From: Thainema sp.
Lineage (GTDB): Bacteria; Cyanobacteriota; Cyanobacteriia; Phormidesmidales; Phormidesmidaceae
Assembly: GCA_052168235.1 (NCBI GenBank)
Contig: JBQLZK010000006.1
Coordinates: forward strand, 1-64,000
DNA: 64,000 nucleotides
Direction of reading: 5' to 3'
Part shown: positions 1-64,000 of the stretch, in pieces
How the letters are laid out: each line of letters opens with the position of its first letter
Position numbering within the stretch: the first letter of the stretch is position 1
The notes under the pieces: model-generated
What the model was told of the DNA's origin: nothing
The model's database searches: none
Seen by the model: the letters and a program-made list of their open reading frames with translations, nothing else
Position numbers and translations under genes: made by a program

Positions 1-82
1 CTGGTTCATAAACGACTGCTACTGTACCTCATTCGAATGAGAACCGCTATAGCGCAAGAAGCGCTATAAACTGAGCATCTGC

Positions 83-373
83 CTAATGAAATGTAGAGTT
101 TATTGGTAGAAAGATCAGCAAACGGGTGCGAGAAATAATCCACGGATGCCCTTTGCGATCGCACTCAATATTGAGCTGACTAGCAACCTTGCCAGCCACC
201 GTTTCATGGGTGCCAGTGAGTGACCTATCAACTAACTCCCCATCGGCCAGTTCATAGCGAGGATTATCGGCATAGCGAGCAAGAAATTCTTCAAAACTGA
301 GAACGAGGGATGATGACGTTTGGGTTATGGTCAAAAAACCGTCTGAAACAAAGCAAGATTGATTACCATCCAA
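83..373 (-). pseudogene. Uma2/DUF820 family endonuclease, N-terminal remnant (frameshifted and truncated)
   Basis: LSFEEFLARYADNPRYELADGELV...HETVAGK is a typical Uma2 N-terminus. Similarity stops at WIISRT, continues briefly in another frame (PFADLST), and the PD-(D/E)xK core is missing. Confidence 0.7.
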
Positions 374-520
374 GCATCCTAAATAATTTAAGAGGCTTGG
401 ATCTCATCGTACGCCAGCGCTATTTAATGTAATGGCGCACCAGAATCTATCTTAAATATTTAGCTAATCCATATAGGCGTTCCTCTATATTATGAACATC
501 ATCCTTACCTAACCTCCACT

Positions 521-811
521 GTGAACTGTCAGGAAGTTGTTGCCCTTACCCAAACTCATCGTGCTGATTTAGAAGCACTCGGCGTTAAATCCTTGGAGCT
601 GTTCGGTTCCGTTGCTCGTGACGAAGCAACGCCCGAAAGCGACGTTGATTTCTTGGTCGAGTTTGCAATTGAGGCGACCTTATTTGATATGTTTCGGGTA
701 CGTCATTATCTTGAAGACCTGTTAGGACACAAAGTTGATTTAGGAACCCGCACAGCTCTCAAAGAGCATCTACGGGAATCTGTTACGAAGGATGTGGTGC
801 GTGTCTTCTAG
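521..811 (+). CDS. Minimal nucleotidyltransferase (MNT) antitoxin of the MNT-HEPN type
   Basis: 96 aa with LFGSVARDEA..SDVDFLVEF and VDLGT motifs. Confidence 0.9.
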   Translation: MNCQEVVALTQTHRADLEALGVKSLELFGSVARDEATPESDVDFLVEFAIEATLFDMFRVRHYLEDLLGHKVDLGTRTALKEHLRESVTKDVVRVF

Positions 812-869
812 AGATCGCACTTTTCCACATCACCCATCCCAAGCATTAGCTAGATTGAGCTGCGATCGC
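811..869. repeat. HIP1-bounded 59-bp repeat, copy 1
   Basis: GAGATCGC-ACTTTTCCACATCACCCATCCCAAGCATTAGCTAGATTGAGCT-GCGATCGC; 53/59 identical to 1107-1165. Confidence 0.9.
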
Positions 870-871
870 AC

Positions 872-1078
872 TTAAGCTGCTAAAACAGGTACACCCAGGG
901 CGTGAAGATCGATAGTTTCTACGTTTTTTGAGTAATTGTCTAAGGTAAGCGCAACGATTTTGCCGCTGCTGTCATAGTCCACAATCAAGTCGTCGGTGAT
1001 GGTGTCTGTTACGGCGACTGTTTGGGTGGTCAACTCAATGGCTAGAGTGTCTGTTTCAGAGAAATACTGGATTTTCAT
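872..1078 (-). CDS. DUF2283 family small protein (antitoxin-like), orphan
   Basis: MKIQYFSETDTLAIEL...DLIVDYDSSGKIVALTL pattern; ATG at 1078 preferred over the longer ORF that runs into the repeat. Confidence 0.8.
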   Translation of the reverse strand: MKIQYFSETDTLAIELTTQTVAVTDTITDDLIVDYDSSGKIVALTLDNYSKNVETIDLHALGVPVLAA

Positions 1079-1106
1079 TTTTATTACAGTTCTTTCCTTC
1101 TGTAAT

Positions 1107-1165
1107 GCGATCGCACTTCTCCACATCACCCATCCCAAACATCAGCGAGATTGAGCTGCGATCTC
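1107..1165. repeat. HIP1-bounded 59-bp repeat, copy 2
   Basis: GCGATCGC-ACTTCTCCACATCACCCATCCCAAACATCAGCGAGATTGAGCT-GCGATCTC. Confidence 0.9.
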
Positions 1166-1227
1166 AGTTCCATAATGTGTTTAAGCGGTGATAATGGAGC
1201 AAGAGGAGCTATTGGTGAGGATTCATC

Positions 1228-1467
1228 ATGCTGGGTTTTGACCGAATTACATTTGACCCTAATATCATGGCGGGACAGGCTTGCATTCGCGGAATGCGCG
1301 TTCCGGTTTCTCTTGTACTGAACCTTATTGCCAACGGACAGTCTACTGAGGACATCATTGCGGACTATCCTTATTTAGAGCCGGAAGATATTCAGCAATC
1401 TTTGAAATATGCTGCTTGGTTAGCAACTGAGCGAGTTTATCCCAGCGTTACTCCAAAAGCAGGATGA
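1228..1467 (+). CDS. DUF433 family antitoxin
   Basis: RITFDPNIMAGQACIRGMRVPV...DYPYLEPEDI signature; overlaps the next gene by ATGA. Confidence 0.92.
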   Translation: MLGFDRITFDPNIMAGQACIRGMRVPVSLVLNLIANGQSTEDIIADYPYLEPEDIQQSLKYAAWLATERVYPSVTPKAG

Positions 1468-1829
1468 AATTTCTTGCAGATATGGGAATCTCACCGCAAA
1501 CGGTCAATCTGTTGCGCCAACAAGGCCATGATGCTATTCATTTGCTGGAAGAAGGCTTGGAGCGGCTATCTGATGGAGACATTCTGATCAAGGCGCGAAA
1601 TGAGAATCGTATCTTACTGACGGTTGATTTAGATTTTGGGTATTTGTTGGCAGTAAGTAGGGCAAATCTACCAAGTGTCATTCTTTTTCGGTTAGACAAT
1701 GCTACTCGTGCAGCACTTGAAGAGAGGCTATCCGATGTCCTAAATCAATGCGAAGAAGTATTGATGAAGGGGGCTATGATTTCGGTCAGTAGCGAGGCAT
1801 TCCGAGTTAGACCACTGCCACTAATTTAA
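1464..1829 (+). CDS. DUF5615 family PIN-like toxin
   Basis: MKFLADMGIS...GHDAIHL..LSDGDIL..RILLTVDLDFG; coupled to DUF433. Confidence 0.9.
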   Translation: MKFLADMGISPQTVNLLRQQGHDAIHLLEEGLERLSDGDILIKARNENRILLTVDLDFGYLLAVSRANLPSVILFRLDNATRAALEERLSDVLNQCEEVLMKGAMISVSSEAFRVRPLPLI

Positions 1830-1834
1830 GCAGT

Positions 1835-1888
1835 GCGATCGCACTTCTCCACATCTCACATCTCAACCATGATCTCAATTGAGATCGC
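1835..1888. repeat. HIP1-bounded repeat, copy 3 (diverged, 54 bp)
   Basis: GCGATCGC-ACTTCTCCACATC..CATC.CAA.CAT...ATT-GAGATCGC; first 21 bp identical to copy 2. Confidence 0.75.
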
Positions 1889-2230
1889 AACTCCAATCTT
1901 CAATCAGGAATCAGGTGCCGTAAGTACGATGGTGCTTTTTACGGCGCGTATTACCTCATATGCTACTTGTTTGTCACATCAAAATGCGATAAATAAAAAG
2001 TTAGTTAATATACCAAGAAATAACATACTACAAACTCATTAATACTTCTTACGAATGATCAAACTCAACAAGGGCAAAAAAATCAAGGCTGATCAACAAC
2101 TTTAAAGCATGGAGCTTTATTCAAAAAGCATGATTTCTTTAATTATTCTTTCTCGTGGTGTAGAAAAGATATACTATTTGACTGAGGTGAATGTATCTGG
2201 CCTCAGGTGCGCATAATACGTAATACGAGT

Positions 2231-3586
2231 ATGAGTCAAAGTACAATGGCAGGTTTGAGAGTTGCATCTTTCTTTGCTGGAATTGGAGGATTTGACATTG
2301 GGTTCGAACAAGCAGGATTTAGCATAAGCTATCAATGCGAAATTCATGACTTTTGTAACTCAGTCCTAAAGTACCATTGGCCGAAAACTTTACGTGCCAA
2401 CGATATTTTGACAATTCATTCTAATGACATACCAAAATCTGAAATTTGGTGTGGGGGATTTCCTTGTCAAGATTTATCAGTAGCTAGAGGTTCAAGTGGT
2501 CGTCATGGTTTGAAGGGCGATAGATCGAAGTTATTTTTCAGATTGTCAGAACTAGCCAAAATCAAGAAGCCGCATGTGATTTTACTAGAAAATGTTTGTG
2601 GTCTGTTAAGTTCAAATAATGGAAAAGACTTTGCAGAACTTCTCTATACACTCAACGAGCTTAATTATGCCGTTTCATGGAGACTACTGAACAGTCGCTA
2701 CTTCGGAATACCTCAATCTCGTCCACGCATTTACATTTGTGCTTGGAGAAATAATCCTATCGCAGCAGGAAATGTTTTATTTGAAAGTTTCCTGCCAGCA
2801 CCAACAAATCATGAGCGTTCAGCATTCCTAAGTACTTCTTGGAAAGAAGGCTCATTAGGCCCGATTCCGCCAAAACTAGCCTTTTGTCTAGCAGCAACCT
2901 CAGGACGCCATACAGGTACTGATTGGAGCCGAACATATATCCCTTATGAAAAAGAAGTACGTAGGCTTACTCCGTTAGAATGTGAGCGTCTTCAAGGTTT
3001 TCCAGATCATTGGACTAAGTTGCATTTAGAGGGTATTGATGTGGAAAAATCAGATAGTCTCAGATACCATGCTCTAGGAAATGCGGTTTCAGTACCCGTC
3101 ATAAAATGGATTGCCGAGAGAATTCATCAACAGTTCGATGTCAATGGGGTAGTACCTAAGAAAAACAAGAAATTTGAGTTATCAGTAAACCATCTAAAAA
3201 AATGGCCTGCCTTATATAACTCTAAAGCAATTATAGGCAACCTTTCTAAGGTACGTGAAGAGAAAACAAAAAGCAAGTGGGCAAAAGCAGGTATTTCATG
3301 GAAAAATAGATTCATTGCAAATAATATTTCTCCTTCACCATGTAATCCTATTTACGCCGATTTAATAGATATTGTCGAGTATGATAGGCCGGATTCACGC
3401 TACTTCTTAAGTCCAAATGCAGCAGAGGGAATCTTGAGGAGAGTAGATTCTCAAAATAGGCGCTTATTTCCTCATCTTCGACGCGCCTTAGAAGAATTGA
3501 GCGGACGATCATCACATAGAAGAGAAAACTTAGATATTTTTCTGCAAATTGAACTACCTCTATTGGAGGAGATGGAATGCGTATAG
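2231..3586 (+). CDS. DNA (cytosine-5)-methyltransferase
   Basis: Motifs FFAGIGG, GFPCQDLS, ENV, QSRPR, RRLTPLECERLQGFP, LGNAV; C-terminal extension YFLSPNAAEGILRR. AT-rich, no HIP1 seen. Confidence 0.93.
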   Translation: MSQSTMAGLRVASFFAGIGGFDIGFEQAGFSISYQCEIHDFCNSVLKYHWPKTLRANDILTIHSNDIPKSEIWCGGFPCQDLSVARGSSGRHGLKGDRSKLFFRLSELAKIKKPHVILLENVCGLLSSNNGKDFAELLYTLNELNYAVSWRLLNSRYFGIPQSRPRIYICAWRNNPIAAGNVLFESFLPAPTNHERSAFLSTSWKEGSLGPIPPKLAFCLAATSGRHTGTDWSRTYIPYEKEVRRLTPLECERLQGFPDHWTKLHLEGIDVEKSDSLRYHALGNAVSVPVIKWIAERIHQQFDVNGVVPKKNKKFELSVNHLKKWPALYNSKAIIGNLSKVREEKTKSKWAKAGISWKNRFIANNISPSPCNPIYADLIDIVEYDRPDSRYFLSPNAAEGILRRVDSQNRRLFPHLRRALEELSGRSSHRRENLDIFLQIELPLLEEMECV

Positions 3587-4752
3587 CTTTAAGACCTAGT
3601 GGTGGTCGAGGAGATTATGAACTTACTGGTTCTGATAACGGAGTATATGCTTCTGAGCTGCTTGAAAAACAGTTTTACTATCAATTAACTCCAAACCTAG
3701 AAATTAATGGCAAGGCTAGGGCTTCGAGGCTTTCAGGAAAACCTCGAATTCGTCCACAAGAGGATGGCAAACATCCATATACAGTTATGTACTCAATTCT
3801 TCTTCTACCATCACCAAGAAGAGAGTTTGTTAAGACAGCCACGTCAGCTTTAACAAAGTTGATATGCAAGGACTATGTTATTTACGGAATTGATGTTGAT
3901 TTAGTAGACAATAAACCAACTAGAGTTGTGTTTGCACCAAGCAATATTTGGGCAAGGAGCCAAGGAGGAACGTTAAGAGTCAATTTTATAGAACGTATGG
4001 CAATTATCTCAATGTTATGGGCTGTAGCGAAAGGTGAGAAATCCGAATTGGCCCAATTAATTAGACAACATCAAGCCGCAGTAGCGTCTTCTAATCACCC
4101 AAATATTCAGAATACTGCGACCCAAATTCAGAAAAGATTTGAAGTAAATACCGATGTCTTGCCATTGCTGTTAAATCAATTTGATTTACCTAGTGATCTC
4201 AGCTCTAGTTCTATCGATCCTGGCATAACAAATGACACAACAGGTTTTGAATCTGAAGATAGTGATGTTTCTCCTCAAGTTGCTTTTCGAGAGCGTGTAA
4301 AAAAGTGGCGTAAGCAAGCTGAAAGGGGCTCGGATGCGCGGAAGTTCAGCATTACTGTTCGTGAAGCTTATGATTACCGTTGCTTTTTTTCAGGAGAACG
4401 CTTTCCAAGATTGTCAATTTTTGACTCTTCCGGTGTTGATAGTGCCCACATACTGCCTTGGTCTACTTATGGATTGAACTCTGTATCAAATGGGATATGT
4501 CTATGTAAACAATGTCATTGGGGATTTGACAATGGTTTATTGCGGTTAGATTTCAATGAACAATCAAGTAGTTATGTCTTGTCAATTCCTAAAAATATTG
4601 AAGATATAGCCGTCAAAGAGAAGTTCGATCTGGCACCCTTCCAAAAGTGTACTGGAGTTATAGATCGCTCTAGGCTACCTAAAAATCCTGGACTATGGCC
4701 AGATCCTAAATACATCCAAGAGTTGAACTCTAAGTTTTTTAACTTTAATTGA
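3577..4752 (+). CDS. HNH endonuclease, probable cognate restriction enzyme
   Basis: C-terminal AYDYRCFFSG..DSAHILPW..NGICLCKQCHWGFDNG; start overlaps the MTase stop. Confidence 0.8.
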   Translation: MRIALRPSGGRGDYELTGSDNGVYASELLEKQFYYQLTPNLEINGKARASRLSGKPRIRPQEDGKHPYTVMYSILLLPSPRREFVKTATSALTKLICKDYVIYGIDVDLVDNKPTRVVFAPSNIWARSQGGTLRVNFIERMAIISMLWAVAKGEKSELAQLIRQHQAAVASSNHPNIQNTATQIQKRFEVNTDVLPLLLNQFDLPSDLSSSSIDPGITNDTTGFESEDSDVSPQVAFRERVKKWRKQAERGSDARKFSITVREAYDYRCFFSGERFPRLSIFDSSGVDSAHILPWSTYGLNSVSNGICLCKQCHWGFDNGLLRLDFNEQSSSYVLSIPKNIEDIAVKEKFDLAPFQKCTGVIDRSRLPKNPGLWPDPKYIQELNSKFFNFN

Positions 4753-4935
4753 TAACAGCTTAATTATCATTTTCCTGACACGGTATAGTACGCTAGTATT
4801 ATATTGCTCAAGGATTCTTCATTATATTAGCGATTCCATATATGGCGTGCTCCTGGATTAAATCCCATAAACATCCCTAGATATAGGGCGAAGAATCCGC
4901 TACGCTGGAGTCAACTTTTGCCTGGGTAAAACGCG

Positions 4936-7900
4936 ATGTCCTTCGTTGGTCTACATATTCATACCGATTACAGCCTGCTCGACGGGGCGAGTCAGTTGCC
5001 GAACTTGGTTGATCGCGCGATTGAGTTGGGTATGCCTGCGATCGCACTCACCGATCACGGAGTGATGTATGGTGCGCTGCAACTGCTGAAGATGTGCAAG
5101 GCCAAGGGCATCAAGCCGATTATCGGCAACGAGATGTACATCATCAACGGCGACATCAGCAAGCAGGAGAAACGACCTCGCTATCACCAGATTGTGCTAG
5201 CCAAGAATACCCAGGGCTACAAGAATCTGGTCAAGCTGACTACGATTTCGCACCTGAAGGGCGTGCAGGGCAAAGGCATCTTCTCGCGACCCTGTATTAA
5301 TAAAGAGCTGCTGGAGCAGTATCACGAAGGGCTGATTGTCACCAGTGCTTGTCTGGGCGGCGAGATTCCCCAGGCGATTTTGCAGAACCGACCGGACGTG
5401 GCGCGGCGGGTAGCGCAGTGGTACAAGGATCTGCTGGGTGATGATTATTATTTGGAAATTCAGGATCACGGTCTGCAAGAGGAGCGGATTGTCAATCCAG
5501 AGATCGTCCGGATCGCCCAAGAACTGGACATCAAGATTGTCGTCACCAACGATTCCCACTTTATTTCCTGTAACGACGTAGAAGCTCACGATGCGCTGCT
5601 CTGTATCCAGACGGGCAAGCTGCTGTCGGAGGAGAAGCGCCTGCGCTACACGGGCACCGAGTACATCAAGTCCGCTGATGAGATGCGGCTGCTGTTCCGC
5701 GATCACCTGCCTGCTGAGATTGTCGAAACTGCGATCGCAACCACGGTAGAAGTGGCCGATAAGGTCGAAGAGTACACTGGCCTGCTGGGTGAGCCGCGCA
5801 TTCCCGACTATCCGATTCCAGAGGGCTTCACGGCAGATACCTATCTGGTGCATGTGGCCTGGGAGGGACTGCTGGATCGGCTGGGGGTGCAGAGTCGTGA
5901 TCAGGTAAAGCAGGAATACTGCGATCGCATCGAATACGAGCTGGACATGATGCAGCAGATGGGGTTCTCCACCTACTTTTTGGTGGTGTGGGACTACATC
6001 AAGTTTGCTCGCGACCATAAGATTCCGGTGGGACCGGGACGGGGTTCGGCGGCGGGGTCGCTGGTGGCCTACGCAATGGGAATTACCAATATTGACCCGG
6101 TGCATCATGGTTTGCTGTTTGAGCGGTTTCTTAACCCCGAACGGAAGTCGATGCCGGATATTGATACCGACTTCTGCATTGAGCGGCGGGAGGAGGTGAT
6201 CCAGTACGTCACCGAGAAGTACGGCGAGGAGCGGGTTGCCCAGATTATCACCTACAACCGCATGACCTCGAAGGCGGTGCTGAAGGATACGGCGCGGGTG
6301 TTGGATATTCCCTACGGCGAAGCCGACAAGATGGCGAAGATGATTCCGGTCGTGCGCGGCAAGCCTGCCAAGCTGAAGGTGATGATTTCCGACGACACGC
6401 CCTCGAAGGAATTCAAGGAAAAGTATGACAGCGACGCCACCGTCCGCCGCTGGCTCGATATGGCGATGCGGATTGAGGGCATGAACAAGAGCGTCGGCAT
6501 TCACGCGGCGGGCGTGGTGATTTCTGCCGAACCGCTGGATGAGGTGGTGCCCTTGCAGTTAAACAAAGAGGGCAACGGCGCAGTCACGCAGTACTCGATG
6601 GAAGATATCGAGTCGATGGGTCTGCTGAAGATGGACTTCCTGGGCCTGAAAAACCTAACGATGATCCAGAAGACTATTGACCTAATCGAGCAAACGCGGC
6701 AGGTGACGATTGATCCGGATGGGATTCCCTTAGACGATCAAGCTGCGATCGCACTTCTGTCTCGTGGTGAACTGGGCGGCATCTTTCAGTTGGAATCGTC
6801 GGGGATGCGCCAGATTGTGCGGGACTTGAAGCCGTCGGGTCTGGAAGATATTTCGTCGGTCTTGGCGCTCTATCGACCGGGGCCACTGGACGCGGGCCTA
6901 ATTCCCAAGTTCATCAACCGCAAGCACGGTCGCGAAAAGATTGACTACGAGCACAAAATCCTAGAGCCGATTCTGGAAGAAACCTACGGCATCATGGTCT
7001 ACCAGGAGCAGATCATGAAAATTGCCCAGGACATGGGCGGTTACTCTCTCGGACAGGCCGACCTGCTGCGGCGGGCGATGGGTAAGAAGAAAATGTCCGA
7101 GATGCTGAAGCACAAGGACAATTTTCTAGAAGGCTCGCAGAAAAACGGCGTCGATAAGAAAATTGCCGAGGGACTGTGGGAAAAAATGGTGCAGTTCGCA
7201 GAGTACTGCTTCAACAAGTCCCACTCCACTGCGTATGGGTACGTTACCTACCAGACGGCGTTTCTGAAGGCGAACTATCCGGTCGAGTACATGGCCGCGC
7301 TGCTGAGCGCCAACAGCGGCGACCAAGAGAAAGCGCAGCAGTACATCGCCGCCTGCATCTCAATGGGCATTGAAGTGCTGCCGCCGGATATCAACCGCTC
7401 CGGCGTGGACTTTACGCCCCAGGTGACGGACACCCAGAAGAGCATCCTGTTCGGCATGGGCGCGGTGCGGAACGTGGGCACCGGAGCCGTCGAGCATATC
7501 CTGGAAGTGCGGGCCGAGAAACCGTTTGAGTCTCTGGCCGACTTGTGCGATCGCGTTGACACCCGTACCGTCAACCGCCGCGCATTGGAAGCGCTCATCC
7601 AGTCCGGCGCAATGGATGCCTTCGACACCAACCGCAATCAGCTGATGCACGATCTGGAGCTGGTGCTGGAATGGGCACAGTCCCGTGCCAAAGATCGCGA
7701 AGTCGGTCAGGGCAACCTGTTCGATATGATGCTAGGCGGTGGCGATACAACTACATCGGACAGCAACGGCTTCGAGGCGGTGCCGAAAGCACCCCCTATG
7801 GCAGACTACCCCAAGCAGGAAAAGCTGAAGCTAGAGAAAGACCTCCTCGGTTTCTACATTTCCGACCATCCGCTCAAGCCCATCCAACGCCCGTCCCGCA

Positions 7901-8457
7901 TTCTGGCTCCAGTCAGCGTCAGCGAGTTTGCCGATCAGCCAGACAATATAACGATCAGCGCCATCGTCATGCTCAGCGTCGTTCTGCCCAAGGTGACGAA
8001 GAAGGGCGACAGCATGGCCATTCTACAGGTGGAAGATCTGACCGGGCGATCCGATGCCATTGTCTTTCCCAAATCCTATGCCCGCATCCGTGAGGTAATT
8101 CAGCCCGATGCCCGTCTGATGGTTTGGGGGAAAGTCGATCGGCGCGACGACCAAATTCAGCTGATCATCGACGATGCCGAACCGATTGAAGCGGTACGGA
8201 TGGTGATGGTGGAATTGTCCACGCAGCAAGCTGGTAATATCCAGTTTCAACATCAGCTACGCACCGTTCTGGTGAATCAGCGCGGTCAGGATGACTATGC
8301 CGCAAAAACCCCGGTGGTGGCAATTGTCGGCGATGGCGCAAACCGCCAGTTTGTCCGCCTCGGTTCCCAGTTCCGCGTCTTGGATCATCAGGCGGCAGTC
8401 AATGCACTAGTGAAAGCTGGCTTTACGGCTCGTGCGGAGGCGCTACCCGTTTCGTAG
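4936..8457 (+). CDS. dnaE: DNA polymerase III alpha subunit, contiguous and intein-free
   Basis: PHP domain ([12 protein letters not shown]), [33 protein letters not shown]-terminal OB fold; 1173 aa. Confidence 0.98.
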
Positions 8458-8475
8458 GGATGTGACCAACCAGCT

Positions 8476-8518
8476 TTGAGGGCTGATTACCGCGCGAGGC
8501 GCGGCGATCAGCCCTCAA
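8476..8518. terminator. Hairpin between convergent dnaE and serS
   Basis: TTGAGGGCTGATTACCGCGC-GAG-GCGCGGCGATCAGCCCTCAA. Confidence 0.6.
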
Positions 8519-8522
8519 CTAC

Positions 8523-9803
8523 TTACAAAATTTCCCGGCCCAAATAGGGCTGAAGCACTTCCGGGATCTTCACTGAACCATCCGGCTGCTGATAGTTCTC
8601 AAGCACTGCTGCCATCGTGCGGCCAACGGCCAAACCAGAACCGTTGAGCGTGTGAACAAACTGGGTGCCCTTTTGTCCCGCTTCCTTAAAACGGATATTG
8701 GCGCGGCGAGCCTGAAAATCCCAACAGTTGGAGCAGCTAGAGATTTCGCGATAGGTTCCCGACGACGGCAGCCACACCTCCAGGTCGTAGCATTTCGCTG
8801 CCGAAAAGCCCAAATCACCCGTACACAGCTCAATGACGCGATAGGGCAGCTGCAGCGCTTGCAGAATGGCTTCTGCGTTTTGCACCAGCTTTTGATGCTC
8901 GGTCTCTGACTGATCGGGATGAACAATTTTCACCAGTTCCACTTTGTTGAACTGGTGCAGCCGAATCAGACCACGGGTATCGCGACCATAGCTGCCTGCT
9001 TCGCGACGGAAACAGGGGGTAAACGCACAGTGATTAATTGGCAAATCCGCAGCGGCGAGTACCTCATCACGATAGAGGTTGGTCAGGGGCACTTCAGCAG
9101 TCGGCGTCAACCACAGATCGTCTTGGCTGCACTTAAAACTTTCGTCGGCAAACTTAGGCAGTTGCCCCGTTCCGGTCAGCGTGTCGGTATTGATTAAAAA
9201 GGGCGGGATCACTTCGAGATAGCCAGCTTCAATTTGCTGATCCAGCATGAACTGAATTAGCGCCCGCTCCAGTGCAGCTCCGGCTCCTATCAGCGCCACA
9301 AAGCGGCTTTGCGCAACTTTTGTTGCCCGCTCAAAGTTAAACAAGCCCAGCTTTTCACCAATTTCCCAATGGGGCAGCAGTGAACCGGAATCGGCTGGTA
9401 AATACTCATCCCCCCAGCGGCGCACCTCGACATTTTCCTCTTCGCTGGCTCCCTTTGGCGTGGAATCGCTCGGTAAGTTAGGAATCATCAGCAACAGCGC
9501 TTCTAGCTCAGCGCGAATCTCCCGCTCTTGGGGTTCTAGCTCACCAAGCTGCTGCTTAACCTGATTGCCCTCTTCCCGCAAATTCATAATTTCAGCGGAT
9601 TTGGGATCGCTGCCGGATTTGATTTTTTGACCGACGGTTTTACCGATCTCGTTACTGCGAGCCTGAAGTTGCGATCGCGTTGTCTCCAAATCACGCTGTC
9701 GCTGGTCGAGGTCTAAGATGGGGTGGATATCATAATCACCCCGCAGCTTCAGCCGTCGCTGCACCTCTTCTGGTTGTTGCCGAATCAGTTTGAGATCAAT
9801 CAC
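8523..9803 (-). CDS. serS: Serine--tRNA ligase
   Basis: [47 protein letters not shown] start at 9803. Confidence 0.98.
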
Positions 9804-10057
9804 CGTTGGTTCCCTAGTTTTTCGATGTCCGCCTATTGGTTGAGTCACTCAATGCGACTCAGCTCAAACCCCAAACCTGGGAGGCATGCTCCGGAGAAAC
9901 GTTCCCCGGTTTTGGAGTTTGCTAATTTATGCCAGCCTATTTACTACCATAAATCACGTTCAGAAAATGGGTTTGTGCGATCGCAATCCTCTACTGTTTG
10001 GCCCAAACGCGGCCCGTTCGTTGGCTGAGCAGCAGTTCAAAGCATGTAGTTCAAAGC

Positions 10058-10180
10058 ATAATGACTGCGTGCTGTGTGAATGTGACTCACACAGCACGCA
10101 GTCATTATCTGAGATTAGTGACGTGTATAAAACTCAACTCATTTTAATGAAAGGTTGGCCTTGCCAGCCTTTCATTAAAA
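10058..10180. repeat. Two adjacent long inverted repeats
   Basis: Perfect 22-bp arms at 10058-10079/10087-10108; 18-bp arms with one mismatch at 10142-10180; preceded by two copies of AGTTCAAAGCAT. Confidence 0.9.
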
Positions 10181-10223
10181 CAAATCCTGAACTTTCAGCC
10201 GGAGTTGACACCAATACCGATGC

Positions 10224-10628
10224 CTAGTTGAGATGCTGAGCGGCTTTTGCGCTGACCGGGTCAGCTCCTTCCAGCACCTTAAAACTGATTAAGCGCTCAT
10301 AGATGGGGCGACCTTCGCTATCCTTGACGCCAGTGCTGCGGCTGAACCAGATGGCCGCACTAAACTTGTTCTGCGGACTCCGCCGAGTAAACTGTTTTCC
10401 ACCCCACTCGACGATCGCAGGCCCATACTGATCCGATTGCACAACCCTGGCTCCAATCGAGGGCCAGTCAAAGCCCTTAAACTCCTCGATCGACTTTTGC
10501 AGGTTAGGCGCTCCATCATCCGGAGCCATTCGCTCTAGTGCGATCGCAATTCGCTCCATTAGCGCAGTCTGCTGCTGTTGGAGAAGTAACCAGCGCTCGT
10601 AAAATTCTTCATTCTTCATGGTCGGCAT
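10224..10628 (-). CDS. DdrB-like single-stranded DNA-binding protein (cyanobacterial type)
   Basis: APNLQKSIEEFKGFDWPSIGA..DQYGPAIVEWGG..RRSPQNKFSAAIWFSR resembles this family as I recall it; LexA box directly upstream. Confidence 0.65.
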   Translation of the reverse strand: MPTMKNEEFYERWLLLQQQQTALMERIAIALERMAPDDGAPNLQKSIEEFKGFDWPSIGARVVQSDQYGPAIVEWGGKQFTRRSPQNKFSAAIWFSRSTGVKDSEGRPIYERLISFKVLEGADPVSAKAAQHLN

Positions 10629-10629
10629 C

Positions 10630-10643
10630 AGAACTCATGTACT
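10630..10643 (-). promoter_or_regulatory. Cyanobacterial LexA (SOS) box
   Basis: Minus strand AGTACATGAGTTCT is an exact match to RGTAC-NNN-DGTWCB. Confidence 0.8.
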
Positions 10644-10682
10644 AATTATGGCTGTTTTTGAGCCAAGTCACCATGCCCCAAT

Positions 10683-11594
10683 CTAAGATCTCAGATCTTC
10701 CGTCCCTGCAATATGACCAAAAATGTGCTCGGAATAGTCCCAGAGTTCTGGGTGCTGGAAAAGCTGACGGTAGCGTTCATCGTTGAGGAAATGCTTCCAG
10801 CGGTTGGTAACGTCCATTTTGTGGGCGCGATCGCAAAATTCCTGGCCTTCAAATGAGCTGCCACCACCCCAAGAGCCGACTTTGTTAATGCCCGCATCGG
10901 TAAAGTCGAGTCCCAAGTGCTCCGCGACTTGCTGACGGTAGGCGACATCGTTAGCCCACTGGTTGTAATTGACACAGAGCTTGTTGTGCGTCAGGTAGTT
11001 CGTCTCACCAACAAACTCTCTGGCGTAGTCCAGCCACAGCTCCACCATGCTTTTGCCCGGTGCGGCTACGTCCAGGTATTCATTCTTGAGCCGACTGGCA
11101 AATAGATTAAACGGATCGCGCAGAATCAGCAGGTCGCAGCGAGCTTGGCTATATCCGACATAGAGGTCGTGCTTGCGCTCAAACGAGTCGCTGGTGATTT
11201 GCGGGAGGCCGTGATCTTCGTAGCTGTAGAGAAACCAGTCTTTCTTGACGAAGTTACCAATCGCTTCCTGCCGATAGCGTTCTGCCTGCCAGCCGTGTTC
11301 TGGGTAATAGTCCCGCAGATGCTCGTACTTATAGCGATAGGGATTTTCCAGCGGAATCAGGTTGTTGAGATGCTGCGTCGTGCCCGTCGCCTGTTCTTGA
11401 ATCCAGGTGATGAGGGCGTGATTGCCCGTGCGCCGCAGACCGACGATACGAATTTCGCGTTGGTTGATAACCTGACTAAATGTGTCCTGTTGGGTTTGCG
11501 ATCGCACCCAGTCTTGCCACCCATGCTCTAGCAAAATGGTGGCTTTGCGAATGGCCTTATGCGGTGAGCGGAGCGCTTTCAGCAGCAGAGTCAT
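10683..11594 (-). CDS. Sulfotransferase-like protein
   Basis: GLRRTGNH (PAPS loop-like) and LILRDPFNLFAS; follows a GT2 gene. Confidence 0.6.
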   Translation of the reverse strand: MTLLLKALRSPHKAIRKATILLEHGWQDWVRSQTQQDTFSQVINQREIRIVGLRRTGNHALITWIQEQATGTTQHLNNLIPLENPYRYKYEHLRDYYPEHGWQAERYRQEAIGNFVKKDWFLYSYEDHGLPQITSDSFERKHDLYVGYSQARCDLLILRDPFNLFASRLKNEYLDVAAPGKSMVELWLDYAREFVGETNYLTHNKLCVNYNQWANDVAYRQQVAEHLGLDFTDAGINKVGSWGGGSSFEGQEFCDRAHKMDVTNRWKHFLNDERYRQLFQHPELWDYSEHIFGHIAGTEDLRS

Positions 11595-11629
11595 AAGTCA
11601 AATCGGTGAACAAACAACTAGAACAATAC

Positions 11630-12568
11630 TTATCGAAGAACGCCAAACGCTGCCGCCCGTAATGGACGCGGCAAGTACGAAAGCATGAGGCCAACTCTGG
11701 CCTTTTTCAGGGATGAACTTTGTCCGGCTTGTAGATACTGCCGTCCCTGTTCGATTTGGCCCAGTTCAATCAGGCGCAGTCCCAGCGTCAGTTGGGTATC
11801 CCGCAGGCGCTTTAGGCGACAGGCTTCAATCTTTTCCACCTCGAACTGAAAATTTTCCAGATACTGAATTTCGTCTTTGAGATATTGAATTGCTCGTCCC
11901 AAACCCTGCTGTCCGGCGTGGACTCGGTACTCCATCAGCCGTTCGGGTAGGTAATAAGCCTGCTTATTTGCGATCGCAAGTCGCACCAGTAAATCATTGT
12001 CTTCGCAGTTTTGCAGGTTGGGGCGCATGTAGTCCACGTCAATCAGCGCTTGTCGCCGAAACAGACTGGCACCAATTTGTAGACTTTGGCGAACGAAGGT
12101 GATGTGCAGCAGGTTTTCGACTCGGCCTTCCGGTAAGCGGTGGCGCTGCCATTTGTGGCTATTGGCCTCGGTGGCCTCTAGCTGACGCGCATTGTGGATG
12201 TCGATAATCCAGTGATCGGTGCTGACAAAGTCAATGTCGGGATAGGAATCAAGTACCGCTACCGTTTTGCTAAGGAAATCGGGCGTAATCCGGTCGTCGT
12301 CGTCGAATTTGAGGAAATACTCACCCTGCGCCGCATCGAAACCGGAGCGCATGTTGTTGCTCTTGCCAATGTTGTCCACATGCCGAAGGTAGCGAATGCG
12401 CGGATCGGTTAAACCCGCCATGAAATCCGCCGTATCGTCAGTGGAACCATCGTCACACACGATTAGCTCAAAATCTGTGTAGGTCTGACGCAAGACACTT
12501 GCGATCGCATTTTCCAGCAAATCACGGCGATTATGCGTCGGGATCGTGATCGAAACTTTGGGGGGCAT
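11630..12568 (-). CDS. Glycosyltransferase family 2
   Basis: VSITIPTHNR, CDDGSTD, FDDDD, CEDNDL. Confidence 0.93.
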   Translation of the reverse strand: MPPKVSITIPTHNRRDLLENAIASVLRQTYTDFELIVCDDGSTDDTADFMAGLTDPRIRYLRHVDNIGKSNNMRSGFDAAQGEYFLKFDDDDRITPDFLSKTVAVLDSYPDIDFVSTDHWIIDIHNARQLEATEANSHKWQRHRLPEGRVENLLHITFVRQSLQIGASLFRRQALIDVDYMRPNLQNCEDNDLLVRLAIANKQAYYLPERLMEYRVHAGQQGLGRAIQYLKDEIQYLENFQFEVEKIEACRLKRLRDTQLTLGLRLIELGQIEQGRQYLQAGQSSSLKKARVGLMLSYLPRPLRAAAFGVLR

Positions 12569-12727
12569 AGCCAGCGCAGACGTTTAATAAACTTAAAGAT
12601 AGGTTTCCCAGAAACAAGCCCAACCCATCTAGAGTTAGAGGAATTTATGCAAGCGTTACTGCTGCCGTTTGGGATAATCCCGAGAATGCCGCCTACGATG
12701 GTTGATATAGTTGCCTAAACGACTCGC

Positions 12728-12967
12728 ATGACAAACTACAAAACATTCATCACCATTGAAGACCCTAATCAAGTCGTTCTATCAAACTTGCCGTTTCAAA
12801 AGGGCCAACGGGTTAGGGTTGTGATACTGGCTGAAGACAATGAACAGGACACAGCCAGTCAGAAATTCCGCAGTTTATTCAGAACGACCCAAACTTTGCC
12901 TGGAGTGAGTGAGGTGACGGAGGCTGACGTTGCGGCTGAGATTGAAGCATATCGTAGAGGCGAATGA
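12728..12967 (+). CDS. Putative antitoxin upstream of PIN toxin
   Basis: 79 aa, LPFQKGQRVRVVI, C-terminal EADVAAEIEAYR; ATGA overlap with the PIN gene. Confidence 0.7.
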   Translation: MTNYKTFITIEDPNQVVLSNLPFQKGQRVRVVILAEDNEQDTASQKFRSLFRTTQTLPGVSEVTEADVAAEIEAYRRGE

Positions 12968-13212
12968 GAGTCATCATTGACACCAATGTTCTCGTCTCTG
13001 CCGTATTGAGGGATCGAGATCCTGAACTTGTCGTTCAGTTCATTGTTGACAATCCAGAGTTTGAATGGGTTGTTTCTCACGATATCTTGACTGAGTATAA
13101 AACTGTTCTCAGCCGACCTAATTTTTGCGTAAACGCCCAAAGATCCCAAATGGGTTCTATGAATTTGGTGATGTCTTTCGAGTGCCGTTTCCCTGTAAAG
13201 GCTTGGAAATAA
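12964..13212 (+). pseudogene. PIN-domain toxin, truncated after about 54 codons
   Basis: MRVIIDTNVLVSA..ILTEYKTVLSRP is present; the C-terminal RD..D / TGD acidic motifs are absent and replaced by unrelated sequence. Confidence 0.75.
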
Positions 13213-13246
13213 TAGCGCTGTGGTCAGCAGGATGAAGAGAAGGGCA

Positions 13247-13765
13247 ATGAGTGATCTGTATGAGCTAGGTTTTACGCTTGAACTAAAGCAAGATTTACCA
13301 CAAGAAGTTCAAGAAACACTGATTTATATGACTCGTTCGGGCAGCGTTAGCGATGAACCACCGCTTCTGGATCATCCTTTTTTTCATATTGAAGGATTCA
13401 CCACAGAGTGGACATATTTAATTTCCAATTTACGTGTCTATAATGAAGAGATAATAGGAGCACCCTGTGGTAGTGTCTTTGCTGACAACCGAGTAACGTT
13501 TCGAGGTGTAATTCATGAAGATCCCTTCTGGAATACTTGGCTCGAATTCCCGGACTGGTTATTTTCGATTAGTTCATCTAGCGGATTAATTGGTTATTAC
13601 CAAAATACCATTTATGATGAACCAATCACTTTGGTCTCATTCCAGCCGGAAGGTGTTGTTGCATCAGAATGTGAGAACTACTCAGAATTTGAGGATTTAC
13701 AAAACCTAATCATCGAGATTCTGGAAAGTTCAACATTTCAAGCTCCAGTGCTCCAAGAAGAGTAA
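13247..13765 (+). CDS. Hypothetical acidic protein
   Basis: 172-aa ORF after a purine-rich leader; no motif recognised. Confidence 0.6.
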   Translation: MSDLYELGFTLELKQDLPQEVQETLIYMTRSGSVSDEPPLLDHPFFHIEGFTTEWTYLISNLRVYNEEIIGAPCGSVFADNRVTFRGVIHEDPFWNTWLEFPDWLFSISSSSGLIGYYQNTIYDEPITLVSFQPEGVVASECENYSEFEDLQNLIIEILESSTFQAPVLQEE

Positions 13766-13858
13766 GCTGATTCTTCAGGCTAAAGCTTGGGTAAGTTCGG
13801 TGTTTGCGATTGTTATAGGGAACTATGAAGGTGGCGTTCTAATTATCCTCGATTGCCC

Positions 13859-15073
13859 ATGAGAATTTTGATGCTGTCGTCCACGTTTCCCTATCCGCCC
13901 ACGCGGGGAGGGACGCAGGTACGGACGTTTAATCTGCTGAAGTACTTGAGTCAGCGGCATGAGATTACGCTGATTACCCAGCGCACAACCGATGTGACCG
14001 ATCAGGAAGTGGCAGGACTGCGGCAGTGGGTGACAGATTTGCGCCTGACGGAAGCCCCAACAGCGGAACCCGCTTCAGGCAAGTGGGATAAGCTGGCGCG
14101 GCTCGGTCAGTTTGCCATTCAGGGTGTTCCGCCGCATGTGCAGCATCTCTATTCGCCACAAATTCAAGCCTGGGTTGATCAGGCCGTCCAGGATCAAAAG
14201 GTAGACGCAATCACCTGCGAACATAGCGTCAACGAAATCTATGTGCGGCCTGCGTTTCAGAAAACGGTTCGCACCGTTGTGAATATCCACAGTTCCGTCT
14301 ACGGCACCTGCAAAAATCAACTCAGTACAGACACCAGCGAAAATCCAATCCGCGATCGCATTAATCTTCCCCTGCTCTGGCGATACGAAAAGCAGTACTG
14401 CCAAAAGTTTTCCCGGATTGTGGTGACAACCGAAGATGATCAGCAGCAGATGCAGGCGTTTAGTCCCGGTAGCCAGATTGCGGTGATTCCCAATGGCGTG
14501 GATTTAGAAGCGTTTCCCGTTCGGCAAAGCGATCCGGGGGGGCATCATCTGGTCTTCATTGGCGCGATGGATAACATTGCCAATATTGACGCGGTGCTGT
14601 TTTTCTGTCGGGAGGTGTGGCCGCTGGTGCGGCAGCGCTACGGGGATGCAAAGTTATCCTTGGTTGGCTCCCGTCCGGTGCCGGAGATTCAGGCGTTTGG
14701 GGAGCAGCCCGGAATTACGGTCACGGGTCGCGTACCGTCAATGGTGGATTATCTGCACCAGGCCACCGTTTGCGTTGTCCCCATGCGGACGGGATTCGGG
14801 ATTAAAAACAAAACGTTAGAAGCAATGGCGGCTGGAATTCCGGTTATCGGCAGCGATCGCGGATTAGAGGGATTAGAGGTAGATTTGCCGAATCAGCCGC
14901 TGCGGGCTTTACGCGCCAATACCGTTGAAGAATATGTAGCTGCGATCTCACATTTATTTGAAAATTCAACGTTACGACAAGATCTGTCTCGGAATGGGCG
15001 CGAACTGATTGAACAGTGCTATACCTGGGAAGCAGCGGGGCATCTGTATGAACAAGTATTAACGAGTGGCTAA
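13859..15073 (+). CDS. Glycosyltransferase family 4
   Basis: MRILMLSSTFPYPP, IPNGVD, GIKNKTLEAMAAG. Confidence 0.93.
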   Translation: MRILMLSSTFPYPPTRGGTQVRTFNLLKYLSQRHEITLITQRTTDVTDQEVAGLRQWVTDLRLTEAPTAEPASGKWDKLARLGQFAIQGVPPHVQHLYSPQIQAWVDQAVQDQKVDAITCEHSVNEIYVRPAFQKTVRTVVNIHSSVYGTCKNQLSTDTSENPIRDRINLPLLWRYEKQYCQKFSRIVVTTEDDQQQMQAFSPGSQIAVIPNGVDLEAFPVRQSDPGGHHLVFIGAMDNIANIDAVLFFCREVWPLVRQRYGDAKLSLVGSRPVPEIQAFGEQPGITVTGRVPSMVDYLHQATVCVVPMRTGFGIKNKTLEAMAAGIPVIGSDRGLEGLEVDLPNQPLRALRANTVEEYVAAISHLFENSTLRQDLSRNGRELIEQCYTWEAAGHLYEQVLTSG

Positions 15074-15154
15074 TTTTAGTCACCAATCGGACATTTAGCG
15101 GCAAAATTCCACTTGTCTACGCTCATGTTCCCTTGGATCTCCTAAGCTTTCGTC

Positions 15155-17587
15155 ATGCCTGGTTCTCCCGACAAATCACGCTCTCCCATTCCTCCTCACC
15201 GCTCTCTGTCAAAACCCAATCGATCTGCCCTCGCCCAGCGTTCAGCCGCGTCTAAAAAGCAGCCACCAACGAACTCAGCCGCTCGGATCATCTGGCGCAT
15301 GATCGGCAGCACGGTGCTAATCTCCAGCGTGGCGGGCATGTTGGCCTTGGTCGGGGCAGGGCTTTACACGGGCTATCAACTGGTGATGAATCCCAGTGCA
15401 GTCACTCTACTCGATAAGGTGTGGCCCGAGTGGCGCGACATTAACAAGGCAGAACCCCAAGCTCAGCTCTGGTCAGACATTGAGGCGGGTATCAAAACTG
15501 CCGAGCTGGAGGTTGGTGAACCTATCTCGCTGCATGAAGACGGCTTTGATCCGACCCAACCTCGTCCGTTTCTTCTGCCGCTACTAGATCGTCGGAACGG
15601 TTGTGAAACAAACTGCACCCGGATCACCGAACTGCGTGTCTATCGGCCTACTCAGCCCAGTAGCTGGCCGCCCCAGCCTGACCAGAGATTTATCCCCGTT
15701 GATCAGCTTTACGTCAACGGACTGAGCGAAAACTTTGTCTTACGTCCGCGTCAGGAGGCGCTGGGATTACCGGAAGGGAGCGATCGCATCTTGTCCCTCA
15801 CCGAATTAGTCGCCTTGCAGGACAATGCTCCTGACACAGGCCGCTGGTTTACGCTGCAGGGGAAATACACGCTCAGTGGCGATCCGGTGCTGTATGGTCA
15901 AGTCTTGCACTATGATGCTGACCAGCGACGGCTCAATTTTCAGCTCTCCTGGACGAGTCCAGCCGATCAGCTGCCGACTTGGCGGGAACTATCGGGTGCA
16001 GCGCCGCCGGAACTGGTGGTGAATCAGACCGTTGCCCTAGAGCCAACCTTCAAAGGATATCAACTCGTGGATGTGCCGACCGTCAAGCGGCTCGATCAGC
16101 TAGAAGAGATTTCCTTTACCAATCAAATTCTGAACGACAAAGCCTATCACAACGCGCTGCGACTGGCCCAGAAAGGCCTATGGTCAGCGGCACTCCAGAC
16201 CTTGCGTCCCGTCAAAGATGCCGCCAGAAACTGGACGGAAGCCACCGAAGCTCAGTATCAGCTCATCGAGCTACACGCCCAGGAAACCAAGGCGCAAGCT
16301 AACAGTCAGTGGTCAAGCCCCAGCCAGCAGCTACTAGCTTATTTGGTGGATGGCCGCTGGGACGATGGGCTGACTCTGTTTGAGCAGCAGCCGGACAGCG
16401 CTCGTCAGGACATGCTGAGCTTACTCAAATCGGACTCTGGTAAGCTGTGGGGTCGCGTACAAACGGCACTGCAAATCTCTCCCAACCAGCTTGATATCCG
16501 CACTTGGGGCGGCCTGCTGCTAGCCATTCAGGATGAACCGAATGCGGCTTATACCTGGTTGAAGCAGCAGCCCAATCCTTCCGCCGCGACCGAAGCGCGG
16601 GTTCGCCATCTGCTGAGCCTGATTGATGAGTCAGACGGCACAGTTTTAGTCAACGCGCCTAATGCTGAGTCAACAGAGGTAAAAAATACGGCCAGCACGT
16701 CCAATTTGCCCACGACCAGTCGGATCGTCGGGACAGCAAGTGCGATCGCACCTGGAACTCTCCAACCAAACCAATGGCTCTGGCCTAACCAGCCACTATC
16801 ATCAGCCCCACCCGCTGGACAAACTTGGTACGTCATTGATGTTACACAGTTTCACGATGGGCAGCGCTGGCAGCTACCCGCCAGCGCCACGCTACCGAAG
16901 CAGGCGACGCCTCTCTGGAAAGCGCTGGGATTACATCAGGACAGCTACATGCGCCTGACCAGTTGGGACTCCATGCTGGATTCCTACGGCGTGAATGCTC
17001 AGATACAGGCAGTTAAGCAACAGGGCAATCGCTTGCAGCTCCTGGCGTTGGGCGATGCACCTGCGGACGTGCCGACTGCGAGTACCGCGCTGGCGGCCAC
17101 TGCTACTGCCTTCAACTGGCAATCGATTCCCGCACCGGATTCGTTCGGAGCGCTCTATCAGGAGAATCCTCAACTGGCCCAGGATTTATGGACGGTACTG
17201 TGGCCCTATCTCCAGCAGACTCAATATGTTGTGTCAGTCCCCGTACAAAACGTTACGGCGGTTCTGCAACAGATGCAAAGCTGGCCGATTCGCCGCTTCG
17301 ATGTAACGGGCGATGGTCAGGATGAATTGGTGCTCAGCCTCTCCTCTCCCGACCTGCATCAGCTTTCGTACGTCAGCGATCGCGCCGCTCAGCTTGAAAC
17401 CGTCGCCTCCCGCACGCTCATCTTTTCAGCCAATGGACTGCTACTGTATAGCGACCTGAATCAACCGGGGCAAACCCTAACTGCGATCGCACAATTGAGC
17501 GACTCCAACGGCTCAACATTGGTCGTTCGTCAGGCGAACACGTTTCAGCTCAAAACCTGGTCAGCGCAGGGACAAAGGTTCAACTAG
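15155..17587 (+). CDS. Large membrane-anchored hypothetical protein
   Basis: 810 aa, one N-terminal hydrophobic helix, C-terminal DVTGDGQDELVL (FG-GAP/VCBS-like). Confidence 0.75.
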   Translation: MPGSPDKSRSPIPPHRSLSKPNRSALAQRSAASKKQPPTNSAARIIWRMIGSTVLISSVAGMLALVGAGLYTGYQLVMNPSAVTLLDKVWPEWRDINKAEPQAQLWSDIEAGIKTAELEVGEPISLHEDGFDPTQPRPFLLPLLDRRNGCETNCTRITELRVYRPTQPSSWPPQPDQRFIPVDQLYVNGLSENFVLRPRQEALGLPEGSDRILSLTELVALQDNAPDTGRWFTLQGKYTLSGDPVLYGQVLHYDADQRRLNFQLSWTSPADQLPTWRELSGAAPPELVVNQTVALEPTFKGYQLVDVPTVKRLDQLEEISFTNQILNDKAYHNALRLAQKGLWSAALQTLRPVKDAARNWTEATEAQYQLIELHAQETKAQANSQWSSPSQQLLAYLVDGRWDDGLTLFEQQPDSARQDMLSLLKSDSGKLWGRVQTALQISPNQLDIRTWGGLLLAIQDEPNAAYTWLKQQPNPSAATEARVRHLLSLIDESDGTVLVNAPNAESTEVKNTASTSNLPTTSRIVGTASAIAPGTLQPNQWLWPNQPLSSAPPAGQTWYVIDVTQFHDGQRWQLPASATLPKQATPLWKALGLHQDSYMRLTSWDSMLDSYGVNAQIQAVKQQGNRLQLLALGDAPADVPTASTALAATATAFNWQSIPAPDSFGALYQENPQLAQDLWTVLWPYLQQTQYVVSVPVQNVTAVLQQMQSWPIRRFDVTGDGQDELVLSLSSPDLHQLSYVSDRAAQLETVASRTLIFSANGLLLYSDLNQPGQTLTAIAQLSDSNGSTLVVRQANTFQLKTWSAQGQRFN

Positions 17588-17615
17588 GTAGGGACACGGC
17601 ATGCCGTGTCCCTAC
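17588..17615. repeat. GTAG-capped REP-like perfect palindrome
   Basis: GTAGGGACACGGCATGCCGTGTCCCTAC, 28 bp, directly after a stop codon. Confidence 0.85.
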
Positions 17616-17620
17616 GCCTC

Positions 17621-17723
17621 ATATCAAGTCTGGTTGAAAACCCATAATTGATTTTTCGTGAAACGTTTGCGGAGCAAACGTTTCACGAAAAATCAATTGG
17701 GTTCTTATACACAAACTTGATAT
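17621..17723. repeat. Palindromic dispersed element
   Basis: Outer IR ATATCAAGT/ACTTGATAT; inner perfect 25-bp arms with GGA loop at 17646-17698. Confidence 0.85.
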
Positions 17724-17728
17724 CACCC

Positions 17729-18661
17729 TCATGCGTCTACTTTGGTACTTCGCATTGAGGTCGATACCGTTTGATCAGCGACAAAGACTTCAATGGGTTG
17801 GCTCATCTGATAGCGGCGACGAATCCGCTGATGATCGAAAATACCCAGGGCGGGCGGGACGCGCAGAATCACGCGATCGCTTTGGGCTAAGCGAACAGCA
17901 AGTTCCTGGCGAACTTTAGGGCGGTGCATCCAGTGGATGTTGGGGCGCAGGTGATGCTCTTGGTGATAGCCTTCGTAGCAAAACAGCAGGTTATACAAGC
18001 GACCGTAGTAGCTGGTGGAATTGGCGTAGCGGTCTTCTGGCGTAGTGCCAAAGTGCTCGTAATAGTTCTCGACGTGCTCTAGCACCCAGCCCGCGTACAT
18101 GACGGGCAGCCAAATGCACAGCGCATACTGCCAGGACACAATGAAGAAGGCCACGATGCTGAATCCGCAGGCCATCAACTCGACGATGAACTGATCGGTG
18201 TCGTTGTTGCGCCGAATCTCGTCTAGATACTCGCTCAGATCAATCCGCAACGGGCCGAGGCAGCAGTAGGACAGCAGCGATTCAGATTCACCATTTTTGC
18301 CGTAGGCGAACAACGAGGTGGGATCGAGGGTGCGACCATCTGGCCCTTGGCGGTCGTTATTGTAGCGGTGGTGAGCAAAATGTTCGTAGCGATAGTGAAC
18401 CTGCGGCACACCCAAATTCACGGAATTCAAAGTGGCATAGATCCGATTCAGCACATCCCACTTAAACCAGGGGGTATGAACGAAATTATGGCTAGAAACC
18501 AGCCCGTTATACCAAAACAAAAAGATGCATAGCGGCAGAAAAAACAAATTGTGAGCCAGCGGACGACTAGCCCAGGTAACGGCCAGCCAGATATTCAGCG
18601 CTAGCTGTAGCAACGTAATGGTGAGCGGAACACTATCCCGCCAGGTATATCGCCAAAACAT
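17729..18661 (-). CDS. Membrane fatty-acid desaturase family protein
   Basis: His boxes HNFVH, HFAHH, HQEHH plus TM segments; ATG at 18661 follows a plausible leader. Confidence 0.88.
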   Translation of the reverse strand: MFWRYTWRDSVPLTITLLQLALNIWLAVTWASRPLAHNLFFLPLCIFLFWYNGLVSSHNFVHTPWFKWDVLNRIYATLNSVNLGVPQVHYRYEHFAHHRYNNDRQGPDGRTLDPTSLFAYGKNGESESLLSYCCLGPLRIDLSEYLDEIRRNNDTDQFIVELMACGFSIVAFFIVSWQYALCIWLPVMYAGWVLEHVENYYEHFGTTPEDRYANSTSYYGRLYNLLFCYEGYHQEHHLRPNIHWMHRPKVRQELAVRLAQSDRVILRVPPALGIFDHQRIRRRYQMSQPIEVFVADQTVSTSMRSTKVDA

Positions 18662-19506
18662 AGGAGGAATCTCGTTGAATGAATAACAAACGCAGATTCG
18701 ACGGTGGAGAATCGAATCCACAGGAGATAACCTGCTTGCAGCGGTTACACCATCGGTACACCGCTCTCTGGCAAGCCATCTTGAGGTTTATTCATGCAAT
18801 TGCGACTTTAGCGATCGCAGGTTGTCCAACCGTCTCTATCTCTGCGAATGGTTCATCAATCGCAATAGATATCCCGCGATGCTCCAAGGTCCTATGTCAA
18901 TGCGCAATCATGGGTTTCAACCGGACTTCAAATCAGTGAGTAACCCGATGAATCACAATTTCTGATCTAGACGGCTCCAGACCAGCACAGAAAATTCAAA
19001 ATCTCACTCAAAATTTCGCGACATGAGATGGCGTTGACTACACCATCACCAAGCCTCTATCCATCCAGTTCAAATTAATAGTCAAACTTAGTCATCAAAT
19101 CAAATTAAACAGCCAACACTGCAGCAATTTAACCTTCAACAACTTCAAACGACTTCAACTGCAAAACTGAAGCCGAAACAAGCAGCCATAACCAACCGAC
19201 AAGCACACCTTAAATTCAGGTATTAATCTCGAAACGCTATCCATTGAGTGCAGATCCAGAGAATATCCCGGATCTGGGCCAAATCTGGTATCCGACCCCC
19301 AAATTTGCCATCTAAACCATTAACTGGGCTTAATTCTACCCAAGCGATCGCAATCCGGATCAGCGTTGGGCAAATATTTATCGAAATTAATCTTGAGATA
19401 GATGGCAATCTAAATCGCTGCCTCACCTACGGGGGAATTTTGAGAGCGCATAACGCAACAGAATAGGAGCGTTTCTACCTGATTTTCTATCCATCCCGTC
19501 TCTTTT

Positions 19507-20763
19507 ATGAATGATTCCGGTTTTTGGCAGCTCTACAGTGAAGCCGCTCTTACCTCGCTAGGATTCTTTTGGAAAGCACTATGGGCCTTTATTCTGGGCT
19601 ATATCGTCAGTAGCGCGATTCAGGTGTTTGTCACCCGCGAACGAATGCAGAAAACGATGGCTGCTGGCCGCAGCAGTGTGGCACTCGGCACGTTTTTCGG
19701 CTTTATCTCCAGTTCCTGTAGTTTTGCCGCGCTCGCCACAACCAAATCGCTGTTCAAAAAAGGGGCGGGCTTTGTCCCCGCCATTGCGTTTCTGCTGGCT
19801 TCCACAAACCTAGTGATTGAACTGGGAATTATCATCGCCATTTTTCTGGGCTGGCAGTTCGTCGTCGGGGAATATGTCGGCGGCATTTTGCTGATTCTCT
19901 GCTCCTGGTTGCTGGTCAAGTTGGCGCGACCGAAAGATCTGATTCGGAAAGCCCGTGAGCGGCTGAGACACCGAGAAGGCTTAGACGACAGCGACAACCA
20001 GGGGATGGACTGGCAGGAGAAAATCCAGAGCATCAAGGGTTGGCAGCAGGTGGCTCAGCACTACTTTATGGAGTGGGGCATGGTCTGGAAGGATGTCACC
20101 GTTGGCTTTACGATTGCGGGTATTATCGCTGTCTTCGTCCCCGAATCATTTTTCCAAACGCTATTTATCGGCGCTGGCGGCAGCGGTAGCCCTGGATTTT
20201 TAGCGATTCTGGAAAACGTAATTGTCGGCCCGATTGCCGCCTTTTTCACGTTTATCGGCTCAATGGGCAACATTCCCCTAGCCGCAGTACTCTACAGCAA
20301 CGGCGTCAGCTTTGGAGGCATCATGGCGTTTATCTTCAGCGACTTGGTCGTCTTTCCCGTCATCCGCGTCAATGCCAAGTACTACGGCTGGAAGATGGCC
20401 TTCTACATTTTGGGATTGCTGTTTGCCTCACTGATTGCGACCTCATTGATCTTGCACTACGGATTTGCCGCGCTGGGTATCTTACCGGACAGCAGCAGCT
20501 CCAGTAACGCTGCCCAAAGCGATCGTTTTGCCATTGACTACACCTTTTTCCTCAATCTAATTTTTCTGGCCATCACAGGTGTTTTAGTCTGGCTCAAGTT
20601 CAAAGGCAAAAGCAAGTCGAAGCACAACGGTCATCACGGTCACGACCACGGCAGCAACCAGAGCATCATTGAAACCGTCCTGTTCTGGCTAGCAATGGTG
20701 TCTTACGTCTGGCTCGCTGGCGGAGTGATTGCCAATCTATTTGTTAGCGGTGGTGGTGGATGA
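19507..20763 (+). CDS. Permease (DUF318/ArsP-like) with a His-rich loop
   Basis: SSSCSFAA, ASTNLVIELG, SMGNIPLA; many TM helices; HNGHHGHDH. Confidence 0.85.
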   Translation: MNDSGFWQLYSEAALTSLGFFWKALWAFILGYIVSSAIQVFVTRERMQKTMAAGRSSVALGTFFGFISSSCSFAALATTKSLFKKGAGFVPAIAFLLASTNLVIELGIIIAIFLGWQFVVGEYVGGILLILCSWLLVKLARPKDLIRKARERLRHREGLDDSDNQGMDWQEKIQSIKGWQQVAQHYFMEWGMVWKDVTVGFTIAGIIAVFVPESFFQTLFIGAGGSGSPGFLAILENVIVGPIAAFFTFIGSMGNIPLAAVLYSNGVSFGGIMAFIFSDLVVFPVIRVNAKYYGWKMAFYILGLLFASLIATSLILHYGFAALGILPDSSSSSNAAQSDRFAIDYTFFLNLIFLAITGVLVWLKFKGKSKSKHNGHHGHDHGSNQSIIETVLFWLAMVSYVWLAGGVIANLFVSGGGG

Positions 20764-21627
20764 AGCCTGCGATCGCTCTGCCAGGATTTTAGCTTTGGCT
20801 TTTTGCCACAGTCCCTCTAGCTCTTCAATTGAATAATCCTCTAGCGGACGAGTTGCCACCGATTCTACCAACCCAAACCGCTGAATGAACCGCCGATTGG
20901 TGCCTTGGAGGGCTTCGGCAGGATCAAGGTCGTGCCAGCGGGCGATGTTGACTAGCGTAAATAACAGATCGCCCAGTTCCGCTTCCTGATTTTCCTGGGG
21001 TTCATCTGCGATCGCAGTTCTAAATTCGTCCAGTTCCTCATGGAATTTGTCCCAGACGCCGTTCACGTCGTCCCACTCAAAGCCTGCTTTGGCAGCTTTT
21101 TTAGAGATTTTCATACTGGCCATCAGCGGCGGCAAGCTGCGGGCATAGCGGGTCAGCTTGGGCGTGAGCTTGGTGGGATCTTCCGTATCGGCTTTTTCCT
21201 CGGCCTTAATCTGCTCCCAGTTACGCCGCACGTCGTCTACATTGTCTACGGACTCATCCCCAAACACGTGGGGATGCCGCCGCACCAGCTTCTCGGCAAT
21301 GCCGTCAGCAATTTGGCCTAGGTCGAACTGGTTCTGCTCCCGCGCAATCTGGGCTTGCAAAACCACCTGGAGCAGCAAATCCCCCAGTTCCTCTGCGATA
21401 TCGGTTGGATTGCCCCCTTGAATCGCGTCCACCACTTCATAGGCTTCCTCAATCACGTAGGGCGTCAGCGTCTCTGCTGTCTGCTCCAAATCCCACGGGC
21501 AGCCGCCATCGGGATTGCGCAACTGAGCCACGACATCAATTAAGCGCTGTAACGCTTGCAGGGTGGGATCATGCGCAGCGTTGTTTTCTAAAGCTTGATG
21601 ATTGAGAGGAGAAATAGACATGGGCAA
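20737..21627 (-). CDS. mazG: Nucleoside triphosphate pyrophosphohydrolase
   Basis: GCPWDLEQT, EEAYEVVD, EELGDLLLQV, RRHPHVF and a second ELGDLLF. Confidence 0.96.
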   Translation of the reverse strand: MPMSISPLNHQALENNAAHDPTLQALQRLIDVVAQLRNPDGGCPWDLEQTAETLTPYVIEEAYEVVDAIQGGNPTDIAEELGDLLLQVVLQAQIAREQNQFDLGQIADGIAEKLVRRHPHVFGDESVDNVDDVRRNWEQIKAEEKADTEDPTKLTPKLTRYARSLPPLMASMKISKKAAKAGFEWDDVNGVWDKFHEELDEFRTAIADEPQENQEAELGDLLFTLVNIARWHDLDPAEALQGTNRRFIQRFGLVESVATRPLEDYSIEELEGLWQKAKAKILAERSQASSTTTANK

Positions 21628-21665
21628 AAAGGATTAGAGGTTGGGATGGGTCGGTTTTGCGGTTT

Positions 21666-21922
21666 GCCCTCACCCTAAATCCCTCTCCCACAGGGAGAGG
21701 GACTTCCGATCCGGCTCTGCTTCTTACACAAGGCTACTGTGTACACACAAATCTCTAGACTCCGTTTCAACGTTGAGATCCCCCTAAATCCCCCTTAAAA
21801 AGGGGGAACTTTGAGCAGGTTCCCCCCTTTTTAAGGGGGGCAAGGGGGATCATTCGGGGTTGAGAGGCAGTGATCAAGATGTGTGTACACAGTAGCCCAC
21901 AAGTAGAAGGGTTGGGTGATGA
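21666..21922. mobile_element. Nested repeats: IS50/Tn5-type MITE (21734-21895) inside a CCCTCACCCTAAATCCCTCTCC palindromic repeat, itself carrying an ATCCCCCTAAATCCCCC..GGGGGAT palindrome
   Basis: Perfect 18-bp IR GGCTACTGTGTACACACA at 21732-21749 and 21880-21897, flanked by the direct repeat CACAA. Confidence 0.85.
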
Positions 21923-21945
21923 CTGCGAAACAAACCGTTTCTAAT

Positions 21946-22521
21946 TTATCGCTTTCTACTGCGTGATGATTTGCGGCGCGATTTTTTCGCTTTCTTCGGC
22001 TTTAATCCTGCCAGTCCCTGCTTGCGTACCCGCTTATAGGTGGAAAGCGTACTGTCGCTGACATAGTGGCTCAAGGCTCCCAGTTCCAGTCCAATCAGCC
22101 CAATTAGCCATTCTGCTGGATGCTGACGCACCATCTGCTCTAGCTGATCGCCTAGATCGGCGTGGGTAGCGCCTGCGATGCCGAGATACTGGAGAAGTGC
22201 GATCGCAATTAGCCCAAAGAACACCAGCCACAGCAAAAAATAAATCACCCGCAGCACGGTTCCGAGGATTGGCCCGTGGGAAAGGGATGAGCGATGGTGC
22301 ATGCTCTTGCGATAGGGCAGCCAAATCCAGCGCAGAATGCCCCAGCGCTTATACTGTACGGAATGAATATCCAGGTCAGGGCCAAACATCAGCCCGCCAA
22401 ACAGAAATCCGCCAGAGGCAATCAGCATCCACGTGAGCTGCTGCGTCAGCACGTAGGTGCCAACGGCAACGATGGGTAAACACCACAGGGTAATGCGATC
22501 GTGGGTGCGACCAGAGGGCAT
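21946..22521 (-). CDS. DUF2227 putative metal-binding membrane protein
   Basis: MPSGRTHDRIT, FGPDLD, HRSSLSHGP, GALSH. Confidence 0.9.
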   Translation of the reverse strand: MPSGRTHDRITLWCLPIVAVGTYVLTQQLTWMLIASGGFLFGGLMFGPDLDIHSVQYKRWGILRWIWLPYRKSMHHRSSLSHGPILGTVLRVIYFLLWLVFFGLIAIALLQYLGIAGATHADLGDQLEQMVRQHPAEWLIGLIGLELGALSHYVSDSTLSTYKRVRKQGLAGLKPKKAKKSRRKSSRSRKR

Positions 22522-22759
22522 GGTTGTATGCTCGCCTGATAGGCGCGTCTGAAAATGGTGCAATTGTATCAAACTCTGTATTCATCAGATCTTTTTAGCT
22601 GAATCAGCGAAGCTGAAAGTCTATTAGCCACAGGCTTTGGGGGATTTTCAACCAATACCTGTCAAAAAAATGCTCGAATTTCTCAATTTTCTTGCACAAC
22701 TGCGCCAAAGGTCTGTTATAGTTTATAACTGTGCACGAGACACGCACGCTACCCGATAC

Positions 22760-22832
<73 letters not shown>

Positions 22833-22849
22833 TTATAAGGAGATGTACA

Positions 22850-23413
22850 GTGAAATCAGCACAGTGTTTAGGGAGATACCTAACACTAGATGAGTTTTGT
22901 CGCTGTACACAGACCTATCGCAAGTACGCTGACAAAATTAATCCATTTCCCAGTAACCTGGATGAAACGATTCCGGCAATAGAGGATTTGTGTCAACATA
23001 TTGTCGATCCGGTGATTGATCGATTTGGACGGGAGAGATTTCAGCTTACCTATGGGTTTTGCTCAACGGATTTGAAGCGATGGTTAGCCAAGAAAGATCC
23101 AGTAACAGGGTTGAAGAATGGCAAGGTTAGCCCAAACTTAGATCAGCATATGGCCCATGAGGTTAATCGAAATGGGAAATACTTTTGCGATCGCGCTGGA
23201 GCTGCCTGTGATTTCAAGATTTGCGATTTGCCCAGTGATCAGCTAGTGGATTGGATCGTCGCTCAGCAGTTGCCGTTTGATTCGCTTTACTATTACGGTG
23301 CAGAACGCCCCATTCACATCAGCTATGGACCACAGCATAAGCGGGATGTATGGGCCTTTATTGAGAAAGGAACACCAACTCAGAAAGGCACAGAACGTTG
23401 GCAGCACACTTAG
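22850..23413 (+). CDS. Peptidase M15-like (Zn peptidase fold) protein
   Basis: GTG after AGGAG; LTYGFCS, DQHMAHE, GAACDF, PIHISY resemble the M15 H..D..H ligand pattern. Confidence 0.65.
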   Translation: MKSAQCLGRYLTLDEFCRCTQTYRKYADKINPFPSNLDETIPAIEDLCQHIVDPVIDRFGRERFQLTYGFCSTDLKRWLAKKDPVTGLKNGKVSPNLDQHMAHEVNRNGKYFCDRAGAACDFKICDLPSDQLVDWIVAQQLPFDSLYYYGAERPIHISYGPQHKRDVWAFIEKGTPTQKGTERWQHT

Positions 23414-23437
23414 CACTGTGGAAATAAACAGAGTTCT

Positions 23438-23635
23438 TTAGAACTGTTTGTCTAAGCCTGCCTGCTTCAAAACAGCATTCGCTGTATGACGCGATTTGAT
23501 AGCACTGTCAACTACGAATCGTCTTTCTGTGATTGGGCTGTACCAAATTTCATGATCGCCTTTGCCTTGTCTTTCAAACGAGCAACCTGCTTCTAGCAAG
23601 ATCTTTTTGAGTGTTGGCGTCAAGGATTTTGCCAT
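23438..23635 (-). CDS. HicA family toxin
   Basis: RQGKGDHEIWYSP...ANAVLKQAGL. Confidence 0.9.
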   Translation of the reverse strand: MAKSLTPTLKKILLEAGCSFERQGKGDHEIWYSPITERRFVVDSAIKSRHTANAVLKQAGLDKQF

Positions 23636-23644
23636 TGCCTTTCC

Positions 23645-23887
23645 TTATGCCACCTCGATAATCTCTTGCTTATGACTGGTTAGCTCAAAGGAAATGATGC
23701 CTTTGTAGTCTTTAGGAATCACTTCATTAAGTATCAGAAGTTCTGGAATCAAATCACGAAGCTTGAGATCTAGCGCTTCCAGAGAGTCAGCTTCTGTCAC
23801 AAGTCCAGGCACATTTTCACTGGTTGCGACCCAAACTGCTGCCTCTATATCCCAAAAAGCATCAATTTTATAGAGTGTCAATTTCAT
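23645..23887 (-). CDS. HicB-like antitoxin (DUF1902)
   Basis: WDIEAAVWVATSENVPGLVTEADSLE. Confidence 0.88.
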   Translation of the reverse strand: MKLTLYKIDAFWDIEAAVWVATSENVPGLVTEADSLEALDLKLRDLIPELLILNEVIPKDYKGIISFELTSHKQEIIEVA

Positions 23888-24047
23888 ATCTAACTTTCCT
23901 TAGGTAATCATCTCAAGCTCGTAATCAGAACATTTGGTACAGAAAGCATTATTAAGAGCATACATTTATTCAAAAACTGTAAAGACTCTAAAGGTAGATC
24001 TAAACGTACATAGAACGTTGCCTTTTAAGGCGATTTATTGAGTTTAA

Positions 24048-25235
24048 TTAAACACGAGATATTAAAAATGGACGTAATTGTTTATCGATCTCCCTTAAAA
24101 AAGAATTCACCTCAACAGATAAAGATTTAACATGTTCATGACTGATTTCGTGATACTTTCCATCACTATTGCGTCTACCATTCCTGTGAACAATATCATG
24201 GCGAATAATGATTGCCTTGCGTATTCTTGTCGCAGATTCTTTGGGGAACTCAACATTGAGGGTTCCTTTATATAAAGCTTCAACTTTACCAATGCTATGG
24301 AAAGATAATCCAGATAAGTAATCGGAAACCTCTCGCTCTATTACATCCATCCTCTTGAAAATATCACTCAGACTAATTTTTTGATATTGGAATTCTTTAG
24401 TGGTTTCCACAAATAGCCTTAGTTTATCTTCCCGTGAAAGTAATATTTTCGTGAAAATATCTGACAGATAGCTTTCCATTGCTGTAATTATGCTTGCATA
24501 AAGCATTCTATTGAGTGGAGCTTCTAATTCGCGTTTCAAGGTATAAGGGCCATCAATAGGTCGGCTTAATTTATTAATATTTTTGATAGACGCTTTAAAT
24601 TCTTTATAGAAGTCAGTATCAAGATTTTCAATATAATAATTATTTATATCTCTATCTTTTGGTATTTTAGGCCATTCAAAGCATTCGCACTCATCTTCTA
24701 GCCTTTCTACAGCTCTCTCAATAATCTGTGGAGAGGCTTCGTCCCAAAATTTGTCTCTGATGACATCAATGGTTGAATAAGGTCCATCTATAACATCAAT
24801 GTATTCAGAATCTTCAAAATTATTGTTCAAATTGTGTTTGTAAAGAGGTTCAAACTCTGAGAGAAACCAATCCATGATTGATTTTACTGTTTGATGTCGA
24901 AAGTCAGTTTTTCTATGTAAACCATTGCTACTTAAATTATGACGTTTGGAATCTTTTTCTTCTTCCACAAAATGAGGAGAATCCAAATAAAAATATCTTC
25001 CCTTAGAATCTCTATAAAAGTATTTTGTTTTTGAGTAAGATCCTTTTTGATCAAGTCCTTTACAATGCCTTCTGATTTGGCTATTAACAATATGTGTAGG
25101 ATTTTGTGCTTTAAACTAATATAGATTATTTTCTATGATCGTGTGATATATTTTTTTGACCGACATGGGCTTTCCATGTTGAGTCATTACTTCTTTAATT
25201 GCCTCTATTATTGTTATCTTGCCGTTTCTTGCCAT
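24048..25235 (-). pseudogene. Winged-HTH (HARE-HTH-like) + HEPN protein interrupted by one in-frame TAG at 25118-25116
   Basis: ATG at 25235 reads MARNGKITIIEAIKEVM...NNLY*FKAQNPTHIVNSQIRRH and continues in frame into the listed 24986 ORF, which ends with the HEPN motif RHDIVHRNG. Confidence 0.75.
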
Positions 25236-25267
25236 CTTTTGCAGAAAAATAAGCTCACTTAGCTATT

Positions 25268-27352
25268 TTATTTCGCTCGCATAGCTGATCGCACAAGTTT
25301 CTTTTGGTACTCATCAGCATCTTTGCGCCACACAACTCGATGCCCCCGCAATTCTGCACCATGCTCAGCTAAACAGTGCTGCCAGCCACGGCGGTCATAG
25401 ATCGCTTTGACATCGTCGAGCAGTCCCCACTTACCCTCCTGCTGGCTGAGTCGGGCAAACTTATCATAGTTTGGATAGTCGGCAGTAATCAGTTGCTCTT
25501 TCTGATGCAGCAGTGGCGGATTATCGAGGTTGTAATCGCGGTATCGCACCTGCAAATCCCGTAGACCAACTGCCATGCTGGTGTGGAGAGCCGGATGGGG
25601 TTCATCGTCGAAGTCTGGATAGAACAGGTAGGTGATCTGAGGCTTTTGCAAATGGAATTTGACGACCGTTGCTGCATCCGGTCGGCCAATGGTGCGGGAG
25701 GCACAACCTTCATAGAGGCGGAGCAGTGGATCAAGCTGTTCAAGGGCTGAGACATGAATCCAGAGGGAATTAGGACGCTGTTGACCAATAGGACTTTGAC
25801 GGCAGCGTTCGGCCAGGATTTCTGTCCGACCTAAGCTCATCAGCATTAGATCAGCGGCAGTACAGGCTTGCTGATAGTTGCCGAAGAGGGCTTTAATATC
25901 GTGCTGGACAGTGGCAGACAAATCCCTGAACTTAGGGCGTTTACCGAAGTGGCTCAAGGCCAAGTACACCATTAGGTCATTACGGCGCTTATCTGCGATC
26001 GCATCCCATTCACTCACATCAGTCGCTTGTAAGACGAGCTTGAACGCTCGTTTGATGCTGCCAAACTGAGACTGGATGGGACTAAAGGCGTCGGAGCCTA
26101 GCTCATCGGCAGCCGGTAAACGACCCCGCTCGGTGTAAAAGTCCATCAGCGGCTGGAGTTGGTCGCGGTATTGCTCAAACTTGCTGACCTTGAGGCGAAT
26201 CTGAGGCGCTTTGGCGCGGGAACGGAAGCGGGAGGCACGAAACGACTCGGCCTGGGCTTCATCTCGGAAGACGAAGTAAATGCCAAGCGCCACAGGAATC
26301 GCGTCTACGCCAAGAACTTGGTCGATATAGAATTTCAGTTCTTCCTGCTCGTAGTATTTCTGAAAGGTGTTGCGGCTGGTGATGATGCCGTCGCCATAGG
26401 CAATGACGCCCCGTGTCCGGTCGTCAATTAGGACTTGAGCTGCAACGATGAGAACGGTTTCAGCCAGTTGCCAGGCATTAATCAGCGCTGCTCGGCGTTC
26501 GGCGGTATCTTCAATCACATTGATCACATAGCCGAGATTGACCACCTGAGCAGAAACCTGGGGCTGATCGGGGCGAAAGTAAGGATCCCAGCCGCTGCTG
26601 ATGTGGCCGAGTCGCTGGATATACTCGATATCGGCTCCATGACCGCAACCGTAGTCGAAGTAGGTGGTGCCGGAAGGAAATAACCCAGCTTCAACGGCTA
26701 GGCGAACGGGTTTAGAAGCCGTGACACGTGCGATCGCAGCTTTGTGGCGTTGAATTTTGGGTTTAGGATTGGCTCTGGCTGACTGGATCGCACAAGCTAG
26801 GGCGTGATCATGAATTTCAATTCCTCTTTGGATCAGACGCTGTGCCCAGGCATCGGTAAAGCCAATTTCGCGAGATTTATCCAGTAAACCCAGTGCTTCC
26901 TGCTGACGGGTTAAGTACTGAAACTTGTCGTAGTGAGGATAGTCTGGGGTGACAAAGGCTTCCTTGCGGTGCAGAACAGGTGGATTTTGGGTATCGGCAT
27001 AGGAGCGTGACCAAACCTGCCCAGTTACCAAATCGACTTGTAGGCTGTGGGCGAGAGCAGGATGGGGATCGTCGTCGAAGTCAGGATAGGTGAGGTAAGA
27101 CAGCTTGAGTTGGTCAAACTGGAACTTGATTAGTGTAACGTTGAGCTGTTCCCACTGAGCTGATAAGCGGGTTCGAGCGGCTTGTTCGTAGGCTTGCAGG
27201 TAGGGGTGCAGCGCTGTTAAGGCTGAGTGATGGACATAGAGCGCGGTTGGCAAAAGTTTACCGATAGTGCTCTGCTGGCAGTGCTGTTTGATATCGTGAA
27301 GCGAAACAGCATTTAGATTGGGAAGTTGCAGGGACGATGCGATCGCAGTCAT
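25268..27352 (-). CDS. DNA phosphorothioation-associated putative methyltransferase (TIGR04096-like)
   Basis: IQRHKAAIAR, FDYGCGHG, GWDPYFRP, NLGYVINVIED; duplicated YPDFDD.PHPAL...NPP.LH.KE domain at both ends. Confidence 0.88.
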   Translation of the reverse strand: MTAIASSLQLPNLNAVSLHDIKQHCQQSTIGKLLPTALYVHHSALTALHPYLQAYEQAARTRLSAQWEQLNVTLIKFQFDQLKLSYLTYPDFDDDPHPALAHSLQVDLVTGQVWSRSYADTQNPPVLHRKEAFVTPDYPHYDKFQYLTRQQEALGLLDKSREIGFTDAWAQRLIQRGIEIHDHALACAIQSARANPKPKIQRHKAAIARVTASKPVRLAVEAGLFPSGTTYFDYGCGHGADIEYIQRLGHISSGWDPYFRPDQPQVSAQVVNLGYVINVIEDTAERRAALINAWQLAETVLIVAAQVLIDDRTRGVIAYGDGIITSRNTFQKYYEQEELKFYIDQVLGVDAIPVALGIYFVFRDEAQAESFRASRFRSRAKAPQIRLKVSKFEQYRDQLQPLMDFYTERGRLPAADELGSDAFSPIQSQFGSIKRAFKLVLQATDVSEWDAIADKRRNDLMVYLALSHFGKRPKFRDLSATVQHDIKALFGNYQQACTAADLMLMSLGRTEILAERCRQSPIGQQRPNSLWIHVSALEQLDPLLRLYEGCASRTIGRPDAATVVKFHLQKPQITYLFYPDFDDEPHPALHTSMAVGLRDLQVRYRDYNLDNPPLLHQKEQLITADYPNYDKFARLSQQEGKWGLLDDVKAIYDRRGWQHCLAEHGAELRGHRVVWRKDADEYQKKLVRSAMRAK

Positions 27353-27603
27353 AATGCGGCACCCGTACAGGTTTCTTCTCACCGTACCGAGTTGAGATGA
27401 GGTTGTACTACCCCACAAATAGGGTGCAGTTCTACAAAGACCTACTAGTGCAAGCGTTTGCCACTATATATAGAAAGTTTAGTAGACTAGATACACGTTG
27501 AAGCACTAATGGTGGTTAGATAAAGATTTGCTGCCAGTGGCTTACAATCTTCAAAGTTTTATATTAAATCCGTAATTTAAGCAGATGTTATCGGACGATT
27601 GCT

Positions 27604-28818
27604 ATGCGAACGTTGAGCCTATTTGAAGAAGACCGTCTTACGCTGCCGAAAAGTATTGAGCTAACGGTGGAGTCATTGACGCAATATGGACAACTGTATC
27701 GGCACTGGGCGATCGCATTTTCGGGCGGCAAGGATAGCACCGCTACGGTCACGCTGCTGGCACATCTGCTGGAAACAGGGCGTGTTCCTCAACCAGAAAG
27801 TATTACAGTGCTCTATGCCGATACGCGACAGGAGTTGCCGCCGCTGCACTCGGCAGCAATGAAAATTTTAGATGAGCTGCGCGATCGCGGCATGGATACG
27901 CGGGTGGTGTTGCCCAAGTTAGATCATCGCTATTTCGTGTATATGCTGGGGCGCGGAGTGCCGCCGCCGTCGAATACGTTTCGCTGGTGTACTCCGAAGC
28001 TGAAAGTGATGAGCATGGAGCGGGAACTGGAAACGCTGCGGCAGGAGCGGGGTGAGAAGTTCCTGATGCTGACGGGCGTGCGGATTGGTGAAAGTGCGGC
28101 TCGGGATCAGCGGATCGCCGTGAGCTGCACCAAGGATGGTGGAGAATGCGGCCAGGGCTGGTTTCAGCACACGTCGGCCAATGCTGTGGCAGATACGCTA
28201 GCACCGATTGTTCACTGGCGAGTGTGCCATGTCTGGGACTGGCTGATGTTTGAGGCTCCGATGCTGGGCTTTTCGACGGATGCGATCGCAAAAGTCTACG
28301 GTCAGGATACGGCAGAGGGAGAAGAACCGCTGAATGCTCGCACGGGCTGCATCGGCTGTCCCCTAGTGCAAAAAGATGCAGCACTGGATCGGGTGGTGGC
28401 TCAGCCGGAGTGGTCATACCTAGCACCGCTGCAAAAGTTGAGACCCCTGTACTGGGAAATTAAGAAACCTCAGTATCGCCATCGCAAGCATGGGGAAGTG
28501 AAAAAAGACGGTACGCTTGCCGCCAAGCAAAATCGGCTAGGGCCACTGCATATGGACGCACGGCGCTGGATGCTGGAGCAGGTGTTGGCGATTCAGGCTG
28601 AGGTGAATCAGGCGGCTGAGCGGTTGGAAATGCCGAAGATTGACCTGATTAATGAGGAAGAATTAGCACGAATCGAAGAGCTGATTGCGGCAAATACCTA
28701 TCCAGAAAAATGGAGCGGTGACGACCCTAGAGGAGATGAATGGTTTGAGGAGATTCTGCCGGATGGAAGCGTGCAGCCGTTGCTATTTGGGAAATTAGAT
28801 AGCATGAGTGATAGCTGA
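27604..28818 (+). CDS. DndC-like PAPS-reductase family protein (divergent, 404 aa)
   Basis: PP-loop FSGGKDST, YADT, FRWCTPKLK, GVRIGES, RTGCIGCPLV, GPL..AR. Confidence 0.8.
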   Translation: MRTLSLFEEDRLTLPKSIELTVESLTQYGQLYRHWAIAFSGGKDSTATVTLLAHLLETGRVPQPESITVLYADTRQELPPLHSAAMKILDELRDRGMDTRVVLPKLDHRYFVYMLGRGVPPPSNTFRWCTPKLKVMSMERELETLRQERGEKFLMLTGVRIGESAARDQRIAVSCTKDGGECGQGWFQHTSANAVADTLAPIVHWRVCHVWDWLMFEAPMLGFSTDAIAKVYGQDTAEGEEPLNARTGCIGCPLVQKDAALDRVVAQPEWSYLAPLQKLRPLYWEIKKPQYRHRKHGEVKKDGTLAAKQNRLGPLHMDARRWMLEQVLAIQAEVNQAAERLEMPKIDLINEEELARIEELIAANTYPEKWSGDDPRGDEWFEEILPDGSVQPLLFGKLDSMSDS

Positions 28819-29482
28819 GTACATCAAAATCATGATCGATACTGCATCACGTCCACAGGGCATTGAAACCGATTCCTGGGTACCTGCCACCTGGGAATCG
28901 TATGTGGCGCTGTGCGACCGACCCAATTTTGAAAAAGCTCGATGCTACTACGACAAGGGATGGATGCGAATTGAGATGGCAGCGCTAGGCCCTTGGCATG
29001 GGCGGGATAATGCCGTGGTGTTGAAGGTTATTGGTTTATTTGCCGGATTGACAAACCTCCGAGCCGTCGAACTCATCAATACCAGTTTTTGCAAACCTGG
29101 AGAGCGAGAAGCTCAGCCCGACATTGCGTTTTATCTAGGACAGAGTTTCCAACTGCCACCCAGAAATAATCAGCCCGTTGATATTGAAGTGTATGGCGCT
29201 CCTCAACTTGCTGTAGAAATTGCTTCAACCACCCTAAGTGATGACCTCGGACGCAAGCGGCTTCTGTATGAGCGATTGGGAGTGCAGGAATATTGGGTTG
29301 TCAATGTGGCAATGTCAGAAGTTATCTCGTTTGCAGTTGAAAATGGTGGGAGCCGGGAGATTCAGGATTCTCAGGTTTTACCAGGACTGGCATTGTCAGC
29401 AGTGGAAGAGGCCATGCAGCGCAGTCAAACTGAAGATGATGGGGCACTAACTCGGTGGTTGATTCAGACGTTTCAGGGATAG
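28808..29482 (+). CDS. Uma2/DUF820 family endonuclease
   Basis: QPDIAFY, PQLAVEIA, LYERLGVQEYWVV. Confidence 0.92.
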   Translation: MIAEYIKIMIDTASRPQGIETDSWVPATWESYVALCDRPNFEKARCYYDKGWMRIEMAALGPWHGRDNAVVLKVIGLFAGLTNLRAVELINTSFCKPGEREAQPDIAFYLGQSFQLPPRNNQPVDIEVYGAPQLAVEIASTTLSDDLGRKRLLYERLGVQEYWVVNVAMSEVISFAVENGGSREIQDSQVLPGLALSAVEEAMQRSQTEDDGALTRWLIQTFQG

Positions 29483-29492
29483 CGATCGCACC

Positions 29493-30890
29493 ATGTACCC
29501 AACTCCAAAAGAGCGGTTTGAAGACTTCACCCGTCATCATCCGGAAAATAAGCTGGAGCTGATTAACGGTCAACTCATTGTCGGCAACTCTCTGATTGGC
29601 AGCCGCCTACTATTACGGCAGATCTTACAGGGCTGGGGAGCTGAGGCGGCGATTGCCCTGGCTCCCATTGAAACTTGGTTATCAGCATTGGCAACAGGCT
29701 ATGGATGGAGCATTTCCTCCGTCGCCTCGATCGATGAAAAATTAACGGCGCTGGAATCTCAGGCCAGAGACGTTGAGTTTACGCCAGAAGATTTATCCGT
29801 TGGGAGCACAGATAACACCTGGTCACACCATCGCATTCGCCAAAATTTGACGATGGGCCTGTTTCGGTTGGCCAAGGCCGTTGGTGGAGAAGCCCTAGGA
29901 CGTGATTTCGTAATGCGCTTGGGGAACAACGGGTTCACTCCAGATTTAGTCTTTTTTAAGAATGCTGGATTAAATCGACTCTACAGCTCTTTTGTCAGTG
30001 GGCCAGCAGAACTCGTTATAGAAGTGCTGATGCCAGGACATGAAGACTGCGATCGCGCTCAGAAGTACGAATACTATCAAGCAGCAGGAGTGCCAGAATA
30101 TTGGCTGATTGATCCGGTAGGGGAGCGGGTAGAGTTTTATCGGCTCATCGACGGTCATTATCGGCTACAACCAGTAGCAGCCGATGGTTTTTACCGCCCC
30201 AGCAGTGTTCCGGGGTTGGCGTTTTGTCCGGCAGCACTCTGGCCAGTAGAAGATCCCAATCCGATAGATCCGGCTTTTTTCGTTGTAGAGCAACGGGTTG
30301 AGGATTTTGAGCGGCTAGCAGGCGACGACGGGCCAAAATGGGGGTCGCTGCTGTTTATTCCCAATATTCAGGTTAATCCAGTGCCGATTAGCTTTGAGGA
30401 GTACATCAGCTGGTCTCCCAGAGCAAAGTTTGAGTTCATGCAAGGGAAGCCGCTGATAGACTCAACACTGGGTACCCGCAATGTTTTGGCGATGTTATTG
30501 ATGACGTTTGGCCTCGCCAGTGCAGCAAAGTTATTGCCTCCTCAAGCTTGGCTGCAAGGGTTGCAGCAACGGCTGGAATGGGAACGACACGATGTAACAA
30601 GAAAAGCCGAGTGGTGGGCGATTGCGCGACAGGCAGCAGAGATACTCCGCACTGATTTTTCGGTGGGGCGCTTGGGAGTGATTGGTGACTTGGCGATGCC
30701 GCAACCGTTGAATTACTGGTCAGGCATCACCCTGGTCTATTGGAAGAAACTGGAGAATTCCTGGCAGGCTTACGAAGCCCTAAAAGACATCGACCCGGAT
30801 CGACACATTGTTGATTTACGCCAGGTAGATGAGCGTTGGCTTACAGCTGATCAGCTTTGGCAGATTGAACGTCATCTGGTGGAACTATGA
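29493..30890 (+). CDS. Multidomain Uma2 protein with a duplicated helical module and a nucleotidyltransferase-like C-terminus
   Basis: Central PDLVF..ELVIEV..YQAAGVPEYW; C-terminal RLGVIGDLA...IVDL. Confidence 0.8.
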   Translation: MYPTPKERFEDFTRHHPENKLELINGQLIVGNSLIGSRLLLRQILQGWGAEAAIALAPIETWLSALATGYGWSISSVASIDEKLTALESQARDVEFTPEDLSVGSTDNTWSHHRIRQNLTMGLFRLAKAVGGEALGRDFVMRLGNNGFTPDLVFFKNAGLNRLYSSFVSGPAELVIEVLMPGHEDCDRAQKYEYYQAAGVPEYWLIDPVGERVEFYRLIDGHYRLQPVAADGFYRPSSVPGLAFCPAALWPVEDPNPIDPAFFVVEQRVEDFERLAGDDGPKWGSLLFIPNIQVNPVPISFEEYISWSPRAKFEFMQGKPLIDSTLGTRNVLAMLLMTFGLASAAKLLPPQAWLQGLQQRLEWERHDVTRKAEWWAIARQAAEILRTDFSVGRLGVIGDLAMPQPLNYWSGITLVYWKKLENSWQAYEALKDIDPDRHIVDLRQVDERWLTADQLWQIERHLVEL

Positions 30891-31277
30891 CGATTTGGAT
30901 AGCGCAAGCTGACACAAGTCGTCAATGCTCTTCAAGTTTGGATCGCCTGCTAGATAACCAATGCCGCGATGGAGATGGAGGCGGAGTTGGGTGGCAAGTG
31001 TTTCTGGGTCGGTACCGAGGCCATCGTTGTGGCAGCGTTGTTTGAGAGCGAGCAAAAGCTGATCGGCAATGGGGCCGCCGAAGATTTGCCAGGTCATTTC
31101 GACGTTGCTATCGGCAGGGATCGGCACAGGTGAGGGAATCGACGGTTCTGCTAAGGAACGGCAGAGAGCCCAGCGGCAGAGGACATTCCACTGGCTAATT
31201 TTGGTGACGCGCTTGAGTTTGATGAGCTGGTCTTTGGCGGATTGGGAAAGCTTGATGCGATCAACGGGGGCTTGCAT
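30885..31277 (-). CDS. dndE: DNA sulfur modification protein DndE
   Basis: IKLSQSAKDQLIKLKR.T.I.QWNVLCRWALCRSLAE, SNVEMTWQIFGG, LHLHRGIGYL. Confidence 0.93.
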   Translation of the reverse strand: MQAPVDRIKLSQSAKDQLIKLKRVTKISQWNVLCRWALCRSLAEPSIPSPVPIPADSNVEMTWQIFGGPIADQLLLALKQRCHNDGLGTDPETLATQLRLHLHRGIGYLAGDPNLKSIDDLCQLALSKSS

Positions 31278-31293
31278 AGGTGTAAAACTCGCT

Positions 31294-31920
31294 CTAGGCA
31301 GAAACGGTTAGTGGTCGGTTGTCTGCGGTCATGCGGTGCAAAATGCCCATAATCAGATCCAGACGGTCGATGTAATAGTCTTTGGTGTCAATGCAGGCGG
31401 TTGTTTGCTGTAGGGTGAGAAATTTCCACTGATTACCCGTAGTGACAGCTCCATAAATGGTGTCAATTGCGTTTTCATTGGTTTGATTAAAGCGCTGAGC
31501 TGCTAGCATTGCCGCTAAACACTGAGCTAGTCCACCTTTGATATTCTCGTTTTTGGCTTCAAATACGATCGCAATCGGAGCTTGTATATAAAGCTGCTGG
31601 CTTGACAAGCTAATGATAAAGTCGCAGAACCCATTTAAACCTTGGGCTGTGTCCACATTAAATTCCACCCCAGAAAACAAACTGATGCGATCGCAACTCA
31701 TGCGTTTCAGTTCAATCAACATCGGGGCAATCAGCATCTCTGAACGAGCTTTTTCGGTATTGATGGAGAGGGCTAGTGTGGTGCTGTATTCCAGAGAACT
31801 CACAAAGGCAGGATTGAGTTCAAGTGCCAAATTTTGACGTGAAAACAAATCTAGACTGCTCTGAATGGCAAGGCCAAAGCTTTTTTCTAGCTGCGGCAGC
31901 GTAAAGTCTTTGTAAGACAT
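31294..31920 (-). CDS. Cyanobacterial PD-(D/E)xK-type hypothetical protein
   Basis: TEKARSE, GFCDFII, FEAKNENI, QCLAAM, YGAVTTGNQWKF. Confidence 0.8.
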   Translation of the reverse strand: MSYKDFTLPQLEKSFGLAIQSSLDLFSRQNLALELNPAFVSSLEYSTTLALSINTEKARSEMLIAPMLIELKRMSCDRISLFSGVEFNVDTAQGLNGFCDFIISLSSQQLYIQAPIAIVFEAKNENIKGGLAQCLAAMLAAQRFNQTNENAIDTIYGAVTTGNQWKFLTLQQTTACIDTKDYYIDRLDLIMGILHRMTADNRPLTVSA

Positions 31921-31938
31921 GGTATGGCTCGTTTGTCT

Positions 31939-32259
31939 TTACCAGAAGTATCCTGATTTTACTGTGGTTTGCTGGGTGGCGAGGTCGTAGTGGAGCAGGT
32001 ATTCCCGTGCGATCGCACCTGTAGTTCGCAGTTGTTCCACTTCTTCGGCGCGAATTTCGGTATCAGTGGACAGCAGTAAAACCTGATGGCTGGCTTGGGG
32101 AAAGTATCGCTCGACCAGATGATTACGATGTTCGGAGTCGAGCCGTCCCAGGGGCGTGTCGATGGCGACGGGCAGTTGCCGACCGGAAGCGCTAGCTAAT
32201 CCCCAAAGAAGTGCGATCGCAAGGATCTGTTTTTCGCCAGCGGAAAGCCGATGTTTGGG
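31939..32259 (-). pseudogene. dndD: C-terminal fragment of DndD (SMC/ABC-type ATPase); not in the ORF track
   Basis: Manual translation: PKHRLSAGEKQILAIALLWGLASASGRQLPVAIDTPLGRLDSEHRNHLVERYFPQASHQVLLLSTDTEI...SGYFW*. No start codon; Walker A and coiled coil absent. Confidence 0.9.
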
Positions 32260-32271
32260 TGGCCATGCGCC

Positions 32272-32562
32272 TTACCCTTTTGGCAGGTATTTGACCAAGG
32301 CTTTCATAACTTCTCCGGGTTGAAATTGCAGGGGACGATCGGCGTTGGGGGCGGAGAGGAAGTCTGTCCATTCGAAGGTTTCGGCAAAGCCGAGCTGGTG
32401 GAGGGTGTTGATGATGGTGGTAATGGATTGTTTGGAGCCGATGACGAGGATTTTGACGGGTTCGCGATCGCGTTTGGGGTAGGAGTAGAGTTTGAGAGAA
32501 ACGGAAAGAGAGACGGTTTCTGAGGAGTCGGATGAGTTGGAGAGGAAGGATTGGGTTTGCAT
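32272..32562 (-). CDS. Small cyanobacterial hypothetical protein divergent from an XRE regulator
   Basis: REPVKILVIGS..LHQLGFAE..EW pattern. Confidence 0.7.
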   Translation of the reverse strand: MQTQSFLSNSSDSSETVSLSVSLKLYSYPKRDREPVKILVIGSKQSITTIINTLHQLGFAETFEWTDFLSAPNADRPLQFQPGEVMKALVKYLPKG

Positions 32563-32580
32563 AGTTGTCGCCTTAAAGTG

Positions 32581-32646
32581 TGGCATCAATTTGGATGCCA
32601 ATAATCATAGGCGTCAGTTCTGACTGCGTCAACCCTTTTGATGCCA
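32581..32646. promoter_or_regulatory. Probable XRE operator sites
   Basis: IR TGGCATC-N6-GATGCCA at 32581-32600 and a degenerate copy GCGTCA..TGATGCC near 32626-32646, between divergent genes. Confidence 0.5.
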
Positions 32647-32678
32647 TTATATTTTTCATCCTCTGGAAAGATGGAGGC

Positions 32679-32912
32679 ATGGGAAAAGCAGGAGCAGCAC
32701 TCAAGCAGGTACTTGAGCAATATGAAATCAGTCAATATAGTCTTGCTGCGGTTCTTGATGTAGAACGCAACAACGTCTATCGATGGGTCAACGAAAAGCG
32801 TGATCCATCTGGTGAAAGAATCGTTGAAATTGTTAGAGCACTAAAGTCTATGAATTCTGAAGCAGCAGAAACATTTGTTTCTTTATATTTAGGAGATGAA
32901 CTCTTAGACTAA
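32679..32912 (+). CDS. XRE-family helix-turn-helix regulator
   Basis: ISQYSLAAVLDVERNNVYRWVNEKRDP; ATG after GGAGG. Confidence 0.88.
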   Translation: MGKAGAALKQVLEQYEISQYSLAAVLDVERNNVYRWVNEKRDPSGERIVEIVRALKSMNSEAAETFVSLYLGDELLD

Positions 32913-33250
32913 AACCGCAATCTACCTGTAGCAAGCATTCGATAACCCATTGCCATTGATGCAAACGAAACGAAGAATTGCCATAAACTAGTTGGATTTA
33001 ATACGGCTCGACTGCTAGCGAAGATCAAAACGATGCTGACTCCCACAAATATCCAACCATAGCTTTTGAGACTCATGGGCAACGCAACTAGCCATACAGT
33101 TCCGAGCACTAAGAGCAAGATGGAGAGATCAGCAGCAATTCCACGCCAAAAATAAGGATAAACATTCGTAGTAAAGAATATGTTTCGACCCAAAAAATAA
33201 ATTCCAAGCAGAATCAATGCAAAACCAATCAGTTGAATAAAGAATCTCAT
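32909..33250 (-). CDS. Small 4-TM membrane protein
   Basis: 113 aa with four hydrophobic segments. Confidence 0.75.
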   Translation of the reverse strand: MRFFIQLIGFALILLGIYFLGRNIFFTTNVYPYFWRGIAADLSILLLVLGTVWLVALPMSLKSYGWIFVGVSIVLIFASSRAVLNPTSLWQFFVSFASMAMGYRMLATGRLRF

Positions 33251-33289
33251 AACGCCACTTAACTCAAATAACTATTTTGGATTGAGGAA

Positions 33290-34249
33290 TCAAGCGATTT
33301 CCCATCGTTCTCTATGCCAACTCAGCGCTTCTAAACTGGGTCTAAATTTATCCTCAGTAGGTAACTCAATTTGCTCACCTTTGAAATCCATCATTCCTCG
33401 GCTTTCTATTGCTATTTCTTCTGTAAATCGATCTCTTGGAATAACTATACGATAATCATTGCTAATTCCAAACCAACCATGATCAAAAGCCCAATGATGA
33501 TTTTTGCAAAGCGCTAAACCATTAATAAAGCGATCATCTCTGAATTCCGAAAACGGCTTAATGTGTGCTCCATCAACAATATTCTGAGCATCAGAGCTAA
33601 TGATTTTTAAACGGCAAAATGCACAACGTTGATCATAGAGAGAAACTACGATTCTTCGAAACGCACCATTCCTCACAACAATGTTTTCTTCATTCTTTAG
33701 ATCTTTGATGCTATATGTCGCACCTCCTTCTTTTAAAAGCCGATTTTTAACGATTTCAAATTCATCTACAAGTGCAAGTTGCTCAATTTCGGAAGTTTGC
33801 TCAGAAAACCAAGTATCAATTAAAACCTTTAGCAAAAATATTCTTTGTTCAGGATTTTGCAAAAGAAAGAATAGCTCTGAATCAAAATAGGCGTGTTGAA
33901 CTGTTTTTCTGACTGCTGTAACTCCTTTACGGCCTAACTTAGTAGCTGATGTAGCTTCGCTGTCTGGATCTAGGTAAAGATGCCAAAATTTATCACCTGT
34001 TAAATGAACAAAAGGAAGTGATATATCAGAACGATGATCAGTTGTTACTAAGCTACGCCAATATTTTAGGAAGGTTGAAATTAGTTCAGGTGATAAAGGA
34101 ATTCTGTTCTTATAGATTTTTCCTTGTTCAATCAACTCAAGAACTGAAATAAGCAAAATAGGTTTATGTGGAGCGCTTCCTCGCTCTCGATTTCGGTTTA
34201 CATTGAGATTTGCGAACTTTCTCGCGTAGTAGTGCAAATCTTTTTTCAT
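33290..34249 (-). CDS. SBD-HNH endonuclease (putative phosphorothioate-dependent, ScoMcrA/SprMcrA-like architecture)
   Basis: N-terminal APHKPILL...SLPFVHLTGDKFWHL; C-terminal CAFC..GAHIKPF..NGLALCKNHHWAFD. Confidence 0.82.
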   Translation of the reverse strand: MKKDLHYYARKFANLNVNRNRERGSAPHKPILLISVLELIEQGKIYKNRIPLSPELISTFLKYWRSLVTTDHRSDISLPFVHLTGDKFWHLYLDPDSEATSATKLGRKGVTAVRKTVQHAYFDSELFFLLQNPEQRIFLLKVLIDTWFSEQTSEIEQLALVDEFEIVKNRLLKEGGATYSIKDLKNEENIVVRNGAFRRIVVSLYDQRCAFCRLKIISSDAQNIVDGAHIKPFSEFRDDRFINGLALCKNHHWAFDHGWFGISNDYRIVIPRDRFTEEIAIESRGMMDFKGEQIELPTEDKFRPSLEALSWHRERWEIA

Positions 34250-34267
34250 AAATGTAAACCAGACTAA

Positions 34268-34831
34268 CTATGCTTCATCAAGTTTTCTCATGTACGTGCT
34301 GTACATTTTCATAAAGTACCCCGGTGGCTCTTGAAAACTATCAGTCTGTGAAATTTGTTTAACTTGATCCAGTTTACCTGGAAACCATCGACCGACTAGA
34401 ACCGCCCGTAAACTATCACGCAAAGATTGTTCTTGTAAAAAATCAAACAAGTCCTCATCTAAGTAAGCATGGCTAATTGCACGTTTCACCTCTGCCAGAG
34501 TCTTTAACTTTATCTTTTTAGCTAAAACTTTCTCAAAACCTGGATTGGCGTATAAGTGCCAAAATTTACCGCTTTTCATATGGAAAAACGGTCGTGAGAT
34601 ATCGGGATAATGACTAGCCGATCCTAAATAGCTCCAATACTTTAAAAACGTTCGATTGATTTGTCTAGATAATTCAATTCGATTCTCATGAATTACTTCG
34701 CGTTCAAAGAGTTCAATAACTGAAAGCAATAGAATTGGCTTGTGAGGCGCAACGCCATGAGCACGATCTACCCGTATCCTCTCAAATTTCTTTGAGTAAT
34801 ATGCAAGAAGCTTAATTCTTTCTAAATCCAC
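34268..34831 (-). CDS. Stand-alone sulfur-binding-domain (SBD)-like protein, no nuclease domain
   Basis: APHKPILLL...FLKYW...SRPFFHMKSGKFWHL, paralogous to the N-terminus of the downstream gene. Confidence 0.78.
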   Translation of the reverse strand: MDLERIKLLAYYSKKFERIRVDRAHGVAPHKPILLLSVIELFEREVIHENRIELSRQINRTFLKYWSYLGSASHYPDISRPFFHMKSGKFWHLYANPGFEKVLAKKIKLKTLAEVKRAISHAYLDEDLFDFLQEQSLRDSLRAVLVGRWFPGKLDQVKQISQTDSFQEPPGYFMKMYSTYMRKLDEA

Positions 34832-34895
34832 TTGCTTTAAGTTTAGTGGCTTGTACTACAGAATGAATGATAGACGAAAGATTTCTCTCATGAGA

Positions 34896-35153
34896 CTAAT
34901 CTGATCTTTTATCATCTAGCATCTCTCTCTTAATTTCTTGTATCAAGTCTATAATCTGTTGCCGAGTTTCGTATCCTTCTGCAACTAAAGACTCCTTTAA
35001 TTCTTGTTGAATCTGTTCTACAGAACTCAGCGGTTCACGCAAAGCTGTTTTTCCTAAATACCCAAGCCTCAACATATCTTCTAGATATACTACGAACTCT
35101 CGATCTCCAGAGACTACTTTAATATTGCAGAGATAAAGCCCATTATCATTCAT
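34896..35153 (-). pseudogene. Chimeric ORF: first ~12 codons of a HepT/DUF86 toxin joined to unrelated sequence
   Basis: MNDNGLYLCNIK resembles a DUF86 start and overlaps the MNT stop (ATGA); no RN..xH motif follows. Confidence 0.55.
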
Positions 35154-35476
35154 AGCGGTATCGCATCCTGCATCACCCGATCCTTAATCCGCTCGTGCAG
35201 AGCCGATGGAGTCGCCACATCCACCGATCTCCCCAATAAATCCTCCAGATCCTGTATTAGGCCAATGTGGTCAAGCAAACTGCGCCCCGGCTCCAGGTCT
35301 ACTAACAAATCAATATCACTCTGCTCATTCGCTTCTCCTCGCACTACCGAGCCAAATACCCGAATATTAGATGCTCCATGTTGTGCGGCAATAGAGACAA
35401 GATCTGCCTTTTGCGCTCTTAATCGAGCCAGTAGATCATTCACCCTAGAAGCCTCTAGATTGGAGTCTTGCATCAC
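35150..35476 (-). CDS. MNT antitoxin
   Basis: IRVFGSVVRGEA..SDIDLLVD..LEDLLGRSVDV. Confidence 0.9.
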   Translation of the reverse strand: MMQDSNLEASRVNDLLARLRAQKADLVSIAAQHGASNIRVFGSVVRGEANEQSDIDLLVDLEPGRSLLDHIGLIQDLEDLLGRSVDVATPSALHERIKDRVMQDAIPL

Positions 35477-35553
35477 ATCACCTCCAAAACCTCAGTCCAC
35501 TCAAACTCATTTACACTCTGCCGCACCAGCTTGATCAACGAAACCTACTTCTT

Positions 35554-35748
35554 TTACAAATGTTGCCAAGCCTCCTCCTCGTCAGGTAACAACCAGTCCT
35601 TATTTAAGGCAGACTCACTCAATAAAGCAGTTTCAAACTTCTCCTGTGCCTGAGTCATATTCAAAAACTGAATAAACGACAATACTGTTGTCAAAACATC
35701 TTCAGGAGCTTTTTCTAACTCCTGCAAAATTAAATCTTTAATCGTCAC
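35554..35748 (-). CDS. DUF2281-like antitoxin
   Basis: ETALLSESALNKDWLLPDEEEAWQHL; an overlapping TTG-ATFVK start resembles a MazF/PemK toxin that does not continue. Confidence 0.8.
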   Translation of the reverse strand: MTIKDLILQELEKAPEDVLTTVLSFIQFLNMTQAQEKFETALLSESALNKDWLLPDEEEAWQHL

Positions 35749-35759
35749 TTCTCAACTTC

Positions 35760-37493
35760 CTACATCGCAGTATAAGTATTCACCCGATACCCTAGTTCAC
35801 TCCCTAACAGCCGCGTCACTGCTTCTAGCTGCCGCAACGTTTCTTGCGTGACCCCATCCTCAACTGATCCATCACCGCAGTAAAACAGCGTATGATCCGT
35901 ATTCAACCGATTTTTCATCAAAGCTCGTAAGGCTGGAATCTTATTCTCCGCAGTACCAATCAGCCGAGCCCGCTTAGAAAGCAACAAGGTCAGGTTCTCA
36001 TTATCTTCATCATCACCACCAATTGCGATCGCACGGCCAATCTTGACTGATAAATCGGCATACTCCAGCACCTCGTCATCCGTCAGTTCCACCAAAATCG
36101 GGTAGTAGCGATAATGCACCAGCGCCCCCTGTTCAATGGCATTCCGTAGGGTAAACTCCGGCTCCAGTACCTCGCCAAAATAGTCAAACAGCGCCTGGGT
36201 GCCCCGATCATCAAAATACCGCTCCGGTGTCGCCGACAGTCCTAATCTCAACCCCACTGTCTTTGGCAAACTGGCCGCCAATCGTTGCGCTCCTAAGTTA
36301 TGCGCCTCATCCCCAATCAACAGCGTCTTCTTGGGAAACGAACCAAGCTGCGACTGAAAGCCCTGACTAGTCAGCGTCGCATTCGTTGTAATCACCGTGA
36401 CAAACGGCTGCAGTTCTAATTTCAGGTTAAGCAACTGATTCGACAGATTGCTCTGCCACTGCTTCAAACTCTCATAGGCCAAAATTGGCTCTAGCCCAAA
36501 CTTCCGGCACTCCCGATCCCACTGCTGCACTAAGTGACGGTAAGGACACACTACAATCAGCGCTTGCAGCTCAATTTTCTCGTATAGCTCTGCGGCAACA
36601 GCCAAAGCGGTAATTGTCTTTCCGCTTCCTGTTGCCATTTTCAGTGTGCCGCGCCCATTATTTGCAAACCAATTCTCCACCGCCTGCTTTTGGTAATCCC
36701 GTAGATTGAGCCAGAATGGTTTAATTGGGATTCCTTGAAGTTTGGTGGCTACTTCATCAGGAAAATCTAATTCATAATCTCCTTTAGTACTAGCAGCATA
36801 AGGCTCTCGCGTCGGTGGTTTATCAGGGCAGTACTTTTGGATCAGAGATCGCGTTACCGCCTCCGGAAACGGCATCACATCAACCTTGGGCGTGCGATTC
36901 TGCCACAACTCCTCAAATGCCTCTGCTCGCATACGTGCCCATTCGTCAAGTCCGGGTTGCCAAGACGCACAAACCTCTAATACCTCAAAATTATGCTGTA
37001 AGCCATTTTCACTTTCATTGGCTGAGCCGTTGAAAGTTACTAAATTCCCCTCATCATCAGCAAAGATACCCAGCTTTTCGTGATAGATGCCCCGTAACGC
37101 TTCAGGTACAGCTAACTTGATCTCTAGATTTCCCCGCGCCAGCAACCAAGTCAGAGCTGCGAATCGCTGTTTCACAAAATCGGGCATATCCTCTTGATCA
37201 AAGCTTCTCAGCAATGCCCGATTAATCACCTCATCTCGCTGCTGGAGACCCTGCTGAATTGCTTCCACATCCGCTTCAGACAATTGTGGTGATGTCACCA
37301 ACCGCATCCGCCCACCCGACTGAATAAATGCTGTTAATCCCCTCGCCACCAGTGCCAGCACCGAGCTCGAAAAGTATCCCACCGCACGGTTGTAGACGGT
37401 TGCCTGCTTCAAACAAGGAATATAGAAATCCTCAACTAAGTTGGACTCACTACTGCGATATCTCTTGCGAAGGTTTAGCGCTTTCAGATTCAA
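35760..37493 (-). pseudogene. DNA phosphorothioation-system restriction enzyme (PLD + SF2 helicase, TIGR04095-like), C-terminally truncated
   Basis: HEKLGIF..GSANES, NWFANNGRGTLKMATGSGKT, DEAH, LSATP. Ends at YRVNTYTAM* before helicase motifs V and VI (LDEGVD, QRRGR). Confidence 0.85.
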
Positions 37494-37635
37494 GTTAGAA
37501 CCTCAAATCCATACTTCCCCTAGGATAAATGCACTAATCATCTCTTAACCCTGAAATATAAAGCAATTGTCACAAAGCTACTATCTGCATTTTGGTCAAA
37601 CCTATAGCCTCGCGGCGTGAAGCATTAACAGCATG

Positions 37636-38835
37636 TCACAGAGCACTTCGTTCTGGACTGGTTGGGGTCTTTGGCTGAATTGGGTTTTGTTGCTCCAGCA
37701 TCAAGGCAAGCTGCTTTTGAAACTGCGCCAAGCCAAACTTGCTGATTGCCCGGTTTCTCAATTTCATCTTCTGAGCATGGCTGTTTAAACAGTTGCGATC
37801 GCACAAAATATCAATCAGCGTTTGAGCAATCTCTAACTCATCATCCGGGTTAACTAAATAGCCCATCGTGCCGTGTTCCAGTGGATCAACAGCTCCATCA
37901 CAATTTCCGGCTAGCACTGGCTTACCACACGCCAAAGCCTCTAAATAAACAATGCCAAAGCCCTCGCCTTTACTGGGTAGGGCAAACACATCGCATAAAT
38001 TATAGTGATCGCACAACTCCTGATCTGGAATAAAGCCAGTCAACGTCACAGCGTCCTCCAGACCAAGCTGATCAATCAACTGCTGGATGCGCGGCGTATC
38101 ATCCCCTTTGCCCGCCAAAATATAATGCACATCGGGAATCTGCTGACGAATGATCGGTAACGCCCGCAGAATTTGGTCATACCCCTTATACGTATCGAGC
38201 TTGCCCAAGCGGCTGACCGTGAAAATCACAGGCTGCTGTGGCTGCAATCCATAGCGCTTTAGCAAATAGTCAGGCTTCGGCCCAATTTGAAACTGTTGCG
38301 GATCGAGCGTATTCGGCAGGACAACAACCTGTTCAGCCCGCAAATCTTGTTCGTGCAAAATGCGATCGCGGGTAAAATGGCTGACGGCAACAACCTGATC
38401 GGCCTGCTGGAGTGCTTTTCGCAAGTGAGTCCGCTGCAAATCCCAAACCTCCAGCCCGTGAGCAATCACCCAGTAGGGAACCCCAGAAATCTGCTTCAGC
38501 CACTGGCAGACAGGACTGTAGTTGACATGAGAAGCGATGATCAGCGAAGGCTGAGCCTGAACCCCCCGTTGCAGCGTTCGGCCCGCCATCAGCACCGTTT
38601 GCACAATCCGGGGATGATCGCCTAAACAATGAAATCGGGTTTGCGGTAGTAAACCAAATCGATCATGGATATGATCCAGCCGATCGTATTTGAGAAATAA
38701 GTCATACTCAGCGTCTGGGTAAAGCTGCTGGAGCGTTTTCAGCAGAAAAATAGAGTAGACCTGAATTCCACCTTTGAAGCCAAAAATATTAGGAAGCAGT
38801 AAGAAAAAATGGGCCGTTTCATCTAAATTACTCAT
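37636..38835 (-). CDS. Glycosyltransferase family 4
   Basis: GGIQ, AHGLE, YKGYD, EGFGIVYLEALACGKPV. Confidence 0.93.
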   Translation of the reverse strand: MSNLDETAHFFLLLPNIFGFKGGIQVYSIFLLKTLQQLYPDAEYDLFLKYDRLDHIHDRFGLLPQTRFHCLGDHPRIVQTVLMAGRTLQRGVQAQPSLIIASHVNYSPVCQWLKQISGVPYWVIAHGLEVWDLQRTHLRKALQQADQVVAVSHFTRDRILHEQDLRAEQVVVLPNTLDPQQFQIGPKPDYLLKRYGLQPQQPVIFTVSRLGKLDTYKGYDQILRALPIIRQQIPDVHYILAGKGDDTPRIQQLIDQLGLEDAVTLTGFIPDQELCDHYNLCDVFALPSKGEGFGIVYLEALACGKPVLAGNCDGAVDPLEHGTMGYLVNPDDELEIAQTLIDILCDRNCLNSHAQKMKLRNRAISKFGLAQFQKQLALMLEQQNPIQPKTPTSPERSAL

Positions 38836-39840
38836 CGGAATTGATGCAAGAGCTAGGGGAGACTGTTTTACCGACTTACCTTGGAAAGGTATTATTATCT
38901 AATCAAACTATTTTAATTCAACACTTGAGCAGTTGGTGTTGATAGCAATATCGGCGGCGCATCAAGATGAGAGTTAACTAAAAAAATAAGGTTGGTACCA
39001 ATCGTCACTAAACAATAGCCAATCGATAAACCTAAAATAATGCAATTGCTCTTTTGATTCGCACGATCAAAAATCCGATTTGTATGCTTAATCATTAGAT
39101 CGATAACCTTAATATCTACATGGTGAACTGATGGTGAGCGGTTTGAAGCTGCAAGTTTTGTGTGCTGGTCGCAACAGCATCAACGGTTTCTGCCTTTTTG
39201 CCATATTTCGAAAATGGTCAAACATACGAGAAGAGTTTAATGACTGTCTTGCAGCTTTCCCCACTTTTGGAATAGCTTGTGTTCGCTATACTCCCTTAGA
39301 AATCAAATTAAATAGGTACCATTTCCCATCTCTTCATGTGACTTCAGGTGAAGTTATTTGTGAGAAGCAATAAATTAATTGGTGATGCAGCAATTAGCAC
39401 GTCGTGACACCATACAGTTAATAATGGTGATATTCATCACGCCTAGAAAGTCGTCTAGAAAGTGAGATCGCATTCTCCAAGTCGCACTTGAAATCCAAAC
39501 CAGCGAATGCTATTGCCCAGATTCAAACGTTTGTGACGAAATTTGAACGATAGGCGGTGAATTTTAACGATTTCATCAGAATTTGCTGATGGACGGAAAC
39601 TCGTTGATTGCAGTCTATCGGCTCCCATTCCACCGCTCCCCAGCCAGTAAAGTGTCATCCAAGCTACAGATGGCTCTGGTCAGTCAGAGAACACTCTTAA
39701 TCAGCTTGAGCAACTTGAGCAACATCTTGAGTGCGATCGCAATTTAATCGCATAACGACTACTCCACAGATTTGCGATCGCGCCATCAACGCTGCCCAAA
39801 CACTGCCCAACTATATAGGAACCGTGGACAGGAGACTCCC

Positions 39841-41046
39841 ATGCCGCAAACGCTTTTCAAAGTAGACTTGACCAAGCCAATGGATCAACAGGAGCTACCG
39901 GGACATAACCGTTGGCATCCCGACATTCCAGCGGTTGTGTCGGTCAATCCTGGCGATGTTTTTCGGATTGAGTGCAAAGACTGGACAGACGGCCAGATCA
40001 AAAACAACGATAGCCCTGATGACATTCGAGATGTCGATTTAACTGTGGTGCATGTGCTGAGCGGTCCCATTTGGGTGAATGGGGCAGAACCTGGCGATAT
40101 TCTGGTGGTAGACCTGCTGGATATTGGGGCGCTGCAAGGCGATGAGTGGGGCTTTACTGGCATCTTTGCCAAAGAAAACGGTGGTGGCTTTTTGACCGAT
40201 CACTTTCCGGAAGCGGCCAAGGCCATTTGGGATTTTCAAGGAATTTATACCTCGTCGCGCCACATTCCCAACGTCAAGTTTGCGGGCATCATTCACCCCG
40301 GTCTAATTGGCTGTGCCCCCTCCCATGAGCTACTCGCCACCTGGAATCAGCGAGAACGTGAACTGGTTGATTCTGCACCGGATCTGCGAACCTATGGTAC
40401 GGGGCTAGCAGGGGATATGCCTGTTTATGCGGCTCTCCCCAATCCGCAAAATGCCATCCTGGGCACGCTGCCGAAATCTGAATATGAGCGGGTGGCAGCC
40501 GAAGCGGCTCGTACCGTGCCACCGCGTGAACATGGTGGCAACTGCGATATCAAAAACCTGTCCAAGGGCACCCGCATCTACTTTCCGGTTTATGTAGAAG
40601 GAGCCAAGCTATCGATGGGTGATATTCACTTCTCCCAAGGCGATGGCGAAATCTCGTTTTGCGGCGCAATTGAGATGTCCGGCTACATTGACCTACACGT
40701 AGACATCATTAAAGGCGGCGTTGAGAAATATAACCTGGTGAATCCCATTTTTAAACCCGGCCCCGTGGAACCGCACTATTCGGAATACCTGGTATTTGAA
40801 GGGATTTCGGTAGACGAGCATTCCGGCAAGCAGTACTACATGGATGTGCATATTGCCTACCGACGGGCCTGTTTGAATGCAATTGAGTATCTGAAAAACT
40901 TTGGCTTCACAGGTGAGCAAATTTACCTGATGCTCAGTTGTGCTCCGGTTGAAGGCCGAGTCAGCGGCATCGTCGATATACCCAATGCCTGCTGCACGCT
41001 GGCGATTCCCACTGCCATTTTTGATATGGATATCCTACCCAAATAG
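39841..41046 (+). CDS. fmdA: Formamidase (acetamidase/formamidase family)
   Basis: HNRWHPDIP, HVLSGP, PREHGGNCD, GDIHFSQGDGE, CGAIEM. Confidence 0.95.
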   Translation: MPQTLFKVDLTKPMDQQELPGHNRWHPDIPAVVSVNPGDVFRIECKDWTDGQIKNNDSPDDIRDVDLTVVHVLSGPIWVNGAEPGDILVVDLLDIGALQGDEWGFTGIFAKENGGGFLTDHFPEAAKAIWDFQGIYTSSRHIPNVKFAGIIHPGLIGCAPSHELLATWNQRERELVDSAPDLRTYGTGLAGDMPVYAALPNPQNAILGTLPKSEYERVAAEAARTVPPREHGGNCDIKNLSKGTRIYFPVYVEGAKLSMGDIHFSQGDGEISFCGAIEMSGYIDLHVDIIKGGVEKYNLVNPIFKPGPVEPHYSEYLVFEGISVDEHSGKQYYMDVHIAYRRACLNAIEYLKNFGFTGEQIYLMLSCAPVEGRVSGIVDIPNACCTLAIPTAIFDMDILPK

Positions 41047-41317
41047 TTTGGTAGTTCTCAAAAGGTAATGATGTTTTGTTATATGGGCAGCGTTCACACA
41101 ACAAAACATTATTACCTAACGACCACTCCCCATCATTTTTGTGGGGTGGGTGAGCGACCGCTGATTCTGGGCCTCAAATTTGTTTGGGTCACGAGTTTCA
41201 CGTTGCTCAACTCAATCCGCAAAAAACAAGTCACGGTGTTGAAGAAGGTGAGCATTGCCCACCCTACAGCCCTTTACTACAGACTTTTCCAGCTCTTTTC
41301 AGTTTTACTTATTCTCC

Positions 41318-41584
41318 ATGCCTCTCTACGAATTTCGCTGCACCACCTGCGGTATTTTTGACCAGTGGCGCTCAATGGCCGAATCCAGTCTGCCTGCTTT
41401 TTGCCCAACCTGTGATGTGCAAGGAAAGCGAATCTACTCACCGCCCGCAATCAATCTTTCATCGGCACTACCTAGCCGGTCTCGTCGTTCAGAACCAGAA
41501 GTCGTAACGCAATCAAACCGTGAGCCAGAGAAACCCAAATTCCAAGGTCAACGCTGTGGTCGCCCGTGGATGCTGAATCACTGA
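41318..41584 (+). CDS. fmdB: FmdB-family zinc-ribbon protein
   Basis: MPLYEFRCTTCG..CPTC; C-terminal RPWMLNH. Confidence 0.88.
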   Translation: MPLYEFRCTTCGIFDQWRSMAESSLPAFCPTCDVQGKRIYSPPAINLSSALPSRSRRSEPEVVTQSNREPEKPKFQGQRCGRPWMLNH

Positions 41585-41592
41585 CGAATCAT

Positions 41593-41681
41593 TAGACTTT
41601 ATCGGAAATTGTTTTGTAGTGCGGCTCAGCCGCGCTACAAAACAGTTTCCAACCCCAAAACTTTATTTCCAATAAAGTCTA
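41593..41681. repeat. Palindromic dispersed element
   Basis: Outer IR TAGACTTTAT/ATAAAGTCTA; inner hairpin 41604-41650 with TCA loop. Confidence 0.8.
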
Positions 41682-41784
41682 TTGACGAATTATTGATAGG
41701 GTGATTGGGCTGCACCGTGTTAATGTTTGCCGACTTATCAGTTTGCCCTGCTAATCTAGTGAAAGTCAGCAGGGCAAAAACGAG

Positions 41785-42432
41785 ATGAAAGTTAAGCACA
41801 GCATCAATCTCAGTAAAGGATTAACGGCTCCTTTTGTGCTGGGCCTGATGATGATTTATCAAAATTTTTCAGTAGCAGCCTGGGTTTATCTAGCGCTGCA
41901 TGGCACATACGGGATGTTGTGGCTGCTGAAAGATCGACTCTATCCCGATAAGCAGTGGGAACAAGAAATCTCTTTGCCAATGGGGTTGATAACGTTTGCT
42001 GTGGTGAATCTGTATTGGGTTGCGCCGTTTATTTTGATTAGCACTGGCGCTCAACCACCATTACCTTTAATTGCGGCTGCGATCGCAACTAATATTCTGG
42101 GCGTGTTTCTGCACTACGGCAGTGATGCGCAGAAGTATTACACCCTCAAGTACAAATCTGGGCTAATTACAGAGGGCTTTTTTGCCCGTTGCCGCAACCC
42201 CAACTATCTCGGCGAAATCTTCATTTATTTGGGATTTGCCATGCTGACGATGCACTGGCTACCGTTTGTGATTCTGGGCGGATTTGTTGCGGGTGTCTTT
42301 GTACCCAATATGCGGAAAAAGGATCAATCGCTGTCTCGTTACCCGGAATTCGAAGCGTACAAAGCGAGATCGGGACTGATTATTCCGAAGCTGTTTGTTA
42401 ATCAGCAGCAGATAACTGAGGAATCAGCATAA
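41785..42432 (+). CDS. DUF1295 / steroid-reductase-ICMT-like membrane protein
   Basis: SDAQKYYTL, GLITEGFFARCRNPNYLGE, YPEFEAYK. Confidence 0.85.
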   Translation: MKVKHSINLSKGLTAPFVLGLMMIYQNFSVAAWVYLALHGTYGMLWLLKDRLYPDKQWEQEISLPMGLITFAVVNLYWVAPFILISTGAQPPLPLIAAAIATNILGVFLHYGSDAQKYYTLKYKSGLITEGFFARCRNPNYLGEIFIYLGFAMLTMHWLPFVILGGFVAGVFVPNMRKKDQSLSRYPEFEAYKARSGLIIPKLFVNQQQITEESA

Positions 42433-42455
42433 GTAGAGGTGCGATCGCAACCGTT

Positions 42456-42713
42456 TCATTCATAATGCGACCACACGGAAACGACGCGAATGGTTTTTGT
42501 TTCGTTGTCTACCGAATAAACCAAGCGGTGTTTGATATTGATGCGCCGCGAATAGTACCCCTGAAGATTTCCTGCGAGTTTTTCATAGGGTGGCTCATAA
42601 GGATTGCGCCTGAGAATGTCTCGTAAACTCTTAAGATTAGTCTCTAGATTGGCTGCTCTTAGCTTTTTCGCGTCCTTCAGAACTTGACGACTAAACTGAA
42701 TCGTCCATTCCAT
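42456..42713 (-). CDS. Txe/YoeB family toxin
   Basis: PPYEKLAGNLQGYYSRRINIKHRLVY..WSHYE. Confidence 0.93.
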   Translation of the reverse strand: MEWTIQFSRQVLKDAKKLRAANLETNLKSLRDILRRNPYEPPYEKLAGNLQGYYSRRINIKHRLVYSVDNETKTIRVVSVWSHYE

Positions 42714-42960
42714 CTAATTCTTCCAAAAACTCCTCTTCTGAAACCCACTCATCCGCCTGTTCAGCCGCCTTTACCGAGGCTACTAAACCTGGAATTGACT
42801 GCAAGTAAAGAGTTTCTTGCAAGCTATCCCAATCAGCTTTGGACAGCAAAACAGCGTTTCCTTTGCGACTGGTAATTTCTCGGGGGATGTGATCTTTGTT
42901 GACTTGCTCAACTAGGTTAAACAGGTTAGCTCTAGCCTGACTTGCACTGAGAGACTCCAT
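42691..42960 (-). CDS. Phd/YefM family antitoxin
   Basis: SASQARANLFNL..GNAVLLS..WDSLQETLYL; GTAC-N8-GTAC operator-like site upstream near 42978-42994. Confidence 0.93.
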   Translation of the reverse strand: MESLSASQARANLFNLVEQVNKDHIPREITSRKGNAVLLSKADWDSLQETLYLQSIPGLVASVKAAEQADEWVSEEEFLEELDGMDDSV

Positions 42961-43019
42961 TGACAACCTCAATTGATGTACGACTTATTGTACTGTGGAG
43001 AATTTGAGAACTGCCAGTA

Positions 43020-43481
43020 TTAGTCCTCTTGCACAACTGGATACTGATCAAAGCGATGCATCAAATCCAGAAGCTCCTCCTGTGTGGGTTGCCGACCGTC
43101 TTTTGTCAGTTCAGCCAGTCCTTCAAAATATTGTTCACGTGAATCGGCAGGACAGAACATAATCAACAATTTTGCGGGTACATCTCCTGGATTGGAGAAG
43201 CCATGCGGCGTATTTTCGGGAACTAGCATGAGTGCGCCTGGGGCAGCCGATATCCGTTCCTGATTGAGAACCAGCTCAACTGCCCCTTCCACGACGTAAA
43301 AGATTTCCGTCAGTTGCTTGTGAATGTGGGGGCTGGCACCACCACTACCCGGTGCCATCGTGAATTCGAATAAGCCGAAGTGACCGTGGGTATCGTCACC
43401 CGTGACCTTGAAGGTGCAGGTACTAGTGCGAATCTGCACAGAGCGACCTTCACCAGGCTGCAAAATTAGCGGTAAAGACAT
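43020..43481 (-). CDS. Cupin-domain protein
   Basis: PHIHKQLTEIFYVVEG, VPENTPHGF. Confidence 0.9.
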   Translation of the reverse strand: MSLPLILQPGEGRSVQIRTSTCTFKVTGDDTHGHFGLFEFTMAPGSGGASPHIHKQLTEIFYVVEGAVELVLNQERISAAPGALMLVPENTPHGFSNPGDVPAKLLIMFCPADSREQYFEGLAELTKDGRQPTQEELLDLMHRFDQYPVVQED

Positions 43482-43542
43482 GAGACCTTTTATATTTAAT
43501 GGGGCAATTGCGACAACCATAACCGCATTAATTTTAATCAGC

Positions 43543-44253
43543 TCATCTGCTGCTGAACTCAGGCCGTACGATTCTTAGCATCTCGTTCGCACCTTTTTGG
43601 AACTCGTACGCCACTGGCACCTGTTCAACGCTGTATCCCGCTTCAGTGAAGGTGTTGATGACGGGATCAAGGTGTTGCGATCGCAGTAAATCCAGCGTCA
43701 GCAGCGGAAAAATTCGCACTTCGGAACTGACGCGCAGCATGTCGCGAATCGAGTCAATGTGAAACGCCGTATCAAAATGGTCAGAGTACAGAAACAGCAG
43801 GTGAGAACATAGCGCTAGGTCAAACGCATTGTCGGCAATATCCAAACTGGGCAGCGTCTGCACCTGATAGCGTCTCTCGCGCTGGCCCTGGTCGTAGTCC
43901 TGAATAAACCGCTGGATGGTTTGGCTGCGACTCTGGCGCAAATCTGCGGGGGAACGGTGATAGCCCCAGACATAATCATTGGACGTTGCGGTCACCTGTT
44001 CAATAATGTCGTCCACGACGGTATTGAAGCGCTCTAGGATATCGGCTCCGCTAAATTGGTAAATGGGATCAACTGACAGGACAGACGCGCCCAGCGCGGT
44101 CGCTTCGGCGTTGAAGCTGGCTGGCCCATCGCCTACGCCAATGATGCGCCGCTGCAAGTCGGCATCGGTTAGATTAAAAATCTTGCGATATTCATCCAGG
44201 GAGCGACCAAAGGGGACAACCTGTTGAAGTTTTACAACCATTTGCGATGACAA
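43543..44253 (-). CDS. SAM-dependent methyltransferase-like protein
   Basis: GRSLDEY, GVGDGPASF, FDLALCSHLLF, YEFQKG. Confidence 0.85.
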   Translation of the reverse strand: MSSQMVVKLQQVVPFGRSLDEYRKIFNLTDADLQRRIIGVGDGPASFNAEATALGASVLSVDPIYQFSGADILERFNTVVDDIIEQVTATSNDYVWGYHRSPADLRQSRSQTIQRFIQDYDQGQRERRYQVQTLPSLDIADNAFDLALCSHLLFLYSDHFDTAFHIDSIRDMLRVSSEVRIFPLLTLDLLRSQHLDPVINTFTEAGYSVEQVPVAYEFQKGANEMLRIVRPEFSSR

Positions 44254-44381
44254 AACGCTATCAATAGAGTTTAGCTAGCCTCTGTAAAACAACAGCATCT
44301 GAATCGTTGTGTTTTGATAATAGAAATGCATCTTGTTAATTGATTGACAAATATCGTAAGCCCACAATCGTGAACTGAACG

Positions 44382-45209
44382 ATGAGCCAACCCCTCACCC
44401 ATTTGTCTCAAGGCCATCTCAACCTGTTAGAGCAGTGTCCCCGCAAGTTTCAGCATACGTACCTGGATCAGTTGCGGACTCCGCCGACGCCGGAGCAGCA
44501 GCAGCGCATGGAGTGGGGGCAGCATTTTCACTTGCTCATGCAGCAGCGCGAGTTGGGTTTACCGCTGGATGTCCCGGCTCAGACAGAACCGGATCTCTCT
44601 CAGGCCATGCAGGCTCTGATTGCGGCGGCCCCCGATGTGTTTACGCCAACTCCCGATCAGTTTCGCCAGAGTGAACATCGCCGCACGCTAGAAGTGCAGG
44701 GCTACTTGCTGACGGTTGTGTATGACCTGTTGCTGCTAGAGCCAAGTCAAGCTCAAATCCTCGACTGGAAAACCTATCCCAGACCGCACAATCGCGATCG
44801 CTTAGCGCGAGATTGGCAAACGCGGCTCTATCTGTACGTGTTGGCAGAAACCACTGATCTAGAGCCGGAGCAGATTTCGATGACCTACTGGTTTACGAGA
44901 ACCGGACAATCAGGGGGCGCTCATTCATCCCATCAGCCTGCCTATAAACCGCAGTGCGATCGCTTTGCCTACAACCACACATGGCATGAGCAGACGCGCC
45001 AGCAGTTGACCACCTTACTCACGCGGTTGACGCAGTGGCAGCAGGATTACCAACAGGGAATTGAATTCCCGCAGGTGAGTCTAGAAAACGGAAGTTGCGA
45101 TCGCTGTTCTCATGCCATTCGCTGTTATCGGCTGGATGCCCAACCACAACCGTTTGATGTCGCGGCAATGTCCATGTCTCTAGATGAGATCGAAGAGGTC
45201 GTTCTCTAG
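44382..45209 (+). CDS. PD-(D/E)xK nuclease family protein (RecB/Cas4-like fold)
   Basis: QCPRKF, YDLL..ILDWKT, QTRLY, CDRC...C. Confidence 0.88.
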   Translation: MSQPLTHLSQGHLNLLEQCPRKFQHTYLDQLRTPPTPEQQQRMEWGQHFHLLMQQRELGLPLDVPAQTEPDLSQAMQALIAAAPDVFTPTPDQFRQSEHRRTLEVQGYLLTVVYDLLLLEPSQAQILDWKTYPRPHNRDRLARDWQTRLYLYVLAETTDLEPEQISMTYWFTRTGQSGGAHSSHQPAYKPQCDRFAYNHTWHEQTRQQLTTLLTRLTQWQQDYQQGIEFPQVSLENGSCDRCSHAIRCYRLDAQPQPFDVAAMSMSLDEIEEVVL

Positions 45210-45263
45210 GACGAAATCTACCAGGAAAACCCAGACTATAGTGATTTCAGTTAAGAGTGAGAA

Positions 45264-45310
45264 AACGAGAGAGGAGAGTGCCTCAGGCTGAGGCACTCTC
45301 CTCTCTCGTT
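45264..45310. terminator. Perfect 22-bp-arm hairpin between convergent genes
   Basis: AACGAGAGAGGAGAGTGCCTCA-GGC-TGAGGCACTCTCCTCTCTCGTT. Confidence 0.65.
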
Positions 45311-45349
45311 CTTAAAATCATGACCGATGCACCGCTGCCAGATAGAGTT

Positions 45350-46429
45350 TTACGCCACGATTGACGTTTTCGGACGTGCGAAGATCATTCGGCCTGCCGA
45401 TGTTTGTAGAGAGCCCGTTACGACCACGCCCATCTCGTCACCGATATAATCTGCACCTTCCTCGACCACAACCATCGTGCCATCATTCAGATAGCCAACG
45501 CCCTGCGAGGCTTCTTTACCTTCTTTGAGAATACGCAGTTCCAGATCATCACCTGGCAAATAGGCAGGACGTAGCGACTGGGCCAGATCGTTGATATTGA
45601 GGACTACTACCTGCTGTAGGCTGGCAACCTTATTGAGGTTATAGTCATTCGTCAGCAAGGTTCCATGAATTTCTTGCGTCAGCCGCACCAGTTTGGCATC
45701 GACGGTCGTGAGGTCGTCATAATCCGTGGTGTTGATGACAAGGCGGTTGGGATAGGCCTCTTGCATGCGTTTGAGAATATCGAGTCCCCGCCGACCCCGC
45801 ACTCGCTTTTGGTCATTGGAACCGTCGGCAATCAACTGCAGCTCTTGCAGCACAAACTGGGGGATGAGAATTTGACCTTCGAGAAAGCCGGTTTGCAGCA
45901 ACTCCTCGATCCGACCGTCGATGATGCAGCTAGTGTCCAGCACCTTGGTCGTTGAAGGCTTGAGGGTGCCCTCAGCCAGCAGCATGGTTTCAACACTGTT
46001 GGGATTAATCAGCCGCAGCAGCGCCCGACCGTGAGCATCGGCCAGATTAACTCCTGTCACCGCAAAGATAACGCTACCAAGGACGGCGGTTAGGGGTTTA
46101 ATAAAGGCAAATTCTTGTGGAATGGGCAGCAAGAACAGCGGGGCCAGCATTAGATTCGCGACCAGCAAACCCAGCACGAGACCCACCGCACGGCTGAGTA
46201 GTTGATCGACTGGCATGTCCCGAACTTGGGCTTCCACTCGACGATAGGTGGTTTGAGCGGTGATGCCTATTCCTAAGCCCAGCAGACCGCCAAAACCTGC
46301 CGTTACTAAGCTTAAGCCTTCTAGATTGGTGACTTGGGCGAGAGTATTTTCTGGCAGCAGTTCAACGCCATAAAAGCCAATGCCTGCCCCTGCTAGGATG
46401 AATGAGAAAATAATAATGGTATCAAGCAT
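45350..46429 (-). CDS. PIN/TRAM domain membrane protein (YacL-like)
   Basis: LDTSCIIDGRI, RGRRGLD, TNDYNL, GYLNDGTMVVVE, QTSAGRMIF. Confidence 0.93.
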   Translation of the reverse strand: MLDTIIIFSFILAGAGIGFYGVELLPENTLAQVTNLEGLSLVTAGFGGLLGLGIGITAQTTYRRVEAQVRDMPVDQLLSRAVGLVLGLLVANLMLAPLFLLPIPQEFAFIKPLTAVLGSVIFAVTGVNLADAHGRALLRLINPNSVETMLLAEGTLKPSTTKVLDTSCIIDGRIEELLQTGFLEGQILIPQFVLQELQLIADGSNDQKRVRGRRGLDILKRMQEAYPNRLVINTTDYDDLTTVDAKLVRLTQEIHGTLLTNDYNLNKVASLQQVVVLNINDLAQSLRPAYLPGDDLELRILKEGKEASQGVGYLNDGTMVVVEEGADYIGDEMGVVVTGSLQTSAGRMIFARPKTSIVA

Positions 46430-46566
46430 AGTTTCCCAGCCCTTGGACAATGGTCTGAAACCGTAGTCAAATTCTTGGCCTCATTATATCGCTCTCATTC
46501 CCAGGACTTGTTCAGCGTGGCCAATTGTAGCGTATAGACACAATTTACCTTCCATCGCGATCAACG

Positions 46567-47883
46567 ATGAATCATGACCCCACACGCTGGCATGGCAATC
46601 CTCAGGCTGCTTATGTGCATATTCCGTTTTGCCGTCGGCGCTGCTTTTACTGCGATTTCCCGATTTCGGTGGTGGGCGATCGCAAACGAGGTGAAACGTC
46701 AGGCACGATTGCTCAGTATGTTGACGAGTTATGTCAGGAAATCATAGCAACACCAAAGATTGCAAACCGTCCGTTGCGAACCGTGTTTTTTGGTGGCGGC
46801 ACCCCATCTTTACTCGCCGTTGAGCAAGTCCAGCAGATACTGGATACGTTGCACCAGCAGTTTGGCATTGCGGCCCCTGCCGAAATTTCGATGGAAATGG
46901 ATCCTGGCACGTTCGATTTAGCCCATGTCACGGGGTATCGAGAGGCCGGAGTAAATCGGATTAGCTTGGGCGTGCAGGCATTTGATGATGATCTGCTGGA
47001 ACGCTGTGGTCGCTTTCACCGGGTTGCGGATGTGTATCAAGCCGTTGATCTACTCAAGACGGCGGGGGTGAAAAATTTCAGCCTTGATTTGATTTCGGGT
47101 CTGCCGACTCAAACCTTGACCCAGTGGCAGACATTTCTAAAAAACGCGATCGCACTTCAGCCTGCCCATATCTCTGTCTATGATTTGACGATTGAACCGA
47201 TGACACCGTTTGGGCGGCAGTATGAACCGGGCCTTGCGCCTCTGCCGTCCGATGAAGCCACCACCGAGATGTATCGCATGGCGCAGCAGGTTCTCACGCA
47301 GGCTGGCTATCGCCACTACGAAATTTCCAACTATGCCCAGCCCGGATATGAATGCCGCCACAATCTGGTGTATTGGCACAATCAGCCTTACTACGGCTTC
47401 GGTATGGGAGCCGCCAGTTATATCAACAACCAGCGCTTCTCCCGGCCCCGCACCCGCCGCGAGTATTTTGACTGGGTCGCAGCTTATCAGCAGAATCACG
47501 GCAAAATCGAGTGCGATCGCACATCCCCAACGGAGCAAATGCTGGATACGCTAATGCTCAATCTGCGTCTGGCCGACGGCATCCCACTGGTGGATTTGCA
47601 AGATCGCTTTGGTGCAGAGCGCCTGCGTCAAGTTAGCCAAATCTTACTGCCCTTTTGCGATCGCAATTGGATCATCCTCAAACATCATCAATCATCAACC
47701 CCGACCGCGCTCTCCCCCCAAGCTACTCAACAACTGCTCACACCTTTGGTGAATCGGAACGAGACGTGCGATCGCAACCCCGATCTAACTCATTTCCACC
47801 TCTGCCTCAGCGATCCAGAAGGCTTTTTGTTCTCAAATGTGGTGTTGTCGAGTTTATTTCAGGCATTGGATGGTGAGACCTGA
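46567..47883 (+). CDS. hemW: Radical SAM heme chaperone (HemN-like)
   Basis: YVHIPFCRRRCFYCDF, GGGTPS, HYEISNYA, HNLVYW. Confidence 0.9.
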   Translation: MNHDPTRWHGNPQAAYVHIPFCRRRCFYCDFPISVVGDRKRGETSGTIAQYVDELCQEIIATPKIANRPLRTVFFGGGTPSLLAVEQVQQILDTLHQQFGIAAPAEISMEMDPGTFDLAHVTGYREAGVNRISLGVQAFDDDLLERCGRFHRVADVYQAVDLLKTAGVKNFSLDLISGLPTQTLTQWQTFLKNAIALQPAHISVYDLTIEPMTPFGRQYEPGLAPLPSDEATTEMYRMAQQVLTQAGYRHYEISNYAQPGYECRHNLVYWHNQPYYGFGMGAASYINNQRFSRPRTRREYFDWVAAYQQNHGKIECDRTSPTEQMLDTLMLNLRLADGIPLVDLQDRFGAERLRQVSQILLPFCDRNWIILKHHQSSTPTALSPQATQQLLTPLVNRNETCDRNPDLTHFHLCLSDPEGFLFSNVVLSSLFQALDGET

Positions 47884-47945
47884 GGTCAACTCTGGCCGGA
47901 TCTCTCTACTAATCGATCGGTTTTCCTCCCATTCATTTCCAATCG

Positions 47946-47961
47946 GTTCGGTCAATTCGAC
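47946..47961 (+). promoter_or_regulatory. K-box-like element upstream of dnaK
   Basis: GTTCGG-TCAA-TTCGAC versus the consensus GTTCGG-NNAN-CCNNAC (2 mismatches). Confidence 0.4.
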
Positions 47962-48120
47962 TGCATATGTGATTAAAGCCGAATTGGGTTACCCCGAAGG
48001 CTTGCCTATCCTAATAATTAAGCGCTCACAAAAAGCAACCTCACTGTAATTCTTACCAATTCATTTTTTGAGTCGCAGTTTTTAGATTAGGACGCAGATT
48101 AGGGAAGTTAGAGAATCAAT

Positions 48121-50025
48121 ATGGCTAAGATTGTTGGAATTGACTTAGGTACAACCAACTCCTGTGTAGCGGTTATGGAAGGTGGTAAGCCAACTGTAAT
48201 TGCCAACTCAGAAGGCGGACGCACAACCCCATCCGTTGTCGCCTACGCCAAAAATGGCGATCGCTTGGTGGGCCAAATTGCGAAGCGTCAGGCCGTCATG
48301 AATCCACAGAATACTTTTTATTCCGTGAAGCGATTCATCGGTCGAAAATCCGACGAAGTGAAGCAAGAAACCACCGAGGTTTCCTATACCGTTGAGCGAG
48401 ACAGCAGCGGCAATGTCAAACTGGACTGTCCACAGCAGAGCAAGAAATTCGCCCCAGAAGAAGTCTCTGCTCAGGTACTTCGTAAGCTGGTCGATGATGC
48501 TAGCAAGTATCTCGGCGAAACCGTGACCCAAGCGGTCATCACTGTCCCGGCATACTTCAACGACTCGCAGCGACAGGCCACCAAAGATGCAGGGAAAATC
48601 GCTGGCGTTGAAGTCCTGCGGATTATCAACGAGCCGACTGCCGCATCATTGGCTTACGGTCTCGACAAGAAGAGCAACGAAACCATTCTGGTCTTTGACT
48701 TGGGTGGTGGTACGTTCGACGTATCCGTCTTAGAAGTCGGTGACGGCGTGTTTGAAGTCCTGTCTACCTCTGGTGACACTCACTTAGGTGGTGACGACTT
48801 CGACAAGAAGATTGTGGACTGGATTGCCGAAGAGTTTCAGCGCAATGAAGGCGTTGATCTACGCAAAGATAAGCAAGCGCTCCAGCGACTGACTGAAGCC
48901 GCTGAGAAAGCCAAGATCGAGCTATCTAGCGCAACCCAGGCCAGCATCAGCCTGCCGTTCATTACGGCGACGCAGGACGGGCCGAAGCACGTTGACATGA
49001 CCTTGACCCGCGCTCAGTTTGAGTCCCTCTGCTCTGATCTGCTGGATCGCTGTCGCGTACCCGTGGAGCAGGCGCTGAAGGATGCCAAACTGTCAGCGTC
49101 TGACCTAGATGAAGTCGTGCTAGTGGGTGGTTCAACCCGGATTCCGGCAGTACAGGAACTGGTGAAGCGGATTACCAACAAAGATCCGAACCAAGGCGTG
49201 AACCCTGACGAAGTGGTTGCCATTGGTGCCGCAGTCCAAGCGGGTGTCCTCGGTGGCGAAGTGAAAGATATTTTGCTGCTTGACGTGACGCCGCTGTCCC
49301 TCGGTGTAGAAACGATGGGTAGCGTCATGACCAAACTCATCCCGCGTAACACCACCATTCCGGCCAAGAAGTCTGAGGTCTTCTCGACTGCTCAGGATGG
49401 CCAAACCAGCGTTGAAATCAACGTCCTCCAGGGTGAGCGGGAAATGGCTAATGACAACAAGAGCTTGGGCACGTTCCGTCTTGACGGTATTCCTGCCGCA
49501 CCCCGTGGCGTACCGCAAATCGAAGTCACCTTTGATATTGACGCCAACGGTATCCTGTCTGTCTCCGCGCAGGACAAAGCATCCGGTAAGCAGCAGTCGA
49601 TTACGATCACTGGCGCATCCACGCTGGATGACAACGAAATCAACCGCATGGTCAAGGATGCTGAAGCGAATGCGGAAGCTGACCGCCAACGCCGTGAATT
49701 AGTTGACGCTAAGAACAGTGCCGATGCCCTGGCTTATCAGGCCGAGAAGCAGCTCAAGGATCTCAATGGTCAAGTGCCTGAAGCCGATAAGACCCGCGTC
49801 GAAGCCCTGGTCAAGGATCTGCGGGAAGCGGTGAACAGCGAAGATCGCGATCGCATTCAGTCCCTCACCCATGATCTGCAACAGGCACTCATGCAAGTGG
49901 GCAGCGCTGTTTACGGTCAGGCACAGCAGGCCCAAGCTGACGGTGCAACTGGCACGGGTGAAGCGGGTTCTGCCAACGGCAGCAATGACGATGTGATTGA
50001 CGCTGACTTTGTCGAGTCGAAGTAG
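48121..50025 (+). CDS. dnaK: Chaperone DnaK
   Basis: [28 protein letters not shown]-terminal DDVIDADF. Confidence 0.98.
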
Positions 50026-50068
50026 TGTCGGCCATCACGCTTGCACCTTGCTGATTAGGAATTTGAAC

Positions 50069-50101
50069 GGTTTTTGCCGCCGCATTGCGGCGGCAAAAAC
50101 C
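50069..50101. terminator. Hairpin downstream of dnaK
   Basis: GGTTTTTGCCGCCGC-ATT-GCGGCGGCAAAAACC. Confidence 0.6.
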
Positions 50102-50294
50102 TCGTCAGGTTTGGGTGCAAATTGCATGCTTAAAAATTTTGCAGAGGAAGTGCAGCTGCGCTTCCTCTTTTTGGGGCGTATTGAGCTTTTTAAGTTTGGT
50201 CGTATTAAGGTGTGTTTGCAAAATTCGATTCAGTGAACCGAAACCTCTACAGTAAAAAGATGAGTGGAAATACTTTGTCGTACCCGATTAACTA

Positions 50295-50480
50295 ATGCGC
50301 GATTCTGATCTCACTGATGTCATCATCTGGACTCCCGAAGCGGAGGCCAAACTCAAAAACATCCCGTTTTTTGTGCGATCGCAGGCACGCCAGCGAATTG
50401 AGGCCATTGCCAGAGCTGCGGACGAGCAAACGGTCACAGTTGAACTGGTCGAACGAGTACGTCTCCAGTTCGGGCAGTAA
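50295..50480 (+). CDS. PCP_red-domain small protein (protochlorophyllide reductase C-terminal-like)
   Basis: [25 protein letters not shown]. Confidence 0.88.
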
Positions 50481-50542
50481 CGCTGTGCCAAATCAGCGCT
50501 GATAGTCAAGGTGCCGCGCATAGCGCGGCACCTTGACTGTTC

Positions 50543-51808
50543 TCAGTCACTGTGAGGTTCGAGTAGCGTTTCAGCAAATTCGTATAAATCCGATTCGGAA
50601 TGACCGCTAAGCTGCCGATCTTTCAGCTCCAGCAGACCCTGCGCCAGATTGGTGGCCTGCTTTTTGTAGAGATAATGCGCGCTCAGCAAGTCGAGATACA
50701 CTTCTCGCTCGATTTGGCTGCGATCGGCAGTCTCGGACAAAGGTGAAGCGTAGGCTGTGCTGCTGGCTTCATACTTGAGCAGAAAAATGAGTGCGCCGCT
50801 TTTTTCCTGGAGCTGATCCTGGAGCGATCGCACATCGAGATCGAGCCGTTCGAAGCCAACTTGTCCTTGAATCCTGAATTCCACGACGGGAGCAGGTTCC
50901 GCCGGAATCTTGCCGCTCTGGACAGCCTGTTCAACAGTTGCGATCGCAGTTTGTTCAATGTCTTCAATCGTTTCTTGACCACGTGTTTGCAGCGACAGGC
51001 GCACAACCGGACGCTGATAGTAATCTTGCTTGAGCGTGGCTTTAATCGTTTTCGTTTGTGGCTGCACATCAACCAGATAAACGCCTCGCTGATAGCTGGC
51101 TTCTTCGACGCTGTTCGCTTCCAGCGATCCTGGATTAAAGATCCAGCCCTCCATTTCATAATTTTTGTGGATGTGCCCCAGTGCCAGGTAGTCAATGCCG
51201 ACGTCTCTTAGTGGCAGCAGTTCGCTGTAGCGCAGCGCTCCGGCATAGCGAGCAATTTGATCCTCTAGCCCGTGGTGAAACATCAAAATGTTGGTTCCAG
51301 CATGGGCGGGCAGTTCCTGTACGGCTGCGGCAATTTGCTCAATCGCTTTCGGTGCAGTTGCGCCATACCAGTAGGCCCCAATGACGCGGACGCCGCAATC
51401 CAAGTCAATATAGCCTCCCCTGCGGCCATCCCACGGTTCATAAAATGGCTCACCTACAGCAACATCACCAGGTTCGAGCAAAATCAACTGGCCCCAATCC
51501 GACAGGTAGCGCAGCCAGCTTGTGTTGATGCCGTAGGGACGATTATCGTGATTTCCCTCAATCGCAATTACCGGAATGTTGGCCGCTTGCAGCATGCGTA
51601 AGCAAAGCTGTGCCTGGTTCAGCACCGAGGGTTGAATATTGCGGTGCTCAAACAAATCGCCAGCAATCAGCACAAAATCAACCTCTGCTTCGATGGCATA
51701 TCGCTCAAGGACATCGCGTAAAGCCAGAAAGAAATCTTTGGTGCGCTCTTTATTCTGGTAGCGATCGAATCCCAGATGAATATCTGCGAGATGCAAGAAA
51801 CGTGCCAT
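50543..51808 (-). CDS. sbcD: SbcD/Mre11-family DNA repair exonuclease
   Basis: ADIHLG, AGDLFE, GNHD, LGHIH, NPGSLE. Confidence 0.9.
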   Translation of the reverse strand: MARFLHLADIHLGFDRYQNKERTKDFFLALRDVLERYAIEAEVDFVLIAGDLFEHRNIQPSVLNQAQLCLRMLQAANIPVIAIEGNHDNRPYGINTSWLRYLSDWGQLILLEPGDVAVGEPFYEPWDGRRGGYIDLDCGVRVIGAYWYGATAPKAIEQIAAAVQELPAHAGTNILMFHHGLEDQIARYAGALRYSELLPLRDVGIDYLALGHIHKNYEMEGWIFNPGSLEANSVEEASYQRGVYLVDVQPQTKTIKATLKQDYYQRPVVRLSLQTRGQETIEDIEQTAIATVEQAVQSGKIPAEPAPVVEFRIQGQVGFERLDLDVRSLQDQLQEKSGALIFLLKYEASSTAYASPLSETADRSQIEREVYLDLLSAHYLYKKQATNLAQGLLELKDRQLSGHSESDLYEFAETLLEPHSD

Positions 51809-51877
51809 AAGCCAAGGCTCAATGAGTTCGACAAGCTGAATCAGTCAAGCTAAATGGTAGCAAGCTTGTTCCCAGAA

Positions 51878-51891
51878 AGTACATCTGTTTC
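51878..51891. promoter_or_regulatory. Possible LexA box upstream of sbcD
   Basis: AGTACATCTGTTTC, one mismatch to RGTAC-NNN-DGTWCB. Confidence 0.5.
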
Positions 51892-51971
51892 AAACAAAAC
51901 CTTTTTGTTACTCGCCCAGTCGCAACTGGGAAATCTTAAACTCAAAGGTCAATTCGGCGGGAATCGTCATC

Positions 51972-52925
51972 ATGAAATTAACTCAGGGGACAAGAAAGTT
52001 CGGGGGACGCATTGTCTTATCCGTTCTGATTGACATCGCAATGGCCGGACTTCTGTACGTGACCTTGAATTGGATCGTTGCACTGATATCCCTCTTGTGC
52101 GGATTTTTCTCTATTTGGGTGAAAAATCTAGCCCTTAGTGACGGTACGAAGAATTTTTGGCTTCAAGTTAGTTCACTGGTTTTCATGACGGTATTCCTAA
52201 CCGCTGTCGTAGCCTCGCTGTGGAGTTGGATAGCCGCGATCTCAGTTTTGGTTTTGGGTGGGTTTGTCATTATTTGGTTTGTCGGATTTGTCAAAACCGC
52301 CTTGCTCAATGCCTTACCAAACGAATGGAACGGCGAACTGACTCGCCCCGAAGACTGTCTTTGGCTAGATCAAGACTGGCTACGACAGCAAACCCAAGCG
52401 CTAGAAAACATCGGCTTTCAGCACCTCCAAGACTATCGCATCCCCGAACAGCCCACCTTTGGTCGCTGCATGGTTCATCCACAGCATCAGTGCTATGCCG
52501 AAATTGGGGTTGTCTACAGTCCCGCAGGCGAACGAATTAGCGAGACTGTTGTGATTACCAGTGTGCTGACGGATGATTGGACAATTGTCCACGTCAACCG
52601 CGATGTGAATCTGCTATCGGAAAGCATGCTCTGTCTGTGGCGACATCCCAAATCACTCTCTGTCGTGCAAGTACATCCCACACTGGCAAGCTTGTTAGAT
52701 GCCCACCTGCAATTTCGCGATCGCATGCAGTGCGATCTGGGTATTTCAGTTCTTCCAGATTCCTCTTGGGACGCGTATGTGCAGCTCGAGCGGTACGGAG
52801 TAGTTCATCGTAACCAAGCTTTGAAGCGGACGAATTTATTGTTAGGTATGCTCAATGTGGCCAGATTTGAACTCAATCCTCCATCTCAATGGCTGGGCGA
52901 CTATGGCAAAAAACTGAAGGCATAA
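51972..52925 (+). CDS. Hypothetical membrane protein
   Basis: About four N-terminal TM helices plus a soluble C-terminal domain. Confidence 0.7.
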   Translation: MKLTQGTRKFGGRIVLSVLIDIAMAGLLYVTLNWIVALISLLCGFFSIWVKNLALSDGTKNFWLQVSSLVFMTVFLTAVVASLWSWIAAISVLVLGGFVIIWFVGFVKTALLNALPNEWNGELTRPEDCLWLDQDWLRQQTQALENIGFQHLQDYRIPEQPTFGRCMVHPQHQCYAEIGVVYSPAGERISETVVITSVLTDDWTIVHVNRDVNLLSESMLCLWRHPKSLSVVQVHPTLASLLDAHLQFRDRMQCDLGISVLPDSSWDAYVQLERYGVVHRNQALKRTNLLLGMLNVARFELNPPSQWLGDYGKKLKA

Positions 52926-52961
52926 GCCACACTGGGAGCACAAGTAGCTCAAGGTAAATCC

Positions 52962-53450
52962 ATGAAACCTCTGCGACTGTCTCCCCCCCTTTACCTGGGG
53001 ATTGCCATGATTGCGATCGCAGTTTTAGTGTCGAGTTGTGGCAGTCCTCCCACCGATTCCACGCAACCGACCGTTCCCAGTGAGCCGACTGAATCCGCTG
53101 AGACGAGCCCCGCTGCCACCGAACCCGCTCCCACACCGTCTGAAACACCCCAACCAGACAATATGTCCCCAGACCTGTCCCAGAGTACCAACGTGCCGGA
53201 TCAGGTGGTTAATCAGGTTAAAACTGCGATCGCGCAGTCAGCGGATGTCTCTACTGAGGCCATTCAAATTACCAGCGCCGAACCTCAAACCTGGCCCAAT
53301 GGCTGTCTAGGACTAGCCAGCGCCGATGAATTTTGTACCCAGATGCTCGTCGAAGGCTGGCGCATCGAAGCAACTGACGGTGAAACAACCTGGATTTATC
53401 GCACAGATGCCACCGGATCTCAGGTTCGCCAAGAAACAAGGATGACTTAA
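52962..53450 (+). CDS. Putative lipoprotein
   Basis: Lipobox-like LVSSC, Pro/Thr/Ser linker, WPNGCLG..CTQ..GWRI domain. Confidence 0.8.
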   Translation: MKPLRLSPPLYLGIAMIAIAVLVSSCGSPPTDSTQPTVPSEPTESAETSPAATEPAPTPSETPQPDNMSPDLSQSTNVPDQVVNQVKTAIAQSADVSTEAIQITSAEPQTWPNGCLGLASADEFCTQMLVEGWRIEATDGETTWIYRTDATGSQVRQETRMT

Positions 53451-54064
53451 TCCTGCACAGACTCAGGTGATTCAACGGGTTCAGCGGGTTCAAATTCAAC
53501 TTTGTCGTAAATATCGGCCAGCGCGATCGCAAATTCCATCACCGCGAACTCAACCGTATCGTCAGGCTGATTATATTCCTGAAACACCCACTGCTTCTCA
53601 CCTGTTTTGGCATAGTGTTCGACCAGATAAGCATACTGATCGACCAAGATATATTCTTGAAAACCAAGGATGGTGCGATAGGCGGCAAACTTGTCGCCCC
53701 GGTCGTCGTTGCGGGTTGATTGGGAGAGCACTTCGATGATCAGCACGGGATTGGTAATCGTGTCTCGCCGCCCTTCTTTATAAGCCAGCTCTCCCGCAAC
53801 CACCATCACGTCTGGATAGGTGTAAATTTGCGGCTCAGGAATCCAGAGCCGCTGATCGGCTACAAATACCTCATAGGATTGTCCACGCAAACCCATCGTC
53901 AGCGCTGTGCATAGATTGCGGATAATGCGATTGTGATTCGGTGTTCCACCTGTCATTGGGATCATGTCTCCCCGAATGTATTCATGGCGGATTTTGGACT
54001 CCAGTTCCCGTGCAAAATACTCATCGGCAGAATAGGTGCGGGAGGCTTGGGCTTGAGCAACCAT
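53447..54064 (-). CDS. Uma2/DUF820 family endonuclease
   Basis: YTYPDVMV, NPVLIIEVLS, GDKF..Y, EYILVDQ. Confidence 0.92.
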   Translation of the reverse strand: MVAQAQASRTYSADEYFARELESKIRHEYIRGDMIPMTGGTPNHNRIIRNLCTALTMGLRGQSYEVFVADQRLWIPEPQIYTYPDVMVVAGELAYKEGRRDTITNPVLIIEVLSQSTRNDDRGDKFAAYRTILGFQEYILVDQYAYLVEHYAKTGEKQWVFQEYNQPDDTVEFAVMEFAIALADIYDKVEFEPAEPVESPESVQD

Positions 54065-54124
54065 GATGTAACTCTCCTCAGGAGGTTTACGCTTTGACCA
54101 TATCACTTTTGCCAAGGCTGGCGT

Positions 54125-55705
54125 TTAGGATTCTGATTTGGGTTGAACCTCTTGCATCAGTGGGGCCAACTCGTCTTTGAGCCGTCCAGCGCGAATGAAC
54201 TGGGCGTAGGTATCAGACTCAATCGCCAGCAGTTCCTCCATCACTTCTTCTTCTTCGTATTGAGCCAGATCCGGATGTTCGCGTCTCAGTTTGGCTAGGT
54301 CTTCTTTTACATCAGTAATCTGTCCCTGCACCAGCGCTTTTTGATAGTTGTAGAACTCTTCGTCGATTTCTTGACGAGTCATCATTTGGTTGAGCCGATC
54401 CAGAACGCGATTCATGGCAACCCGCCGAGCGGACGCTTGGGAATAGGCCAATCGCAGTGGCTGATCGCCGAGCAGATTAAGCCGTTCCAGCAGGGATTTT
54501 GTGGTTAAACCCTGTACCAACAGGGTAAACAGCATGACGCCAAAGACAATGGCGATAATTTCTTCTCGCTGCTCCAGAATTTCCGGAACGCTCAGCGCCA
54601 GTGCTACAGAAACGGAACCGCGCAGACCACCCCACCAGAGAACGGTTTGATCGGGGATGGTGATTTTAGAATCTACAGCCCAGTTGCTGAATAGTCCCAG
54701 AGCAAAGATGCTGAGCGCACGAGTGGCGATGAGGATGATGATTGCGATCGCAATTAAATCTAAGTTCTCACCCAAACTGGCAAAGCGCACCTGATCGCCA
54801 ATCAGCAAAAATACAATCGAGTTGACGAAGAAGGCTAAAAACTCCCAAAACTCAGACACAACCAGGCGAGTGCGAGCATTCATACCGATGCGGGAGCCAA
54901 AGTTACCTAGGATTAAGCCAACCGTGACAACGCCGATGACGCCAGAACCACCTAGTTCTTCGGCAATTAGGTACGTACCATAGGCGGAGACGAGCGTCAG
55001 GGATTGTTCGACTAGGGGCAAATCAAACCGCTGAGTCAAGAACGAAATGCCGAAGCCAATCAGTCCACCAATGCTGATGCCCACGCCGACAAATACAAAG
55101 AAGCGGGCTAGGCTAACGGGAATATCAAAGCTTTCGACTCCCAGCGCTAGACCCAACAACAGATTAAACGCGACAACGGCAACGCCGTCGTTGAACAGAC
55201 TTTCCCCTTCCATCAGGGTCGTGAGCCGCTTGCTGACCCCCAGTTCTCGAAAGAGCGCGACGACGGAAACCGGATCGGTCGCTGACAGACTGGCTCCAAC
55301 CAGCAGCGCTGTTGCCAGCGATGCACCCGCCAAATACTGTAGACCACCGACCAGTCCGACGATGCAAATAATCACACCGATAATTGCATAGAGCGTAATC
55401 GGAATCAGGTCGTTCTTCAGATTGCTCCACTTAATATTCCAAGCGGCTTCAAACAGCAGTGGCGGCAAAAAGATAAATAGAATTAACTCCGGTGATAAAT
55501 TGACCAGCCGCACATCTACGATCGCAAGTGCGAGACCGACAATCAGCAACAGCAATGTGTAGGGAATATTGCGCAACCAGCTAGAGACCCGCGACAGCGT
55601 TGCCACGCCCAACGAGACGGACAGCACGAGCAAAAACTGCTTTAGATTTTGTTCGATGGCTGCATCATTAACGGCGGCAGTCGCCAGCGTGATAATTTCG
55701 TGCAT
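54125..55705 (-). CDS. CPA1 family Na+/H+ antiporter
   Basis: FLPPLLFEAA, SATDPVSV, EGESLFNDG, GGLRGSV. Confidence 0.95.
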   Translation of the reverse strand: MHEIITLATAAVNDAAIEQNLKQFLLVLSVSLGVATLSRVSSWLRNIPYTLLLLIVGLALAIVDVRLVNLSPELILFIFLPPLLFEAAWNIKWSNLKNDLIPITLYAIIGVIICIVGLVGGLQYLAGASLATALLVGASLSATDPVSVVALFRELGVSKRLTTLMEGESLFNDGVAVVAFNLLLGLALGVESFDIPVSLARFFVFVGVGISIGGLIGFGISFLTQRFDLPLVEQSLTLVSAYGTYLIAEELGGSGVIGVVTVGLILGNFGSRIGMNARTRLVVSEFWEFLAFFVNSIVFLLIGDQVRFASLGENLDLIAIAIIILIATRALSIFALGLFSNWAVDSKITIPDQTVLWWGGLRGSVSVALALSVPEILEQREEIIAIVFGVMLFTLLVQGLTTKSLLERLNLLGDQPLRLAYSQASARRVAMNRVLDRLNQMMTRQEIDEEFYNYQKALVQGQITDVKEDLAKLRREHPDLAQYEEEEVMEELLAIESDTYAQFIRAGRLKDELAPLMQEVQPKSES

Positions 55706-55752
55706 AAGCGTTTGTTCTCCTCACATTTCGCCAGATGAGTGGCCGCATGACC

Positions 55753-55829
55753 ATAAATGCAGAGTTCCAAAAAGCCGGGGGAGCGCCCCGGAGGGGCGCT
55801 CCCCCGGCTTTTTGGAACTCTGCATTTAT
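55753..55829. repeat. Perfect palindrome with 37-bp arms
   Basis: ATAAATGCAGAGTTCCAAAAAGCCGGGGGAGCGCCCC-GGA-reverse complement. Confidence 0.95.
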
Positions 55830-56086
55830 TGCTGCAACCTACTACCACACCCCGCATTTTATCTGGCATCTGCCATTTAGGCAGGAGACTTTGGATAGGT
55901 AACAGAAATGCGAACTCACAACTTGCACTTTCCCGACTCAGCACCCAAAGCGGTTATTGGGCGCAGGCTATGAATCGACCTCAAACGACTGCGCCCAAAC
56001 ATCCTGCATCATCGCAGTCGGCAATGTAGCCCCTACAACACTGATTCTGACGAGACAGCCGCCATGATTGAGAGCAAGAACATTAT

Positions 56087-58030
56087 TTGAATGCATTTGA
56101 GTGCCGATTCCTGATTATGTGTCATCCCAAAATCGGTTTTTGGCAGGGCAGTCCTGGTTCTCTTTCTAGACGCTTATGCCTTGTTGGACTGTTTTTGCTC
56201 ACGGCTCTTATTATCGGTTTGAATTCTGTCACTAATCCTTTGGCTATGTCTGCTTCAACCCCTGGTTTATTAACGGATCCCTTTCTCCAGCTACCAACTG
56301 CTGATTCCGTCAACGTGGTTTGGTTTACGGAGTTTGTAGGGCAAGGGCATACGGTGGCCTACGGCAGAGACCTGGAGCAAACGGTTGAAGCCGTTACCAC
56401 TCAGCTCAGTCGCACCCGTGAAGACAGTAAATCTAAGATCAGTAATCCCCCCGCAACGCCGACTCCACGACCGATTTGGCGACATGAGGCGACGGTAACA
56501 GGGTTAGGATCAAAGACCCGCATCCCCTATCGAGTTACCAGCATTACCGATCAGGGCGAAACGATTCAGAGCAGAACGTTTACCCTAGCGCCAGCGCCAC
56601 AGACGGGGGCTGACTTAAAGATCTTGCTCACCTCTGATCACCAGTTGATGCCGATGACGGCTGCTAATCTGCAAAAGGTGGAGGAAACCGTTGGTCGAGT
56701 CGATGCGGTGTTTCTAGCGGGCGATTTGATTAATATCCCCGATCGCGCATCCGAGTGGTTTGACGATCAGCGAGGCGGTGCGTTTTTCCCAGCTTTACAG
56801 GGGCGTGGGCACTATCAACTGGAGAAAGAGGAGCAGACGAGGGTCTATCGGGGTGGAGAAATTATTCAACATGCGCCGCTGTTTATTGCCGTGGGCAATC
56901 ATGAGGTGATGGGACGGTTTTCGGATCAGAAACTCTTAGGTCAGCAGTTTAATGATCCTGTTCCCAAATGGGTTGCAGCGGAACGATACCAGCAGCAGGA
57001 AAAGGCTGTTAATCCTCGAAAAGATCCCGATATCCGTCAAGCCTGGATTAAATCCGCTTCGTTTAATACCGATACCGTTGAGGAAATCTTTTCCCTGCCG
57101 CCCGATCGACCGGAGGGCAAAAACTACTATGCTGTCACCTTTGGCGACGTTCGCCTGATCGTTCTCTACGCCACCAATATTTGGCGGGTTCCCAACTTAT
57201 CGCCCAACGGTAGCGGTCGCTATGTTGAGGCATCAGCGCAGCTCAATCAACCAGAAGAATGGGGTTATGGGCAGCATATTTTTGAACCGATTGGTAAAGG
57301 CAGCGATCAGTACAACTGGCTGGTCAAAGAGCTGAATCGGCCTGAGTTTCAGCAGGCTCGCTACAAGATCGTCATGTTCCACCATCCGCCCCACACCCTC
57401 GGCGGCAACATCGTGCCTGCCTACACTGACCCGGTGCAGATTATTGAGCGGGACAACACGGGCAACATTACCGCCGTTCGCTACGAGTATCCCAAAGATC
57501 AGGACTACCTGATTCGCGATGTGGTGCCACTGCTGGAACAAGCGGGCGTTCAACTGGTGTACTTCGGCCACTCCCACATTTGGAATCGCTTCGTCAGCCC
57601 CAACGGCCTGCACTTTTTGGAATCGTCCAACGTGGGCAACACCTATCAGGCCCATCTAGAAGATAATCCGCGCGAAGTACCCGATCAGCGCTGGCAGGAA
57701 GAGTATGCGGCAGTGGGCGACCCGAACGGTCTAGAGCCAATCATGCCAACCATTAGTCCAGTACTCGACGAAGAAACCAATCAGCCAATGCCCTACATCG
57801 CCAGCAACGACATCACTGTATTCAGCATCCTAGAAACGAAAACCGGAACCATCAGCAGCTATCGGTTTGATACTCGAAAACCGGATTCCCCAGTCGAGAA
57901 ATTTGACGCATTCGAGATTGCACCCGCAACATCTAATTTGCTTTCCACTGCTCCAGCGTCTTTTGCCGTATTAATAGGCGCGATCGCACTTTCCCTGACA
58001 ACCCTCTGGATCATGGCTTCAGTTGCCTGA
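56087..58030 (+). CDS. Exported metallophosphoesterase (purple acid phosphatase-like) with a C-terminal hydrophobic anchor
   Basis: SDHQ, AGDL, GNHE, FHHP, GHSH motifs; exact start codon uncertain. Confidence 0.87.
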   Translation: MNAFECRFLIMCHPKIGFWQGSPGSLSRRLCLVGLFLLTALIIGLNSVTNPLAMSASTPGLLTDPFLQLPTADSVNVVWFTEFVGQGHTVAYGRDLEQTVEAVTTQLSRTREDSKSKISNPPATPTPRPIWRHEATVTGLGSKTRIPYRVTSITDQGETIQSRTFTLAPAPQTGADLKILLTSDHQLMPMTAANLQKVEETVGRVDAVFLAGDLINIPDRASEWFDDQRGGAFFPALQGRGHYQLEKEEQTRVYRGGEIIQHAPLFIAVGNHEVMGRFSDQKLLGQQFNDPVPKWVAAERYQQQEKAVNPRKDPDIRQAWIKSASFNTDTVEEIFSLPPDRPEGKNYYAVTFGDVRLIVLYATNIWRVPNLSPNGSGRYVEASAQLNQPEEWGYGQHIFEPIGKGSDQYNWLVKELNRPEFQQARYKIVMFHHPPHTLGGNIVPAYTDPVQIIERDNTGNITAVRYEYPKDQDYLIRDVVPLLEQAGVQLVYFGHSHIWNRFVSPNGLHFLESSNVGNTYQAHLEDNPREVPDQRWQEEYAAVGDPNGLEPIMPTISPVLDEETNQPMPYIASNDITVFSILETKTGTISSYRFDTRKPDSPVEKFDAFEIAPATSNLLSTAPASFAVLIGAIALSLTTLWIMASVA

Positions 58031-58085
58031 CTTGAAACATTACAAATATATTTATTAGCTTTGCGATCGTCATTTCAATTTCACT

Positions 58086-58739
58086 ATGGACTCTCTTAAA
58101 CAATCCTTGGCTAGAATTTTAAACATTTGGCAAGAAGACAGAGAAGACCTAATTCCGCATCTTCAGCCAGGTCTTTCTACTGAGGAAATCCAAGAGCAAA
58201 TTTCAAAATTTTCACTTCAACTACCCGAAGAAGTGTATGAGCTTTATCGATGGCGAAATGGTGTCAACCAGTTAAAAGCATTTGGTGCGAATACGGATTT
58301 TTTGCCGGGTGGGTTAATTTTTTTATCGCTTGAAGAAGCATTACAAGCTTATCAACACATTGATGAGTACCGACAATTAGTTATTTCTATAGACGAAAAA
58401 GATGAAAATGCTTGTAGACCCTGGTTTCCTCTTTTCGGCAGCGATGGCTCGTACTTGGTTGTGTTTGGTGATGTAGCGCCCCAAGAAACTTCGCCGATAT
58501 TTGACTTATATATTGAAGGAGGTAGTCCAATTAGCCTGAAATACCAAAATCTGACCGAGTTGATGTCGATTACAGCAGAATGCTACGAAACGGGTGCTTA
58601 TTACTTTGAAACAGAGGTGGTTGATAATTTTGGTACTGTTATTGAGTATCTAGTTGCAGATGAACAGGAAGTCGCTCAAATCAGACGATGCCACAATCTC
58701 AAGAAGCTAGGAATTCAATTGAAAGACCAAATCATGTAA
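58086..58739 (+). CDS. SMI1/KNR4 (SUKH) family protein
   Basis: LQPGLSTEEI...LPEEVYELYRWRNG, FLSLEEA, WFPLF. Confidence 0.85.
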   Translation: MDSLKQSLARILNIWQEDREDLIPHLQPGLSTEEIQEQISKFSLQLPEEVYELYRWRNGVNQLKAFGANTDFLPGGLIFLSLEEALQAYQHIDEYRQLVISIDEKDENACRPWFPLFGSDGSYLVVFGDVAPQETSPIFDLYIEGGSPISLKYQNLTELMSITAECYETGAYYFETEVVDNFGTVIEYLVADEQEVAQIRRCHNLKKLGIQLKDQIM

Positions 58740-58813
58740 GTTAGGCTCCGTATTTCGCCTGTTTTCTAAACTGGGTTTAAAGTTGAAATAGCAGCAGCAA
58801 CGGCATAACTCCC

Positions 58814-59392
58814 ATGACAAGCGTTTTAGACCAAACCAAATATCTAACGATGGAGGAGTATTTGGCCTATGACGATGGCACGGATACTCGCTATGAATTA
58901 GTGGATGGAGAACTGGCCGAGATGCCACCGGAATCAGATGAGAATTTGAACATCGCCAGACGGCTGTTTTTGGAATTGATTAAGCATCTGCCACCCGAGC
59001 GAGTAGTTTGGGGTACAGAAGTCGAAGTTACGGGGAAACGAGCGCGCTGTCGTTTGCCAGATTTGCTGGTGCATACGGAAGAATCCAAAGCAGCACTGGC
59101 TGGGGCTAAGCGAGCGACCATTACACGGGATATGCCGCCCCCAGCGCTAGTAATTGAAATTGTGTCACCAGGGCAAACGAATAGAGATCGCGACTACCGC
59201 TATAAGTATGCTGAGTATGCCGCACGGGGAATTGATGAATACTGGATTGTCGATCCAGAAACGCGACAGGTGACGCTGTGTCGCTGGGTGAATGGACTCT
59301 ACGAAGACACCGTCTTTCAAGTAGCCGAACCGATCAAGTCTGAGCTAGTGCCGAAATTTGGCCTGGCGGTGAAGGATGTTTTTGCGGGATAA
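58814..59392 (+). CDS. Uma2/DUF820 family endonuclease
   Basis: [37 protein letters not shown]. Confidence 0.93.
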
Positions 59393-59419
59393 GCGATTAT
59401 AGGAACCAGTACCAAGAAT

Positions 59420-59450
59420 GACAAAAGCCCCGCTCAGCGGGGCTTTTGTC
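59420..59450. terminator. Bidirectional intrinsic terminator
   Basis: GACAAAAGCCCCGC-TCA-GCGGGGCTTTTGTC between convergent genes. Confidence 0.8.
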
Positions 59451-59483
59451 GTGGATTATTCAGCGTTTTGGGGTCAGCCTCGG

Positions 59484-61349
59484 TTAAAACTGAATCAAGT
59501 TGCCATTGATGCTCTTGAACTCAAAGGTGCCGACCTCTTCTCGATAGGTACGTCGGGTATCCCGCAGCATACTGACGGCTAGCGTCTCGCCCAGCAGGTT
59601 ACCACCCGTTGGAATACCGACACCGCAGCGATTTGCGCCAGCGTTGGGGCCAGAGATCGTACCGTCTGTGCGCCAGTGCATACCCGCTCCATCCCGGAAG
59701 AGGGTGACGTTGGCGATTAGCTTATTGAGTTCACCGTGGATGGTCAGCGGTTCAGCGCCATCAGGGGTTCTGTAGTCAGCTAGCCGCTGGCCACCCTCGA
59801 CGGGCACTTTAGGACAGGGGAATGGCCCATCCGCATAGTAGGCTTTTGCTACAGTTGCCGCCGCTGCGATGAAGGCCGAGTGACCACCCGGATAAGCGGG
59901 GTGAGTCGGGCAACCTTCGGGGAAGCCCATCGGCAACAGCCAAGTGCCATTGCGATCGCCCCGATCGTGCGTGATATTCTGCTGGCGATTGTGCTCAAAA
60001 ATCAGATCCAGAACCTGAGTTTTGCGCCAAACATCGGCCCCTGCACCAAACAGATCGTTGAACTTCTCGTTGTTCAGGGGATTTGCCGATGCGCCGCCCA
60101 GGACGCCGCGCCGGAAGAGTTCCAGCCGCTGAACATAGACTTCAGGCCGCAGACGACGATGGACACACCACTTCTGGAACCAGGCGTGCTTGAGCGCATA
60201 TACTCCAGCCAATCCAGCCTGAATGGAAACATCTGGCGCACCCAGGCTACCAAATGGAACCGAGGTGGTAATACTGCGATCGCGACCGTAGGGAATAGCG
60301 GCAGAAGGCTTAGCACCTAACCCAGCCAGAATCAGCGTTGCCCACAGCCCAGCCTGATGGGGCAGATCGATATGAACCCACTGTCCGCCATCTCGCAGTG
60401 TGGTGATGTAGCGGCTGCCATCCAGTACATCTCTGCCGGACGTATCGTCGTTGCCATTGTTGATTCGATTCCAGGTGTCCAGGTCGGTCATGTAGTCCAG
60501 ACCAGGCCGAGGATAGTGCTGAATTTGGCGGATTAGCTGGTTGCCGAATTTGAAATCCTGGAGCAGAAACTGTGAGACATGCGGCCCGCGATCGCAACCT
60601 TCATACGGCCCCCGAAACAGCGTTTGGGGCGTGCATTCGAAGCCAAACTCCTGCTCAAATCCCAAACTGTTGAGATCCTCACAGGCTGCCAGAATCAAGC
60701 CGTTAACTGCGCTGTTGGTGTACTGGTCAAACGGAATATCGCGGCAGAGCGCCATCCAGTAGCGTTCTACCATGTCGATGGCCGTGCTGCGACTATCGAA
60801 TGTTGGTGCAGGTGCCATCCGCGCCCCGTTCGAATCATTGCCAATGGACTGATAGGAGTAGGCATTGAGCGGATTCACCTGCTTCCGTACACCGCCGCCC
60901 AGTTGCACCTTTTCAAAGGCTGCTTGAGTGCCTGTTCGGATGGCATCCAGTAGTGAATCCAACGATGTAGCGTTGACTAGACCATTGGCATCATGAGCCA
61001 GAGCCTTGGTGTAGGATGCAAACCCTGGAAAGCCCAGTTTTCTAAACCGTTGCTCATCTCCATTTGCCTCTGGCGGACAAATGTCAAAATCGTCAAACGC
61101 ATCATCCCGCTGCTGGTCACGAACGGTGCTGGCATTGCTGCGACGGTCTTCAAGGTTTTGCGGGTGCAGATGATCTTGCTGGCAGTCTTGCATAAAGGGG
61201 CTCCTCAAGGAATCAGCTTGTAAATCGCTATCGTTATAAAAAGGCAGGCTTACTTTAGGCTCTAAATAAGCCGGAGGTAGTGCAAGCAGAGGCGGCTCTT
61301 CCGGGGGGAACTGCAGCCGTAATAGTCCAAATATCTTCCTGAGATCCAT
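59484..61349 (-). CDS. Vanadium-dependent haloperoxidase (bromoperoxidase-like)
   Basis: WFQKWCVHRRLRPE, CPTHPAYPGGHS, GELNKL..FRDGAGMHWRTD; YWMALCRDIPF. Confidence 0.9.
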   Translation of the reverse strand: MDLRKIFGLLRLQFPPEEPPLLALPPAYLEPKVSLPFYNDSDLQADSLRSPFMQDCQQDHLHPQNLEDRRSNASTVRDQQRDDAFDDFDICPPEANGDEQRFRKLGFPGFASYTKALAHDANGLVNATSLDSLLDAIRTGTQAAFEKVQLGGGVRKQVNPLNAYSYQSIGNDSNGARMAPAPTFDSRSTAIDMVERYWMALCRDIPFDQYTNSAVNGLILAACEDLNSLGFEQEFGFECTPQTLFRGPYEGCDRGPHVSQFLLQDFKFGNQLIRQIQHYPRPGLDYMTDLDTWNRINNGNDDTSGRDVLDGSRYITTLRDGGQWVHIDLPHQAGLWATLILAGLGAKPSAAIPYGRDRSITTSVPFGSLGAPDVSIQAGLAGVYALKHAWFQKWCVHRRLRPEVYVQRLELFRRGVLGGASANPLNNEKFNDLFGAGADVWRKTQVLDLIFEHNRQQNITHDRGDRNGTWLLPMGFPEGCPTHPAYPGGHSAFIAAAATVAKAYYADGPFPCPKVPVEGGQRLADYRTPDGAEPLTIHGELNKLIANVTLFRDGAGMHWRTDGTISGPNAGANRCGVGIPTGGNLLGETLAVSMLRDTRRTYREEVGTFEFKSINGNLIQF

Positions 61350-61779
61350 AGGACAGATAGGAGGGGAGTAGCAGAACCTTGCGTATCAGGTCTAGTTAAA
61401 AATCGGCATTACTTTTTGTGAAAGGCCGGATTCGTCCGCTTTTCACAGAAAAGTATTGGATTTCTACACACCGACTCGACATCAATCTAGGTTCTTGAGT
61501 CTGTGCAGCTACCCTGATGAGATAAACGAAATAGATGTTGACCAGAGCTACGCAGCGACGCTGTTTTGCTGTTGATTCAATATCGCTAATTTAATGGCGC
61601 TGTCATAAAAAGTACATGCCCCATGTGGGTACTGTTGAAAACCTCGAAATATTTTGCAATTGGATGTAGAGAAAACACCTCTACATCCAATCCATTCTCA
61701 GCTTCAGCAGTCCCTTGGAGCGCTATCCTGGCATTCGCAGCCTAGTCTTTAGGCATCTCAAGTTAACTCAACCAGCCCG

Positions 61780-62067
61780 TTAAACCAACCAGCCCGTTTC
61801 GTCTTCGTCGTGGCGGCGCTGTTGGGCTTCGACAGCATGACGCAGCCGATAGCCGGACTGTCGATCACACCAGAGTTTGATGCCAGATGCGATCGCACGA
61901 TCGCGATCCTCGGTTAAGTGGTCTAATTTGGCCAGCAAATCCGCATCCAGCGTCACCGTGATGGCGACGGAACCTGATGTATTGAGCTGCAGTTCAGACG
62001 AGCGAGAACTCGGTTGAATCGCATGAGAGTTGGATGAACGGACGGGCTGACTATTTTGCTGTCCCAC
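61780..62067 (-). CDS. Small ribbon-helix-helix-like hypothetical protein
   Basis: ITVTLDADLLAKLDHLT.DR..AI pattern. Confidence 0.6.
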   Translation of the reverse strand: MGQQNSQPVRSSNSHAIQPSSRSSELQLNTSGSVAITVTLDADLLAKLDHLTEDRDRAIASGIKLWCDRQSGYRLRHAVEAQQRRHDEDETGWLV

Positions 62068-62165
62068 AAGAATTCCTATACGTAAGTTTTAAGGTTGCAA
62101 CGCTGTGTCCTTGTATAAAAAGCTTGCCTAACAAGCTTTTTATACACATGAATCGATTTTTGCCA

Positions 62166-62852
62166 CTACTCGACAAGACCATGCTCTAGGGCATAGCGTA
62201 CCAGTTCAGTCCGGCTATTGGTGCCCGTTTTACTAAATAAGCGGCTTACATATTTCTCGACGTTGCGGACGCTGGTTTCTAGGCGGCTGGCGATTTCCTT
62301 ATTCATCAACCCCTCGGTGACGAGGTCGAGGACGCTCTGCTCCCGTGGCGTAAAGTCGATCTGAATCGGCGCAGGCGTCTTGTTGATGTTGCTTTTCTGG
62401 GTTAGCATCGCCTTGATTTCGGCGATCTGCCGGGCCATGTCGGCCAAATCAGGCAAATCACCGGCTTCTGAGCGAGCGGCTTGGCGACGAGCCAGGATGT
62501 TCTCCACCATTGCCACTAGCTCATCCGGATCGAATGGTTTGGGCAGATAGGCATCGGCCCCCGCTTGATAGCCCTGGATGCGATCGCTAGTCATACCGCG
62601 CGCCGTCAAGAAAATCACGGGCATGGTTTTGAAGCGGGCATCTTCCCGCATTTGCTTGAGGAAGGCATAACCATCCACCTGGGGCATCATGATGTCCGAA
62701 ATGACTAGGTCGGGCGCATCCTGCTCCAGTTTTTCCCAGCCTTCTTTGGCATTACTGGCAACGCGAACATCAAACCCACTGTCTTCTAGATAGGCTTGTA
62801 CCGCTTCCCGCAGTCCGGGTTCATCATCGACTAGCAGCAACTTTCCTGTCAT
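62166..62852 (-). CDS. NarL/LuxR-family response regulator (Ycf29-like)
   Basis: LLVDDEPG, SDIMMP, KPF; TPREQSVL..GLMNKEIA..RNVEKYV. Confidence 0.93.
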   Translation of the reverse strand: MTGKLLLVDDEPGLREAVQAYLEDSGFDVRVASNAKEGWEKLEQDAPDLVISDIMMPQVDGYAFLKQMREDARFKTMPVIFLTARGMTSDRIQGYQAGADAYLPKPFDPDELVAMVENILARRQAARSEAGDLPDLADMARQIAEIKAMLTQKSNINKTPAPIQIDFTPREQSVLDLVTEGLMNKEIASRLETSVRNVEKYVSRLFSKTGTNSRTELVRYALEHGLVE

Positions 62853-63038
62853 CGTGGTTCTCTCGCGTGCAATCAATCAAAATTTCTTTTCTATATAACA
62901 AATCTAGCGAACTTCGCGCGATTCTCCGACAAAATCAACCTAAGAGCAGATTTAAATGTGGGAAAACCGAGAGGGGTTGCGCGGCACTGCCGCGCAACCC
63001 CTCTCGCAAAATTTCTATGCTGGAATTTTGGTTGAGAT

Positions 63039-63470
63039 TCAGATATCCCAGTCTTGATACATTAGCTGATTGAGAATTTCCCTGCCGCCAGGGGTGAAGA
63101 CCTGGACGCGAATTACCCGTGGATCGGAAGGCCGCCATGCGACTTGATAGAGATAGCCGCCGTTATTCCAGGTGTAAACTCTGCGATCGCTGCTGCCGGA
63201 TACGCTTGCGCCAACCAGTTCAATCCAGTTACTCGTTCCTTTCTCTTCGCCGTAATACACAAGCGCGTTATTGGAATAACTGATGTTGACGTACCAGCTT
63301 GAGCTTTGGAAAGTGCCCAGCGGTGCATACGTTTGGGCAATATATTCGGTGCTACTGGTTTCGGCAGGATGCTGTGAGGATGCCGATGCTGATGCGATCG
63401 CAGTTTTGGGTGCAGCGATTAACAGCGTCAGCAGCAGTCCGGAGGTGATGTAGGTGAATGATTTGAACAT
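63039..63470 (-). CDS. Secreted hypothetical protein
   Basis: Signal-peptide-like N-terminus; YTWNNGGY.YQVAWRP.DP domain. Confidence 0.75.
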   Translation of the reverse strand: MFKSFTYITSGLLLTLLIAAPKTAIASASASSQHPAETSSTEYIAQTYAPLGTFQSSSWYVNISYSNNALVYYGEEKGTSNWIELVGASVSGSSDRRVYTWNNGGYLYQVAWRPSDPRVIRVQVFTPGGREILNQLMYQDWDI

Positions 63471-63725
63471 CGGAAAAACCTATTGTGTCAGGAACTTAGG
63501 CTAGAAATTCGGCAAAACCGATAGATTTAGCGTTCCCTTTCACAAATTCGGGTGAACACTAAATTCGTAACTGGCATGACAATCACAAAACTTGAATAAA
63601 ACTGATAAACCGCTAGCAGTCGCTTTGGCAGAAGATCGCTTAACGTATAAAGCAGAACCTCTTGTCAGGCTCACTACAAAACGATGGCAAGACCCAAAAT
63701 TACTGTTGAGTTCACAGCGGCTGCT

Positions 63726-64000
63726 ATGCTTACACAAATCGTTCGCCCTATGGTACGCACCCAGCTTCGGCTTCTAGCCAACAGTCACGCAACCCGTGCG
63801 ACGCTGATTGAGACAATTGCTCACTGGCTGGGTTTTCTGGGAGTAAGGGCACATGTAACGCAGCTTGATGCTAATTCGGGCGAAATCCGCGTGTCGCTGA
63901 CGGTGGGCAAGCCAGAATCCTGTGATGGTTCAGACTGGCAGTGCATTTTAGACAAGCTGAATTCCGAAGCCAATTCACCGACACCGCAAACAGCCGACTT
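63726..64000 (+). CDS. Hypothetical protein, 5' part (runs off the window)
   Basis: Open frame MLTQIVRPMVRTQLRLLANS...WLGFLGV...VGKPESCD to the window end. Confidence 0.75.
   Translation, partial: MLTQIVRPMVRTQLRLLANSHATRATLIETIAHWLGFLGVRAHVTQLDANSGEIRVSLTVGKPESCDGSDWQCILDKLNSEANSPTPQTAD

Follow-up and report, generated by a model that had tools for sequence, protein, structure and literature searches.

The first kilobases of the window, a 64,000-nucleotide stretch of Thainema sp. DNA, raise the question of why a repeat capped with HIP1 octamers should recur at the joints of small toxin-antitoxin and defence modules upstream of dnaE. In most cyanobacterial genomes no octamer is more abundant than HIP1, and what HIP1 does is still an open question, according to excerpts of PMC13756078 and PMC5861425. 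The first-pass annotation of this DNA described three co-oriented copies of the repeat and suggested that they capture or shuffle genes in an integron-like manner. Re-measurement returned the same three copies, in the same orientation and at the same coordinates (Table 1), with 53/59 identical positions between copies 1 and 2, and each of the three again proved to be capped by an exact HIP1 on one side and a single-mismatch HIP1 on the other. Copy 1 shares one base with the stop codon of the MNT gene (809-811) and ends 2 bp from that of the DUF2283 gene (872-874), the DUF5615 stop is followed after 5 bp by copy 3, as first described, and the module labels (MNT, DUF2283, DUF433, DUF5615, MTase, HNH) are backed by Pfam. 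That the repeats lie at module boundaries holds for the joints originally listed; it does not extend to the right side of the MTase-HNH pair, which has neither a repeat nor a HIP1.

Table 1. Positions of the repeat units and genes in the variable region and in the adjoining dnaE gene (window coordinates).
Feature	Position	Strand	Description
Truncated Uma2 endonuclease gene	83..373	-	PF05685 positions 1-61 of 172 only; outside the repeat-bounded part
MNT nucleotidyltransferase antitoxin gene without HepT toxin	521..811	+	PF01909
Remnant of lost HepT gene	801..815	+	First five codons (VSSRD); frame then runs into copy 1
Repeat copy 1	811..869	+	Mismatch HIP1, 43-bp C-rich spacer (type A), exact HIP1
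DUF2283 gene without upstream partner gene	872..1078	-	PF10049
Repeat copy 2	1107..1165	+	Exact HIP1, 43-bp type-A spacer, mismatch HIP1
DUF433-DUF5615 (PIN-like) toxin-antitoxin pair, intact	1228..1829	+	PF04255, PF18480; between copies 2 and 3
Repeat copy 3	1835..1888	+	Exact HIP1, 38-bp type-A spacer, mismatch HIP1
Type-B spacer unit	1889-1925	+	Directly after copy 3; followed by a decayed octamer (3 mismatches) to 1933
C5 methyltransferase and HNH nuclease pair	2207..4752	+	Pfam; PADLOC MTase_II 1.8e-76, HNH 4.1e-6; repeat on left only
dnaE	4936..8457	+	Pfam; fixed core gene right of the variable region

The similarity of the repeats is not due to chance: the core of copy 2 matches that of copy 1 with E = 1.2e-8 in a genome-wide BLAST search, and the best pair of 43-mers within positions 1-2500 agrees at 40/43 sites, against at most 27/43 in 20/20 shuffles. 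With 8979 sites (1.19 per kb), HIP1 is so abundant in this genome (G000) that the octamers alone mean little, and the non-random part of the repeats is their spacers. The flanks of HIP1 are mostly T and A (CGATCGCA occurs 6587 times, compared with 8979 HIP1 sites in G000), and the mismatch form found in the window repeats, GAGATCGC, is the most frequent one-mismatch variant of HIP1 in this genome. A type-A unit followed by a type-B unit is seen in the window and likewise in the sister species (G001), and, copy 3 being followed by a type-B unit, the whole element is a tandem of two HIP1-delimited units, A and then B. When folded as DNA, the copies reach -3.7 to -8.3 kcal/mol, within about 1 SD of spacer-shuffled controls for 8/8 strands, and an Rfam search of the repeats returned no match.

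As it stands, the window array looks partly decayed. Judging from their homologues, two of the three toxin-antitoxin modules, MNT and DUF2283, appear to have been deprived of their toxins. In 26/29 MNT homologues the MNT stop is overlapped by a HepT-type start, 17 of these having an ORF of at least 100 aa, and the single downstream ORF that was scanned by Pfam is HepT-like (E = 1.5e-23). In the window, the junction of the HepT remnant sits on the GAT of the left octamer of copy 1, so that this mismatch octamer is a hybrid with the GAT common to both sides, and a full HIP1 is present at HepT codons 6-8 in four MNT homologues. Similarly, the 3' tail of a partner gene, which we take to be a toxin, lies directly upstream of DUF2283 in 23/27 homologues, in the place that copy 2 occupies in the window; a 60-aa piece of this partner had no match in Pfam. 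The DUF433-DUF5615 pair is the sole module of the window that is both intact and bracketed on two sides. Further left, positions 116-337 are 93% identical to a full-length Uma2 gene at the same locus in G001, and positions 1-55, identical to at least 18 other contig ends, probably correspond to the end of an insertion sequence that truncated Uma2 and broke the assembly; the contig ends where the window begins, and what flanks the region on the left lies beyond this contig. To the right, the GC content is 38.6% over 1934-4752 against 56.1% in dnaE, and exact HIP1 is absent between the site at 1835 and 5038. The AT-rich, exact-HIP1-free MTase-HNH pair, with an HNH protein of 391 aa, is probably an imported restriction-modification pair. 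Similarity to G001 picks up again at 4787, with 90.7% identity, two metagenome runs break at 4807, and neither position is at a HIP1; no HIP1 was found at the Uma2/MNT joint or at the HNH/dnaE joint (4787-4807).

The first-pass annotation treated the 43-bp core as a site that might recur genome-wide. A BLASTn search with this core returned no more copies in the genome at E < 0.01, and one further copy, on contig C48, came later from the alignment of HIP1 doublets, as the one extra type-A member among all 962 of them in G000. It lies 2 nt past the stop codon of a 90%-identical DUF2283 paralogue, in the same gene-relative orientation as in the window, and the orthologous stretch of G001 has no type-A repeat. 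The core is therefore not placed at random with respect to toxin-antitoxin genes, and the position of this copy beside the paralogue indicates that the repeat has travelled with the 3' end of that gene. The notion of one core serving the whole genome had to be abandoned: the repeats are particular to their loci, and only the HIP1-spacer-HIP1 architecture is common to them. Nor is the array identical in diverged strains. G001, which alone represents the genus beside G000 in the genome set and is 84-86% identical in aligned DNA, has the same repeat family with other cargo upstream of dnaE: six type-A copies, five of them clear and one decayed, and three type-B units accompany a DUF5673-like membrane protein, a 278-aa protein, an intact Uma2 and three further ORFs. 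The core gene beyond the variable region, on the side opposite dnaE, also differs between the two genomes. In a family-wide DNA search 40/173 genomes matched, most of the repeat being covered in G001 only, and among the matches listed 18 weak ones are HIP1-anchored partial matches; upstream of dnaE, nine other genomes had no such repeats. Metagenomic candidates were set aside. The 3 matches of a pattern scan all lay in HIP1-free DNA and were judged to be due to chance, a contig of run X2, at first sight an allele flanked by another sequence on the left, was rejected because its loose end matches the C48 paralogue, and a contig of run X3, in which an MNT-like end is joined to copy 2 without DUF2283, was not counted, its short side having 19 letters and a collapsed repeat being possible.

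The window locus is one case of a genome-wide class of loci with HIP1-anchored direct repeats. In the flanks of 17 DUF433 genes of G000, other modules are bracketed by HIP1-spacer-HIP1 repeats of their own. When 1777 non-coding HIP1 pairs with a spacing of 150-2500 bp were scanned blind, 58 direct and 0 inverted similarities emerged, at 18 loci (the gene calls being crude, the coding/non-coding split is approximate here, as it is in the control-pair, masked and doublet-near-gene counts below). Toxin-antitoxin or defence-type genes are enclosed at 13/17 of the loci other than the window, and four enclose none; the families, labelled by a domain scan of 48 of 78 reading frames, are ParE, BrnT, YefM/YoeB, Phd, DUF433/DUF5615, UPF0175/DUF3368, Uma2, XisH/XisI and a Shedu domain. 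One of the four mapped families is enclosed at 7/17 loci, against 14/620 approximately defined control pairs (p = 2e-7). Two of the arrays have peculiarities of their own: around XisH-XisI (G000:C15:22969-24650, L270) there is a run of at least 12 HIP1 sites, with short spacer units recurring in varied orders, and a HIP1-bracketed array (G000:C124:6929-7618, L265) holds a gene with a Shedu SduA C-terminal domain, the place of which is taken in G001 by another gene, of 325 aa.

The modules between co-oriented sites vary, in content at the window locus and in order on contig C127 and in Pseudanabaena. The regions of G001 that were compared had been picked by toxin-antitoxin and pattern matches, and provide substantial orthologous sequence for about six other arrays; all this rests on draft genomes, and pairs of genomes are not independent of one another. 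On C127 the order is A-B-E-C-D, against C-B-A-D in G001 (L314), with all modules co-oriented; the shared modules A-C are 91-94% and D is 88% identical, and module-specific sequence reaches HIP1 on each side. C46 has one BrnT module where the counterpart in G001 has three modules, C28 has, around ParDE, a duplicated DUF433-DUF5615 pair that G001 has in a single copy, behind PIN and Fic modules, and the arrays of C125 and C124 likewise differ from G001 by whole modules. HIP1 is missing from one right-hand joint, that of an insertion confined to G001 (L329, near 6725). The identity of shared toxin-antitoxin modules (91-94%, compared with an aligned average of 84-86%) hints at recent exchange between the species, a weak hint as dnaE itself reaches 91%. 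The shuffling at repeats that had first been proposed is thus seen at other loci; it is not seen at the window locus, which shares no repeat-bounded module with G001.

In other genera, HIP1-anchored repeats were found at 21/80 DUF433 loci (the best 80 of 314 relatives) in direct and at 0 in inverted orientation, and direct ones at 0/28 dnaE control loci, 0/29 MNT loci and 3/29 DUF2283 loci. An alignment independent of HIP1 detected direct repeats flanking DUF433 in 14/58 cyanobacteria, 10 of them with HIP1 in both copies, and in 1/10 non-cyanobacteria, a difference which, with few of the latter, is not significant (p = 0.44); 0/7 further records had such repeats and cross-pair controls gave 0.17%. 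When doublet loci of other genera were picked by pattern, a bracket was present in just 2/30. The Pseudanabaena arrays comprise up to eight repeats, and their shared modules are ordered D-G-H-B-A-E-C, F-E-C-A-B and B-A-F. Each repeat is there a copy of the 3' end of an upstream gene from HIP1 onwards, with a second HIP1-like octamer usually 27 nt on. In the arrays L341 (G444:C17), L342, L343, L344 and L203 such a copy starts each module, which recalls a target-restoring integration. The 30 bases to the left of HIP1 go with the module upstream (0.81 over 13 pairs, against 0.46) and those from +38 onwards with the module downstream (0.73-0.77 over 20 pairs, against 0.52-0.63), the pairs not being independent; this change of allegiance places the exchange in Pseudanabaena within the HIP1 doublet, between HIP1 and about +38 bp.

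Several scenarios may explain these arrays. The one that we favor, with a probability of roughly 0.6, is that the general recombination of the host crosses over in the HIP1-spacer-HIP1 joints, and thereby builds and erodes integron-like arrays without a dedicated integrase. In that case, the three window repeats would be the locus-specific joints of an array of small toxin-antitoxin and defence modules, and crossover inside such joints would add, delete, duplicate and reorder modules. Since HIP1 is palindromic, a crossover that relied on the octamer alone would permit either orientation and any locus, so that the direct-only, locus-specific repeats rather suggest that crossover needs 30-60 bp of spacer homology for its polarity. 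HIP1, probably methylated, would stimulate the crossover; according to an excerpt of 10.1101/2024.09.10.611283, integration in PCC 7002 increases up to 7-fold with a homologous HIP1, and more than 100-fold if the HIP1 is methylated. Circles or transforming DNA could carry the modules from one chromosome copy or strain to another, and new joints may arise by microhomology joining at GAT(C)/HIP1, sometimes cutting genes as seems to have happened to HepT. As for the integron-like capture and shuffling that were originally suggested, gain, loss and reordering are observed at other loci; the role as a recombination site and the capture of new genes are inferred. A more far-reaching version would grant many cyanobacteria an integrase-free cassette system: a host pathway that depends on HIP1 and its methylation would excise modules for defence or of the toxin-antitoxin type as circles, capture them and put them into new orders, the spacer providing locus address and direction; we regard this version as tentative and somewhat doubtful. 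No excised circle or joint was found among the low-depth contigs of seven sequencing runs. It also counts against the favored scenario that the window locus shows no reordering and that HIP1 is missing from its Uma2/MNT and HNH/dnaE joints and from the joint at L329.

Alternatively, HIP1 could be incidental: local duplications would make the direct repeats, RecA exchange or slippage together with gene flow would reorder the modules, and the repeats would be scars and passive substrates. This seems unlikely to us, even if the commonness of HIP1 (1.19 per kb), the loss of toxins at the window locus and the lack of a genome-wide excess of close HIP1 pairs all fit it. With HIP1 masked and the approximate coding split, 12/59 close direct repeats touched HIP1 in both copies against 0/48 inverted ones, in a set that includes CRISPR-looking repeats (at least one of the 12) and dispersed repeats; 8% of random non-coding 50-mers touch HIP1. 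The asymmetry speaks against incidental HIP1, and the 47/59 direct repeats in which HIP1 is absent speak for it, as do HIP1-free repeats that flank toxin-antitoxin genes (L145, L181 and L194 among them). Against the favored scenario, most toxin-antitoxin genes are without a close doublet: by the approximate gene calls, one lies within 500 bp of 14/70 toxin-antitoxin-type genes, against 171/2513 small genes and 69/580 AT-rich small genes; by family, the counts are 7/16 for DUF433, 5/40 for Uma2, 2/11 for PIN and 0/3 for MNT. HIP1 is found at DNA joints in the HepT cut, in C127-type arrays and in Pseudanabaena, and the enrichment for duplications in general is modest, only 20/232 ends of low-copy duplications falling at HIP1 (8.6%, one pair being counted twice) against 2.8% in the interior and 5.8% in the exterior. 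Most variable junctions between G000 and G001 likewise have no doublet, which was present in 11/87 of them against 3/161 simple gaps, counts that are not length-corrected, and the density of HIP1 is equal in all classes; this blind comparison covered 415 kb of 6.6 Mb, with breakpoints blurred by the 84-86% identity. Against a purely incidental HIP1 stands one doublet form to which this genus has 38 and 46 matches, whereas 299 other genomes have 0-4, the pattern having been derived from G000. Moreover, the repeats begin and end at HIP1, often 5-32 bp past a stop codon, in unrelated sequence families and in several genera, which suggests that HIP1 is more than a bystander.

Another possibility is that a site-specific recombinase encoded in trans, whether dedicated or of the host, acts on the HIP1 doublet and moves the modules as circles, like XerCD on pdif or IntI on attC. 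The exchange in Pseudanabaena, limited to some 40 bp which themselves form a HIP1 doublet, is in favor of this, as is the reordering with orientation kept, which fits circular intermediates, and an excerpt of PMC4390886 cites site-specific recombination at HIP1 in PCC 7002. The enzyme could be sought among the five tyrosine-recombinase matches and the one serine-recombinase match that G000 has away from the arrays. Yet the first-pass statement that no integrase is adjacent was upheld, as recombinase searches of the arrays gave none: tyrosine, serine or Y1 recombinase matches are missing from the window's contig, 16 of the 17 array-bearing contigs are recombinase-free by these searches, and the nearest match is broken and 19 kb away. 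Spacer sequence and length vary among loci, yet each locus holds to a single family, a sign that homology is needed, the joints can cut genes, and in an excerpt of PMC13756078 EMSA gave no HIP1-binding complex. Such a recombinase therefore appears quite improbable. That the doublets are REP- or terminator-like elements acting at the RNA level after stop codons, or tiny SDR5-like units inserting into HIP1, their link with module joints being secondary, is very improbable indeed: the copies do lie close behind stop codons, the two octamers are able to pair as a hairpin and tandem runs of such units occur, but folding is no better than in spacer-shuffled controls, Rfam gives no match, the repeat family is not dispersed through the genome, genes are found in both orientations relative to the repeat, and neither of the two Y1 transposase matches of G000 is at an array.

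Full-text literature searches, with most subscription journals outside their scope, found no paper on HIP1-jointed module arrays. These arrays are natural substrates with defined joints, by which the hypothesis of recombination at HIP1 becomes directly testable. If crossover by host recombination in the joints is true, HIP1, a long-unexplained palindrome, would gain a testable job, cyanobacteria would stock and rearrange toxin-antitoxin and defence genes in an integron-like way that attC-based tools have overlooked, and HIP1 doublets could be used as landing sites for engineering.

The window array resembles an integron array but is not one. The attC sites carry the core motifs RYYYAAC and GTTRRRY at their ends, and neither motif was found, on either strand, within 25 bp of any window copy; folding of the copies, no better than that of spacer-shuffled controls, revealed no special bottom-strand hairpin of the attC type. 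TIGR02249 scored above its cut-off in 0/2 draft genomes for an intact IntI, an N-terminal remnant on other contigs being all that was detected. This integron-integrase remnant comprises the first ~70 codons, with a HIP1 doublet within about 40 bp after it (G000:C41:1960-2280, L337; G001:C87:22043-22231, L338). Five attC-like sites are present in G000 (C58:4590-4684 and 5920-6011, C43:20355-20449, C36:53987-54085 and C1:8871-8965); two of them follow DUF433 modules, so that the same toxin-antitoxin families occur in this genome as attC cassettes and as HIP1-bracketed modules. Unlike those of integrons, HIP1-doublet joints are not gene-clean and can truncate genes. The pdif modules of Acinetobacter plasmids are small and often of the toxin-antitoxin type, and the host's machinery moves them at a site of host origin; pdif sites are of the fixed XerC/XerD kind, with XerC and XerD arms around a 6-bp core, and usually alternate in orientation. 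The HIP1-bracketed modules are likewise small and rich in toxin-antitoxin genes, but their sites are direct only and variable in sequence, and XerC/XerD arms around a 6-bp core are unlikely given variable spacers of 38-43 bp. Neither the dispersed palindromic copies nor the flanked Y1 transposase of REP/BIME elements with RAYT were found and, contrary to CRISPR, the repeated part is the spacer itself and gene-sized modules lie between the copies. SDR5 (Elhai 2008, cited in excerpts of PMC5861425, PMC4390886 and PMC13756078) is a 21-nt dispersed unit inside HIP1 in Nostocaceae, and is also short and tied to HIP1; it sits between HIP1 bases 3 and 4, whereas here locus-specific spacers of 20-60 bp lie between two whole octamers and bracket genes, and the window family consists of the locus and one more copy. 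DNA joints on HIP1 are shared with the excision of 352 bp in smtB, flanked by HIP1, in Synechococcus PCC 6301 (Gupta 1993, cited in an excerpt of PMC13756078) and with plasmid recombination at HIP1 in PCC 7002 (Akiyama 1998, cited in an excerpt of PMC4390886); as described there, these were single events at lone octamers, whereas the doublets reported here have homologous spacers and punctuate multi-module arrays. The arrays share several features with integrons and CALIN attC clusters, which, according to excerpts of PMC4889954 (Cury et al. 2016), also have co-oriented, locus-similar sites between gene modules, a toxin-antitoxin cargo and an integrase that may be absent nearby, and whose modules are also gained, lost and reordered.

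Follow-up and report, generated by a model that had tools for sequence, protein, structure and literature searches.

The window, a 64,000-nucleotide stretch of DNA from Thainema sp. (genome G000), raises the question of whether a phosphorothioate (PT) locus has changed from making the modification to restricting DNA that carries it. The first-pass annotation had proposed such a trade at a single site, where a broken dndD and a broken PLD-helicase gene enclose intact SBD-HNH and SBD genes. On the writer side, dndE (30885–31277, minus strand) is indeed intact, scoring 126.6 bits against TIGR03184 (cut-off 71.85), and a PD-(D/E)XK nuclease gene (31294–31920, minus strand; PADLOC PD_DExK, 1e-49) lies between it and dndD. 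As had been stated, dndD itself survives as a start-less stub (31939–32271, minus strand) of 110 open codons, 106 of them from 32259 onward, which matches TIGR03185 positions 548–650 and corresponds to approximately residues 547–654, the C-terminal half of the ABC ATPase head. The stub is 92% identical to its top match, full-length DndD P0001, and the best 120 matches listed include no full-length DndD of the same species. It runs in frame behind the stop codon of orf109 (32272–32601, minus strand; likely ATG at 32562), with no ATG, GTG or TTG at its beginning. orf109, which precedes dndC in intact loci (G027, G221, L172 and L250), encodes a small cyanobacterial protein without a Pfam match or known family. 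Its TAA stop codon is the deletion junction, fused to dndD codon ~547, possibly through AAGG microhomology. The identical junction is found in the sister species (G001), which likewise has no writer and served as the reference for dN/dS. The sigma70-like promoter match upstream of orf109 (TTGACG-17-TATGAT, 10/12; 32604–32632, minus strand) is a consensus match only, from a search that returned 7 sites versus 8.6 expected by chance.

The catalytic writer gene, dndC, is missing as well, a loss on which the first-pass annotation had not remarked. The sole match to the DndC model in the genome is a DndC-like PAPS-reductase paralogue resident in the island (27604–28818, plus strand), which scores ~144–145 bits against a cut-off of 290, aligns to DndC residues 16–387 with 29% identity and is not DndC. 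A gene for a putative dnd-associated methyltransferase lies at 25268–27418 (minus strand; TIGR04096, 841 bits). dndB is absent, as claimed, but this is no sign of breakage, because only 13 of the 46 loci with intact dndC and dndD show dndB within the 20–40 kb fetched. Genome-wide searches with full-length DndC, DndB, DndD and PbeA queries found none of the lost parts elsewhere in the assembly, which is 99.99% complete. Of a functional DndCDE writer, G000 thus retains full-length DndE, with neither DndC nor DndD at full length. Nor did G000 yield an Ssp/BREX-4 PT writer with an SspD/BrxP-type PAPS reductase: its two PAPS_reduct matches are a strong one of 311 aa on contig C2, presumably housekeeping, and the 27604 gene, the only match of the SspD model (positions 4–119). 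Since the search of the assembly turned up no missing halves, the suggestion that the genes were split by a rearrangement fails. Assembly error, with the halves lying elsewhere, is likewise extremely improbable, although the assembly comprises 205 contigs, the pbeA junction at ~35765 is not shared by G001, and no listed piece among the low-depth contigs of four sequencing runs bridges the junction at 32271 or 35765; the dndD junction, by contrast, is the same in G001. Eleven sequencing runs shared words with the sequence, none of them half of the words, and no RNA run was among those listed.

Could the strain still modify its DNA with what is left? The dndD stub and dndE are under purifying selection (dN/dS 0.08 and 0.02, respectively), so that simple decay does not explain them, and the PAPS paralogue is equally constrained (0.02). 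These values would fit PT synthesis by the PAPS paralogue, partnered either by DndE and what remains of DndD or by the PbeC ATPase encoded in a separate intact set of pbeA, pbeC and pbeD on contig C3, under a reader that tolerates the mark. We nevertheless regard such residual modification as very unlikely. The PAPS paralogue lacks the region of DndC residues 433–482, which is predicted to bind DndD, and the DndD coiled coil, to which DndE binds, is deleted here (available text of PMC12193691). Moreover, the paralogue is also found beside intact dndC in relatives, and gut isolates with dndD and without dndC are described in the available text of PMC12914056 as having no PT. G000 would thus be expected to make no Dnd-type PT.

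On the other side, pbeA (35760–37493, minus strand), which encodes an HKD/PLD nuclease fused to an SF2 helicase, is cut after codon ~576 of ~714 (PADLOC PbeA, 7e-197, covering 3–576 of 682 positions; 3–585 of 714; TIGR04095 3–321 of 451). The earlier observation that this gene ends before the last helicase motifs holds, as the stop codon follows YTAM, just ahead of the LDEGVD motif of seven intact relatives. pbeC and pbeD are missing at the locus, which therefore does not hold a full PbeABCD. In G001, pbeA breaks at codon 68, and the breaks in the two genomes are therefore separate events; 3'-truncated pbeA is found in 12 of 35 loci with a tandem SBD/SBD-HNH pair. Between the junctions, orf109 is followed by a divergent XRE/Cro HTH gene, a usual island neighbour (32679–32912, plus strand; PF01381, 33 bits), a gene for a 113-aa membrane protein, which is variable cargo with weak Pfam matches only (32909–33250, minus strand), the SBD-HNH and SBD genes, and small cargo (34896–35748, minus strand) comprising an 85-aa ORF, an MNT nucleotidyltransferase (35150–35476) and a DUF2281-like ORF (35554–35748), with part of this cargo absent from G001. 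Taken by itself, the window is an ordinary eroded island.

Both reader-type genes are open reading frames, as reported initially. The predicted SBD-HNH nuclease (33290–34249, minus strand; 319 aa) matches SBDHga (PDB 8h0l) with E=4.5e-21, and Foldseek ranks SBDHga first for the SBD fold (TM 0.89), followed by the SBDs of SprMcrA and ScoMcrA. According to the available text of PMC10602919, the sulfur cavity of SBDHga is formed by H25, K26, L75, P76 and H79; in the phmmer alignment to 8h0l all five are kept, as H28, K29, L78, P79 and H82. The HNH domain (HNH_2, PF13391) scores 39 bits against a cut-off of 21, with pLDDT below 50 at positions 221–250 of the structure model. Its HNH residues (H229, N243 and H252) and zinc ligands (C209, C212, C248 and H251) are unchanged in 20 of 20 tandem SBD-HNHs. 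The protein scores 113 bits against NCBIfam NF045808, below the cut-off of 180; G024 has a different SBD-HNH in its place, with 264 bits. Its tree was built by a quick method and has long branches. With dN/dS of 0.08, the gene is under purifying selection.

Did these genes arrive as one foreign segment that severed dndD and pbeA on entry? In relatives the order is pbeA-pbeC-pbeD-[slot]-HTH/orf109-dndC-dndD-dndE, where the slot can hold the SBD and SBD-HNH pair, and the G000 SBD-HNH occupies this usual slot between pbe and dnd genes. L250 carries SBD, SBD-HNH, HTH, orf109, dndC, dndD, dndE and PAPS, and G296 likewise combines the cassette layout with writer genes. Furthermore, of the 46 loci in which dndC and dndD are both full-length, 21 have an intact SBD-HNH in the slot; SBD-HNH beside intact dndD is the very observation that the first-pass annotation had named as fatal to its proposal. 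The segment is AT-rich, as noted earlier (40% GC versus 50%), although it is only weakly depleted of HIP1, with 1 site versus 4.2 expected over 3500 bp (P=0.08). In all 12 relatives compared, however, including ones with intact loci, SBD-HNH has a higher AT content than dndD, and composition therefore cannot date the arrival of the gene; we rejected such dating. The cassette does move, since a tree of 26 leaves shows 8 state changes for the standalone SBD. In G000/G001, G003, G005, G303 and L250, moreover, a shortened dnd gene lies immediately against the orf109 stop codon, as might be seen at the end of an element. Nonetheless, L250 and G296 largely refute a swap between two breakpoints, the pbeA breaks of G000 and G001 are separate, and a genome search found the 3'-terminal 14–20 bases of the tRNA-Val, the putative att repeat, only at the tRNA itself. 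We therefore consider a single swap-in very improbable. What stands of the proposed trade is its outcome, a locus that now has reader-type genes and no writer; its origin in one swap at the same site does not.

The partner of the nuclease is a standalone SBD with a conserved C-terminal tail (34268–34831, minus strand; 187 aa; 8h0l, E=6.9e-21), likewise under purifying selection (dN/dS 0.08). We rejected the idea that it is a truncated SBD-HNH. Its best 120 relatives span 166–231 aa, and 119 of these 120 retain the HK residues. In G000 the pocket reads H30, K31, R80, P81 and H84. The HKP pocket is present in the standalone SBD of 21 of 21 pairs, and a YQP pocket occurs in 7 of the 21 partner SBD-HNHs. 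The small protein may add or supply sulfur recognition for the nuclease.

The relation of the pair to the writer was then compared across cyanobacteria. Among 401 genomes, 82 of them with dndE, a full stop-free dndC is present in 2 of 15 dndE genomes with the standalone SBD versus 56 of 67 without it (Fisher p 4e-7, with related genomes non-independent). Within the five families that have the standalone SBD, the corresponding counts are 2/15 and 9/13 (p 0.006). Across all 401 genomes the difference is slight, with dndC present in 2 of 36 genomes that have the standalone SBD (in a further 2, contig ends interrupt it) and in 31 of 315 that have no SBD. Where the writer side is visible, the writer is intact beside 3 of 26 tandem pairs versus 20 of 22 single SBD-HNHs, and some of the latter, beside intact dndCDE, have the same HKP pocket. 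On the PAPS tree, 7 independent pairs follow this direction in 5.3 cases on average and the opposite one in none (median p 0.06; accompanying Fisher table 11:2, p 0.0012). The lesions of the writer vary, including stop codons, an IS insertion and deletions ending in dndC or dndD. An immunity role for the standalone SBD, shielding host PT sites, would predict co-occurrence with intact writers; the reverse is observed, and this role is therefore disfavoured. Exceptions exist. G296, L155 and L250 have the tandem pair beside an apparently intact writer, G173 has it at a derelict island with intact dndBCDE elsewhere, and G019 combines intact dndBCDE with an SBD-HNH 75% identical to that of G000; thus, although G000 has no co-resident writer, close homologues of its nuclease share genomes with sequence-intact writers. 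Escape through a different PT specificity found no support: the specificity loops of cyanobacterial DndC are all R-x-x or Q-x-K, and RQG and RQK loops are shared by broken tandem loci and intact ones, so that they do not mark out the exceptions.

Because so many relatives with the pair have likewise lost the writer, an antagonistic action of the pair on the writer is likely. The account we favour, with moderate confidence, is erosion of a cyanobacterial Pbe-Dnd island, from which two separate deletions likely took away dndC and the greater parts of dndD and Pbe, while the resident standalone SBD and SBD-HNH stayed intact. These two are predicted to restrict DNA in a PT-dependent manner; as a pair they persist after the writer is gone and probably work to its disadvantage. 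Judging from the conserved pocket and HNH residues, SBD-HNH would bind backbone sulfur and cut nearby, acting like ScoMcrA against incoming PT DNA or dnd islands. Co-occurrence, in which direction is unrooted, suggests that the tandem pair would impose a cost wherever the writer is active; dndC would therefore be lost repeatedly beside it, and Pbe would then decay. More tentatively, the two proteins could form a two-component PT reader with the small protein as a conserved sulfur sensor, whose arrival in the slot would drive repeated dndC loss; the locus would then flip between writer and reader states across filamentous cyanobacteria, and the constraint on the dndD stub and dndE would reflect ongoing gene flow between alleles of the two states.

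Alternatively, the pair may not oppose the writer at all, being an island partner or back-up nuclease (a self/non-self reader, a suicide effector or an SBD-regulated nuclease) or a reader of another modification, which outlasts the rest by being self-sufficient while the writer is lost as a costly island decays. We hold this to be rather unlikely, but not negligible. The 21 writer-intact loci with SBD-HNH and the five genomes or loci combining reader and writer point this way, as do the SBD(wHTH)+SAD+HNH genes in Dnd loci of 698 taxa, proposed as restriction partners in the available text of PMC10853773. The YQP pocket is also relevant, as the ScoMcrA substitution R117Q weakens PT binding (PMC6224610, available text), and the Microcystis SBD-HNH Mae9806I prefers PT just 2–4-fold (PMC7461809, available text). 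By contrast, SBD-free islands of the same families mostly retain dndC, no sister comparison runs in the opposite direction, and a partner dependent on self PT would be expected to decay with the writer, as Pbe did, contrary to the constraint on the pair.

The antagonistic reading bears on a conflict between published views, in which SBD-HNHs either avoid dnd clusters (PMC7461809) or are restriction partners (PMC10853773), as far as the available texts go. These cyanobacteria show both within one island, as intact writers are found beside single SBD-HNHs but mostly not beside the tandem form, and thus offer matched natural pairs for asking what lets a PT reader live beside a PT writer. Repeated writer loss is also an alternative to the view that incomplete cyanobacterial dnd clusters are primitive (PMC8569181). 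The standalone SBD could serve as a compact PT-binding reagent; at 187 aa it may have been missed by the SBD survey of PMC10602919, whose available text gives a 200-aa filter.

Compared with known PT-dependent endonucleases (SprMcrA, EcoWI and Mae9806I), the G000 SBD-HNH has the same SBD-linker-HNH order, SBD fold, sulfur-pocket and HNH residues, from which its activity is predicted; it differs in falling below the NF045808 cut-off and in having His as the fourth zinc ligand, whereas ScoMcrA is set apart from the others by an additional SRA domain. The known enzymes are single genes, rarely located by dnd (<3.6% in the available text of PMC7461809, whose Table S4 may list cyanobacterial cases), whereas the G000 gene lies inside a Pbe-Dnd island with a standalone SBD partner. 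The nearest solved relative of both genes is SBDHga, the sequence-promiscuous SBD of Hga (E ~5e-21; TM 0.89 of target). The standalone SBD keeps four of its five cavity residues, with Arg in place of the lid residue L75, and has no nuclease, whereas Hga has a PD-(D/E)XK nuclease. The composite DndCDE-PbeABCD (CxC ABC-ATPase) loci in the available text of PMC10853773 share the plan of pbeA, pbeC, pbeD (TIGR04062), HNH nuclease, dndC, dndD and dndE; in G000, however, writer and Pbe are broken and the HNH protein is without SAD/SRA. That text treats HNH as the partner of the writer and describes neither a standalone SBD nor adjacent writer loss, although its Supplementary Data S1 may hold these loci. 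The closest precedent for antagonism is the reader-writer lethality of ScoMcrA and dndA-E in Streptomyces, where either is lost when the two are forced together (PMC3009677, available text). There, reader and writer belong to separate islands of different species, whereas in these cyanobacteria a single island alternates between the two, and some genomes have both.

Read on the minus strand, the locus begins with pbeA (35760-37493), which encodes a PLD nuclease with an SF2 helicase and matches positions 3-576 of the 682 in the PbeA model. Small cargo genes, a standalone SBD gene (34268-34831) and the SBD-HNH gene (33290-34249) follow on the same strand, then a membrane ORF, a divergent HTH gene and orf109 (109 aa), beyond which lie the dndD stub (31939-32271; DndD model positions 548-650), a PD-(D/E)XK gene and dndE. 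The ORF list and family scans thus bear out the layout of dndD stub, dndE, pbeA and SBD genes in the first-pass annotation. The helicase gene does stop early, PbeA ending in YTAM*, just ahead of the LDEGVD motif seen in 7 intact relatives, and dndB is indeed absent, with no match in the whole genome (G000; 7.54 Mb, 205 contigs, 99.99% complete). A profile search of this genome gave no DndC or DndD above cut-off, and full-length relatives used as queries, a check set by the same annotation, recovered no second halves of DndB, DndC or DndD. The main loss at the locus is dndC, which had been overlooked, and dndB is optional, being visible in 13 of the 46 loci that are intact. Contig C3 carries another set, pbeA/pbeC/pbeD, which is intact and an orphan in a genome without a PT writer; queD-like and radical-SAM (queE-like) genes separate its pbeC from a pbeD-like gene (L064:4513-16792). 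Elsewhere in the window, 22760-24986 carries tRNA-Val and, after it, an ORF that is conserved but unannotated, HicA paired with DUF1902, and a HEPN gene that is AT-rich (32-34% GC) and absent from the same-genus sister G001; short repeats at about 21660-21920 match dozens of G001 sites and are probably a dispersed REP-like element.

G001 has the locus at 92% nucleotide identity and an identical dndD junction, directly after the TAA of orf109; since both genomes have it, the dndD break is not an artefact. P0001, the closest DndD of full length (92% over the stub), reads ...DHEGELLPKH, so that the join may have used AAGG microhomology. By contrast, pbeA of G001 breaks off at codon 68 and runs on into a different sequence, which indicates separate pbeA losses and leaves the 35765 junction without an independent witness; public contigs gave no help on the junctions. 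The orf109 stop abuts a shortened gene in G000/G001, G003, G005, G303 and L250, and purine-rich repeats 3' of orf109 in some relatives may seed deletions. DNA between the breaks has 40% GC and 1 HIP1 site, whereas 4.2 would be expected (P=0.08). In all 12 relatives checked, SBD-HNH has a higher AT content than dndD, making composition uninformative on its date of arrival.

That the reader DNA was swapped in between the two breakpoints does not agree with the relatives. A DndE search of 401 genomes of the class gave 82 matches, and we mapped 88 stretches (up to 20 kb round 75 DndE matches, 12 further loci and the window), in which the usual order is pbeA-pbeC-pbeD-[slot]-(HTH/orf109)-dndC-dndD-dndE. 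Where dndC and dndD are both full (46 stretches), the slot holds an intact SBD-HNH in 21. Likewise, metagenome contig L250, whose DndE is 86% identical to that of G000, carries SBD, SBD-HNH, HTH, orf109, dndC (496 aa, motifs present), dndD, dndE and PAPS. Such relatives, with SBD-HNH beside an intact dndD, are what the first-pass annotation had named as refuting its idea. Judging from gene order, the cassette is a resident left standing between two likely deletions and did not itself break the genes on either side. The island of G003 (L053:909-4199) adjoins candidate Tn7/CAST genes, which from their N-terminal sequences we take to resemble tniQ, tnsC and tnsB. For the SAD-containing form, HNH genes that bear an SBD have been published as neighbours of dnd in 698 taxa (PMC10853773).

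The same 401 genomes yielded 86 SBD matches, and DndC copies that were full and stop-free (59), cut by contig ends (5) or interrupted by stops (2). Standalone SBDs were hand-picked in 36 genomes (4 copies damaged: G197, G259, G371, G413). Where dndE is present (82 genomes), a full dndC occurs in 2 of 15 with standalone SBD versus 56 of 67 without; of these 67, 26 of the 30 that have a single SBD-HNH keep it, as do 30 of the 37 that have none. The contrast holds inside the five families having standalone SBD (2/15 versus 9/13, p 0.006). At the locus level, an intact writer accompanies 3 of 26 tandem pairs (standalone SBD plus SBD-HNH; 187 and 319 aa in G000) with the downstream side visible, excluding 11 contig-edge loci, ambiguous L153, six duplicates and two non-cyanobacterial loci. 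A quick-method tree of the PAPS-reductase paralogue from 26 hand-labelled loci gave 7 independent pairs, on average 5.3 in the same direction and 0 opposite (median p 0.06). The lesions are of many kinds: single stop codons in dndC (G163, L151), deletions sparing dndC only from about residue 393-430 (G003, G005, L156, L251), loss of dndC alone, dndD stubs (L165, L166), an IS inside dndD (G033) and complete loss of dndCDE (L150, L168). Of 35 tandem loci, 12 have a 3'-truncated pbeA and 6 a whole pbeA accompanied by pbeC and pbeD. DndC C-terminal frames, predicted to be the DndD-binding part, remain open from about residue 414-430 (L052:13004-13360, L059:12856-13155, L048:13485-13778, L251:2848 on); those of G003 and G005 have a GTG at the orf109 stop.

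With moderate confidence, we read the pair as a type IV restriction module that depends on PT and would protect a host lacking PT from PT DNA or incoming dnd islands. It would conflict with an active writer, so that dndC loss would be favoured and Pbe would decay afterwards. Several results run against such a conflict. Sequence-intact writers adjoin tandem pairs in G296, L155 and L250; G173 has intact dndBCDE with a tandem pair and dndC fragment on another contig, and G019 combines intact dndBCDE with an SBD-HNH 75% identical to that of G000 at a derelict island. Microcystis-type single SBD-HNHs keep HKP alongside intact dndCDE, and the DndC specificity loop, under the rule available from PMC12193691, fails to separate the exceptions from broken tandem loci. 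Moreover, taking the 401 genomes together, dndC is of similar rarity with standalone SBD (2/36) and without any SBD (31/315), the contrast being confined to genomes keeping dndE. The nuclease might not oppose the writer but simply outlast a decaying island, the main rival, which we regard as rather unlikely.

The remnants themselves appear constrained. The dndD stubs of G000/G001 differ over 90 codons by 15 synonymous versus 2 non-synonymous changes, and those of G253/G303 by 13 versus 0, each species pair having one common junction; the changes are concentrated in few codons beside it. Furthermore, dndE has dN/dS 0.02 although its predicted DndD binding site is lost. Stubs start at or near PKHRLS (PKHRLSAGE) repeatedly: in the window, in G253, G303, G287, L165, L166 and L167, and where the IS lies in G033. 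One reading has the stub translated from a start other than AUG (PKH follows CTG or TTG in G001, G253 and G303, though not in G000); in the other, the deletion is an allele of long standing, and recombination with intact alleles keeps renewing its 3' flank. The DndC-like PAPS reductase (27604-28818, plus), divergent from a TIGR04096 methyltransferase gene (25268-27418, minus), has a near-invariant loop, GVPPPSNTFRWC, and dN/dS 0.02, and is kept whether the writer is intact or broken; it spans only the catalytic part of DndC, and several relatives retain only the C-terminal part. Proteins of ~1230-1290 aa ending in DndD, with PAPS_reduct also present in several (P0014, P0017, P0026, P0029 and others; G236), are apparent cyanobacterial DndC-DndD fusions.

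By its sequence, the reader pair looks active. Both proteins match SBDHga (8H0L; E about 5e-21), and the SBD-HNH model (mean pLDDT 67.5, HNH part weak) gives TM 0.89 (of target) to SBDHga, followed by the SprMcrA and ScoMcrA SBDs. In SBD-HNH, residues H28, K29, L78, P79 and H82 are equivalents of cavity residues H25, K26, L75, P76 and H79 of SBDHga (PMC10602919); the standalone pocket has H30, K31, R80, P81 and H84. Across all 20 tandem SBD-HNHs compared, the HNH and Zn residues do not vary, and dN/dS against G001 is 0.08 for both genes. Speaking against membership of this enzyme group, SBD-HNH scores 113 bits with NF045808, below its cut-off of 180. Standalone SBDs are a real family, the best 120 of 612 matches spanning 166-231 aa and 119 of them having HK; an SBD survey discarded sequences <200 aa as likely truncated (PMC10602919). 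The standalone pocket is APHKP in 21 of 21 pairs, the partner nucleases having YQP in 7 and HQP in 1; ScoMcrA R117Q binds PT more weakly (PMC6224610). In L063 (15691-16662), L163 and L161, a different, convergent SBD-HNH (NF045808 264 bits; 26% to that of G000) replaces the usual partner after the standalone SBD.

In the openly accessible literature we found no account of the standalone SBD pair, nor of a link between it and loss of the writer. Incomplete cyanobacterial dnd clusters were noted before (PMC8569181), and for the function of PbeABCD we rely on second-hand accounts in PMC7461809 and PMC10853773. Already on record are SBD-HNH enzymes, their association with dnd loci and the lethality of combining reader and writer (PMC7461809, PMC10853773, PMC3009677), and ScoMcrA sets a precedent for protecting a PT-free host from PT DNA or incoming dnd islands (PMC3009677).
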